Below, piece after piece: positions 1 to 64,000 of a stretch of 64,000 bases of DNA. Position 1 is the first letter of the stretch, and the number at the start of each line of letters is the position of its first letter. The DNA lies in assembly GCA_010909165.1 (NCBI GenBank), contig VJWM01000044.1, positions 2,170,001 to 2,234,000 on the forward strand. The letters are read 5' to 3'. Source of the stretch: Anthoceros angustus. Lineage: Eukaryota > Plantae > Anthocerotophyta. Below the pieces are notes generated by a model, which worked only from the letters and a program-made list of their open reading frames with translations, was not told where the DNA came from and made no database searches. Both the position numbers and the translations under genes were made by a program.

Positions 1-304
1 AATAGGACATTGCAAGGGCAGTTGGCTCAAGTCGAGCAGGATTTGGCCACTTCAAAACGCACTTGTAAGGAAGTTGCACAGCGACTAGCCGATCTTAGCC
101 CTCGCACACAATGTAAACCCTAGCTTGGGCAGAGGACGGAAAGCGGGGCAGGCAATTTAATATCACGTTCACTTTCCTATGAAAAGAAAGTTAGGACTTT
201 GTGCCACACATTTTAAATATTTTGTGATATTTGAATCTTAACTTCTAAAATTAGTTTGGCTTTATCATATGTACAAGTTTCAAAGTCTCCGGCATTCATA
301 GCAC

Positions 305-560
305 TTGCTTTTTCACTTGTTTTACAAGTACAACTTTTTCACTTGGCGCTTGCATTTTTGGCTTTTTCTCTTGGCACCTGCCAATAAGTACGGCTTTCTC
401 ACTTGGCACCTGCTTTTACACTTGTTCTACAAGTATCGCTTTTCAGTCGTTCTACAAGTATCGCTTTTCACTCGTTCTACAAGTATCGCTTTTCACTTGT
501 TCTACAAGTATTCCTTTTTAGTTGGCACGTGATTTTTCACTTACTCTACACGTACGGCTT
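305..560. repeat. Degenerate ~25-bp tandem repeat (ttttcacttgttctacaagtatcgc)
   Basis: Four near-exact consecutive units at ~414-512 and degenerate units on either side. The overlapping ORFs are translations of the repeat. Confidence 0.85.
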
Positions 561-1899
561 TTTTTCCTTGTACCACCACCTCCACACCCCGAGTGCATGT
601 CATGGGGGTGCTCAGTCATAGACAAGGAAAGAACTTCATAATTCAATAGACTGTGGGTGAATCAAAACCGAAATGGGGTGTCATCCTTGCTTTGTTGCTA
701 TCGTCCCACTTCATGGGCATGCCGGTGTCCCCCGTGTGAGGTCTAATCCGCGAGATCACTCGTTAAAATACAAATACACCTACTGTCTGAAGAATAGAAT
801 ACGTGTCAAGGTGCGAAATAAGGTGGCAATTTTGGAATGCTGGAATTGGCAAGACATTCCCTTTTGTGGCTAAGCTGGCTTCCTCTCTCTAGAGGAAAGG
901 ATCCACAATGTTTCGTGGTCGGTGACATTTTGCGTAGGAGGCTGATTTTTTGTTTGACAAAATGAAGCGTACTAGTACCATGATCATAGAGGTGGGTATA
1001 TGCTTGGGTTGGAGGTGGAATGTCATCTCTACCTATATCTAGGCAGAGGACAGCTAGGTTCTTATCCTTCAGCTCCCTTTTCAACATCAAATGTGAAGTA
1101 CATGACTGGAATTTTTCTTGCCCAATGGTACGAATGGTCCAACAAGCACCTCAACACTAGAGATGCTTCCATAGAAGAGGCCTAGGTATTAGGGTTTTGG
1201 CTCGATAGCAGAATCTTGTGCTTTGTCCCCTGGGGGATCGTAGTTTTTTATCAACCAGGGACACTCCCACCTTGTACAGTTTCTATTGAAGAGCGTCAAC
1301 GCTAAAAAGATGATATGCAATAAATGACATATAGCCTTGTGTGTGTATTTCAATTTTTTCAAATTCTCATTATTGCTCTGAATGTGATGTAAAGTAATTG
1401 GCAACGAGTCTAAATTATGTATGTTTGTTGGTCATCGGTTAATAGTGCCTACAACCCGATAAATTTAATGATAGAAAAGATGTCCTCTATGCATGGAATA
1501 GAGTAGACATTATTAATAGACGAGATGGGAAATCCCATCTACCCTTGAAGTCCGAGGAGGAACAACCCAAAAAGGGCTAATGGTAAAAAGGGAAGTCTTA
1601 GTCCCTCCGAATGCCTTTCCCGTAACTACCTACTTCTGCGCTTTCTGCAGAGCTATGGAAACTCGCTGGCAAAAGAAAGCTACCACAGAGGAAAGGGGGA
1701 GGCCCCTCCAATTCCTGTGGTTGTGATAGGCTTTTGCACACTTTTTAATTAACCTAGAGAAGTCCTTGCCCATAGCCTCATGAGTCTCAAGGGTGAGGGG
1801 GATGAAAAAATGTCCTTTATGCCAACATGCCTCTCTAGACTAAATAGTATGCAATGTTCTCTCCACCAATATGAACATATATATGAGATGAGGTCAACT

Positions 1900-3008
1900 G
1901 GTCCAAGTGCCCTGTTTAGTCTCCGTCGGGAGTTCACCCTACTTTGCGATTCCCTGTAGGGGAGATTGCTTCGGCCCCCGACCTGCGGGTTTTGGGGGTC
2001 CCCTTCAATTCCCCTTACTTCGTGGGGAGCTTCCTCGATCACGCTCTTGTGGAAGATTTTACCTCTCCCACATGGAGGACCTCCCTTTGTTGGAGGATGC
2101 ATATGTGGCCTTTGGTATACTTTCCTCTTGTTTAGCTAGGCGTCCCGATTACCTCATCCGCACATCGCCCCTGTCTCCAATTCTTCTGTCCCAATTGTAG
2201 GGGTTTGACAAGAAGATCATGGACACTCTTGGTGACATCATGGGCCCTGGGGCTGTCGAATGCCCTGCACTGCAGGCGATCTTGCCCGCTGGCAAGCATC
2301 CCTGCTAGTGCAATTTGGAGGAATCGATCTGCTGTCGCCAGAGGTATCTTCCCTGGCCGCGTTCTAGAGCAATTGGGCTTTCTCTGCCCCTACTTTGGCC
2401 TCCAGCTTCATCCTCCTTTCTGGAGGATTTTGTATCAGTAGTGGAGGAGAGAACTTTCCCTCTCCAAGTATCCCTAAGGCTGGCCAGGGATAAGTTATCG
2501 GCTGATGCGCAATATGAATTCCCTCCCTTCACGACATTCATCACTGATAATTTCAGGGGGATTGTAGGCATCCATGCTTGAGAAGCAGCTTGGTCAGGCT
2601 TTCCAGCCTGTCCTTATGGACCCTTCCATCCCCAGGTCCACAAGAGCTCGGCTTCGCTCTTGCTCTGGGAAGGGCGCAAGTGCCTAGCTACTAGCTCGTC
2701 CATGTATACGGGGTTTTCTCATCGCACTAACCACCTTCTCTACTGTAATGCGATTTCGTCTTGGCATGTGGCCACTTCCCTCCTTACCTGCGAGTGTGAC
2801 TCTGCCCTTGATGACTCCGGGATACACCTTGCTCGTTGCCCCCTTGGGGTCATCGCATTTCCACCCATGATGCCATTTGCGATGTTATGTTCGCCATTGC
2901 TCACGAAAGTGGCTACATGGCCTAAAGGGAGCGAGGGTACACTCTTCGTACAGGTCGGTCAATCAGGGCTGACTTTTACCTCCTCCGCGGCGATCAAGTT
3001 TCGCGCCA
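1900..3008 (+). mobile_element. Decayed non-LTR retrotransposon of the restriction-like endonuclease type (CRE-like)
   Basis: Frameshifted pieces translate as an RT C-terminus (LRVLGVPFNSPYFV; AFGILSSCLARRPDYLIRTSP), a CCHC knuckle (CECDSALDDSGIHLARC) and an RLE start (HDAICDVMFAIAHESG...RE...RADFYL). Stops and frameshifts are present. Confidence 0.65.
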
Positions 3009-4330
3009 TATGTTAAGAACATCATAATTTTTGAAGGGGGTGAATAATCTCGAAGGGGGTTTTCCGTAAATAATTTCTAAAGGGGGTTTTTGATGGGCCC
3101 TAAAACAGTGTTTTTAAGACATTCCGGAAAACATCTCCCAAAAAGAGGGTGTCACCCACTAAATTTCCTACTTTCCATCCAGCAATGTTTCTGTCGAATG
3201 GTGGTTGCAAACTCGAACCTATGGGATTAATGCAAAGTAGGAACGGTAAGGAAGGCCGTTCCTACCGGAAAGGGACGACTGTAAATTCACTTTTCGGAGG
3301 AAAATGTGGTTTAGTAAGGACACAATAAAAGCCACAGACAGAGTATTTCCAAAACATAGTTACATCTGGAACCAGACGTACTATTCACTCTGGGACCCCG
3401 GGACAAACCGTGATTTCAGTTTCACTCATCACCAGAGTTCAATCCTTCTTCATCACTTGGTCCAGCTTCTCCAGCATTGTCATCACTATCTTCAGTGGCA
3501 CTTTGACTTGCAGGCTGTATTAAGCCACGCAACTCGCAGAGCTTATCCCTTATCGCTTTTTTGTCCACCGCATACACATGTTTCCATGCGTTCAATGCAA
3601 ACCCATAATACAGGGTGGTTGTTTCATTCACAAACACCTCCTGTATGTTTTTTGGGTAATAGACCTTATTCCCTTTTTTCCTCGGCATCAGACCAAATGG
3701 GTTTGCACTCTGACGGACTATGTATTCCTACACATATCTCCCTTTATACGCATCTGTGTGCTCGATTCGATACCTGTGGATAAGAAAGTGAGATCGCGGT
3801 GCATCTAGCTTCGCGTCAATGACTCTCCCCAATCCAGAATGGCCAGTTATGCGTGTCCATAGTGCACGGCACTGCCAGAAACATCCCCTTCAAGATTTCC
3901 ATTATGTCCCCATTCATCCGCATCATTTCCACTGTTGCCTTCCGGCATTTTGATATGCCCCCAAGTACATATCACGCTGTGGGAGGTCCCTCAATAATGC
4001 CTCACTTAGCAAAGCTTCATCTGGCACTTGAAGTGGTCAGGCTGTATGATCCACTTTTACACGTGAAAACCACTTCCAAAGACGCTGCAGCATTAGCTCA
4101 ATGTAATTCTCCACAATGATAGCAATCTCCTTCCGGTCCACCCAAAAGGCTTCCCACCACTTGTACTCTTCAACAGTCACCTATGGACGCAAATCTTTTA
4201 ACCCTTCCTTCAAATGGGCCACACCTTCCATCGGTGATACTGCTGCCCTTCTTGTCCCCTAGCTTCACCGTGATGCATCAGAGGATGGTGCTGAGGCACC
4301 GACCAGCGCCTCCCTTAGCACCACCACCAG

Positions 4331-4650
4331 GTGCATGCGGGTGAGCTAGAGGAGCCGCCGGGCCGCGCCTCCCCAGATGCCTCATGCGCCGGCCGGCCCT
4401 CCCCTAGCACACCGCCCATGGGCGGCCGGCCCCGCCCAACACGCCCTTCCATGGCGCCACGGCGCCTTCCCCTAACACACCGCCCATGGGCGCCGGCCGG
4501 CCGGCCCTCCCTTAGCACACCGTGCCCATGGGTGTCGGCACGCCTCCCCAGCACACCATGCTCATGGGCGGCCGGCCCCGCCCAACATGCCCTTGACCAT
4601 GGGCGCGGGCCGCCGCCTCCCCTAGCACACCACCATGGGCGCCCGGCGCC
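4331..4650. repeat. GC-rich degenerate tandem repeat (ccggccggccctcccctagcacaccgcccatgggcg-like) inside the TIR element
   Basis: Recurrent gccggccggccc / cacaccgcccatggg units. Confidence 0.75.
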
Positions 4651-4690
4651 GTCATAGGTTGTCTTTAAGAAAATGAGTATTTAGCGGCTC

Positions 4691-4898
4691 AAGAAGAAGA
4701 AGAAGAAGAAGAAGAAGAATTTTATTTAAGTCCACTAAGGACGGTTGATCATGGGACTTGGTACTTAATAACTTGTACCATGGTGTGCCTAAGCTACTTG
4801 TACCAAGGGCATCCACTCCCTTTAGGCACCCCATCTAAGTACCGATCCAAGCTCAAGATGCTTAATCACGGCGTTCTTATAAATGTGTGTCCATTTGG
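4691..4898 (-). mobile_element. ~200-bp SINE-like element with (CTT)n tail, copy 1
   Basis: Highly similar to 9839-10040. The minus strand ends in aataaaatt(ctt)n, and both copies stop at the same 5' base (ccaaatggacacac). Confidence 0.7.
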
Positions 4899-6012
4899 CC
4901 TAGGCCATACAATTTGGGACCGTTGGTCAAGTGCTTGGGAAAAAGATGTTGCAATGAAAAGGTTCTGTATTCGAAACCCATATCTTCTTAATAACTCAAT
5001 CTTAATAATTCAACTTTGTTGATTTTAAGAATGCTTGCATGGGCGCATGGGCAACTAACTTTGTTCATTTTAAGGACGCTGTCATTGCCTTAAAGCCCAA
5101 GTGGTTGCATTGAGTGCCAGAAGGTTGCAGACCACGACTGGCGACCTTTTGGATGAGTCGGCCGGACCCTAGATCTTTGTGTGGCGATCGACACCGTCGA
5201 GGCCAGGCCCAAGAATGATACTATTGAAGACGAGCAAGCAATGGAGGAGAACGACAACTTTGAGGCGGAGGATATGGACCGCCTCCGGAATATGGCGGTG
5301 GTGCTTGACTCAGTTTTGGCGCAAGGCATGGATGAGTCGCCAGGCCGCACTCTTAATGACTATTGTCGATGCTGATGACCACTTCCTCCTTTAGCAATTG
5401 TTTGTTGCAATGTTATCACGACCACTGAAATGAGACTCCCGCTAGTACAGGATTGTTTTCATTGTGTTCCCCCACTTGAAAGTAAAAGTTTTCGGTTGTA
5501 ATAAACATATGAAAATGGCAGCCTCTATGCATTCTACAAAACGAACGGGCCACACCCTCATGCTCCAGTTCTCGGGTGTAGACTTGAAAGTGCATCTTTT
5601 ATCAAAAGTATGACCTCAGAAAGGGTGTGCGCATTATCAAAGTAGGGCAGATATGCTGTTGCAGGAAAGGTGTACATCGTGACAAGGGGGTGTTGTCTCG
5701 ACCGAAGGGGGTTACTATATTCCCCCCCCTTCAGAAATTATCATGTTTAAGGTGAAACTTACAATGTAGGTTGTCATAATTGATAATACTCATAGATTAA
5801 GTTATTTAGCTATTCTCATCAATTGATTTTATATAGCAATAATGACAGGAATTATCTGCAAATAGATTTGATTATTTTAATCAATGCTTTGTAATATGCT
5901 TGTAAGCAAGTGATGGTTTAGCGGATCATGGTGATGTGTGCACATCAAGGCACCCATATGCCGGCTGTCCGGTAGGCAACATGCAAGGTATTCCAGTTTT
6001 GAAGACTGCGGA

Positions 6013-6244
6013 TTTTGGAACGATGGTGAGCATAGATAATAGGCATCCACTGCTCTTAAGGTTACGATTTTCAACAAGTCTTGAACATAGTTTTGGCTTG
6101 GACGGACCTTTGTGTTGTCGACTTTACCTTTTGGAACGATGGTGAGCATAGATAATAGGCATCCACTGCTCTTAAGGTTACGATTTTCAACAAGTCTTGA
6201 ACATAGTTCTGGCTTGGACGGACCTTTGTGTTGTCGACTTTATC
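6013..6244. repeat. 116-bp tandem duplication
   Basis: The unit starting ttttggaacgatggtgagc occurs at 6013 and 6129, nearly identical. Confidence 0.95.
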
Positions 6245-7375
6245 TTTTGAAGAGTGCAACTTTATGCTAAGCAATTTCTATTGTGTGTTTGATGCATGGG
6301 CGTGAGCGTGATGCAATTCGACTCTGGTCTTAGGATTGTGCTGGACTCCATATGCGAGGAGATTGTGCTGGACTCCGTATGCTAGGTTTTGCTTATAGGT
6401 AATGTGAATTTTGCTGGCATTACAATGAAATTTTAAAAGTAGGGGACCCTTTTTTATTATCAAACTAGATTATCAAGGTAGTCGCTAGCTGCAAGCCGGT
6501 CTTAGGTTCTTCGTTAGGTTTTTTTTTCCCCTTTTTATCATCAAAATAGGTTATTATTAAAATAGGACACTAGGCTAGTAGCTAGGTGCAAGACAGTCTT
6601 AAGTTCTTTGTTAGGTTTTCTTTCTTTTCCTTTATCTAATTACATGTGAGAATTAAGATACTTTTCCATTGCAACATCTAGTATCACAACACATATAAGG
6701 TACTCATTATTCATTCCCTCCGTGACCATTATGTCATGCCTCCAAAATCTCCTAGATCCTCATGACCTAGCAAGCATGCACCTACAACACAAACTAAGTT
6801 GCAACTAAGTTTTGGTGAAGCACTAGTTACTTGATGGAATTTGCTGGAATCTGGAACATGGATGTGAGCTATAAGTCAATGGGCTCCACGTTAGCTTGGG
6901 TATGAAAGTAAAGAATGACAATTGGCCTTGAAAAAAGCTTAGATATTTTGAACCCAAATTGACTTGAATTCAAGATTACAATTTAGACCCAGATTGACTT
7001 ATTCAAACTTGCAATTTGAACCTAGATTGATTTGAATTCAAGATTGCAATTGTCTTATGTCAGCAACAATTAGTAAACAGCTACTTTAATTAATTTATAA
7101 TGAATTTATAAATAATTGTTGGAGGGTTAAGTGTCTTTGGACCAGGTAAGGAATTGCAACCTTGATTTATTGAAGAGCCACCTATAACTCCGAAGGTTTG
7201 CAGCCCTGATCGGCTCCTCCGGTCTACGTACATATATATTACTTGTCGTGGGACGAACCCAAAGAATGTCGGGTTCGCTGTTCATATGCTTGCGTTGAGC
7301 CTGGACAACTACATGGGTACAGCTGGTCCATACATGACGCCCCAAACCAGACCCAGTACTACCACCGGAAAGTGC

Positions 7376-9603
7376 CTAAGATTTATCCTTCAATAGGGAC
7401 CCCGAATGAGTTTCTGTCGAAACAGACGCGCAAACAGCTTCCTTGTGACACACGGACGAGGAAGCTTCGACTATCACGCTTCTTTTCTCGCACACAGTAT
7501 CCCGGACAACTTCCAGGTGCGCCGCAGCTTGGGGGACCATTGAGGCCCTTGGAGGGGGCGGCGTCAGGAACATATCCTCCGGAACTAAGAATCGCACTCC
7601 GGCTGCCTGCAATGGGTTGGAACGTCAAACCACTTTGATCATGGACTGCGATGCACCCACAAGTCAATCAGGATAGTTTAATCAATACCTTGGCAAAGCC
7701 ACTGTCAGCATCGCTATGATCACCTGGTCGGCCAGCAGCATCTCCTACGTAGAAGGAACTGCTCATGGCACAGCAGTTCAAAACGTCAAGAGCACTACAA
7801 TATCCCACGACAGCCAGCATCTCAGGACAACTGGGAAAGACGATGTCGTTTCCTTTCTTTTGCTGGTGCAAATACCTCTCTCTGTCGATTGCAATTCCGT
7901 CATTAAAATGTCGTTCCATCAGCTGCCACATCCCAGGTGCTGGCTTTCTACATGGATCAGAGCTAACGCCACACGAGATGAAAACCTGCAGTAGGCAAGG
8001 CAAAGATTGTGATTCAGGATGGGGTATGTAGCAACGGGTAAACTGGAGTGTAAGCAATCAGCGCTGTAACGAAATTACAAATCATGCAGCTCACAGAGGA
8101 TCCGAAGAAAGAAACACACCAAAATAGGAGCTCTGACTGTCTTCCTGAAGCCGTCTAGACGACCCACTTTGGAGTCAATAGCTTTTTGTCTGCTTCGAAC
8201 CCAGCGATCAATGTTGGATTCATTTGTGAATACCACCTGCAGAGAGCACAGATTAGTAAAGGAAAGAGCAAGAAGCGACGTTTGGGCACAGTAACCCTGT
8301 GAAATGCATATCAACTGAAAACATGCTGGACAACGGCTGTCACAAACCAGCTTGAATCCATCATTGTGATAGCTTTCCATCTTTTCAGGAATTGATGAAT
8401 ACAGGAGAGACCAGGCATCTGCACCATGTCTGGAACCATCAAAAGATTCATCAAAGTCCAATATCTACGAGGCATTCTTTGATCAAGACAACCCAGCCAA
8501 GGTTTAGAGAACAAACCTACTGACTGATGTCTTCACGAGACAACCATCAAAATCGAATGCAGCAATCTTTTTGGAGGCTTTGAGACCATCCGCCTGACTG
8601 ACACGAGAGGGAAAAAATGTAAAGCATAAGAATCAGACCACAATCGGGTAATTCAGGTGACAAAATCAAGTTTCTAGGAAGATCAGGTGAATGATACATT
8701 GCTATGATGGTGAGCTCACTTGTCCAATGATCACTGTAGCAAAAGCTTTCCAGCCCTTGGGCAAAGATGCATCCTGTGGAACCAGCACGCCAAAATTACG
8801 TTGAATTATTTGAGAGCAATAAATCTCAAAACCACAGAGCCCTCCTTGCCTCAGAAGGAGCAGAGCTGTTGCACGGTTACTCTTCACATACTCTGTAGTA
8901 TCTGGTAAGCTTGGATGGGTTGAAGCTGTTCAGCATAGCTTCCCATTTCTTGTCGAAGAAGACCTCCTAGAAGACGTCCTTGTCAGCCAAATAACCCTCG
9001 GGGCAAACATGCTGCAAAACGGAAATGAGACCAAACGAATCCAGTGCAGCTATCCTACCGTCGACTGTTCCGGACTCTCTGATCCTTCCACAGGCTTAAG
9101 CAGATCCCTTACTGCCTTTTGATCAGCAGCCTGAAAAACACAAAGGCAGCCAACAACCTTCACATTGCATCCCCCAAAGTTTCTTCAAAAACATCTGGCA
9201 AACGGACACATCCAACAACAAACGCGCCCTCTCCTCTTGTCTCAAACTCTCTCGTAACACTTCCAGCCCCCAAGAAATCAACTTCTTGCTGTTCAGCAAA
9301 CCTGCTGACCTTGAGCAACTGGAACCCGCCCATGCTGTCCACTGCCGTCGCATCAAGGCCCAGCTGTGCTGTGGTCATGCAATTGGCATGGTACCTGAAT
9401 GGAGGCAAAGAACATGCTGTCAAGCCCGCTGGTGAGAAACAACAAGCTTACCAGCGCCTGACTTACCACAGGGTGACAAGATGCCCTGCTCCACCCTTGC
9501 TGACGGAGCCCACTCGCACACTCCCTTTCGAAATGGCACCGCCACACTGCTTGCAAGTGGACCTACCAGACTTTGCATACTCCACCACGAGCTTTAGCGG
9601 CAT
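7376..9603 (-). CDS. ZDP: Polynucleotide 3'-phosphatase ZDP (PARP-type zinc finger + PNK3P HAD phosphatase), multi-exon
   Basis: ATG at 9603. PARP finger EYAKSGRSTCKQC...W|YHANC spans an intron (donor 9466, acceptor 9395). HAD motifs AAFDFDGCL, VFTNESNIDRW, CRKPAPGMW and FYVGDAAGRPGDHSDAD. The last exon AAGVRFLVPEDMF ends at the stop at 7376. GT-AG introns are in consistent phase. Confidence 0.93.
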
Positions 9604-9838
9604 GGCGCTAGAGCGGAGTGTGGTAACCAAGGCGCCCACTGCTCCTCCAGTCACGCACCCATAAGCACGTCCTTCCCTGCATTACGATAATATTACCCAG
9701 AGTCACCAATGGCCCAATTCTCCGATGAAGACCGAAAGGCGCAGGAAACTTCATGGCAAAAGCTTCTGTGACCTTGGCCATCCGGCGAAGCGTGCAAAGA
9801 GTACCGGAATTCTTATCATGACCTGTCAGAATGCAAGC

Positions 9839-10040
9839 AAGAAGAAGAAGAAGAAGAATTTTATTGAAGTCCACTAAGGACGGATTTCCGTGATGGGACT
9901 TGGTACTTCACAACTTGTACCATGGTGTGCCTAAGCTACTTGCACCAAGGGCATCCACTCCCTTTAGGCACCCTATCTAAGTACCGATCCAAGCTCAGGA
10001 TGCTTAATCACGGCGTTCTTATAAATGTGTGTCCATTTGG
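9839..10040 (-). mobile_element. ~200-bp SINE-like element with (CTT)n tail, copy 2, between the divergent ZDP and FUT13 genes
   Basis: Same sequence and boundaries as 4691-4898. Confidence 0.7.
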
Positions 10041-10284
10041 AGTGCAGTACCAGCCGGCTATGAGCCTGGAATAGACGAGCCACAATCATCAGGCTGGAAA
10101 TATTCTTTCCCTTTGTGTGGCTTGGATCAGATTGAATATATGACCCGACTGCCGCCGGTGCGGAAGCCGGAGGTGATGAACGAGGAGCTGCTGGAGCGGG
10201 GCTTTTGGTTATTAGGAGGCGGTGTTTGCATGAGCAGGAGCTGAATTTCCGTGCTGGTCTTGGAGGTTTGTTGTGAAGGGGAAC

Positions 10285-11780
10285 ATGTACGGGAGGGTCA
10301 GACAACAACAGGCCCATGGCTACTGCCTTGGAGTGTGTTTTGCCATTGTTCTGCTCTTCATCGTCGAGTTGTACGTGAAAGGAGCTTGGCCCGGCTCGAG
10401 CACCGCCGCTTTGAGACTCACATTTACACCCGAATGGGAAGACACTTCCGGAAACAACATCATGAGAAACCACTACGTTTGGGACGCGGAAGTTGGATGT
10501 CCACAGTTCAGAGCCAAGCACCGGAAAGAGATGGCGAGCAGCGTGTCCAACGTTTCCACAGCTCGGACCCGGAGCTTACAGGGAGTTGAGGACATTTCCT
10601 GCAGCCAGCTTAAACTTCAGCATGTTTCCATTAGATTGAACCGTTGGACGTGGCTTCCGGGCAGCATGGAGAGCCTTTACTCCTGTAGATGTGGCTTGAC
10701 CTGCATGTGGACAACGTCAGACGTGCTGGCAGATGAGCCGGATGTGATGTTGTATGAAACATACCATCCGCCGGTGGAAGTAAGGTCTCACCTCTTGATC
10801 ATGGTTACCTCTTGATTCCCTTGGAACACTTGGTGCCCTTACAGGAACAGTAATGGGAAGACGAAACACTTGTCTTCTCTTGCCCACACTGTTGCAGCTA
10901 CAGTGATGGCAACAGTGGCTAGGAGGAGCCCACTGACGGAAGTGTACTTTTGTTTTGCAGAGATACCTTGGACAGCCACTTCGAGCTTATCTGAATATGG
11001 AGCCAGGGAGACTTAGGGCGCCAGTTCAGGAGTTGTTTGTGAGCTATCATGCGGAAGACGACGTGCAAGTCACATACACTGCGCACGTATTTGGGCGCCG
11101 TAATCACTTCGTGTCGCGATTTAAATCGCAGGTGATCATTTGCATACTTCTGGCTTTGACGTCCTCGTGACTGCTACCGACCCTGAGCTTCAGTGTTGCT
11201 TGTTTGGCAGGAGGCACTTGTGTATTGGTCTTCTTCCAGATGCGTGCCGGAGAGACAGGAACTTGCTCAACAGATCCTTCCGCTACTGCCTGTCCACTCC
11301 TTTGGCAAGTGCCTGAATAACATGGGTGGCAGAACTATAGCCTCCATGTACCCAAAATGCATGAAAGATGTGGAGTCTCTTGGATGGCAAGGGCATATAC
11401 ACTGTGCAATGTCACACTACAAGTTCGTGCTTGCCATAGAGAACACGAGACTGGAGAGCTACGTGACAGAGAAGCTGTTTTTTGCACTAGAGTCAGGCTC
11501 AGTCCCTATCTACTTCGGGGCCCCAAACTTTTTGGATTTTGTACCTGTACACTCAGTCATAGATGGATACAGTTTCAGCAGCTTGGAAGATTTGGCAGCT
11601 TATGTGAAGACAGTGGCAGATGATCCCCTGCTCTATGCTGAGTACCACGCTTGGCGTCGTTGTGGAGTCCTGGGACCACATGCTATGGCGAGGGCCATCA
11701 GTCTGGATTCGCTGCCTTGCCGCCTTTGCGAAGCTGCCAGCAAATTGGGAGGGAGGAATGCCACGATTGCTGAAGATTGA
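10285..11780 (+). CDS. FUT13: Alpha-(1,4)-fucosyltransferase (GT10), 3 exons 10285-10779, 10961-11131, 11211-11780, ~411 aa
   Basis: N-terminal TM anchor (VCFAIVLLFIVELY), WTWLP..LYSCRCGLTC, and the GT10 motif HYKFVLAIENT..ESYVTEKLFFAL..GSVPIYFGAPN. Two phase-0 GT-AG introns join the three ORFs in frame. Confidence 0.93.
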
Positions 11781-12258
11781 AGACTACCTACACAAGGATG
11801 CCTCCCACCTCGTTCTGTCATCGACAGACACTTTGTGATTACGGAGTGAGGACGAATCCTAAAGATGTAGCATAGATACCAGCATAAATAAGCTGTACAG
11901 CTCAGGACTAAACATCTAATCTCCAGGCTCGTGTTCTAATGCATTAAGACAAAGGAAAGCAAACACCTGCCACTCCGTGAATGGTGTGGCATAAGTCCTG
12001 ACTTCGAGTGCCTTGAGGAGGAAAATTTTGGAAACACGGCAATACGAGTGTACAACTTGTACCGAGAATTTCCCCTTAATGACATATACATAATGGTTTT
12101 AGCAATGGACGGAGAGATACTCTTACACAGACGCAAGCCCCAGCCTTACCACTCATCTGGATGTAACTGTAAGATTGACAACAATGGGCATGGACTTATC
12201 ACAGAACAATCAATACCAGCCAGGGAAGGGGCCTGCATCCGACCAACGAACTCTCAAG

Positions 12259-13005
12259 CTAGAAAAACAGGAGGCAGAGGATAACAAAGACCCCGAGCAG
12301 CAAGAAAATCCTTGATAAAAAAGCGTCACTGGTCTGTTCAGGCACTACTTGGGGAGCAGCATGCATATGACTTCCAGACAGGCCTGGAGCAGCCCCCAAG
12401 TGAATACCATGCGCTCCACTGAAACCAGTCCCCTGAAACCCGTGGAGCTGCAAGCCAAATAGAGAGGGGAAGAGCCCAAACCCAGCTGACAAAGTAATGT
12501 TCCCAAAGCGGGCACTGGCTGTAGGTATTGCCGGGCCTGCCATGAAGTTAAAACCATGTGGATGAAAGTCATGCTCAGAGGGCCGGACAGTATCCGGCCT
12601 CTGGCCAGCAGGTCGGTGAGGAATGTTCACCCCAGGGACAGCTTTGGTCCTGGGATCGACAGTACCAACCTTCCCGCGTCCATACAGCGGGATGACCTTC
12701 TCCTCCTCCACACCCGCTTTGCAGACGGGACACTCTTGGAGGATGGAGTGCAAGTGGAGCCAGCGATAAAGACACGGCCAGCAGAAGAGATGGCCGCAGA
12801 GGGTCACCACTGGATCTTGCGCCAGCTCCAGGCAGATGTTGCAATCGAAGCTTCCTCCATCGCCGCTGCTGGAGGCCGCTCCAGCTGATTCTCCTCCCAC
12901 GGGCTCCTTCTCCTCGCGCCCTGCAGAACTGGAGGCCGCCACTGCCCCCGGGAACATGGTGCTCACATCCACATACTTCCTTTCCCCGCTCGGCGAAGGA
13001 TCCAT
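12259..13005 (-). CDS. RMA1: RING-HC E3 ubiquitin ligase, RMA1/RNF5-like, 248 aa
   Basis: FDCNICLELAQDPVVTLCGHLFCWPCLYRW...CPVCKA...VIPLYGRG, IPHRPAGQR, and a C-terminal tail anchor (IFLLLGVFVILCLLFF). Confidence 0.92.
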   Translation of the reverse strand: MDPSPSGERKYVDVSTMFPGAVAASSSAGREEKEPVGGESAGAASSSGDGGSFDCNICLELAQDPVVTLCGHLFCWPCLYRWLHLHSILQECPVCKAGVEEEKVIPLYGRGKVGTVDPRTKAVPGVNIPHRPAGQRPDTVRPSEHDFHPHGFNFMAGPAIPTASARFGNITLSAGFGLFPSLFGLQLHGFQGTGFSGAHGIHLGAAPGLSGSHMHAAPQVVPEQTSDAFLSRIFLLLGVFVILCLLFF

Positions 13006-13902
13006 TACCGGTCAAACCTCTTCGTTTCCCTTCCTTTCCCTGCAACGACTGATCACGCACCTCTGCGGTGTGCAGACTCAGATCCTTCACGGAGCGATCT
13101 GATAGGCTGCCTGTTCTCAATCGTTCTCAATCGCTGATCGCCAATGCTTGCATGTTACCCTGGCCGCCCGCAACAAATGTCCGCTTCTGGAAAGCCCCTT
13201 GCCGCCGATCCAGTCACAAGAAATGCCAGGTCCAGCTCAAGCCGGGCACGCCACAATTACTGCCTCACTCGACCTAACTAGCGTGCCGATCATCCGGAAA
13301 CCACCGCCAGTCCCTCCGATTCAGTTAGCGAATGCCGGCAGCGCCGTCGGCAGCGGGGAGACGCAAGTAATTCCTATGCAGCCCGCTCCGTGCTAGCGAG
13401 TCACCCTGCTTGCCCACGCGCTCAGTCCCGCAACCCTTCCTTGCTCTGCAACACAACAGTCCAACAGCGTCGGTGATCCGCCAAGCTTCAGTCTGACCAC
13501 CTGCATCAAGGGCACCTCCAACCACTGAATTTCCCTTTCCCTATTTCCACAAATATTTCGTAAACTGTGCCAGCAATTTCGTGGTAAGGGACAACCCTCA
13601 CCACTTATATAATAATAGGGTGCCAACGATTCGAGGCGAAGTCCGAAAAGACGCGTGGATGGCCATCTACACTACCTAGGTACGGAAAGCAGGGATATTT
13701 CTAGACTTATTATGGTGATATAAGATCTATGATTTAATATATAATTTAATATTTATTAATAAATTGACCAGTATCGCGAAAGCACTCAACTAGGTTTCCA
13801 ACTAGATCCCCTAACTCCAAGACCAACACTTCACTTGAGTTCATATTATATTTGAAAGTATATATTAAAAATATTAGTTGTGTATGTCTAACATTGTCTC
13901 TA

Positions 13903-15018
13903 AGGACCCCTATGGACCGGCAAATCGCCTGAACTAACACCCGTTCAGTTTCATAGTTCAGTTACACAAACCGTGTACCAACAGACAGTTCAACTCCAAC
14001 TTGGACATTTCACTTTCGAGATTGCATTAAAGTGTTAAACGAACTGTAGATGACAAACCATGATCCCACGAACAGGCCATCGAACTCAATCGGATACAAA
14101 TTACCCCAAGTCATTCGTTTGAGACCAGGGTTCGGTCTTCATTTTTTGGCATTTATTCCATTGTATCCGAGGCCAAATCTCAACTCATTTTTGCTTGCAG
14201 GGTTTTGTGCCCAACATCTCGACAAGTCAGCCAGTTCTCAATTTGTCTAAACATATTGGTGCTGAAGATGGAGAGGCTCATACCTTCAAGACCGATGGAG
14301 CCACTAACTAAGTTGTTGATCATGTTGCTTTTACAAACTTGTATGGTCATATTGCAGATATATATATATATTCGTAAGCTTATGTTTGGCTACCAAAGGC
14401 CATTTGGCTATGTTGTGCTAGGATTTAAACAGAGAAAGATGTCGAATGATGATGATGATGAGGTTCTACGTTCAGGCAAGCATCTCTTCATGTATGTGAA
14501 TCAGTCGCACAACATGGTAGTAGGAAAGTATATCTCCTTGTGCTAAGATTCAGGTTGGTGGGTAAAAAAAAGAAGCAACGCAAGGTTTTGGCGATTTTTG
14601 ATAAGCAAGTATGTAGATTGGGATACTTTAAGATGGAAGAGATTGATGGGAATGAACCTTGCTAGGAGCTCGCAGAGCCCGCATAATGGTAAGAGATTAG
14701 TTCGGTTTGAATTAGTTCGGAGATCGAACTGAACCAGTGCAAAAAACCCAAGGTTCGACAAACTACGAGGTTAAAATGCGTAGTTCTACGGTGTACATGT
14801 TACATTTTGAACACCAGCCCTTTCATCTCGTACAAATTTCTCCTTCGTATGTCAGTGGTGGGCGGGCTCATGGTGGGCGGGCTCCTTATGTCAGCAGACA
14901 GACTGCTGCGTTGGATCCTGTACGGGTATCGGTTCGATTTAGTTCTGTGCTAACGTGGGTTTGAACTGAGTTGAACTAATCAAACGGCCTTTGCGAACTG
15001 CCAATCCGTAGGGGTCCG
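13903..15018. mobile_element. Non-autonomous TIR element (~1.1 kb, PIF/Harbinger-like MITE)
   Basis: ggacccctatggaccggcaaatcgc (13904) is an imperfect inverted repeat of gcgaactgccaatccgtaggggtcc (ending 15017). Flanks are cta/tta. No coding capacity. Confidence 0.5.
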
Positions 15019-15502
15019 TTAACTTACATGGGAATTTCCTCTTTCTAGGTGGAAATCCAACACTAGCACTTATTTCTCACTTCTTTTCCAAGGTCCTACG
15101 AAATTATTCTGCGAGATACCACCAAAGTTAATATGATTCTCACTCCGGCTTCATTTTGCACAAAGTTTATGGAAAAATATAAAATATTATGGTTACAAAT
15201 TCAAAATATATTTATCATTTATATTTTATGATATATCTCTTGAAGAACATATATTTATTGATATTTTGGTAGTTCTCCTTGTCAAACAAGTATCTTTACC
15301 GGGTTCAAATAAAGGAAGGAAGATGATAGTACAAATTGTTGCTCGTAATTTATGCTAAGTGGGTGCGCCGGATTTCAGAGAGTTTCTTTGTGCAAGATCA
15401 CTCTTGTTTATGCTCGACTGAACAAGACGACCCTTGTAAGAATTCGTTCTCACATAGTTAGTAGTAGATACATATAGGTAAAAAGATATAGGTGTCTGTA
15501 TA

Positions 15503-17280
15503 TTACACATGTTTCTGAGATATATACGCAAATTCTCCCGGAGTTGACCAATGACAAGTGCTGTGTTCACCTGGCTTCCCTCCTAAAACTTTGAAAGAAA
15601 TGTGTGTGGACGACCATTGACTTGTATCAGTATGACATACAACTATATTAGTAGCAACAAATCCTGATGGTTTAAAAGGTTGTAATGTAACTTTGAATAA
15701 TTTGGTTTTTGGAATGTAATGACACATTTCCACTCTGTATGGAAATAACAACGCATGACAAATGGCGTATTTGGATTCCACATCATTTAAGAGTTCCACG
15801 CTGGTCACCTTATACTTTTCATCCGTGGGAATCTTGTTGCCTCTTATAAAGGATGAACTACCTAGTGCTGTTAATCCATATTTGCTAGCTGGCATCACAG
15901 AAACAATAAATTCTGCCATTGCTTCCAAAGACGTTATGCATTTTCTAACTTCTCCCAATTGCAATTTTGCATCTCGATTACATATTGAAGGAATCACTCG
16001 CATGTTTTTGGCCATAGGTGAATCATCAAAAATATGTAATTGTTTAATAATGTGAGTTACATTCAACTCCGTGATATTTCCAAATGTGTCAGCAATCACT
16101 CGTGGCAGAAAGGGGATAGAGAGTAAATGTGCCAGCTTTAACGAGAATATTGATTTTGGTGCTGCAATTCTTTTTGAAGCAGTGGTTTGGTTCACAAGAT
16201 CAGTTTCATGAAACCATGATAATTTATCATTTTCTGTCACATGATATTCAGAAATCACATCCCCATAAGTTGTACGAGACCTTTTTTGTTCATCAATTTT
16301 GACCATGTCGTTATAAGCCGATGGGCCATGGTTTTCGTCCTTGATCTTTGATAGGCCATTGTTAAGTGTTTGATCTTGTTTTGTGTTATGCTCTTTTGAT
16401 ATCAACTCCTCGAAGATAAAAACCCTCTCCCCATCACCATCTTTGTATGCTGCCCGTCCTCTTTTTTGCTCATTAATCTGCTGGTTCTTTGATATAAAGT
16501 CACCGTTCTTTGAAATAAAATCATCAAAGTTTAAATCCCTTTGAGGATCATCATCTTTATATGCTGCCCGTCCTCTTTTTTGCTCATTAATCTCCAAACT
16601 ATCATTCTCTTCTGAGATTACATCGCCATAGGCCGATCGAGATCTTTTTTGCTCATTAATCTCCAAACCATCATTTCCTTCTACAAAATATGCCGATCGT
16701 CCCTTCTTCTCTTTATTAATATTAAAGTTTTTATCATTATTGGCTAACGGTTCTTGTTTTTTTTCATTTATTTTTATCAGCGAAGGAATATATGTCAAAA
16801 AGCTTTTATCAATACACAATAGCCTTGCCGATAAACATAACTCAATTGCAATACTTTTATTTGATATTAATTCATCAGTTTGAATGATTCTACTAAACCG
16901 TTTTACATCAAAAGTTGAAAGAGGGGATATGATACGGAACCAACTTTTAGGTGCATATGTGGTAATAAAGGTATTATCCCAAAATTTCAAGACGTCTAGA
17001 TTCTTGCCTTCCACAAGATATGCATCACGTTGAACATTGTGTGGCATGTCCAAAGCTTGTACTTCGCGTCCTTGAGCTCCAATCACACAACACATCTGAA
17101 AGTGAACATGTTATATGATGTCACCAAAAGTGGGTAAGTATTCTATTTTGTTTTAATCACTGAAAAAGAAAGTATATTTGTTGAAAAATGTTGGTTACGT
17201 AGCAATGCATTAATGGAAGTGTGTACTCCGCTACTTACCATAAATATTGGGAAGAGGATGCACCATTTGATACTTGTCAT
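15503..17280 (-). CDS. Secreted BURP-domain protein with tandem K[R/K]xRxxY repeats; exons 17239-17280 and 15503-17095, ~544 aa
   Basis: Exon 1 MTSIKWCILFPIFM|gtaagt splices to ttcag|MCCVIGAQG, giving a signal peptide. A PG1beta-like pro-region follows (FWDN...SPLS...LCLSARLLC), then the repeat region, then a BURP domain starting WFHETDL with CH-x10-CH-x27-CH-x25-CH-x8-Y. Confidence 0.92.
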
Positions 17281-18543
17281 TACTATGAAGTATAAGTAAA
17301 AAAAAAAAGAAAACCAATCTATGAAGTCACTCTTGTTTGTTCAAAGTGAACAAGTATACTAACAAAAAATATGTCAATAACCAACGGTAAATGTTAGCAA
17401 CTCGAAGAAGAACAGATCAATATGCAAGGATTGAAGTTGCATTTGAGGAGAGTTGTGATTAAATAACATGAAAATATCGTTCAACATACTATTGATACTT
17501 TTATATTAAATAATTATCTTTATACTAATCGCGTGGCTGGGCACTACCACTTAGTAGGAATAATAGCACCTAAAGACAACACAAGATCAAACATTCTCAA
17601 CGATTACAAAACTTGTGTCACTACATTAACAAAATACTTCTTCCACGCATAATGTAACACAACACGTAACCTACAAATTTGAGAAGAATAATTGGTGGAC
17701 TGCACAAAGTATCAAACATTCAAGACATATTCTTTTTAGAGAGATCAGAGTAATAAAACTTCTGAATGTTAATGTACATGATATTAATATAATATAATAT
17801 TTTTAGATATTAGAATCAGTTTTAGATATTTTATGGAAAAAATATTTTTTAAACTAAAATAATTATACTTTAATTATATATACTATTAGACCACATAATG
17901 GAATATAAGTTTAATGTGCCTAAGGTGGTAGGTTTTGTAGGTAGCGTGAAAGAAAATGGGTCCGCTATACGTACATACTTGGTCTGGAAGGTCGTAGCAG
18001 TAGGTTGAAGAAAGTGGGTCCGCTATACGTACAGACTTGGTCCGGAAGGTTGTGGGAGTAGGAGGGTTCGAGGCAAGGTGCGAGAGGCAAGAGGCAAACG
18101 CGTCGCGCTGCCCTGACTCTTGCGGGTCTTTCCCCTGCAGGCACGTAAGCTCGCTGCCCGAGAGCCTGGATCTGCCGGGTCACGGCGAGGCGTGGCGACA
18201 GCGTGCAATTCGCAGCGGCCAGCATCGCAATTCGCATCGAGCTGGTGCGGGCGCGGAGCCCATCGGAGAGCCTGTGCCGGCGTGTAGGTCTGGGCAGCTC
18301 GGATGCGGGGCTTGCAGTACCAGCAGCAGCAGCAGCAGTAGCGGTAGGGCAGGATGGGGAGCTGGCGTTGCGCCTAGAGATGGAGCAGGACAGGGCGGCA
18401 TGCAGGCCTGGACAAAGGGCCCGGAGGGCTTGAGCGGGCCACCTGGGAGGCGAGCGGGTTGGGAGGCCGGGGGAGGCAGGGTTGTGGCTGCTGGTGGAGG
18501 AGGAGCAGGAGCAGGAGCAGGAGGAGTTGGTGCTGCTGCCACC

Positions 18544-19829
18544 ATGCCGTCGGCGTCCCCGACCCAGTCGTCTCATGCCTTCATGCAGTTTCTGAATTCG
18601 GTGTTGTCGCAGAGAGGGCCGCAGTCGTTGCCCTACGAGGAGGAGGTGAAGTTGACAATTCGGCAGCATCTTGTGCAGGTGATCCAGGATTTCCCGGGCT
18701 TGCAGGTGAAGACGGCCATGTTCACGCACAATGACGGCCGCAACGTGAATCTGCTGCAAGCGGACGGCACCATTCCCATGTACTACCAGGATGTGAAGTA
18801 CAACATCCCTATCACCATGTGGCTTCTTGAAGCGTATCCCAGGAACCCGCCCTTGGTGTATGTGTCTCCCACCAGGGACATGATCATCAAGCCGCGCCAT
18901 CCGCACGTGGATGCCTCCGGGATGGTGTCGGTGCCGTATCTGAATCAGTGGCTGTACCCGCGCTCCAACCTGGTGGAGCTGGTGCAGAATTTGTCTCTCT
19001 TCTTCGGCCAGGATCCGCCGCTCTACTCCCGGCCCCCGGGGGCCCCTTCCCGCCCTCCTCCCCCGGCCCCGGCCCCCTACCATGGCATGAATCCCATGCT
19101 CGGGGCGGGCCTTATGTAAATTCTTCCTCCTCCTGCCCTCCTCCCTCCCACCCGCCCCTGGGCCACCACGGGAGTGCCTCCCAGATCAGACCCTACCCTC
19201 CCTACACCTCCTCCCTCCAGCAGCAGCAGCAGCAGCAGCATCAACAGCAGCAGCAGCAGCAGCAGGCGGCTCCCCCGCAGGACCCTGGGGAGGTGTTCAA
19301 GAGGAACGCGGTGAGCTCGCTCACGGCCAGGCTGCAGCGGGACGCGGAGGAGCTCATCAAGGAGAGGGAGCGGGAGATGGAAAACCTGTTCAACACGCAG
19401 TCCGTGCTGAACCGCAGGGCGGAGGAGATCGACAAGGGGGTGCGGGAGCTGCAGCAGGAGAAGGAAGGGCTGGAGGCCCAGCTCCAGGTGCTGCTCACCA
19501 ACACGGATGTGCTGGAGTCGTGGCTCAGGCAGAACGACAAGGGGTCGCAGGACATAGACATAGACCATGTGTTCGAGCCTGCCGACGCCCTTTCCAAGCA
19601 GCTGTTGGAGTGCACTGCTGCCGACTTCGCCGTGGAGGACATCTTCTACTCTCTAGACAGGGCTGCCCAGGAGGGTGCCATCCCCGTAGACCAGTACCTG
19701 AAGCATGTCCGGAGCCTGGCTCGTGAGCAATTCTTCCACCGAGCTACTTGTGTCAAGGTGAAGCAAGCGCAGGTATCACAACAAGTTGCGACCATGGCAG
19801 CTCGGGCTAACCCGCACTTTGTCCTGTAG
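18544..19829 (+). CDS. ELC: ELC/TSG101/Vps23 (ESCRT-I) copy 1; a single-base frameshift near 19101-19110 splits it into two ORFs
   Basis: UEV domain ([38 protein letters not shown]...[11 protein letters not shown]), Pro/Gln linker, coiled coil and steadiness box ([11 protein letters not shown]). Adding one base, as present in the paralog at ~54351, restores a 428-aa ORF. Confidence 0.9.
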
Positions 19830-20171
19830 ACCTACCTCCCTCCCTTATGCTTCTGTGTTGCACTTGCCCTTGCCCTTGCCCCAAATTTTACTTGTGTTTG
19901 CTGCTACATGTTTTGACATTCTTTCACAATATTGATTAGGCTAGTTGGTGGGGGGGGCGCCATCCTCTTTGTTTCTCTGTGCTTCACGTCAGGCACATAG
20001 GCACATAGGGGATTGTTTTCACACCAGAAAACGCAGCAGCTCACTGAGTTTTGCAACCAGCATCGCCGATGCTTATAGCAATAAAAGTGGTTGGCGGCCA
20101 CAACACCTGTTGTCCAGGAGAATTAGATGAAGTCCTTCTTTTCCTTCTTCCAGCTTTCTCATCAGATGCTG

Positions 20172-20310
20172 CTCTGTTCATTCCTCCACTGCAATGGAGG
20201 CTCTGTCCATTCCTCCACTGCAACGGAGGCTCTGTTCAGTCCTCCACTGCAAAGGAGGCCCTGTTCATTCCTGCACTGCGAAGGAGGCCTTGTTCATGAC
20301 TCCGCTGCAA
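20172..20310. repeat. 29-bp tandem repeat (ctctgttcattcctccactgcaatggagg), ~4.7 copies, in the ELC1 3' region
   Basis: Consecutive units. The paralogous ELC2 3' flank (~55361-55385) has only one unit. Confidence 0.9.
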
Positions 20311-20606
20311 TATGCCCTCCCCTCGTTGTCTCTACGTTTCGGTTTCCTACCGTTGTTTTCCAGCAGCCAACTGGCAGGTATTGGTTTTAACCTCCATTAA
20401 ATTTATCTATTATACTGAATCATACATTTTTTTCACTTCAAATATAGAAGTGTACAGGTAATTTCCCTCCTCTCGGAGTTTTCCTTTCAGGCCCTGCGGA
20501 GTAACCCCCTGCAGCACATGGAGTCAGAATGTGGCAAGCAGCAACGTCACATCGATCTCTCCTCATCCGAGGAGAGCCAGATTTCTCCCAGAACAGACCT
20601 TTAATA

Positions 20607-20650
20607 GAGGTGCTCGTAGGTTGTTTGACCAAACAACCTGCGAGCACCTC
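20607..20650. repeat. 20-bp-stem hairpin made of PPR coding sequence
   Basis: gaggtgctcgtaggttgttt-gacc-aaacaacctgcgagcacctc. The arms match 21153-21171 of the PPR fragment. Confidence 0.85.
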
Positions 20651-20928
20651 AGAGAACCTTTAAACAAGACAAGACATATAGCCTTCAAAAGTATCTCGTA
20701 CAAGATACACTAGCATTATAATGGCTTTGATGTGGCACGATATTAGGCCCCCACATAGCCTATAGTGCTCTGACGATTCGCAAATCACCCTTGTGTTACT
20801 AATTCTCACTTAGCATACATAATAGGACAAAGCTCTCTTCTCGTTCTCCGTCCACCTAGCACTCCACAATGCTCTCGAAGCAATCTAGCCCTTTGTAATG
20901 CTCTCTATACAAGCTAACTCTCCACAAT

Positions 20929-21177
20929 CAGCATACTCTCAGCATGGAGATGGCCAGGAGGCACTCCAACTTTTGTGGCAAATGCAGCAGGGAGGCATGA
21001 AGCCGGATAAGGTATCATTGGTGAGTGCTTTGAAGGCTTGCTCAATCTTAGCAGCCTTAGACCAGGGTACGATTATTCATACATACATCACAGAACGTGG
21101 GCTTGGCTCAAATCATGGGCAACATTCTATATTCCAAGTGTGGAAATACAGAAGGTGCTCGCAGGTTGTTTGACCAA
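20929..21177 (+). pseudogene. PLS-class pentatricopeptide repeat (PPR) gene fragment
   Basis: SAYSQHGDGQEALQLLWQMQQGGMKPDKVSLVSALKACSILAALDQGTIIHTYI, then a frameshifted YSKCGNTEGARRLFDQ. There is no start and no continuation. Confidence 0.85.
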
Positions 21178-21322
21178 TTGTCTCACCGGGATCTTGTGTT
21201 AGGTAATTGTTAGGTAAATCTGCAAGATAATCAGGATACAGGTGCCTAGTAGCCCACGCACCATCAGGGATTGTTTTCCTATGTAATCCCGCCATAGATT
21301 GCGGTTGAGATGATAAATGTGG

Positions 21323-23118
21323 AGGGCCTGGCCACCGACGAGGAGGCGGTCTTAGGGTTTCAATCTCTGGCATAGCTGCTGTGACAATTGCTATCAGAGC
21401 CACGTTTTTTGTTCAGGACGATGGAGTCGCCAACACACGCATCGACCGAGCAATTCTGAGACCTTGACCTGCCGTGGTTCGGAGATTGGCAGAGTTGTTG
21501 GCCTTGTTTAGATGGATCATGGTGGAATTCCATAGCCACCATCGAGGCCAATTCGACATTTGCTCTTACGGCTTGGAATTGGCGTCGTTCCACGTGAAGG
21601 ACGCCATATGGGATATTGTGGGTGGGCTCCTTCTCGGCTATTTATATAATGCATTTGCAACTCCCAGGGCCGGCTGGGACTCTCAACATGGGGGCTGGAG
21701 CGGTACTTTTTGGTGGTCGAAGTCCCTCTGTCACGGCAACGGTGTCGATGGTTGTCCCATAGTGATTACCCGGTCCACTTCTAAGCAGCTGCCGCCTTAG
21801 TACTTGAGAGCGGGAGCCGGCACGAGACTAGGATGAGTGAGTCCGGATCGACGGAGGCTTGCAGGCTGGCAGCCTCCCACGAGGCGGATTCTTGAAAGAC
21901 GGTTGAATCGAGGTTACTGCAGAGGCTGCAGTAAAACCTTACCATCGAGTGACGGGTCCTCGACATGGATAAGAGGGCTTGGGCCGTGTGAAGGCTGCAA
22001 AGCCCGAGTATCTGGATGAGAGGGAAGAACCTGGGCAGGTTGATCGGTGGATTAATTAGCTGAAGAGGTACATTCGACACTTCAAGAATTATAAGGGTGC
22101 TTTCACAATGTGTGTTACAATGCCTTTACAATGTGATTTAGGAACATGTTGTAATGCAAAGCGTTGTGGTGCATGAGACTCTATAAACGTTGTAAATGTG
22201 GGGCCTGGCCACCGACGAGGAGGCGGTCTTAGGGTTTCAATCTCTGGCATAGCTGCTGTGACAATTGCTATCAGAGCCACGTTTTTTGTTCAGGACGATG
22301 GAGTCGCACAACCTGCATCAGCCCCGGAGCAATTACAGAGACCTTGACCTGCCCGTGGTTCTCGGAGATTGGCAAGAGTTGTTGGCCTTGTTTAGATGGA
22401 TCATGGTGGAATTCCCATGGCCACCATCAGGAGCGAATTTACGACAGCTGTTCTCTTACGGCTTGGAATTGGCGTACGTTCCACAGGAAGGACGCCCATA
22501 TGGGATATTGTGGGGTGGGCTCCTTCTCGAGCAGCTATATAACAGGCATTTGCAACTCCCAGGGCCGGCTGGGACTCTCAACATGGGGGCTGGAGCGGTA
22601 CTTTTTGGTGGTCGAAGTCCCTCTGTCACGACGACGGTGTGCGATAGTTCTGTCCCATAGTGATTACCCAGTCCCGCCTAAGCACGCTGCCGCCTTGGCC
22701 TTAGTACTTGGAGAGCGGGAGCCGGCGCCGAGACTAGGATGAGTGAGTCCGGGATCGACAGGAGAGGCTTGCACAGCTATTGGCAGCCTCCCACGAGCGG
22801 ATTGCGGCAGAACAAGCTTAAGTTGAAGGATTGCTGGGAGGTCGGCAGCAGCCCTTTGCAAAATCGAGGGCCGGCGGGTCCTCGACATGGATAAGAGGGC
22901 TTGGGCCGTGTGAAGGCTGCAAAGCCCGAGTATCTGGATGAGAGGGAAGAACCTGGGCAGGTTGATCGGTGGATTAATTAGCTGAAGAGGTACATTCGAC
23001 ACTTCAAGAATTATAAGGGTGCTTTCACAATGTGTGTTACAATGCCTTTTACAATGTGATTTAGGAACATGTTGTAATGCAAAGCGTTGTGGTGCATGAG
23101 ACTCTATAAACGTTGTAA
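21323..23118. repeat. ~0.9-kb tandem duplication of unclassified (probably TE-derived) sequence
   Basis: The unit starting gggcctggccaccgacgaggagg occurs at 21323 and 22201. The first copy has many small deletions relative to the second. Confidence 0.85.
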
Positions 23119-26100
23119 ACAGGGTAATACTTTTGCCAATTATGCTCAATTTAGTTGTAAGGATGACTAGCCGTTGTAACTTAGGTTCGGTGTTTCCTTC
23201 AGGTTCTATGTAGCATGCCATGTCATCAGGGTGCCACGTGCGCATGACATGTCAGTACATGCGTATGCGCCACGTCATCGTAGGAAAGTTAAGTAATAAT
23301 TAGAGTTACTACGAGCGGATTACTACGCAATGTACAAGGGAGCAACAATGCACGTTATGACGTTTTTAGGCACACCATTACAGCAGCCATAACGACGGGT
23401 TTTAAAACAATTGTAACCCTGGTTATATCAACTGCAGTTTGTGTCAACCAGGATTAATTAACCAGGTTATTGAACCATGGTTAAATATTATAGTTAGTAT
23501 ACCATGGTTACTTAACCACAGTACCGGGTTACTTAACTATGGTCCGTTAGTTCCTCCCTTTGTAACCTAGCTGTTGTTAATAGCGTTATAAATTAAGCAG
23601 AATTGAAGGATTTTGGGGGTTGAATTAAATTGAAAATAAATTGCTATAAATACCAAAATGCAATATTATCGCAACTAAAATAAATAGGGGTTATGGTTTG
23701 GAACCTGTCCACATCGGATTGCTGGCACTCAAAAAATGCATGTAGTTTGAATCACCTATGAACTACATGTATGACCCCTACACCATAAACAATGTGATGC
23801 AGTTCTAGTTCCCTGTCGTATCCACCACTCATGAACCTGCTTAGGTGGATTAGTCCCCATGTTGCATAACCCATATGAGATCTCGATTCCACAAAATAAA
23901 GATCGAATGACCACTGCTCCGCGCGCTTCTGGAGATCCTACAATGGAGGATGTCCGCCGCAACGAGATAAGCTACACCAAACAACACCGTCAGTGTGCGT
24001 CTAGTCACAGGTTTGCAAAAAAGTAACAAGGAGTAACATACCCTGCTGCCCTTGTAGTCTGCCATCTAACGCTTGTGGCACACAATATGAAAACTCAGGG
24101 CTACAAATCCATTTAATACCATGACCGTTAAGAAAACATGAAGGGGTTACGAGGAAATTTAAAACAATCCCCACCAGGCAAAGTCAGATTCAAGATGCTC
24201 ACCACCGTCGAGAGATGTCATTTAGACGGACCAGACAGGTTTATCTGACTATGCATTGGAAGGAGATGAGGATGAGGCAGAGTTTGGACTCTCAGACAAA
24301 GAGGATGGCCCTATACTGGAGCAGCTTGGGCAGACAAATGATGAAATCTCAGAGGAGGAAGGTGAATACTGGATTGAGGACGACAAAATGCAATACACTC
24401 GGCGAGTGTACTCTCTCCACAAAACTCATGCCTTCATCAACTTACTAGAATAGTCCAACGCAGAACCCTCCTCTGGCACCTAAATATTCTTACCTTTCCA
24501 GTAATCATCCAACTTCCTATGCCACCCTCCTTTGCTATTTCTTACAACCTCTTCCTCCTTCTTGGTGGGCTCCCGATTGAACCTATCTTGGAGTCTTTAC
24601 CTGAAGGCCACGAGACCACCATTTTCAAGATGGGAGTGTGGCTTGGGCATAGGAGCTGCATTTCTCTCTTTGGCGATCCTCATTTGTTGGCTTTCTGGAA
24701 CCTCACCGGGCATCTTGCGCTACTCAGCCTCCAACAACAAATCTCAAAACTTGGAATCCATAGTCTTATTACTCTTGGCACAGTTGTATTTCCACTGTCG
24801 GGCAGACTTGGACAAAACTTGATCCACAATTTTTGCCATATCCCAGGGGCCGCCGATTTCCGCCCTCACTATCACCTCAACCAACGTTTTTATGGATTCG
24901 GGCTCACTCCAGAAACTGCCAATGAGAGGATTCATGAATTTGCACATAGCCCAGTGAAACCTTCTTTTTAGCCTTCGGTGCGAGGTTGACCCTCGTACCA
25001 CCGGTGCCCAACCTGTTTACAAACAAGACACAGACTCTATTACATTTACCATAACTACACCACCAAAAATCAGACACCTGAATGTTGCTCCTACGCCGGC
25101 CATCCTTATACTCCGCTGCTGCCTCCTTTGGTGCCATGGCGTCGCGCCTGTCGCTTTGCTTGCGAAGTAGCCCCTGCATCGTTCCGGCTCCCGTCTTTGT
25201 GAGTTCTAATGGGGAGGGGAGGAAACGACGCACTGGAAAGCTCTATGACTTTGAGAACGAAGCGATAGAGTGCTGGAAAAATAAGCGCCAGAGAGCAGGG
25301 TGCTGAAGCGCAAGCGAGCGAGAGAACTGCCAAGACCCGAAGGCTGGGGGTCTTTTCCTCCTTCTAACCGCAAGCGGGGTGGGTAAGGCCACGCTGACGC
25401 GCCTTTGGCGCGACAATCGCCACCCTCCTGCATCTCATAGTGCACTTTCACACCACGCCCAGTACTGGCCCCTCGGGTTTTACTACCGCCACCTAAATCG
25501 CTATAACGGCTCGGCAGTCTGTGGTTCTAGCTTGCATGTATCACCGCCCCATGCTACCCCATGTCAAACCTTCCAATACGCCGACCCATCCTTCCGGACT
25601 TGCCTTTTCCGGCCGTCAAGCACATCCTCCAGCCTCCCGGACTCCTCGCCAGTGGAGCCATCGCATCCGGCCCATTAGGCCTTATTATCCACACTTATTC
25701 GGTATTTTAACACACAAATCCCCACAAAAAAAAACAGAAACCCCTACAAATTGACTAAAAGCAAGGCCAAAGTATTCGTCCCTTGTCCACATGGATGCAT
25801 GAGAAAAAGTTGCAGTCTGTGCAGAGAAGCGCCTCGGCAGAGTTGGTAGGTGCTCGGAAGCGGGGACGTTCTTAATCTAGATTAGGAATCTGATTCCTAT
25901 CTGCAAGTCGAGCTTGGAAGTGCGCGTCAGTTTGTGTATTCATAGATTGTCGCCTTTCATCCCGTGCACTCCCTGCTGCTCCTGAGCGCTTATTAGTGAA
26001 TTGTCTCAACACCAACTTGGTGTAGTCTGCTTCGTAGAGATCTATGATAGTGTCCAAAGGGAGCCTCTGTTGGACACGAGGAGGTCGGCCATTTTGGCAG

Positions 26101-27874
26101 CCTGGGTTTGCTAGCAAAAGGACACAACCCTTTGTAATCACCCTATTTAAGCCTACCTATGTACTCACAATTTACTTCTTTGATAGAAAGCATTTGCTTC
26201 TTGCAAATCGCTCAGATCAAAGACTCTCGTGACTACTTTTGGTCCGTGACTGTGTGCTCATTCATGCGACATGATAAATGGTGGTGTGTGAACTTTGACC
26301 CTAGCCATCACATTTTGCTCGGCAAAGAGAATCCGTCAAATCACATGTAAGCAAAGCTTTGTAAGGAATGCAACCGCTTGTGACCTCTCTACCTGACTCC
26401 AAAACTAAGGCATAAGGAACTTGCTAGCTTGCGATGGCAACCATGCCAGCAGAACTAAAGAATGCAACAAGAGTGAAGATGACGGCATGTCTGCTCACAA
26501 GCTACAAGCATGACCATACTTGCGAGCAGGTTTGTAAACCGTTGTGGTGGGACTTGGTGACAGTGTAGAATGCCTCCATCCCCTTTTGCGCATCATGCAA
26601 TTCCAACCCTAACCATGAAAGAAACTTCTGTGTTATCATGGAAAAAATGATGTATCACAAGCTTGTGACGACATCGATACACTGGCAGATGGCCCCCGTG
26701 GCCATGTCGTTAAGGTTGTGTGTAGGGAAGTTTTCCCGCCATATGCAGCGGGAAAACTTCTTAACACACCCTTCATAAAAGTCCCGAGATAATATCGGTA
26801 TGCCATGGCAAGCTTCTACAAGTAGCCTTTACCTTTATCTCTCATTTTATTTTACCGTACTTACATATATAAGGTGCTGTTATTTGCAAGCAAGTCTCTC
26901 TGAAATAGAATTTTTTTTCCTAAGTAATTGCGCTGTTATTTGCAAGCCGAAATAAAATTCTTCTGCTCCTCGGCTTGATTAAAACAGCGTCTGTTTAGAA
27001 AGGGGTTTCTCCTGAAACCCCTTTTGCACACTCTGGACTTACCCCTTTTGCACTTGAAAAATCCGCACTATAATCAGCTTTTGATATTTCTCCGCACATG
27101 TTACCCGCAACCTTTTGAATAATTGTTTTGATACACGTTATTTGAGATTGTAGATTGCAAATGCGTGGCAAAACCTAAAGTCCCATTCTCGCTCGGCTTT
27201 TTTCAAACTAGACACAAAATTAGCGCAAACTTATGCGCGCACCCATCTAAGCAGGTCTCAACATCTACTTAATCATTGCGGTGTTGGACGTATCTAAACA
27301 TTTAGAGTTTTAGGGCTTGCTATAATTAAGTGCGCAAACTTGTTTGCGCACCTACTATTCATACTAGTCAATCCTATGACTATACTCTCGCTCCGAGAAT
27401 TTTACAAGACTTTGTTCCTTAGACATTGGGACAATAATATCTTCTTTGGCCTGATGCTCTACGGTTAGTGTGAGAATGAGAGTGGCATGGTCTGCACTTA
27501 GAGCTGGGTCCACGTCAAACGTCTCAAGATTCAAAAGATGCAAAAGGTTCTCACTACTAGTTCAAAGTTTTAACCACTAGAAAAAAGATGAGGGTTAAAT
27601 AAAGATAAGACCATATCCACATTAGGGTGCTGCACAAAAAAGGTTGAAAACGTCGAAAGGAACCCTTTAAAACAACAAAAATATTAAAATAAATACAAAA
27701 ATGCAAAAATTTGTCAAAATTTTAGAGCAAATCTGTGCACTTGTGCCTCAAAAACTGGACTTTTTATAATTTTTAAGGGGTTTTTAGGGTTTTTTTAGAC
27801 TTTTTGCTCTTTTTTTCTTTGGATGAACCGTCTGGGAATGCAATAGGAGGCATAAACTATTTGGGTTCATGCTC

Positions 27875-30800
27875 CGTAAACGATCTAGTCTCGGAAACCC
27901 CTGTTAAAATGTGCCCTGAAGTGAATTTTTTTGTTTTTTTGCTGAGAGTGGTGTGAAAATAAGTCAGTTAGCGGTAGTTGGGGATATTCATAGTAAAATG
28001 TCCTTGGCCTATGGAGTTCTTTTTGTTTTATTGCCTAGGTTAGATAATAAATGGTCGGAAACTCGGTGTTCCTTGGCCCATGGACCTCGAGATATCCACT
28101 ACAAGGTCTATATATGCGGGTAGGGGGTGGTTATTTGGGGTTTGTCGGTCCTAAGTTAGTCGACCAGTAGGTGAGTGAATGAGTATGGGGTTGTGGGTGG
28201 GGCATGGGCGTCGTGAAGACAACCGGTGGTAGTAGGCCAAACTTAACCCTAAGGAAACCGTAGGGTGACGGCGCGTTCAAGCGGAGGAAGACAAGCGGGC
28301 CTGCGGTGGCGGAGTGGGCGCAGCGGGGTGGAGGTGAGTCGTCGGTGCATTCGAGGCGGACGCGATCGGTCGGAGGCGAGAGGCGCGATCGTGGTGGAGG
28401 CCGCCTCGAACCCTCACCGGTGTCGCAACCCCTGGAAGGAAGGCGGCGCGGCTTGAGGAGGTAGGAACCACAGGCGACCTTGTCGAGATTGGCAGTGGCA
28501 CCCGTCGAGGCGCGAGACCGGGGACTCTGCGGAAGGATGGCGCCCAAAGCCACAGTGAGATCGCTTGCCCAATGGCCAAACATGGACCATTGGAAAGTCC
28601 GAGTGGGGCACAGTGAAGGAGCTCGGTGGGGTTCATGGAGAAGCGGTGGAATTACACGAATTCGGGATGCGAGTGCGCTCGCCACCTAAAAGACAAGCAA
28701 GGCGAGGGAATTAGAGCAAAACCTCGTGATTGGGACTGGCATTGGTTAGGGAAGTGTATGGGCAAGGAGGAGGCGGGGGTTTGGTGATGGAACCTTCTAA
28801 AAGGAGCACGCAGAGTGGCCCGCCCAGTGAAGGCGGGCGTAATCCGGAACCCAATGGTTGGTGGCGAGAATTGGCAGCCACGGTTAATGGAGTGCAGCGG
28901 ATGGCTTCTCTGCTTCCTCTGACACAAGAAGCGGATTATTTGTCGACCACTTCGTTGTTCCTCCATGAAGTTGTCAAGGCGAAAATCGATGAGGGCGAAT
29001 CCTCTTTGAGAAGTTGAGTGAAGAAAGGTTGAATCGATTTCTCCTACCCTCGGCCTCTCTAATTTCACCATTCCTAGTTCATCTTTATGCATGCTAATTG
29101 CCCGCGAGGTAGAAATTGTGGCCTCCTTCATATGTGGAAGCCGTCGAGGTGAAGTGGAAAGCGGAGGAGCCTAAGGAGGAAATTGAGGAGGAATCGGACA
29201 CCGGGAGTCCATGGCGACAGTGCCCGAGGAAGAGAAGGAAATTTCTACCAAAGAAGAAGAGGAAGACCGGTGCAGACGGTCCCAAAAAAGTGAAGGTGGA
29301 CGCCACCAGTCGGCGGCCGCTGTGAAAAAGCAAAGAAAATGAAAGCCAAACGCAGATCGAGGTGGCGGAGGAAGAGGCGGTCCGAGGAAGAAAATTTTGC
29401 CGACTGGATGCATGATGAGCCGCCCAGAGGAATTAGGCGACCTCGTGAGCGGACCCTCCTCAAAGATGGGAAGAGATTTTCAAGGGGACTCCACCGCAGA
29501 GGTGGACGCAAATTGGTGAGGGTGCGACTTTGTTGGGAAGGAAGGTGCTCGACGGAGGATGGCGCCCGCACGCCGCACTGTGGAATTAGTGAGCCGACGA
29601 CATCGATGATCCGGGCCCAAGCGGATTTGTTGGACCAAGCGCCTTGGCTCTCACATGGCTCGGTGCAAGGGCGGGCGGAGGAAGTGGTGAAGGCCAGTTT
29701 GACGAGGAGAAGCCCAGAAGCAACCGGAGGAAGACAAGCGGGCCTTAGAGGAGATAAGGATCAAGCTTCGGAGGATTTGTGCAGGCCTGAGAAGCCGCAG
29801 CCATGACGAGTCACAGGAAGCGCCATGGCTCAAATCAAGGATGCCCACGAGTCAAACCAGAGATGGTGAGTTGTTGCGAGCCCAGAGCGGAGGCGGCCTC
29901 GGTGGAGAAGGTCCATAAGCGGAACGGTATAACGGAACGGATGAGGCACGTGGCCGAACCCGTAAAAGAGAAGGGAAGCGAGGTGGCGGGACTACGGCCG
30001 GGGTAGTGGAAGGCACCACGAGAAGGAAGAACAAAGGTAGTAAACACCTACCACTACCGGCCGGACCAACGACGGTGCGAGACACCACCGCAGCGAAGCG
30101 GCAATGGAGGCGACAACGCGACGCAGACTCATGTGGACATGGACCCGTGCAATGTGAGTCTACGGAGGAGGGATCAGTCCTACCCTCGCAAGTGAGGACC
30201 CGGCGCATACTTCTACCATTGCGCCAGAGTGGGGATTGGCCCCTATTATGCGGAGGCGACCTTGGAGGAGTTGAGTGAAGAGGAGGTCCAGCTTGGGTGG
30301 ATGAGGAACCGTGGTAATCCTCGGCAATAGGCGGCCAAGAGGCGGAAGTTCCCAAGGTGTATGCCCTCAATTAGGACGCCCAAGCAGCGATGTGAGGTGG
30401 AAGTCCTGGAAACCCCGATCACAAGGTGAGGGCTCGTGGCGGCGGCGATGGAGGACAAGGCCAAAGTGACGAGTCGGGGAGGCGCGGATAGCGAGGCAAT
30501 GGGTGGTAGCATCCTAGGAAGGAAAATGCCCCACCGGACCTAGATCGCTTAGAATTGTGGGTGCGCTGGTTTTTTTAGGATCTAGAAACTGGGGAAACGG
30601 GCGGCCGATGTATAAGAGGGCAACTTTTGCCCACCACAGATAACCCTCGTTGAGATCCCCACGCCTGTGGATGGTTGGAGACGTCCGATTGATGAGGTGT
30701 GCGAGACGCCTGGGGGTGGTCGAGAGCCCCGCAACGGGAGGAGGGGTGATGGAGCAATCTTGCGACAAAGGAGGAGGAAACCAAGGGATTGGCGGGCGGG

Positions 30801-31503
30801 TCCGGAGCTTGCTGTAACGCCCCGTGACGCCTGGGGTTCTTCTTTCCTTCACCTTGTCCCGAGTTGTGTTCAAATTGAGAGAGAAGTGTTGAGTGGATGG
30901 TTGGAAGCGAATTGAGGGAGAGAGAGAGAGAAGAGATCGGGTGAAGGAGATCAACATCAGATGGCGCGAGGTGTGAGAGGTTGAGAAGGAGAGCTAGAGC
31001 GGTGTGACAAAATTGAGAATCAAACCGGTGGCAGTGGAAAGTGCACAAGGAAAACAAAGCTAGTAGAAAGGGTGGTGGCGCCTTGTGTGTGTGTGTGTGT
31101 GAGGCGTGGTATCCTAGGAACTTTGGTCTAGGAATTGTGTGTGTGCATGAAGTGTGGAGTGCCAATAAAGTCCGATCCGCGGAGCACGGGCGCCCGTGCG
31201 ATCCGCGCGCCTGCGGCGCCGAATAAGTCGCTAGGGTTTGGTGTGGGACCCACCTCGTCGTAGCAACTACCCGGAGGGAACGAGATTTGCGGTCGTGAAA
31301 TGGGATTTGGTGCTGGACAAGTCGGGGGTAGTAGTAGTTGAGTAGATAGGTAAGAGGAGTAATAGCAGTAAGCCCGACTTAGGAAGGTCGAGTGATAGAA
31401 GTTAGCGCCTCGCACAAACCATTCCCTTGGGAGCGAATCCTAAGCCTACAACGACATTGAGGGTGAATGTGGACCTCACGGTGTCCCTAGACCACACTCC
31501 ACA
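27875..31503 (+). repeat. 5' LTR (~3.6 kb)
   Basis: Matches the sequence at 41311-48960. It starts CG rather than TG, ends CA, and is followed by the PBS. Confidence 0.85.
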
Positions 31504-31506
31504 TTT

Positions 31507-31520
31507 TGGCGCTGTCGGGA
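31507..31520 (+). promoter_or_regulatory. Primer-binding site (tggcgctgtcggga)
   Basis: TGG-initiated motif 3 nt after the LTR end, resembling the TGGCGCCGTTGCCGGGGA PBS of Athila-type elements. Confidence 0.65.
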
Positions 31521-31899
31521 ATGGAATCTGACGAGGACTAACCTAGCTACGAGTCTAGCATTACTAGATTGATGGATGCCTCGTGGAGACAAGCGATTCG
31601 ATCCGACTGGGGAAACGCTCGCAAGACGGCAACGCCAAGCATGGAAAGATTGCAGAGTTACGAGGAGAGCACGCGGAGATCACACTTGCCGGACGAGGAA
31701 GGGGGTGAGTCAACTCGAACTAGGGATCGGATCTTAACGGATTCGATTCCCAACCTCGACTATGGCGCACAAGGCTGCCCGATCCCCACCTTGTCTTTTG
31801 ATCTGCCCGCCTAGATCCTCCCGCCCAAATTCGTGAATGTAGAGGTCCGCACGTAGTGGCCGCCGCCAACTACCGCTGAAAGTACTAGAAGTTATGGCG

Positions 31900-34800
31900 A
31901 TCTGCTTGTTACTAAGCAATCTTACCCGCTGTATGGAGAAAAGAAGGGCCATGAGGATCCCGACGAGTTTGTCGAGCTTTGAGCCGACGCCAACCGTGAG
32001 GATGCGATCGTGCCCACTGCTTTATGGAGTCTTACGCGAGCGGCGCCAAGTGGTACAAGCGGAGTACATAGCTTCCACACCCCCGCCTACCTTTGGGGCC
32101 TTGAAGAGAGCTTTTGTGAAAGATCTGAGGGGTCGATGTGGAAGGATGTCTGTCCAAGTTGGAGGGATTGAGAGGGAAGAAGAGACCCCGCAGCTTATGT
32201 GGAAAGGTTCCACAGCCACGGATCGGGCCGGTCCGCACTGAGCTAATGGCCATTCACCGGTTTGCAAGAGGATTGGGCGCGAGATGGGAAGACACGTATG
32301 CCTGTGCCGAAAGATTTGGATCGGGCGATCAAAGCGCTCGAACTATGAGGAGTCCAACGCGAAGAGAAGAAGAACTCGAACAAGGGCGCACTAAGGACAA
32401 AAAGAAATACAAAAGAAGAAGAAGTACTATTCGCCTCCGATGACAGCTGCTGGGAGGATAGTTTTCAACCGACTCCTGTAGCTCCACCAAGAGGAGACCA
32501 TGAGGATTCGGAGGAGAATTCGAAGGTGAGCGCAACCAAGGGATAGAAGGAAGAAGGGAAAAATGACGGGAACAAGACGACGTGCAAAAGGGAAGGAGCG
32601 CTATATGCACGAAAGGACGCGGAGCAGAGAAGAGAGGTGGAAACAAAGCCCAAAAAGTGGAGCAACAAGGGAACAAGATGGAGGAAATGATGGTCAAACC
32701 GAGAAACTCCATCTTAATGCCATCAAGGACCATGATAGAAGAAGGGTTGCTCGAGCGGGCGAATCTCTTCGCTCAACTTGTGGACATAGGGCACTCGAGG
32801 TCGAATCGCCCACAAACAAAAGTGCAACCACTGGGCTACGAGGAGGAGGATGAGGAGATGTGCTTGGAAGATACATACCAAATTCAAGAGGCAACCTCTG
32901 GGTACCAAAACTTTGTACTCAAGTTTGCGAAAACCCTACGTGCATGGGCATTCGCAATCGATGGCAAGGAACCCCGGCAAATGAGTGCCATGGTTACAAT
33001 TGCCGAGGGTTCGCATCTTGCTGGATGCCCCTCCGCATCTCGCCAGGGAATGGTGATTTTGAAAGGTCGTGTGGATTGCAAGCAATCGTCACGAGGCAGC
33101 CCCTCCGCTGACACCAAAGAAACATGTGAGGATCGCTCAACCTCCTACGACCCACCCCCGCAAAGAAAGCCTGCTGCCGAATGCAAGTCAAGATGCGCCA
33201 TGGTCAGATGGAGGATTCCGAGGCCGATGTCGAGGAGCCCGGAAGGGTTGGGGATGTGGAGTGGGTATTTAACTCCCGCGATGGTCGCTCGACGGAGCGG
33301 CGAGAGGAAGGCGACACCCTAAGAAGGGGGAACGGGGAAAAGAGAAGAAGAACGGAGTGGGAGCCCATAACGTCCGCAAGTGAGGAGGAAGAGGCGCTTC
33401 ATCAGCGGGAAGGAAGAGAAGTCCAACCACAAAAGGCGACGAGGGACTGGGATGGAATCAAAAAGAAGGGCATGCGAATCCAAAATGGACGGGAGCAAGG
33501 CACGCCACACTTAACGCGAGGATTGCGATTTGGATGGCATCACAGGTGTAACTCCCTTAGCACCGAGACCGGATTCGAGGGTGCAACGAACAAGGACAGG
33601 GACTCGGTATGGGAATCGTGAAAAAGGGCATGCGAATCCAAAATGGACGGGAGCAAGGCACGAACGCCACACTTAACGCGAGGGTTGCGATTTGGATGGC
33701 ATCACAGGTGTAACTCCCTTTAGACCGCTGGATTCGAGGGTGAAGTGCAAAAGGCGGACGGCAGTGGGACTCGAGTCGACACATGGGGCGAAAACCCGCA
33801 AGAGGAAAAAGGATGAGTCGCTTCCGCATGTCGTGGGAAGGTGGATATGATCCGACAAGAATCGAACAGACTCGAGATTTTGGCCATCGACCCACCGACC
33901 CACCTACCGCCACTGTTTCAACGACCGCAACATCTCAAACAGCTACTCATGGTAAATGACGGTGGGGGTTGGCAAGGAGAAACAGAGCAAAAGTGTTCCT
34001 TTCAATTTGGAAGCTATCATGGACCAAAAGTTCATGATAACTTGAACTCGTGGACAATCCGCGCCAAAGAACTGGGGCATTGAAGGCGGCACAACCCAAG
34101 AAGAGACGAACCTTTCCACCCCAAGGCAAAACCCCTGTGTGAATATGGTGGCCATGATGGACGTCTGTGAGCTGCTGATAGAAATTATGGATGTGTAATC
34201 AAGAAGGTGCCGCTAGATTCCGGTCGGAGTCAACATCATGACAGAGGAGACCGCCTTGGGTTGCGATAGAACATACATCAAAGGTGTTATGGAAGTGACA
34301 TGTCCAAAATGGCGTAGGGGAGCCGACGGAGTCCTAACCCATATTGGTACCATTCCGCACTCATGGACTACGTGGTCATTAAACAAAAAGCGCTGTGGTA
34401 TGAGGTTCTCATTGACGAACATGGATGTATGGGGCACGTTGCACCTTCAAATGGGCGAGAAAGGAAGTGGGATTCAAACCTCGGACCGGGACAAAATTAA
34501 GGAGGAAGGATATGTTTGACTTGGAGCAGATACGACGCAGGGAGACACCCACAAACGGAGGGATACACCTCAAGATACCTGGAGGATGAGAAGGAGAAAT
34601 TCCCATTCGCACATATTTCGTGGTCGATGAAGAGGACGACACGGAGAGATATTCCCATTCCATCAACCTATTAGGGTGCTATGGAGTCACAATTGACAAC
34701 CCGGTGGAGGAGGATCGACCAGGTGACGAGGTCGAACTGCCCACAAACAAAAGTGCAACCTGGGCTACGAGGAGGATGAGGAGATGTGCTTGGAAGATAC

Positions 34801-37800
34801 ATACCAAATTCAAGAGCACCGCCGGGTACTAAAACTTTGTACTCAAGTTTGAAACCCCACTGTATGGGCATTCGATGGCAAGGAACCCGCAAATGAGTGC
34901 CATTGTTACAATTGCCGAGGGTTCGCATCTTGCTGGATGCCCCTCCGCATCTCGCCAGGGAATGGTGATTTTGAAAGGTCGTGTGTGGATTGCAATCAAT
35001 CAGTGAGCGGCAGCTCCCGCCAGACACCGAAACATGTGAGGATCGCTCAACCTCCGGCGACCCACCCCCGCAAAGAAAGCCCGCTGCGAATGCAAGTCAA
35101 GATGCGCCATGGTCATGGGAGGATTCCGAGAATCGAGGAGCCCGGAAGGGTTGGGGATAGTGGGTATTACGGAACTCCCGCGATGGTCGCTCAACGAGCG
35201 GCGAGAGGAAGGCGACACCCTAAGAAGGGGGAGCGGGGAAAAAGAGAAGAAGAACGGAGTGGGAGCCCATAACGTCCGCAAGTGAGGAGGAAGAGGCGCT
35301 TCATCAAAGCGGGAAGGAAGAGAAGTCCAACCACAAAACCGACGAGGGACTGTGAAAGAAAAAGGGCATGCGAATCCAATGGACGGGAGCAAGGCACGAA
35401 CGCCACACTTAACGCGAGGGTTGCGATTTGGATGGCATCACAGGTGTAACTCCCTTAGCAGCCGACCGCTGATTCGAGGGTGAAGTGCAAAAGGACAGGA
35501 CGGCAGGACTCGAGTCGACACATGGGGCGAAAACCCGCAAGAGGAAAAAGGATGAGTCACGCTTCCGCCTGGCGTCGTGGGGAAGTTATGGATATGATCC
35601 GACAAGAATCGAACAGACTCCATTTTTGGCCATCGACCCACGACCCACCGACCCACCTACCGCCACTGTTTCAACGACCGCAACATCTCAAACCTACCGC
35701 GGAAATGACGGTTTGGCAAGGAGAAACAGAAGCAACAGTGTTCCTTTCAATTTGGACGCTATCATGGACCAAAAGTTCATGATAACATTCGACAGCTCGT
35801 GGATATCCGCATCCAAAGAACTGGGGCATTGAAGGCACAACCCAAGAAGAGACGAACCTTTCCACCCCAAGGCAAAACCCCTTGCTGTGAATATGGTGGC
35901 CATGCCAGATCTGGAGCTAGATAGAAATTATGGATGTGTAATCAAGAAGGTGCCGCTAGATTCCGGTCGGAGTCAACATCATGACAGAGACCTGGAAGCT
36001 TGGGTTGCGAGAACATACATCAAAGGTGTTGTCAAGTGACATGTCCAAAATGGCAGGGGAGCCGACGGAGTCCTAACCCATATTGGTACCATTCCGCACT
36101 CATGGACTACGTGGTCATTAAACAAAAAGCGCCAGGTATGAGGTTCTCATTGACGAACATGGATGTATGGGGCACGTTGCACCTTCAAATGGGCGAAAGG
36201 AAGTGGGATTCAAACCGGACTGGGACCCCAAAATTAAGGAGGAAGGATATGTTTGACTTGGAGCAGATACGACGCAGGGAGACACCCACAAACGGAGGGA
36301 TACACCTCAAGATACCGGGGAGAGGATGAGAAGGAGAAATTCTATTATACATATTTCGTGGTCGATGAAGAGGACGACACGGAGAGATATTCCCATTCCA
36401 TCAACCTATTAGGGTGCTATGGAGTCACAATTGACAACCCGGTGGAGGAGGATCGACCGAGGGCCGGACGGAGGTCGAGGAACAGAAGTAGAGGTGGTCG
36501 AGCCGGGAGCGACGATCCGACAAACTTCGAGGGTGCGAGGAGGGTGTCTCACGCTTTACCTCGACGACCTATTCCGGAATGGGGAATGCGCCAAGGAGAA
36601 CCAAGACAATGGAGGAAATGATGGTCAAACCGAGAAACTCCATCTTAATGCCATCAAGGACCATGATAGAAGAAGGGTTGCTCGGGCGGCGAATCTCTTC
36701 GCTCAACTTGTGGATGCAGGGCACTCGAGGTCGAATCGCCCACAAACAAAAGTGCAGCTCGAGGAGGAGAGGAAGATGTGCTTGGAAGATACATACCAAA
36801 TTCAAGAGGCAACCTCTGGGTACCAAAACTTTGTACCTCGAGTTTAAACCCCAGGTATGGGCATTCGATCGGATGGCAAGGAACCCGCAAATGAGTGCCA
36901 AGGTTACAATTGCCGAGGGTTCGGGCATCTTGCTGGATGCCCCTCCGCATCTCGCCAGGGAATGGTGATTTTGAAAGGCATGTGTGGATTGCAAGCAATC
37001 AGTCACGTGGCGTCCTCTGCCGGACACCGAAAAACAGTGAGGATCGCTCAACCTCCGGTTCTGGCGACCCACCCCGACAAAAAGCCCGTTGCCGAATGCA
37101 AGTCAAGATGCTCATGGGTATGGGAGGATTCCGAGGCCGATGTCGAGGAGCCCGGAAGGGTTGGGGATGGTGGGTATTACGGAACTCCCGCGATGGTCGC
37201 TCGACACGGAGCGGCGAGAGGAAGGCGACACCCTAAGAAGGGGGAGCGGGGAAAAGAGAAGAAGAACGGAGTGGGAGCCCATAACGTCCGCAAGTGAGGA
37301 GGAAGAGGCGCTTCATCAGCGGGAAGGAAGGGGGTCCAACCACAAAAGGCGGAGGGACTCGGTATGGGAATCGTGAAAAAGGGCATGCGAATCCAAAATG
37401 GACGGGAGCAAGGCACGAACGCCACACTTAACGCGAGGGTTGCGATTTGGATGGCATCACAGGTGTAACTCCCTTTAGACCGCTGGATTCGAGGGTGAAG
37501 TGCAAAAGGCGGACGGCAGTGGGACTCGAGTCGACATGGGGCGAAAACCCGCAAGAGGAAAAAGGATGAGTCGGCGTTTGCCCGATGTCGGGAAGTTATG
37601 GATATGATCCGAGAACCAAGACTGAGCACTCCGTGTTACCTTTGGACCCACGACCCACCTACCGCCACTGTTTCAACGACCGCAACATCTCAAACAGCTA
37701 CCGTTCTGAAATGACGGTGGGGGTTGGCAAGGAGAAACAGAAGCACGTGTTCCTTTCAATTTGGCGCTATCATGGACCAAAAGTTCATGATAACGTTCGG

Positions 37801-40800
37801 ACGACTTCTCGGGGACAATCCAGCGACCGCCGTCAGTGGGGCATTGAAGGCGGCACAACCCAAGAAGAGACGAACCTTTCCACCCCAAGGCCCTTGCTGT
37901 GAATATGGTGGCCATGATGGACGGTCTGTGAGCTCTGAGATAGAAATTGCGGGATGTGTAATCAAGAAGGTGCCGCTAGATTAGTCGAGTCAACATCATG
38001 ACAGAGGAGGCCTAAGCTTGGGTTGCGAGATAGAACATACATCAAAGGTGTTGCGGCGGACATGTCCAAAATGGCGCGAGGGGAGGAGTCCTAACCCATA
38101 TTGGTACCATTCCGCACTCATGGACTACGTGGTCATTAAACAAAAAGCGCCAGGTATGAGGTTCTCATTGGTTGGATGTATGGGGCACGTTGCACCTTCA
38201 AATGGGCGAGAAAGGAAGTGGGATTCAAACCTCTGGGACCCCAAAATTAAGGAGGAAGGATATGTTTGACTTGGAGCAGATACGACGCAGGGAGACACCC
38301 ACAAACGGAGGGATACACCTCAAGATACCTGGGGAGGATGAGAAGGAGAAATTCCCATTCGCACATATTTCGTGGTCGATGAAGAGGACGATTGGAGAGA
38401 TATTCCCATTCCATCAACCTATTAGGGTGCTATGGAGTCACAATTGACAACCCGGTGGTCGGGAGGAGGAGACCAGGACGGAGGTCGAGGAACAGAAGTA
38501 GAGGTGGTCGAGCCGGGAGCGACGATCCGACAAACTTCGAGGGTGCGAGGAGGGTGTCTCACGCTTTACCTCGACGACCTATTCCGGAATGGGGAATGCG
38601 CAAGGAGAACCAAGACAGAGAGGAAGGGTTCGCATCACATCCGCCGGTGGAAAGAGAGGGCATGATGAGGTCAAGGACGTGGAAGTGTCAAGGTCCTTAA
38701 GTTTTCGAATGATGAATGCAGACTTGGAAAGGGTATGAAACAAATGAATTTATCCATGTTTTGCTTTTGACGTTACGTATGAAGGGTATACCGAGGAGTG
38801 GGGAGCACAAGATTGATCTCGAGCCGGTGCCGTCACCGGATACCGCAATACAAGCTAAATCCAAAGTATTCATCAAGGTAACAGGAGTTTCTACTTATGT
38901 GCATCATATATATCCTATTGTGACATCGGAGTGGGTAGCCCCAATTGTGGTGGTTCCCAAAAAGCGTAAGGGAAGATACGGTCAGATTGGAGGAAGTTAA
39001 ACAAGGTGACCAAAAAGACCATTACCCGCTTCCATTCATAGACAACATAATCGGACTTAGTTGCGGGAGAATGGTCTACCTGCTCCTCGGATGGGTATTC
39101 GGTATAATACATCTCGTGGAGAGTGATTGGCCACCAATGCCTTCACTACAGATCGGGAACCTATGCCTACAAACGGAGCGCTCGGATTAACAGGGCACCG
39201 TGATCCTTCATGCGATTGTCAAGATTTTCAAGGAATACCTTAGGGACTTCATGGAGGTCTTCCGGATGACTTCGTTTGAGCAAAAAAGATCACCTCAACC
39301 ACCTTCGCAAATGTCCGAACGGTGTCAATGACCCAATTGTGTCTACATCCCGAGAAATGTTATTTCGGCATGCCGAGGGTATTTTGTTGGGGCACCGATT
39401 GCGGGGATAGAGGTCGACCCGATAAGGTCAAAATCATTACCGCCTCAAGCCACCTACCACAAAGGAGCTTAGGGATTCCTAATGGTAGGCTATTATCGGG
39501 TTTGTGAAGAATTTTTCCGTAAGGGCAGCTGGCTACGTAATCGCTTCGCAAGGACCAGGAGTGGAATGGACGCAAAACGAGAGGAGGCCTTCAATGATCT
39601 TCGACCACCGATCACAAAGACCCACGCGGGCCGATCGAGCAAGAAGTTCCACGTGTTTGTAGACGGCCTATGCAATCGGTACCATTCTAAGCCAAAGGGA
39701 TGACAAGAAGCACGATTATCCAATCTATTATGCAGGAGGCACCACGACGCAGAAGAAGTATACCACCACCGAGAGGAGGCGCAGGGATGGTGTACTCGGT
39801 TCGCAAGTTTTCGCCACTATTTGCTATCCCACGAGTTCGCTTCCATGTGGACCACTTCGCCTCAAACACCGTAAACAAACCGACTTGTCCGGACGCATAG
39901 CAAGATGGATCCTACTCCCGCAAGAATTCACGCTCACGGTGGAGACCAGAGGAGGGAGTAAACATGTGAATGCATTACATTTCGAGGTCGAGACAGAGGA
40001 GGTTACACAGACCAAAACGACGATTTTCCCGAAGCTGCTCATGGCGAGTTAGAGGGGGCACGGCCAACCATAAGGCGAGGGTAAATGGTGGCTCGGCAGA
40101 AATGAGAAGGGAGAACGGATACACAAGGCCCACCCACGAGGAGATGATGGAATTCGGAACGGGAAAATACCATCGGATCTTTCAAACCCCAAAAGCGCTA
40201 GGCACTATTCACTTGTACGACAAAGACAATCTGTAAATCGGACCGGATGGGCGGACAGTTATGGGTAACAAGGAGCAGTTATCCGAGTGCCGACGAGATG
40301 CACGAGGGGAAGCGGAGGACATTTTGCCGACATATCACGTGCAAGAAGGTGCTTGAAACGGGTATCGGTGGCAAACCATGCATCGTGATGCTAGGAGTTT
40401 GTTAAACGCGATGCCTGCCGAGGGTTGGGAAACCGTCAAAACCACTCAATGGCCAATGGTTCCGATATTGGCCCCGCGCCATTCGAGAAATGGGGAATAG
40501 ACTTTGTTGGTCCCATACCCAAAAACGAGGACGCGACAAAACCAATACATCCTCGTGGCTGCACTATTGCACGCGATGGTGGAAGCCCAAGCACCTGTAG
40601 ACACATGTAGTGGCTGTTCCTCTATGAACATTATCACTGATATGGCTGCCTTGAGCTTGTCGATGAGGGTCACATTTCCAACGGTTATATCTCATATGAC
40701 GATCTACTTCAACGTCGCCACAGAAAACGACTTATAATCCCAAGGCAAATGGCTTAACTAAAAGGCGAATGGGCTCTTGTGCGTGATCCTCAACAAGCTA

Positions 40801-41280
40801 ACGGTGGAATACGACGATCGGATCTTAAGCTTCACTCCGCCCGGGCATACAGGATCGCAGAGAAAATAACAACGCAACAAACACCGTACTACCTCACCTA
40901 CGGCCATTCTCCAGAATGCCTATTGAGTTTGAAATTCCCACCGCGATCGTGAAACTAACCGCATGGCGAGAGGAAAGTCACCGAAGGGTCACTTCGCTAA
41001 ACATACAGAGGATAGGGCGTTGAGCGTCATGCGTGATATTCAAAGTAAACGGAAAATATGGCATGACAATCGGTTGCGGAAGCAAGAGTGGGTAGTTCCG
41101 TGACTTGGCCTCATTGCACGACAATAGGTATATGCACTTTCCGTGGAAGCTCCATCTTCGTGGATGGGGCCATACAAAGTTCTCAAGTCTTCAAAGAATG
41201 GCTCATAACCGCAAGAGTTAGCAGGACCTCCACCACCCGAGTCAATGGGTGGAGGGTCAAGAAGTATTATATATAAGTTG
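31900..41280 (+). pseudogene. Frameshifted gag-pol; the gag-end/protease segment is present three times
   Basis: The protease LD(S)G..VNIM region recurs at ~34213, ~35956 and ~37976. RT (SEWVAPIVVVPKK; KDHYPLPFID) at ~38930-39500, RNase H at ~39600-39950, integrase (APFEKWGIDFVGP) at ~40480, and GPY/F (WMGPYKV) with RVNGWRVKKYY at ~41160-41275. No chromodomain. Confidence 0.85.
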
Positions 41281-41310
41281 GCGAGGACGCCAACAAATGA
41301 GAAGGGAGTA

Positions 41311-44300
41311 TGTAAACGATCTAGTCTCGAAACCCCAAAATGTGCCCCAAGTGAATTTTTTGTTTTTTTTGCCGAGAGTGGTGAAAATAAGTCGATTGAC
41401 AGTTGGGGATATTCATAGTAAAAATGTCCTTGGCCTATGGAGTTCTTTTTGTTTTATTGCCTAGGTTAGATAATAAATGGTCCGGAATTTGGTGTTCCTT
41501 GGCCCATGGACTTAATATCCACTACAAGGTCTATATATGCGGGATAGGGGTGGTTAATAATTTTATAAGTTAGGGGTCGACCCACGCCAGAGCCGAATGA
41601 GTATTGTGGATGGGGCCATACAAAGTTCTCAAGTCTTCAAGAATGGCTCAAGACAACGCAAGAGTTAGCAGGACCTCCACCACCAAGTCAATGGGTGGAG
41701 GGTCAAGAAGTATTATATAAGTTGGCGAGGACGCCAACAAATGAGAAGGGGAGTATGTAAACGATCTAGTCTCGGAAACCCCTGTTAAAATGTGCCCTGA
41801 AGTGAATTTTTTTGTTTTTTTGCTGAGAGTGGTGTGAAAATAAGTCAGATTGACGGTAGTTGGGGATATTCATAGTAAAAATGTCCTTGGCCTATGGAGT
41901 TCTTTTTGTTTTATTGCCTAGGTTAGATAATAAATGGTCCGGAAACTCGGTGTTCCTTGGCCCATGGACCTCAGATATCCACTACAAGGTCTATATATGC
42001 GGGGTAGGGGGGTGGTTATTTGGGGTTAGTCTAAGTTAGGGGTCGACCACCGCGGTAGCCGAATGAGTATGGGGTTGTGGATTGGGGAGCGGTCGAGACA
42101 ACAGAGTAGGAACCAAACTTAACCCTAAGGAAATGGTGACGAGCTGCTCAAACGGCGGAGCGCAACGGCCGGAGCGGAGCGAGGGAGTGGAGCGCAACGG
42201 CCGGAGCGTGAGGTCGAGGAGCCGTGATTCGAGAGGCACCGCGATCGCGGAGAGCGAGAGGCGCGATCGGGTGGAGGAGCTCAACCTCACCGCGAAGTCG
42301 CAACGCCGGAAGGAAGGCGCGGCGGCGCGCTTGCCGAGGAGGTAGGAACCTCGAGACCGACCTTGTGAAATTCGCAGGTGGCCCCGAGGCGCGAGACCGG
42401 GGACTGTGAAGGATGGCGCCCAAAGGTCACACCGAGATTGGCTGCCCAATGGCCAAACATGGATCATTGGAAAGTCCGAGCCGGGGGTGAAGGAGCTCGG
42501 CCGTTTCATGGAAGAAGCGGAATTACACGACCGGATCAGGAGAGCGCCACCCAAAAGACAAGCAACCGCGGGAATTAGAGCAAAACCTCAGGATTGGGAC
42601 CGCATTAGGAAGTGTATGGGCGCAGAAGGAGGAGGCGGGTTTGGTGATGGAACCTTCCAAAAGGAGCACAAAGAAGAAGCACCGCCCGTGAAGGCGGGCG
42701 AATCCGGAACCCAATGGTTGGTCGACGAGAATTGGCAACAGCAGCTTAATGGTCCGCCAGATGGCTTCTCCGCTTTCAAGACAAGAAGGGATTATTTGTC
42801 CGACCACTTGCGTTGTTCCTCCATGAAGTTGTCAAGGGGCGAAGATCGATGGGACGAATCCTCTTGAGAAGTTGAGTGAAGAAAGGTTGAACTGATTTCT
42901 CCTACCCCTCGGCCCTCTCTAATTTCACCATTCCTAGTTCATCTTTATGTTTATGCTAATTGCCCGCCAGAGGTAGGAGATTGTAGCCTCCTTCATGGAA
43001 GCGGAGGAGGAGGAAGTGGTGAAGGCGGAGGAAATTGAGGAGGAATCGACACCGGGAGTCCATGGCGACAGGCCCGAGGAAGAGAAGGAAATTCTACCAA
43101 AGAAGAAGAGGAAGACCGGAAAGGCGACGTCCCAAATAAAAAGTGAAGGTGGACGCGCCACCAGTGTCAAGCGGTGCGCCACAGAAAAAGCAAAGAAAAT
43201 GAAAGCCAAACGGCAGTCGAGGTGGCGGAGGAAGAGGCGCGATCGTGGTGGAGGGCCGCCAACCTCACGAAGTCGCAACCCGCTGTGGAAGGAAGGCGCG
43301 CGGCGCTGCTGCGGAGGAGGTAGGAACTCGAGTCGAGTGAAATTCGCGGCGAGGTGGCACGCCGAGGCGCGAGACCGGGGACTATCATGGAAGGATGGCG
43401 CCCAAAGCCATACCGATTGCGCTTGCCCAATGGCCAAACATGGACCATTGGAAAGTCCGAGCCGTGAAGGAGCTCGCCGGGTTCATGGAGAAGGTGGAAT
43501 TACACGAATCGACTGTGGTGGAGTGCGCCACCTAAAAGACAAGCAACCGCGAGGGAATTAGAGCAAAACCTCAGGATTGGGACCGCATTGGTTAGGAAGT
43601 GTATGGGCGCAGCAAGGAGGAGGCGGGTTTGGTGATGGAACCTTCCAAAAGGAGCACAAGAAAAAGCCGCCCGTGAAGGCGGCGAAAACCCCGGTTGGTC
43701 GACGAGAATTGGCAACAGCAATGGTCCGCCAGATGGCTTCTCCGCTTCCTACAAGACAAGAAGTGGATTATTTGTCCGACCACTTGCCGTTGTTCCTCCA
43801 TGAAGTTGTCAAGGGGCGAAATCGATGGGACAATCTTCGAGAAGTTGAGTGAAGAAAGGTTGAACTGATTTCTCCTACCCCTCGGCCCTCTAATTTCACC
43901 ATTCCTAGTTCATCTTTATGCGCATGCTAATTGCCCGCCAGAGGTAGGAGATTGTGGCCTCCTTCATATGTGGAAGCCGGGGAGGTAAAGTGGAAGCGGA
44001 GGAGCCCAAGGAGGAAATTGAGGAGGAATCGACAGGGAGTCCATGGCTGTGCGCTGAGGAAGAGAAGGAAATTTCTACCAAGAAGAGGAAGAGGCGAGGT
44101 CCCGGTGAAAAGGTACTGAAAAGTCAAGGCGGTGCCACTGAAAAAGCAAAGAAAATGAAAGCCAAACGGCATCGAGGTGGCGGAGGAAGAGGCGCGTCCG
44201 AGGAAGAAAATTTTGCCGACCGATGGATGATGATGAGCCACCCGGAGGAATTAGGTCGACCTCGGATATCCACTACAAGGTCTATATATGCGGGGATATT

Positions 44301-47300
44301 TGGGGTTTGTCTAGTCGACCCAACGCGGTAGTCGAATGAGTATGGGGTTGTGGATTGGGATGGGCGGCGGTCGTGAAGACAACAGAGTAGGAGCCAAACT
44401 TAACCCTAAGGAAATGGGGTGACCAGAGCGCTCAAACCGGAGCGCAACGGCCGGAGCGAGCTGAGGAGTGGAGCGAACGGCCGGAGCGTGAGGTCGAGGA
44501 GCCGTGATCGAGGCGGACCGTGATCGGAGAGCGAGAGGCGCGATCGTGGTGGAGGGCCTCGAACCCTCACCGGTGAAGTCGCAACCGCGGAGGAAGGAAG
44601 GCGCGCGCGCTTGCCGAGGAGGTAGGAACCGAGACCGACCTTGTGAAATTCAGCGAGGTGGCACCTGAGGCGCGAGACCGGGGACTATGGAAGGATGGCG
44701 CCCAAAGGTCACCGAGATTGCGCTTGCCCAATGGCCAAACATGGATCATTGGAAAGTCCGAGCTGGGGCCCGTGAAGGAGTCGCCGTTTCATGGAAGAAG
44801 CGTGGAATTACATGAACCCGGGATCGGTGCAGAGTGCGCCACCCAAAAGACAAGCAACCGGGCGAGGGAATTAGAGCAAAACCTCAGGATTGGGACCGCA
44901 TTGGTTAGGAAGTGTATGGGCAAGGAGGAGGAGGTTTGGTGATGGAACCTTCTCGAAAAGGAGCAAGAAGAAGCACGCCCGTGAAGGCGGGCGAATCCGG
45001 AACCCAATGGTTCGACGCGAGATTGGCAACAAGACAGCTTAATGGTCCGCCAGATGGCTTCTCCGCAGCACAAGAAGGTGGATTATTTGTCCGACCACTT
45101 GCTGTTCCTCCATGAAGTTGTCAAGGGGCGAAATCGATGGGACGAATCCTCTTGAGAAGTTGAGTGAAGAAAGGTTGAATCGATTTCCTACCCCTCGCCC
45201 TCTCTAATTTCACCATTCCTAGTTCATCTTTATGCGCATGCTAATTGCCCGCCAGAGGTAGGAGATTGTGGCCTCCTTCATATGTGGAAGCCGTAGGAGG
45301 TAAAGTGGAAGCGGAGGAGCCCAAGGAGGAAATTGAGGAGGAATCTACCGGGAGTCCATGCAGCCCGAGGAAGAGAAGGAAATTCTACCAAGAAGAAGAG
45401 GAAGACCGAGACGGGTCCCACAAAAAAGGTGAAGGCGGACGCCACTGTGTCAAGTGCCGCCACAGAAAAGCAAAGAAAATGAAAGCCAAACGCAGATCGA
45501 GGTGGCGGAGGAAGAGGCGCGGTCCGAGGAAGAAAATTTTACGACCGGATGCGATGATGAGCCACCTGTGAGGAATTAGGTCGACCTCGTGGAGCGGACC
45601 CTCCTCAAAGATGGGAAGAGATTTTCAAGGGACTCCACCGGCAACAGAGGTGGACGCAGCAATTGGTGTGAGGGTGCGCACTTTGTTGGGAAGGAAGGTG
45701 CTCGACAGAGGATGGCGCCCGCACGGGCCGCCGCAACAAGTGGAATTACGTGAGCCGACGACATCGATGATCCGGCCCAAGCGATTTGTTGGACCAAGCG
45801 GCCTTGGCTCACATGGCTCGGTGCAAGGGGCGCGGGAGGAAGTGGTGAAGGCCAGTTTGACGAAGGAGAAGCGCAAGCAATCGGAGGAAGACAAGCGGCC
45901 TTAGAGGAGATAAGGATCAAGCTTCTGAGGATTTGTGCAGGCCTGTGAGAAGTGCCATGACGAGTCACAGGAAGCGCCATGGCTCAAATCAAGGATGCCC
46001 ACGAGTCAAACCAGAGATGCAGAGAGTTGTTGCGAGCCCAGAGCGTGAGGCGGCCTCGTGGAGAAGGTCCATAAGCTGGAACGGTATAAACGGAACGGAT
46101 GAGGCACGTGGCAAACAAAAGAGAAGGGAAGCGAGGTGGCGGTGACCACCGGGTAGTGGAAGGCACTAAGGAAGGACACAGCCAAGGAGGAAATTGAGGA
46201 GGAATCGACAGGGAGTCCATGGCTGTGCGCTGAGGAAGAGAAGGAAATTTCTACCAAGAAGAGGAAGAGGCGAGGTCCCGGTGAAAAGGTACTGAAAAGT
46301 CAAGGCGGTGCCACTGAAAAAGCAAAGAAAATGAAAGCCAAACGGCATCGAGGTGGCGGAGGAAGAGGCGCGTCCGAGGAAGAAAATTTTGCCGACTGGA
46401 TGATGATGAGCCACCAGAGGAATTAGGTCGACCTCGTGAGCGGACCCTCCTCAAAGATGGGAAGAGATTTTCAAGGGACTCCACCGGCAATGAGGTGGAC
46501 GAAATTAATTGGTGAGGGTGCGCACTTTGTTGGGAAGGAAGGTGCTCGACAGGGATGGCGTGCACGGGCCGCAATGTGTGGAATTGGTGAGCCGACGACA
46601 TCGATGATCCGGGCCCAAGCGGATTTGTTGGACCAAGCGGCCTTGGCTCTCACATGGCTCGGTGCAAGGGGCGCGGGAGGAAGTGGTGAAGGCCAGTTTG
46701 ACGAAGGAGAAGCCCAGCAAGCAATCGGAGGAAGACAAGGGCCTTAGAGGAGATAAGATCAAGCTTCAGGAGGATTTGTGCAGGCCTGTGAGAAGCCGCA
46801 GCCATGACGAGTCGCAGGAAGCGCCATGGCTCAAATCAAGGATGCCCACGAGTCAAACCAGAGATGCAGGAGAGTATTGCAGCCCAGAGCGTGAGGCGGC
46901 CTGGAGAAGGTCCATAAGCGGAACGTATAAACGGAACGGATGAGGCACGTACGAACCAAAAGAGAAGGGAAGCGAGGTGGCGGGACTACGGCCGGGTAGT
47001 GGAAGGCACCATCGAGGGAAGGACACAGCCAAGGTAGTCAAACACCTACCACGGCTGGACCAACGACGGTGGAGAAGGTCCATAAGCTGGCGGAGCAGGT
47101 ATAAACGGATGAGGCACGTGGCCGAACCGAGAAAGAGAAGGGAAGGCGGTGGCGGGACTACGGCCGGGTAGTGGAAGGCACTCGAGGGAAGGACACAGCC
47201 AAGGTGGCGAAACACCTACCACAGCCGGACCAACGACGGTCGTGGAGACCATCACCGCGGGTAGTGGGAACGGACGGGCGAAGGTGAACGAGGAGACACC

Positions 47301-48960
47301 CCATGAGGACATGGACCATGGATGAGGAAACTGTGTGTGTAGTCTACGGGAGGAGGGGGAGGGATCAGGTCCTACCTACTGCAAGTGAGGACCCGAAGTG
47401 CATACTTCTACCATTGCGCCAGAATGTGGGGATTGGCCCCCTATTATGCGGAGGCGACCTTGGAGGAGTTGAGTGAAGAGGAGGTCCAGGCTTGGGTGGA
47501 TGAGGAACCGGTGGTAATCCTCAGCAATAGGCGGCCAGCGGAAGAGGCGGAAGTTCCGGTGGTATGCCCTCAATTAGGACGCCCAGGATGAAGTGAGGTG
47601 GAAGTCCCGGTGGGAAAACCCGTCGGGCCAAGGCAAGGTGAGGGCCTGTGGCGGCGATGGAGGACGGCCAAAGGACGAGGGAGGGCGCGGATAAGGAGGC
47701 AATAGGTGGTAGCATCCTAGGAAGGAAAATGCCCCAATCGGACCTAGATCGCTTAGAATTGTGGGGTGCGTCCTTGGTTTTAGGATCTAGAAACTGGGGA
47801 AAACGGGGCGGCCGATGTATAAGAGGGGCAACTTTTGCCCACCACAACAGATAACTCGGTTGAGATCCCCACGCTGCGTGGATGGTTGGAGACGTCCGAT
47901 TGACAGAGGTGGTGTGCGCGAGACGCCCTAGGGGTCGAGAGCTTGCTCGCAACGGGAGGAGGTGATGGAGCAATCTTCGACAAAGGAGGAAACCAAGGGA
48001 TCGCGGGTCCGGAGCTTGCTCAACGCCACGCGACGGGTTCTTCTTCCTCCTTCACCTTCCCGCAGTTGTGTTCAAATCGAGAGAGAAGTGTGTTGAGTGG
48101 TAGCTCAGAATTGAGGAGAGAGAGAGAGAAGAGATCGGGTGAAGGAGAGATCAAATCAGACGATGCGAGGTGTGAGATCGTAAGTGGGAAGAGTAAGGTG
48201 AGCGAATTGGAGCGTTAGTGAGAAGTGTGAATTGAGGAACTCAAACCGGTCTTTGGCGGTGGAAAGTGCACAAGGAAAACAAAGTCTCTAGTAGAAACCG
48301 TGTGGGGTGGCGCCTGTGTGTGTGTGTGTGTGTGTGTGGAAAGGTATCCTAGGACCTTTGGTCTCTAGGAATTGGTGGGTGCAGGTGTGGAGTGCCAAAT
48401 AAAGTCCGACCGCGTAAGGTGAGCGAATTGAGCGTTAGAAAGGGTGAGAACGTGAATTGAGGAACTCAAACCGGTGCAAGGAAAGTGCACAAGGAAAACA
48501 AAGTCTCTAGTAGAAACCGTGTGGGGTGGTGCCCTGTGTGTGTGTGTAAGAAGTGTTGCAAACCTAGGACCTTTGGACTCTAGGAATTGGTGGCATGAAG
48601 TGTGGAGTGCCAAATAAAGTCCGACCGTGAGCACCGGTGGCTGCTGCTAGGGGTCCGCGCCGTAGATGTGCTAGGGTTTGGTGTGGGACCCACCTCGGTA
48701 GTCGTAGCAACCACGGCCAGGAATGAGATGGGGTCGGAAATGGGATTTGCGGTCGTTGGACAAGTCGGAAGGTAGTAGTAGTTGAGTAGATAGGTAAGAG
48801 GAGTGATAGCGGTGAGCCCCGACTTAGGCAAAGGTCGAGTGATAGAAGTTAGCGCCTCTTGGCACAAACCATTCCCTTGGGAGCGAATCCTAGGCCTACA
48901 ACGACATTGAGGGTGAATGTGGACCTCACGGTGTCCCTAGACACAAGGTTACACTCCACA
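41311..48960 (+). repeat. 3' LTR region, expanded to ~7.6 kb by partial re-duplications
   Basis: LTR starts occur at 41311 and 41756, each after a PPT. Internal LTR blocks recur at 42.0-43.2, 43.2-44.2, 44.3-46.1 and 46.2-47.2 kb before the true end at 48960. Confidence 0.8.
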
Positions 48961-51504
48961 TGCTCCCAGCCCCTTCTTGACCTTGGTGCGACTTGTGTGC
49001 ACACTTGGGCCTTCTTGGTGCGCGACAAGTGCGCGCACCGCATCTCTGATCCTCGGGTGCGCGACAAGTGCGCCCACCCGGCATTCTGTCGGTGACTGTG
49101 CGCACTGGGCCCCCTCAGCCTCAGGCACAAGGCGACCCAGCCCTCCTTGCCGTGTGTACACCTGTGCCCCTGCCCGTGGTGCATGCCGCACCGCATCTCA
49201 GCCTCGGTGCCAGACTGTGCGCCAGACCCGGCCCCTGCCTCGTGTGTACACCCAGCCCCTGCCTGCCGTGGTGCATGCACTTGTGCACGCACCCAGTGCC
49301 CCTGCTCGGTGCATGCACTTGTTCACCCATGGCCCCGGCATGTTTGATGATAACTTGGAACTACGCCATCACGAAGAGACGGAAACACCGTAAAGAATAA
49401 AAAGGGATAGGGTGTTCTTCACGATTAGGGCATGGGATAGGTATATAAGAGTGGTCTAGGTGAACCTCCGCCGATGTCTACTGTTATTTTGTCGAGTTCA
49501 AGACATACTCCGCCAAAAGGACATGCTTCCCATTAGAAGATCATTTTTCGCGTTTTTGCATGCATGCAAGTTTGCACATAAGCGTTGTTTAGGCGCACTT
49601 ATGCGCCTAGGCCCCCTCGTATACAAAACATACAAAACCACACAAATGCGTAAACTATGGACATGACAAAATTATGGAACAATGAGGTCATCGGCCCTTC
49701 ATCACACCGCCTAAATCGCCATGAACTCGAGTATATATGCCAATGTAAATGACTCGACAAAAGGTGGTGCCGGAGTCGAGAATGCCCGAAACCGATGGAT
49801 GAACACCTACAAAAACCAACAAAAACCAAACCAACTTCAGTTTCCGGCGAAATAGGGTTGAGATTTTTCCCAAAATCCCTTTTGACAGGAGAAACCCCTT
49901 TCTAAACAGACGTTGTTTTAAGGTTAGTCAAGCTCCTTGTATGATCTTATATCGATATCATTATGCTTTAAGTTACCTGGCAATCAAATTATCAAAGCTT
50001 GCACAGCTGCATACCACTTGTCCTGCTCATAGATCAAAAGGTTCACTTTGTGTGCTAGTTAGTGCTAACCTAACGAAGGCCAAACAATCATTGTTGTAGA
50101 CTAATGTTACGAACGGAGGCGATGGTGTTCAGCAGTGCAACGAAGCAAAGAACAAAGTGATTAATAATAAGAAATACATATCCTCATAATTACACACATA
50201 GCGAAATTCAATATTATGTTTATTTAGGAGAAAAGATGACGGGACGAGCCCATACATATATATGCTGCAATCGAGTATGACCCATGGCCATGTCACCGGC
50301 CTCCATGCTCCGTGCAAGATTGTTTTTCACGTCTTTGCCCTAAAATTTCTAAGCAATTTAAAATTTTTCTTTCTTAAGGCCTATTAGTACAAGGGGGGCA
50401 AGGGCATAATGAAGAGATCAGGGAGATGGGTGTTTGTGATTTTGGTGCGTTTAGATGGGCGCATATGGGGCTTCTCCTTGGGCTTCTCTTGTGGTCTGGA
50501 TATGCCAGCCAAGGCGTTCAATGTTGTAGAGTTAGCGACAGGCTTTATTCCACCTCGTTAAGCTGCTGCGTAAACAAATTCCCTCGGCGGAATGTCACGA
50601 CAAGCTTTTGGATATCCTCGTCCACTTGGATCCGATATGAGGGTCTTCGTGGATACACCACTTGTACCTTGGAGTCGGTGTTTGTGAGTACCCACACCTC
50701 CCAGCCTTCAATGCACACAAAGGGTCATCCATACATCGGATAGCCTTTCCCCTGGACCGCTTAAAGAGCACCAAACATTAATTATTGACCACCAATTCGA
50801 CCTGCACGTCCTCCTCCACTCCCACATACGTGTCCTTCAATTCTCGTAGAAGAATGCCATTTGGATCGCTCAAGAAATCTAAGCAACTCCGCCTTGTTCT
50901 TGGTCATATTTAGGCTGCACATGCAAGAAAGCCCTCATCTCCGTTCGCTCATTGTTTCCCAAGAGAAACAAAGCCACGTGACATGTGTTGCTAGATCCCT
51001 ACCTTGTAACAAAAGCGTCAGCAAAGGCAACCTTGGGATTGCGCTTCACCATGTTGAACACCTCCTTGTTGGCCTTAACATCCACTTGGCACAAATTCTT
51101 GATATCCTCCGGTAGCATATTCTTCCGAGTCTGGACAGCGACAACACAGGACAACGTGAACAATCCCCATCCTCCTCTTCCTCCTCCTCAACCTTTAATG
51201 GTTTCTCCTTTGTACCCGAGCAATCAAAAGCTTACCTTCATAAGAGTTTCTACCACTCGCTTTGTTTGTGCTTGCACGCACAAGACTGCCATGGCATTTT
51301 GCCGCAAAGACCGCTTTTCCCGAGGCTAGCTAATGTATGGGGTGCCGATTGCTCCCACAGCGATGACACTCCGACAATGATGATCGCATCTTCGGCTAAG
51401 TGCGTAGAGGCGCCACGGGCATTGATGCTCGAGGAGGGCGGTTGCTTCATGGGGCGGTAGAGGGTGCCCGCCACGTGCTCGCTTACTCATAGGATGAGTC
51501 ATCA

Positions 51505-52700
51505 AAACCGAGGTCCGCAGTTTGCAACAGCACTGTGGGACACTAGCATTCTGCAGCATCACCGCATCAGATCCGTCTTTCCTAAGGAGCTAAGCCAACT
51601 GCTCGCGAGGGCACCACGGCCGGCCGGAGGGAGGGTTGGTTGCTCCGAGTTATGCCGCCGATTGATTTGTGCTCCCACAACCGACTGACGCTTTGCATTC
51701 TCGCTCGTGCATCTCGCTTTTCCTTTGGAAAGCCAATTGCACGCAGAGGGCACCGCAGTCGGTGTCATTGGAAGAGGCGGTTGCTCGCGCAGGCAGTGGA
51801 AGGCTTTGCTCGCTTAGTGGCGGCGCCTCTCGAAACCAAGGTCTGCAGTTTGCAACAGCACTGTGGGACACTAGCATTCTGCAGATCACCGCATCAGATC
51901 CGGTCTTTCCTAAGGAGCTAAGCCAACTGTTCGGTGAGGGCACCACGGGCTGTGTCGCTGGAGGGAGGGTTGGTTGCTCCGAGTTATGCTGCTTCGCCTG
52001 CCGATTGATTTGTGCACCCACAACTGACTCTGGGACGTTTGCATTCTGCTTCTGGTGCATCTGCTCTTTTCCTTTGGAAAGCCAATTGCACGCAGAGGGC
52101 ACCGCAGGCTGTGTCATTGGAAGAGGCGGTTACCGCGCAGGCGTGGAAGGCTTTGCTCGCTTAGTGGCGTGACGAGCCGTCTCGAAACCAAGGTCTGCAG
52201 CATTGCCGGCCGCTTGACCTGCATCTCATAGGTGACTCTAGGACGGTGGCATTCGCTCGTGCATCTGCTCTTTTCCTAAGGAGCTAAGCCAATCGTTTCG
52301 GTGAGGGCACCACGGGTCGCCGGAGGGAGGGTTGGTTGCTCCGAGTTATGCCGCCGATTGATTTGTGCACCCACAACCGACTGACGCTTTGCATTCTCGC
52401 TCGCATCTCGCTTTTCCTTTGGAAAGCCAATTGCACGCAGAGGGCACCGCAGTCATTGGAAGAGGCGGTTGCTTCCGGCGCAAGTGGAAGGCTTTGCTCG
52501 CTTAGTGGCGTGACGAGCCGCTCCGAAACCAAGGTGCATATGCCGCTGCCGTGACCTGCATCTCCATAGGTGACTCTAGGACGGTGGCACCTGCATCTCG
52601 CTTTTCCTACGGCGAGCCAATTGTACGTAGAGGGCACCACAGCCGTGTCGAAGGGGGCGCTTGCTGGTAGTGGAAGGCACCGCTTAGTAGCAGATGAGCT
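51505..52700. repeat. ~330-365-bp tandem repeat, ~3.5 copies
   Basis: The anchor aaggagctaagccaa occurs at ~51583, ~51912 and ~52278, with shared ggttggttgctccgagttatgc and gaaagccaattgcacgcagagggcaccgcag blocks. Confidence 0.85.
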
Positions 52701-52972
52701 GCTCAAACCGAGGCCTTCGCCAGGGCCATAGTCTTGCAAGTGCTCGCTACACAAAGCGCCAATCCAAGTGCTAAGGGAAGTTTCTTCCAATGTTATAGTG
52801 GACTTAAAAATACTTCTTCTTTTTTCTTATATATTCTCGCACTTAATGGTCATGTAGCAAGGTAGGTAATCGCATATATAGACGAACCCCTACAAATACA
52901 TTAATTTAGAGACATTTATGAGTTTGAAAGTTATATTGAGGTTCAATAACTTGGATAAATAAAAAATTATAA

Positions 52973-53160
52973 TCGAGGTCCAAGGAAAGTAATTTTACCG
53001 AGGTCCAAGAAGAGTAAGTATACCAAGGTCCAAGAAGAGTAATTGTACCAAGGTCCAAGGAGAGTCATTATACCAAGGTCCAAGGAGAGTCATTATACCA
53101 AGGTCCAAGGAGAGTAATTATACCAAGGTCCAAGGAGAGCACTTATACCGAGGTCTAAGG
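52973..53160. repeat. ~25-bp minisatellite (taccaaggtccaaggagagtcatta), ~8 copies
   Basis: Consecutive units with no unique spacers. Confidence 0.9.
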
Positions 53161-53230
53161 AGCAGTCCATCTTTGTGTAGAGCAGATCTTCTTTTCTAAT
53201 TTGATTAGGAGTCGATCAACTTCACGCTTG

Positions 53231-53310
53231 GGTGGAAGTCTTACGACCCAATAGGTGGAAGTCGTACAACCCAATAGGTAGAAGTCTGAGGACCCAATGG
53301 GTGGAAGTTG
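53231..53310. repeat. 23-bp tandem repeat (ggtggaagtcttacgacccaata), ~3.4 copies
   Basis: Consecutive units. Confidence 0.85.
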
Positions 53311-53897
53311 TGGTCAGCATAATCTGTACGACAGTGGCTATGTTTTCACATAGTAAAATGTTCTTGGGTCATCCATAAAGTAGTCGCATCGAGTATAGGG
53401 GACCACTCAAAATTCTTGTTTGAATTGCTACTCGGTTATTCCCTTGAGTGCTCCCACCATTTCAGTGGCCAATAGTATAAATTAAACCCTAATGAGCGAA
53501 AGTTAGGAATTTGCTTTATTTCAGCGCCAAATAGAGAACCCTCATTGGCGGAAGTTTAGAATTTTTGCCGTGCAATTTTTCCCAAGTCATCAGATCTCTT
53601 GAAAGGATAATGTGAAGACTTTATAAAAAAGAACGAGATTGGGAAATCCCGGCGAAAGGAACAACCCACGACGGGGCACCAGGCCAGGAGGGGGGCGTGC
53701 CCCCGCACTAATCTACCCTATAACCCCCAATCTCTTGAAAGGAGGTGAGTAACTTATTTTCGTGGGGCGTGTGGATCCTGTCCATCTCGACTATGTGTCC
53801 AGTTGTGAGAAGTTCGGACCGGGATGCGCAAGCTACACGCGGGAGCCCGGCTCCCAAGGGCTGCCTACCGCACTCGCTGCCGTACGAGGAGAAGTCT

Positions 53898-55037
53898 ATG
53901 CTGACAATTCGGCAGCATCTCAAGCAGGCGATCCAGGAATTCCCGGGCTTGCATGAGGAGACGGCCATGTTCATGCACAATGACGGCCGCACCGTGAATC
54001 TGCTGCGAGCGGACGGCACCATTCCCGTGTACTACCAGGATGTGAAGTACAACATCCCTATCACCATATGGCTTCTCGAAGCGTATCCCAGGAACCCGCC
54101 CTTGGTGTCTGTATCGCCTACCAGGGACATGGTCATCCAGCCGCGCCATCCCTGCGTGAATCCCTCCGGGATGGTGTCGGTGCCTTATTTGAGACAGTGG
54201 CTGTACCCGCGCTCCAACCTGGTGGAGCTGGTGCAGAATTTGTCTCTCGCCTTCGGCCGGGATCCGCCGCTCTACTCCCGGCTCCCGGCGGTCCCTTCCT
54301 GCCCTCCTCCCCCGGTCTGGGCTCCCTTCCACGGCAGGAATCCCATGCTCAGGGCCGGGCCCTATGCAAATTCCTCCCAGATAAGACCCTTCCCTCCCCA
54401 CGCCTCCTCCCTCCAGCAGCAGCATCAGCAGCCGCAGCATCGGCAACAGCAGCAGCAGCATCAGCAGCAGAAGCAGGCGGCTCCCCCGCAGGAGCCCGGG
54501 GAGGTGAAGAGGAACGCAGTGAGCTCGATCACAGCCAGGCTGCAGCGGGACTCGGAGGAGCTCATCACGGAGAGGGCGCGGGAGTTGGAGAACCTGTGCA
54601 ACATGCAGTCCGTGCTGAACCGCAGGGCGGAGGAGATCGACACGGGGGTGCGGGAGCTGCAGCAGGAGAAGGAGGGGCTGGAGGCCCACCTCCTGGTGCT
54701 CCTCAGCAACACGGATGTGCAGGAGTCGTGGCTCAAGCAGAACGACAAGGGGTTGGAGGACATAGTCATAGACCAACTGCTGGAGCCCGCCGACGCCCTG
54801 TCCAAGCAGCTGCTGGAGTGCACTGCTGCCGACTTCGCCGTGGAGGACATCTTCTACTCTCTAGACAGGGCCGCCCAGGAGGGTGCTATCCCCGTAGACC
54901 TGTACCTGAAGCAAGTCCGGAGCCTGGCTCGTGAGCAATTCTTCCACCGGGCTTCTTGTGTCAAGGTGAAGCAAGCGCAGGTGTCACAACAAGTTGGAGC
55001 TCTGGCAGCTCGGGCCAACCAACACTTTAGCGTGTAA
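53898..55037 (+). CDS. ELC: ELC/TSG101 copy 2, 5'-truncated chimeric duplicate (379 aa from ATG 53898; alternative in-frame ATG at 53793)
   Basis: Open frame homologous to ELC1 from ~53868 (P-H-SLPYEE) to the stop. It lacks the first ~25 codons of ELC1 and has an in-frame deletion of the [17 protein letters not shown] linker. The 3' flank is homologous to the ELC1 flank up to ~55598. Confidence 0.75.
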   Translation: MLTIRQHLKQAIQEFPGLHEETAMFMHNDGRTVNLLRADGTIPVYYQDVKYNIPITIWLLEAYPRNPPLVSVSPTRDMVIQPRHPCVNPSGMVSVPYLRQWLYPRSNLVELVQNLSLAFGRDPPLYSRLPAVPSCPPPPVWAPFHGRNPMLRAGPYANSSQIRPFPPHASSLQQQHQQPQHRQQQQQHQQQKQAAPPQEPGEVKRNAVSSITARLQRDSEELITERARELENLCNMQSVLNRRAEEIDTGVRELQQEKEGLEAHLLVLLSNTDVQESWLKQNDKGLEDIVIDQLLEPADALSKQLLECTAADFAVEDIFYSLDRAAQEGAIPVDLYLKQVRSLAREQFFHRASCVKVKQAQVSQQVGALAARANQHFSV

Positions 55038-55912
55038 CCTTCCTCTACGTTGCCCTTGCCCTTGCCCCAAATTCTACTTGTGCAAATTTGCTACATTCAA
55101 ATTTTGACACTCTTTCTCGATATTTATTACCTAGGCTAGTTGGTGCGGGGCTCCATCCTCTGTTTCTCCGTGCTTCACGTCAGGCACTTGGGCACATAGG
55201 AAATGCTATCACAGCAGAAAACTCAGCAGTTCACTGAGTTTTGCAACCAGCATAACCGACGCTTATAGCTCTAAAAAAACAATGGCGGCCACAATACCTG
55301 TTGTTCAGGATACTTGGGAAGTCCCTCTTCTTCTTCTTCCAGCTTTGTTATCACATGCTGCTCTGTTCATTCCTCCACTGCAAAGCGCCCCCCTCGTTGT
55401 CTCTACATTTCGGTTTTCTACCCTTGTTTTCCAGCAGCCAACAGGAAAGTATTGTTATTTAACCTAGATTCAACATATATCTATTTCTAAGGAAATACCT
55501 ACGTGTACATTTCCTGTTGTTTCTACCTAAAATAGAAGTCTATTTATCAGTATCACTTCCGCTTCTTCTGGGAGTTTCCCTTTCAAGGCCTGCGGAGCCT
55601 ATATAAGTACGGTGGAGAGTTAAGTCCTGCGCTAAGTAAACATATTTGCGAGCAAGCGTACGCGATTATCCTTCTGAGTGCTCCCGCCATACCATCGGCC
55701 AATACCACGAAACAAAATCAAATCAATTAAAAGAAATACACAAGAGCAAACCGTAATTCCCGTAAGTTCGAAATGTTTTCGTTCCACCTCACTTCACCGA
55801 GGTAAGTAACTTGCTTCTGTTTCTGGCTGGTCGTTTAGCCTCTGTCGCGCCCGTGCGTCCTGTTGTAACAAGCCTGGACTGTGATGCGCTCGCTACACGC
55901 AGTACCCGGGCA

Positions 55913-58900
55913 ATGGAGGTCCAGAAATCTTTCCCCAGGTCCTCCTTTCCATTGACGCCCAGCGTCGTCGGAGGGGTGAATGCCAAGTCCAAACCCGTGC
56001 TGTTATCTGCCAAACCTCGACGGATCCCGGCCCAGGACCGGTGACAGTGCTATTACCCTCTGAATGAATCTGAGATTCGACTGAGATTATAACTTGTTGG
56101 TTGTGGATTGTGGGTTTGAATGTGATGATCCATTCATGGTCTGGTGAAATCCCCGTGTGTGGGAACAAAGTTTGTGGAATTGGTGCCTGGGTCTGGATGG
56201 TCCGGAGGAAGTAATGGGTTCCCGCTTCCGGGTTTGAAGTTCTTTTTTTGTTTCTGTCTGAATTGCAGCTGTCGACAAGGAGCGATGGTGGGTTGCAATT
56301 CTGGCACGTTCGAAAATCGTGTCTATCGTCCTCAGTCCAGCCAGAGTAGGAGGCAGATGGGCACCACCAAAGCGGTGAGTGGTGATTGTCTCTGCTCCGT
56401 AGTGATCCTGGATCTTACTTCATGGAGGTTATAAACTTGTTGATGACAATTGCTGAAATTGCAGGATTCGGCACTGAATTCCCTGAAGAGTGGTTGTGCA
56501 GTTCCTGCCAATCAGGAACTCATCCATTCAGTCACGGCCTTCGGGTCGGCGGTGCTGATTTCTGCTCGTGGCACGATTATCGAAGACCAACGTGTCGAGG
56601 CGCAACCTGAGGCACAGCAGGTTAATGGAGCACTGAGTCTTGCGTATGTTCCACATCTCACTGACTGGCTTGGCCAAGATCTTGCGGTATGTATGTGCAT
56701 CCAATTCCTTGCATGTCATACTTAAAGCCTCGGTGACTGCGTAATTGAATCATCTATTAAGGGTTAGGTGATGGATTTCCTTTTTGTTATGCCGTGTCCT
56801 GCAGGCAATGCCAAGCCCTTTGAAGTAAGATTCCAACTGAATGCCGGGACGGGCTAGGTGCTTTAAGTCACATGTAATTTTTGTGCAAGTAATTTAAATT
56901 TTTATATTTTGAATCTTTCTTTTATCTCTTCCTTTTCCATTGCTAGGAAGCGCTTCGTGGAAGAAGATGAAGTGGTGCTTGAGAATGTAAGTATGTTAAA
57001 AGCTTTTAGAGCATTTGTTATTTTTAAGTGTTTAATAATAATTTATATATTATCTAATTTTTTTAATTATTTATACTTTGTAGATTACATTGAATCAAAA
57101 CACTCCAATTAGGGGTCAACTTTGTTTCAAACTAGCTGGTCCAAGAGATAAGGTATTTCTGAGTGTATCATTTTAAACCCTTGTCTTGCTAGGACTTATG
57201 ATTATGGTAATAACTTGTATATGATGGTTTAGGTCTATTTTGCACCTTATGAAGTTCGAGCCTGCATTGTTACAAGCGGAGGTTTATGCCCTGGATTAAA
57301 CACAATAATCCGTGAAATAGTATGTGGATTGCGGTCCCAATATGGTGTTCATAATATTGTCGGGATCAAGGTATAAGAATCTAATAATATTGACTTGAAT
57401 TCATTATTATTGCGATGATAATGAAAGAAATTGGATTGCATTGATGAACAAACATGATTGGTTTTCAGGGAGGCTATAATGGCTTCTATGACGGAAATAC
57501 TATAGCTCTAGATCTTAATGTCGTCAATGACATTCATAAACGCGGCGGTACGATTCTTGGAACCTCGAGAAATGGATATGATGTAATAAAAATTTGTAAT
57601 AATATTCAAGATCGCGAAATAAACCAGGTCACATTGAAATGTATTGTGTTTTATTTTTTTACATTCAATATTTGTGTATCTAAGCTATGGATAACACTTA
57701 ATAGAGCCCATATCACATCTTTTATGTTTTGATTGATGTTAATATTATCAGGTGTATATTGTTGGCAATGATGAAGTACAAATAATCGCCCATAAAATTC
57801 ATGAGGTACTTACTAACGTTTATGTATCCTTGATGGTAAAAAATGAGATGTTACAAACTGTGTTCTCATGCATGAGTTACTAAGAGTTAGAAGTTTCTTC
57901 ACAGGAGTTACAAAGTCGCAAGTTGAAAGTGGTTGTAGCGGGTATTCTAAGGAGAATCGACAATGATCTTCCCGTATGTTATTAGTCATCTTTTGTACCA
58001 AATTTTTCATTTTTCATTTTTCAAGATAAAACTTCTAATTAGTGATTTCTTAATTCATGATTTTCTACAGATAGTTGATAAGTCATTTGGGTTTGCGACT
58101 GTCATTGAACAAGCTCAACGAGCAATACATGCTGCATATGTTGAAGCTGAGAGTGCACGAGGAGGAACAGTTGTAATTGTGAAAGTGGCTGGGCGTGAAA
58201 GTGGTAAGACTGAGTCCAATACATACAAAACCTTTACCATTCATATGTAATTGAAAGTGGTAAGACTATGTTCAATACATACAAAATCTTCACCATTCAT
58301 ATGTAGATGACACAAAATCTTTACCGTTCATATGTAATTGATGTAATGTTCATGTTTATATCTATTTTACATGTAGGTTTTATCGCAACATATGCTTCAC
58401 TTGCTAGTGGTGATGTAGTAAGTTACCATATCCCTTGCTTTATACACCAATTATGAAAAATTATCTTTTTGCTGTTTGTTTTTCTTTTAGCAACTATAAT
58501 CTATATTATAAGAATTTAGAAAGGACTGTTTTGAAAGTGCCTTGGTACATTCTTGTTCATGTACAGGATCTTTGTCTCATACCTGAGGTTCCCTTCTACT
58601 TGGAGGGGCCTGGAGGCTTGTATGACTTTGTCCAAAAGAGAATGAAGGAAAAAGGACATGTAGTTATAGTGGCCGCAGAAGGTGCAGGTCAAACTTTAAT
58701 CCAAACAGAAAAAGAAAAAGAAATTGGCATCCATAATCATGATATTTCTAGCAATTCTAATTATGATGTTGGTGTATGGCTGTCAAACAAACTCAAGGTA
58801 ATACATTTGATTCCACCAAGCATATAAATCTTTACGGGATTTTTTTCGGCTCTTAGATAATATCAAGCTTGTTTTATTATGTACAGACACATCTAAAGGA

Positions 58901-59477
58901 TAACGAAAGCAAATCCTTGTCTATCAGATGTATTGGTAAGAGTTATTATGATATATAACTGGATTTCATATATTAGTTTAATTAACATTCACGAATGACT
59001 TTTATATCGTCTAGGTAATCATGCTTTTTATATTTTTTTTGATGAAAAATTAGATCCTTCGTATATCATTCGAGTTAATCCAAGCAATGCCTCGGACAAC
59101 GTCTTATGTACACTACTTGCCGATAGTGCAATTCATGGAGCCATGGCAGGTTTTTCAGGATTTGCAACAGGAGTTGTTAATGAAAAGGAGGTTTACATAC
59201 CTATGCAGGTAATGTAGTTATGTCAGTAATTTGTTTTTCATCTGTGATACATATTTGTGATAATTATAAAAAAAATATTTTAGATCAACTACTAATTTTT
59301 CTTTCATCCATGTTGTGGATGTAGATGTTGGCACAAGGAAGGAAACGAGTTAATATCGATGATAAGATATGGGACAATCTTGTATGTTCGACTCATCAAC
59401 CAAATTTTGAACCTAGTTCGAAACTTAGTTTAACTTCTAAGGCTAATGCTGCACACCCTAAACTAGCTAAAGGTTAA
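55913..59477 (+). CDS. PFK: 6-phosphofructokinase family protein (plant ATP-PFK type) with non-canonical catalytic motifs, ~16 exons, long N-terminal extension
   Basis: [91 protein letters not shown] and HGAMAG. GT-AG exons join in frame to TAA at 59475-59477. The start and the first exons are less certain. Confidence 0.85.
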
Positions 59478-59852
59478 ACTTTTATATTCAATCAATCAAC
59501 CCTGTTTAATAAAACTCTTACTACACATACTTAATAATTTAATTCCTGCATACCCGATTCCAAGTCCAATGAACTACCTAGGTAAATTACGGTTATTCCT
59601 GGCCCTCTGAAGTAGATGTCTTTCGGTCTACTTGGGGTTTTCTTCGACCTTCCCCCATCCCATTCCCCCACTAATCCGCCTTGGGAGGCATCATTCGTAC
59701 AACGTCCGTGGTATCAGGCCTCTCAAGAGTATGATTATCATACTCTTGCTAGCACTTCACACAAGATCGATGCACAAACATGCTTTCCAACAACAGAACG
59801 AAAAACAAAAACGGGTTCAAATGCACCACACCAGTGTCTATCCCTGGCGCTG

Positions 59853-62800
59853 TTAGATTAAGACATACGTTTCATGGTTTCCACCAGTAAAAGAACCATA
59901 CAATGACTGAGACCTCTTGAAATTGTGCGGATTAGAAATTCTATACGGCCTGGGTTCTGCTCCCTTTGACTCCTGCTCCATTCCACTGCTGACAGTGTCA
60001 TGTAGTTGAGTGCCATGAAGAGAGCCAAAGACTTGGACACTCAACTTGCTCCGCTTGGAGCCAGATCGATGGAGGTTCTCGGAGAAAAAGCTGAGCAACT
60101 CCTTCCGATTCACATTCTGAAGGGCAGCCACTTCAATCTCTGCCCTATTGAAAAGAAGAGTGCCATGTTCAATTTCCGTGAGGAAAAAAATGCTTTCTTC
60201 CCACAAGTTTTTGTGTTTTTCTAACTTGATATCTGTCAAGGCATCTACATGCTTTTGAAACTCGTCGTCGGTTATGTTCTGCAAGGTACTCTCCATGGAC
60301 TGGAGGAATACCTCTACCCGTTCATCAAGCCCCTGAGGGTCCTTCACAGTTGACTGTATGATGAACTGGATTCCTCGTATCCCGTAGTCATTGCGGGGAA
60401 CCAGAGCAACAACATAACCAAGCTGCTCCACCGATCTCAGCTGGTGAAATACTTCCCTTTTGGCTATCAGATGGAATAAGTCGAGGAGTACATTAATCCG
60501 GGGATCATCTTGACTCACTTGAAGATAAAGCAACAGGGCTGAGTTCTCATCCTGAGGATTGAGACCAGCTGCCGAGTAACAGAAATTACCACCTGCATCC
60601 AGCTTCACAATCCTACGCTCCAGGTGCTGAGAGGAATAGAGTGCACGTGCCTTCACCTTCGATCCTTCTTGCAGCATCATCTCGAACTTCTCTATCAAGT
60701 TCTCTGCATCATGTCCGGGCAAGTTCCCAGCAACGTAGCATTCCAAAAATACTCGAGAAAGGATGCGGGTATACACAGACTCCAAATCCTTCACTTCGAG
60801 TGATGGCAGAACGTCAATATACTCGCGGATATCCCAACGTTTATGCTCTAGAAGCAAATTACTATAGTATAAAACCTGTTGATATGGCTGTTGGAACTTG
60901 AAGTTCAACAGGTCTCGCATCACCTTTTCCTTCACTATGTTGAAGCGATCCTCCTTCACTTCAAAATTCACTACTTTTTCCAAAATCATCTCTGCCAGAA
61001 TAGTCAACTTGTGATTATATCCAGATACATAAATCCTGAATCCAGTCACTGTACTGTGAATGTCATAGCTAAGACCTGCCACCTCTGCATAGTATGCAAA
61101 CTCATTCAAGTAATCCACAAGCAAATTTGTGAAGATACGTGTTAGTATGCTACTCTCAGGAGAGCAGTAAGCCTCGGGACAGGTGAACTCCAGCTGTATG
61201 TGGGCCTTCGGTGTGCGGAAGATGGGATCTGGCTTGTACCACAGCCTTGACATAGATGTCCGCCTTAACAGAGATGGATACTTTGCAGTTGAACTCGCAT
61301 CTATCAGGTCAAAATTACTTGGTATAAATAAGTTGGGAGATGGCAAGTGAAGTCTGGGATCAGATTCTTGACTTGCCCACTGTTGCAATAACTCCTTGTC
61401 AATCCTTTCAATTGAAAACGGAGTTCCATACCAGGGCTCTACACTAGTAGTTTTCCCTTCAAACAATTGAGAATGCCAGAATATACGAACATTTTCAACG
61501 GTTAGAAGGTCGACCAACTCCTTGATACTCGCAGCATCAAATTCTTGAAGCAAGTATGGTCCAGCAAGCCAGTCTTGTGGAGGAAACAGCTGCATGTTAG
61601 CGGCAAGGCCTGTAACATACGACACAGGGGGCCGCTTGTCCTGAAAGTGAAACTTCGTATCCCACACAGCTCGTACCTCCTCAAATTCCCATTCAGATAC
61701 ACCTTCCTTTCGCAAGATGGCCAGGTACTGAAAAGCAAATGCAACGATTTCTGCCATGTGCTCTTGCCCCACATCTGTTAGTTCAATCTGGATCACAACA
61801 AAAGAGAAGAACGCAGTTCTCTCCACTTCACCGGCGCTGAGACTATTAGCCCAGCCAAGATCCTTCAGGAGAGCAAATAAAGAACCTTCACCTTCATGCC
61901 CTATCAGATGTGCAAGATAACGACAAGGCCCTGACTTATACTTCTCGATCTGAGGAGGAATAGGCCAGATCAACTCTAAACTGTGCCCTACTTTCACGGG
62001 AGTAGATTTGACAATGATTTGCAGATGCTCTGGAAGGCAAGGTTGACCTGAGAACGAGAGGGGTTTTATGCCAGAGTTTTTAATGTAGCTGAATTTCTGA
62101 GTCAGAAGCTGCTGCAGTACATCCAAACTCTCTTTCCCGTACACAACCAATCGCATAAGATTCGCAGAATAATTAGCATGATAAAACTTCACCAGCTCCT
62201 CCCGAGTGTCCACTCCTCGTTTCTTAGGCAAAACATCCAGAGTTTCTATATTCCCTGTCCCAAACTTGTGATAAGGGTGGTCCTCGCAGCTCACCGACTT
62301 CCATAACTGATTGATGCGCCATGGATCTGACACCAGGTTCTTGCTGTTCTCTGAGTCGACAGCATTAATCTCCCTCGACACTGCATCTGGAGAGAACAAG
62401 GGGCCAATGAAAAATTGAGCAAACCTGTCAAGCGCTTCATCCAAGTGATCAGCATTGACGTCTAAGTGGAAATTGGTGTACTCTGCACCCGTAAACGCAT
62501 TGGCGTGGCCGCCATGCTCAGCCAGGAACTTTGAGTAACTGTCCTCCACAGGATACTTCTCGCTAGAAAAGAACAGCATGTGCTCCAGAAAGTGAGCCAG
62601 GCCCTCCAGCCCTACCGGATCGCTGAAAGACCCAACGTTTACACTTAACGAAGCTGCTGCCTTGTCTGTCTCTGGATCACTGACCAGCAGCGCCTCCAGC
62701 TCATTCGGGAGCACCACTCTGCGATACTGTCTCGTGTCATTCCGAGCCTTGACGATCACAGTATCACGATCAGCTGCCTTGCTGCCCTCCTGAATGCAGA

Positions 62801-62867
62801 TGGGAAGAGGCTCAGAACCGCTGGTCACCTCTGCCGGCTGTTCTGAACAAGGCTGCGCACGCTCCAT
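59853..62867 (-). CDS. Insulin-degrading enzyme-like M16A metallopeptidase (PXM16-like), intronless, 1004 aa
   Basis: Inverzincin motif GLAHFLEHMLF, EINAVDSE, HPYHKFGTGN, HLIGHEGEGSL and FHQLRSVEQLGY in one uninterrupted ORF. Confidence 0.95.
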   Translation of the reverse strand: MERAQPCSEQPAEVTSGSEPLPICIQEGSKAADRDTVIVKARNDTRQYRRVVLPNELEALLVSDPETDKAAASLSVNVGSFSDPVGLEGLAHFLEHMLFFSSEKYPVEDSYSKFLAEHGGHANAFTGAEYTNFHLDVNADHLDEALDRFAQFFIGPLFSPDAVSREINAVDSENSKNLVSDPWRINQLWKSVSCEDHPYHKFGTGNIETLDVLPKKRGVDTREELVKFYHANYSANLMRLVVYGKESLDVLQQLLTQKFSYIKNSGIKPLSFSGQPCLPEHLQIIVKSTPVKVGHSLELIWPIPPQIEKYKSGPCRYLAHLIGHEGEGSLFALLKDLGWANSLSAGEVERTAFFSFVVIQIELTDVGQEHMAEIVAFAFQYLAILRKEGVSEWEFEEVRAVWDTKFHFQDKRPPVSYVTGLAANMQLFPPQDWLAGPYLLQEFDAASIKELVDLLTVENVRIFWHSQLFEGKTTSVEPWYGTPFSIERIDKELLQQWASQESDPRLHLPSPNLFIPSNFDLIDASSTAKYPSLLRRTSMSRLWYKPDPIFRTPKAHIQLEFTCPEAYCSPESSILTRIFTNLLVDYLNEFAYYAEVAGLSYDIHSTVTGFRIYVSGYNHKLTILAEMILEKVVNFEVKEDRFNIVKEKVMRDLLNFKFQQPYQQVLYYSNLLLEHKRWDIREYIDVLPSLEVKDLESVYTRILSRVFLECYVAGNLPGHDAENLIEKFEMMLQEGSKVKARALYSSQHLERRIVKLDAGGNFCYSAAGLNPQDENSALLLYLQVSQDDPRINVLLDLFHLIAKREVFHQLRSVEQLGYVVALVPRNDYGIRGIQFIIQSTVKDPQGLDERVEVFLQSMESTLQNITDDEFQKHVDALTDIKLEKHKNLWEESIFFLTEIEHGTLLFNRAEIEVAALQNVNRKELLSFFSENLHRSGSKRSKLSVQVFGSLHGTQLHDTVSSGMEQESKGAEPRPYRISNPHNFKRSQSLYGSFTGGNHETYVLI

Positions 62868-62929
62868 CGTGTGATGTAGCAGCCCCAGAGGACGTGAGGA
62901 TAGATGTTACTTCAAAGACATACGTTTCA
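59860..62929. repeat. 15-bp exact direct repeat aagacatacgtttca (59860-59874 and 62915-62929) bracketing the IDE gene: putative target-site duplication
   Basis: Identical 15-mers lie 47 nt upstream of the ATG and overlapping the last codons. Confidence 0.85.
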
Positions 62930-64000
62930 GCTTCGTCAAGCACTTAAGCTTTCTATTCTTCGCGCTTCGTTTCCTCTCCTCAACTTAGCGGTGGTCTTCG
63001 TTAGGGATGTTGTTGCGTTTCTCTTCGACCTTTCTCCATCATTTCATGCAGAAGGAGAAGAAAATTTTATTTAAGTCATGCTGTCCAACAGGAGAGCCAG
63101 AGGCAGCAAGCGTTCTATTCTATTTTGATCTTTTTACATAGGCTACTTCTCGTGGTTGGTATCCTCGTCTGTTCCTCAATTGCCCCTCTCACAATCATGC
63201 TAATGTGGTCAAAAGTTCGGTCGGGAGCTGTCGTAGCAGGAGCTTTAGGTGGTCAAGCGGCAGGAATCGTTGATTAATTATGGACCAGTATATGTTGGCC
63301 TCTTTTTGACATGCTTTGCCTTGTTTTGAAACTAATAATTTTTTGTCTTATTTGGAACAGCTTGCGTATTATGAATTATCCATCAGTGACACACTTCAAG
63401 AGCTAGGCCCGAGATGACCGGCACATTGTTTTCTCCACTTGATTCTGTTGTCATTATTGTTGTCTGAACTTTCTTCTTTCCATACAAGGGTGACAGTTAT
63501 GCAAGGTGTATATTATATTAGTATTATTTGAAATTATTTTTCTGATATATAGTGTAATATATTAAATTTCTAACACGGGGTTGTAATTTTAATTTCTTGA
63601 ATGGCCTCTTGTAATAGATTTCGAGAAATAGAGGTGATGGATATTTTCATTGTGTCATTGGATCTCTAAAAAAAGACCTAAGTGAATTCGCACCCTACAT
63701 TTAGCAATGGAGCCCACTATTTGGGCACTAGCACAACTTGGGTGTCTTCCAGCTCCCGGTATCCATGCTCGTCAACAAGTCCATGACATAGCTCCATGTC
63801 CATTTTGGTCCCATGCCTCATCGCCCGATGTGGAGGCTTAAACTCTATCATGCTTAAATAGCATGGATGCCAAGGTACGGCATGGATGTAGGGTTAGGCG
63901 GAGATAGAAAAACATACATGATTGGAGGATACAAAATAAATATGAGTAGCCTTTTTTGAGATATGACGTTGTCGAGATCCAACTCGCGCTCGGTGAGATG

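Follow-up and report, generated by a model that had tools for sequence, protein, structure and literature searches.

A hornwort BURP-domain protein with Arg-x-x-Tyr repeats as a candidate self-modifying precursor

Gene structure and genomic setting

The window, a 64,000-nucleotide stretch of Anthoceros angustus DNA, carries a two-exon BURP gene on the minus strand, whose joined exons encode 544 residues. The gene model comprises the following parts:

17239 to 17280, minus strand: exon 1, 14 codons with an ATG and a hydrophobic stretch, first part of the predicted signal peptide; GTAAGT donor
17096 to 17238, minus strand: predicted phase-0 GT-AG intron of 143 nt, closed by stops in each of the three frames; TTTCAG acceptor (ends 17096)
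15503 to 17095, minus strand: exon 2, a 530-codon open frame, covered in parts by contigs from DNA run X1

The initial annotation had placed a signal-peptide exon at 17239 to 17280, and the hydrophobic codons, start and donor are indeed present there. Judged from the splice signals, exon 1 would be joined to exon 2. Since hydrophobic residues close exon 1 and open exon 2, a signal peptide is predicted by hydropathy, and the product is likely a BURP precursor carrying it at the N terminus. Exon 2 or parts of it served as the query in homology searches. An in-frame GC-AG intron (17007 to 16744) was excluded, as this stretch codes for the conserved pro-region described below; an open frame across it was expected in just 0.035% of shuffles.

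DNA contigs of X1, which is possibly a sample of the assembly itself, span positions 15915 to 16129, 16577 to 16877, and 17070 to 18472. The last of these bridges the 5' end of the BURP gene and the neighboring ELC gene, so the AT-rich island is no assembly joint. Run X2, guessed to be RNA and representing one sample, gave zero contigs on the BURP gene at an ELC depth of 140 to 160, which hints at low or no BURP-gene expression in that sample.

The BURP gene interrupts a conserved head-to-head pair of RING E3 and ELC (Vps23) genes (window positions 13005 to 18519). In a relative (L005, 14253 to 14850), the same two genes face each other in this way across 596 bp that hold no BURP gene; here the gap is 5.5 kb and contains the BURP gene as well as a small inverted-repeat element. 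Synteny with the relative runs on to an insulinase gene. The BURP gene was either inserted in this lineage or lost from the relative, a comparison of two genomes giving no direction. Its neighbors are genes for a fucosyltransferase, the RING E3, ELC, and, at a distance, the insulinase; no methyltransferase, 2OG oxygenase, or protease tailoring gene was found among the scanned ORFs adjoining it. Because the RING, ELC, and insulinase genes are syntenic in the relative that lacks the BURP gene, the neighborhood is not a cluster.

Several other features were observed in this region. Just downstream of the BURP gene, a 1.1-kb element (13904 to 15017) with 25-nt terminal inverted repeats (80%) and parts that are multicopy in X1 looks like a nonautonomous DNA transposon with no clear target duplication. 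A 58-bp tandem duplication (17950 to 18062) lies between the BURP upstream region and ELC, where the GC content jumps from 26% to 62%. The ELC gene changes frame in a region of C/G runs (19040 to 19120), through either an assembly error or a real break; the orthologue of the relative is one ORF. A second ELC copy (53868 to 55028) is a diverged duplicate, with 66% identity to the ELC of the relative versus 84 to 87% for the first copy. The insulinase is 71% identical to the copy in run SRR33208241, 61 to 62% to those of mosses, 57 to 58% to those of liverworts, and 56 to 57% to those of lycophytes. These values fit a non-seed lineage that is thinly represented among NCBI proteins, probably the hornworts. 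Its gene is intronless both here (59853 to 62867) and in the relative (L005, 8801 to 11836) and syntenic between them, and so is not a young species-specific retrocopy.

BURP domain, pro-region, and relatives

Two folded parts of the protein were delimited, together with the predicted copper site:

15506 to 16216, minus strand: BURP domain, starting at the WF motif and running to the C terminus (Pfam PF03181; 8SY2 by sequence and fold)
15755 to 15760, 15719 to 15724, 15632 to 15637, and 15551 to 15556, minus strand: four Cys-His motifs, predicted dicopper site (motif spacing)
16805 to 16996, minus strand: PG1beta-type pro-region, W...P...SPL...C-x6-C (profile score; folded in the model, pLDDT 78 to 94)

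The C-terminal match to PF03181 had an E value of 4e-38 and a score of 131.5 bits against a cutoff of 27. The spacing of the Cys-His motifs (10/27/25) falls within the family motif CH-x10-CH-x25-27-CH-x25-26-CH (PMC11253845), and the N-terminal FF-like motif is WF, as it is across the clade. An intact BURP domain with four Cys-His motifs, as originally described, is therefore present. The PG1beta-like pro-region was likewise confirmed: it scored 31.8 bits against a profile built from 18 homologues, compared with 4.3 or less in 500 shuffles. This type of pro-region is widespread in BURPs of non-seed plants and is ancestral to many BURPs. A Pfam search of the repeats and the pro-region returned zero matches.

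The sole solved relative, by sequence and by fold (E value of 1e-10), is peanut AhyBURP (8SY2). The structure model superimposed on the AhyBURP fold with a Z score of 14.4 and a root mean square deviation of 3.1 over 159 residues, whereas the next, unrelated structure reached a Z score of 3.1. The pro-region and the BURP domain are folded in the model, and residues 96 to 282 between them are disordered.

An exhaustive BURP-domain search retrieved 663 proteins, the best being 38 to 39% identical, and no orthologue was found among 1.84 billion representatives. A metagenome scan yielded zero relatives of the BURP protein, and in an Atlas search the whole ORF fell into generic BURP clusters and the repeats matched nothing. 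Six of the near relatives that were traced derive from SRR33208241, a single run. In a midpoint-rooted tree of 37 rows chosen from 150 hits, the domain grouped with SRR33208241 proteins and the single Marchantia BURP (98/96), and this bryophyte clade contained zero characterized cyclases. Proteins of the PG1beta type formed a separate clade (100/99), and SkrBURP was also placed apart. Membership in the PG1beta subfamily was excluded on this ground and by the absence of 14-residue FxxY repeats.

Members of the bryophyte clade retain the pro-region, and none has the repeat array found here; in several of them, different Tyr or Trp motifs fill the slot. The motifs seen there in clade paralogues (L001, L004, and L007; P0009 and P0011) are RYLGFY, ERYSY, PYPW, and AIWYYY, and P0034 has Met-rich repeats in the slot. 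One BURP paralogue of the relative (L002, 6131 to 7129) is split into three reading-frame pieces.

Tyrosine repeats

Seven repeat units were located, six of them between the pro-region and the BURP domain:

17018 to 17032, minus strand: unit 0, degenerate QRDAY copy without leader, located upstream of the pro-region; R-x-A-Y-x-V-E-G is common to it and unit 1
16688 to 16720, minus strand: unit 1, Ile anchor, KK, core GRSAY (motif scan)
16628 to 16660, minus strand: unit 2, INEQKR, core SRSAY (motif and DNA repeat)
16559 to 16591, minus strand: unit 3, INEQKR, core GRAAY (motif and DNA repeat)
16445 to 16477, minus strand: unit 4, INEQKR, core GRAAY, youngest duplicate, of unit 3 (DNA repeat)
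16313 to 16345, minus strand: unit 5, core GPSAY with Pro at -3, Ile anchor retained, basic leader lost (motif scan)
16265 to 16297, minus strand: unit 6, IDEQKR, core SRTTY, adjoins the BURP domain and pairs with unit 2 (DNA repeat)

All seven Tyr motifs of the initial annotation were found in place, with QRDAY lying outside the array. The I[N/D]EQKR leader that it assigned to most of them is exact in four of the seven and takes the forms INKEKK and IKDENH in one each; the dibasic flanks hold for five and are missing from two.

Units 1 to 6 have in common the pattern Ile-x6-[R/P]-x-x-Tyr, in which Ile stands at -10 from the invariant Tyr. In all six, the residue at that distance is a lone hydrophobic one amid charged ones. 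The residue at -3 is Arg in five units and Pro in the remaining one, and KR or KK directly precedes the five-residue core in five of the six. Four cores have Ser or Thr at -2 and thus match the x-S/T-x-Y class. The core Tyr is nearly the sole Tyr within the repeat tract, with Tyr-to-Tyr spacings of 20, 23, 38, 44, and 16. The motif [KR][KR]-x-R-x-x-Y was observed five times, whereas 100,000 shuffles averaged 0.011 occurrences and never gave more than 2; as it was picked after sight of the sequence, this excess shows repetition, not function.

Repeats at the DNA level confirmed that the units arose by internal duplication. Units 2 and 6 differ over 17 codons by nine synonymous and three nonsynonymous changes (pS of 0.78 and pN of 0.08; P = 1.7e-4, or about 0.004 when corrected for 24 comparisons). 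Several further pairs point in the same direction but are nonindependent, and the test on units 0 and 1 was not significant (P = 0.13). The repeat Arg is encoded by three different codons. The synonymous excess between units indicates that the repeats are conserved as protein under purifying selection. The constraint reaches into the spacer after Tyr, so the core is not singled out as its target. A stand-alone ST precursor of family PF10950 was rejected as an identity for this protein, which has no PF10950 match or EFEPRPxxxxY and is fused to BURP.

These results bear on whether the gene is a relocated paralogue that is now silent or decaying. Its absence from the syntenic RING-ELC interval of the relative, its long terminal branch in the tree, the lack of an X2 contig, and the fragmented paralogue of the relative would all suit such a history. 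Against it stand a 530-codon frame kept open in DNA of 35% GC, intact splice sites and catalytic residues, and the synonymous excess between repeats. We consider decay or silencing highly improbable and conclude that the BURP gene is real and intact, with selected Tyr repeats.

Repeated N-terminal tracts, nearly all of them Tyr rich, occurred in 48 of 161 BURPs compared (about 30%). The repeat-bearing BURP architecture is thus common, and it is mostly uncharacterized. Arg as the commonest residue at -3 was seen in this protein alone among the 161. In the model moss Ceratodon purpureus, KAG0580295 (P0046) has about 15 near-identical units with K-S-A-Y-x-Y, K-S-A-Y occurring 13 times, and is itself a strong uncharacterized fused candidate.

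Proposed cyclization and comparison with known systems

The fused burpitide cyclase class is defined by a macrocyclic bond that is made by the BURP domain. In the protein described here, the BURP domain probably modifies its own repeats in some way. Our preferred reading, which we put forward tentatively and at somewhat below an even chance, is that the protein is a BURP peptide cyclase fused to a multicore substrate of its own, linking Tyr-O to the Arg or Pro at -3. By analogy with known systems, the precursor would enter the secretory route and bind copper, and each unit would be held via the Ile ten residues before Tyr. An O2-dependent oxidation would then bond the Tyr phenol oxygen to residue -3 (five times Arg, once Pro) at its beta-carbon, remove 2 Da per unit, and close 17-membered rings; GRAAY, SRSAY, and GPSAY are examples of the pentapeptides that would be cyclized. 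Proteases may then cut at the dibasic (KR) site and in the Asx-rich spacer and release small cationic peptides. Residue -2 (Ser, Thr, or Ala) would be the second choice of link site, giving a 14-membered ring. As the conserved residue at -3 is Arg, and once Pro, the simplest prediction is a 17-membered ring of the Tyr-O-Arg or Tyr-O-Pro type.

In known burpitide cyclases, two coppers are held by four histidines, none of which is dispensable, and O2 is used to form the bond between Tyr-O and a beta-carbon (PMC12186524). The cross-link partner is at -3 in FLWGY (PMC12186524), in elaeagnin LPIIY (PMC10349150), and in the second ring of selanine A (YPSY), whereas 14-membered rings have it at -2. 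The proposed ring would follow arabipeptin, elaeagnin, and selanine A in its register. A hydrophobic anchor lies 11 residues before Tyr in ArbA2/CamA and is essential for ArbB2, but is a feature of split systems that is not clearly apparent in validated fused enzymes (PMC12186524). ST repeats have a hydrophobic residue 9 before Tyr.

The cyclase reading gains from the Cys-His spacing and the fold, which are those of the proven cyclase AhyBURP, from the invariant Tyr, from the residue at -3, where the one exception to Arg is Pro, as in elaeagnin, from the anchor and the purifying selection on the repeats, and from the position of the repeats in the slot of the Tyr/Trp motifs of clade relatives. 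Against it count the lack of a burpitide cross-link to Arg in the literature searched, the frequency of x-S/T-x-Y cores that have given no molecule, an anchor otherwise typical of split systems, a clade with no characterized cyclase, constraint that covers the spacer too, and an X2 sample without transcript. AlphaFold2 docking of unit 6, run without a positive control, gave no confident pose (pLDDT below 50), which we do not take as a negative. The earlier proposal of a fused BURP precursor with repeat cores is supported in part, by the layout, the enzyme residues, the selection, the Tyr/-3 register, and the anchor.

The repeats may be functional without being substrates of their own BURP domain, serving as linear KR-cut peptides or as a linker that is charged and disordered; the domain would then act on another substrate in trans. 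The nearest relatives all lack the array, so the normal substrate of the clade may lie elsewhere; the cores are polar, unlike proven substrates, and Tyr-rich repeats are widespread among BURPs with no assigned function (the 48 of 161 noted above). Such a role sits poorly with a strict Tyr at a fixed distance from its anchor, in the slot of BURP substrates. To our knowledge, every such array beside a BURP domain whose role has been worked out has proved to be a substrate. We regard action in trans as rather unlikely.

A PG1beta-like route appears unlikely as well. Here BURP would oxidize the repeats, producing either Tyr links or a dehydro-residue at position -3 or -2, and the whole tract would persist in the cell wall or in storage as a polypeptide that binds pectin through its basic patches, with no small cyclic peptides released. 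The layout of predicted signal, pro-region, repeats, and BURP is that of PG1beta, whose mature form consists of the repeat domain and whose FxxY repeats are 2 Da lighter at the Phe in position -3 (PMC5313189); selection that includes spacer residues agrees with this as well. However, the domain is not in the PG1beta clade, FxxY is absent, the irregular Tyr spacing shows no 14-residue period, and the dibasic sites ahead of the cores favor cutting. The attribution of the PG1beta modification to BURP is also no more than a hypothesis.

Returning to the cyclase reading, its most specific version, in which a BURP of the bryophyte clade makes an ether from Tyr-O to the Arg beta-carbon and hence cationic 17-membered cyclopeptides, is one that we hold to be distinctly unlikely. 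Burpitides of the cyclopeptide alkaloid type contain an ether from Tyr-O to an sp3 carbon, with partners that have so far been aliphatic or aromatic. In the literature searched, outside of which lay most subscription journals, we found neither a burpitide cross-link to Arg nor a hornwort BURP study. From the sequence, it is reasonable to view Arg at the usual cross-linking position as an unusual feature of a candidate self-modifying precursor. The novelty first claimed for the cores was overstated: four of the six fit the published x-S/T-x-Y class, SkrBURP has an Arg core, Ceratodon has K-S-A-Y, and in PG1beta this slot is occupied by the FxxY repeats, which remain part of a wall polypeptide. 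That class is the largest among putative cores and has no isolated molecule (PMC10107690, PMC11250218), which makes a released natural product less likely here and a fused test case more valuable.

With enzyme and candidate substrate in one polypeptide, a single expression experiment addresses both the product of the x-S/T-x-Y class and the cyclases of the bryophyte clade, and the array has a built-in comparison of Arg with Pro at -3 and of Ser, Thr, or Ala at -2. If the cyclase reading is true, copper cyclase chemistry would be widened to charged partners, burpitides would be pushed back to nonvascular plants (the first such in the literature searched), and the orphan x-S/T-x-Y class would gain a fused handle. 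If it is refuted, an ordinary repeat-bearing BURP remains.

Among known systems, SkrBURP of Selaginella kraussiana (QXY82431, P0030), the source of selanines, resembles the protein in its signal (predicted here), Tyr-ended multicore repeats, acidic spacers, C-terminal BURP, Arg-containing core VLFYRSY, and -3 register in one ring; it differs in lacking the pro-region, in its hydrophobic cores and BURP clade, and in its proven chemistry. ArbB2/ArbA2, CamB1/CamA, and ElaBURP share the five-residue core ending in Tyr, the link at -3 (Leu or Pro; proposed here), and a hydrophobic anchor set amid charged residues upstream, but their partner is aliphatic instead of Arg, the Arb and Cam systems are split, and the anchor is at 11 rather than 10. 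The ST/organ-specific proteins (PF10950) have a charged recognition sequence with one hydrophobic residue followed by four residues and Tyr, and orphan x-S/T-x-Y cores comparable to the four of six units here with Ser/Thr at -2. They are stand-alone precursors of core eudicots, and, as the PF10950 match is absent, this is a resemblance and not shown homology. The PG1beta subfamily agrees in pro-region, overall layout, and X-x-x-Tyr register, and differs in having Phe where Arg or Pro stands here, more than 20 units instead of six, regular spacing, and a separate clade. Ceratodon KAG0580295 shares the pro-region, basic-S-A-Y repeats, E-E-Q with acidic spacers, and BURP; it has a second Tyr per unit and belongs to a moss clade, and the repeat similarity is not significant (E value of 0.058). 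Outside plants, the ryptides, described by Caruso in 2019, are reportedly bacterial RiPPs with an Arg-Tyr cross-link, an example of an Arg-Tyr macrocycle made by an unrelated radical SAM enzyme. Set beside these systems, the protein is plausibly a variant within the known fused-BURP kind, distinguished by Arg-x-x-Tyr repeats.
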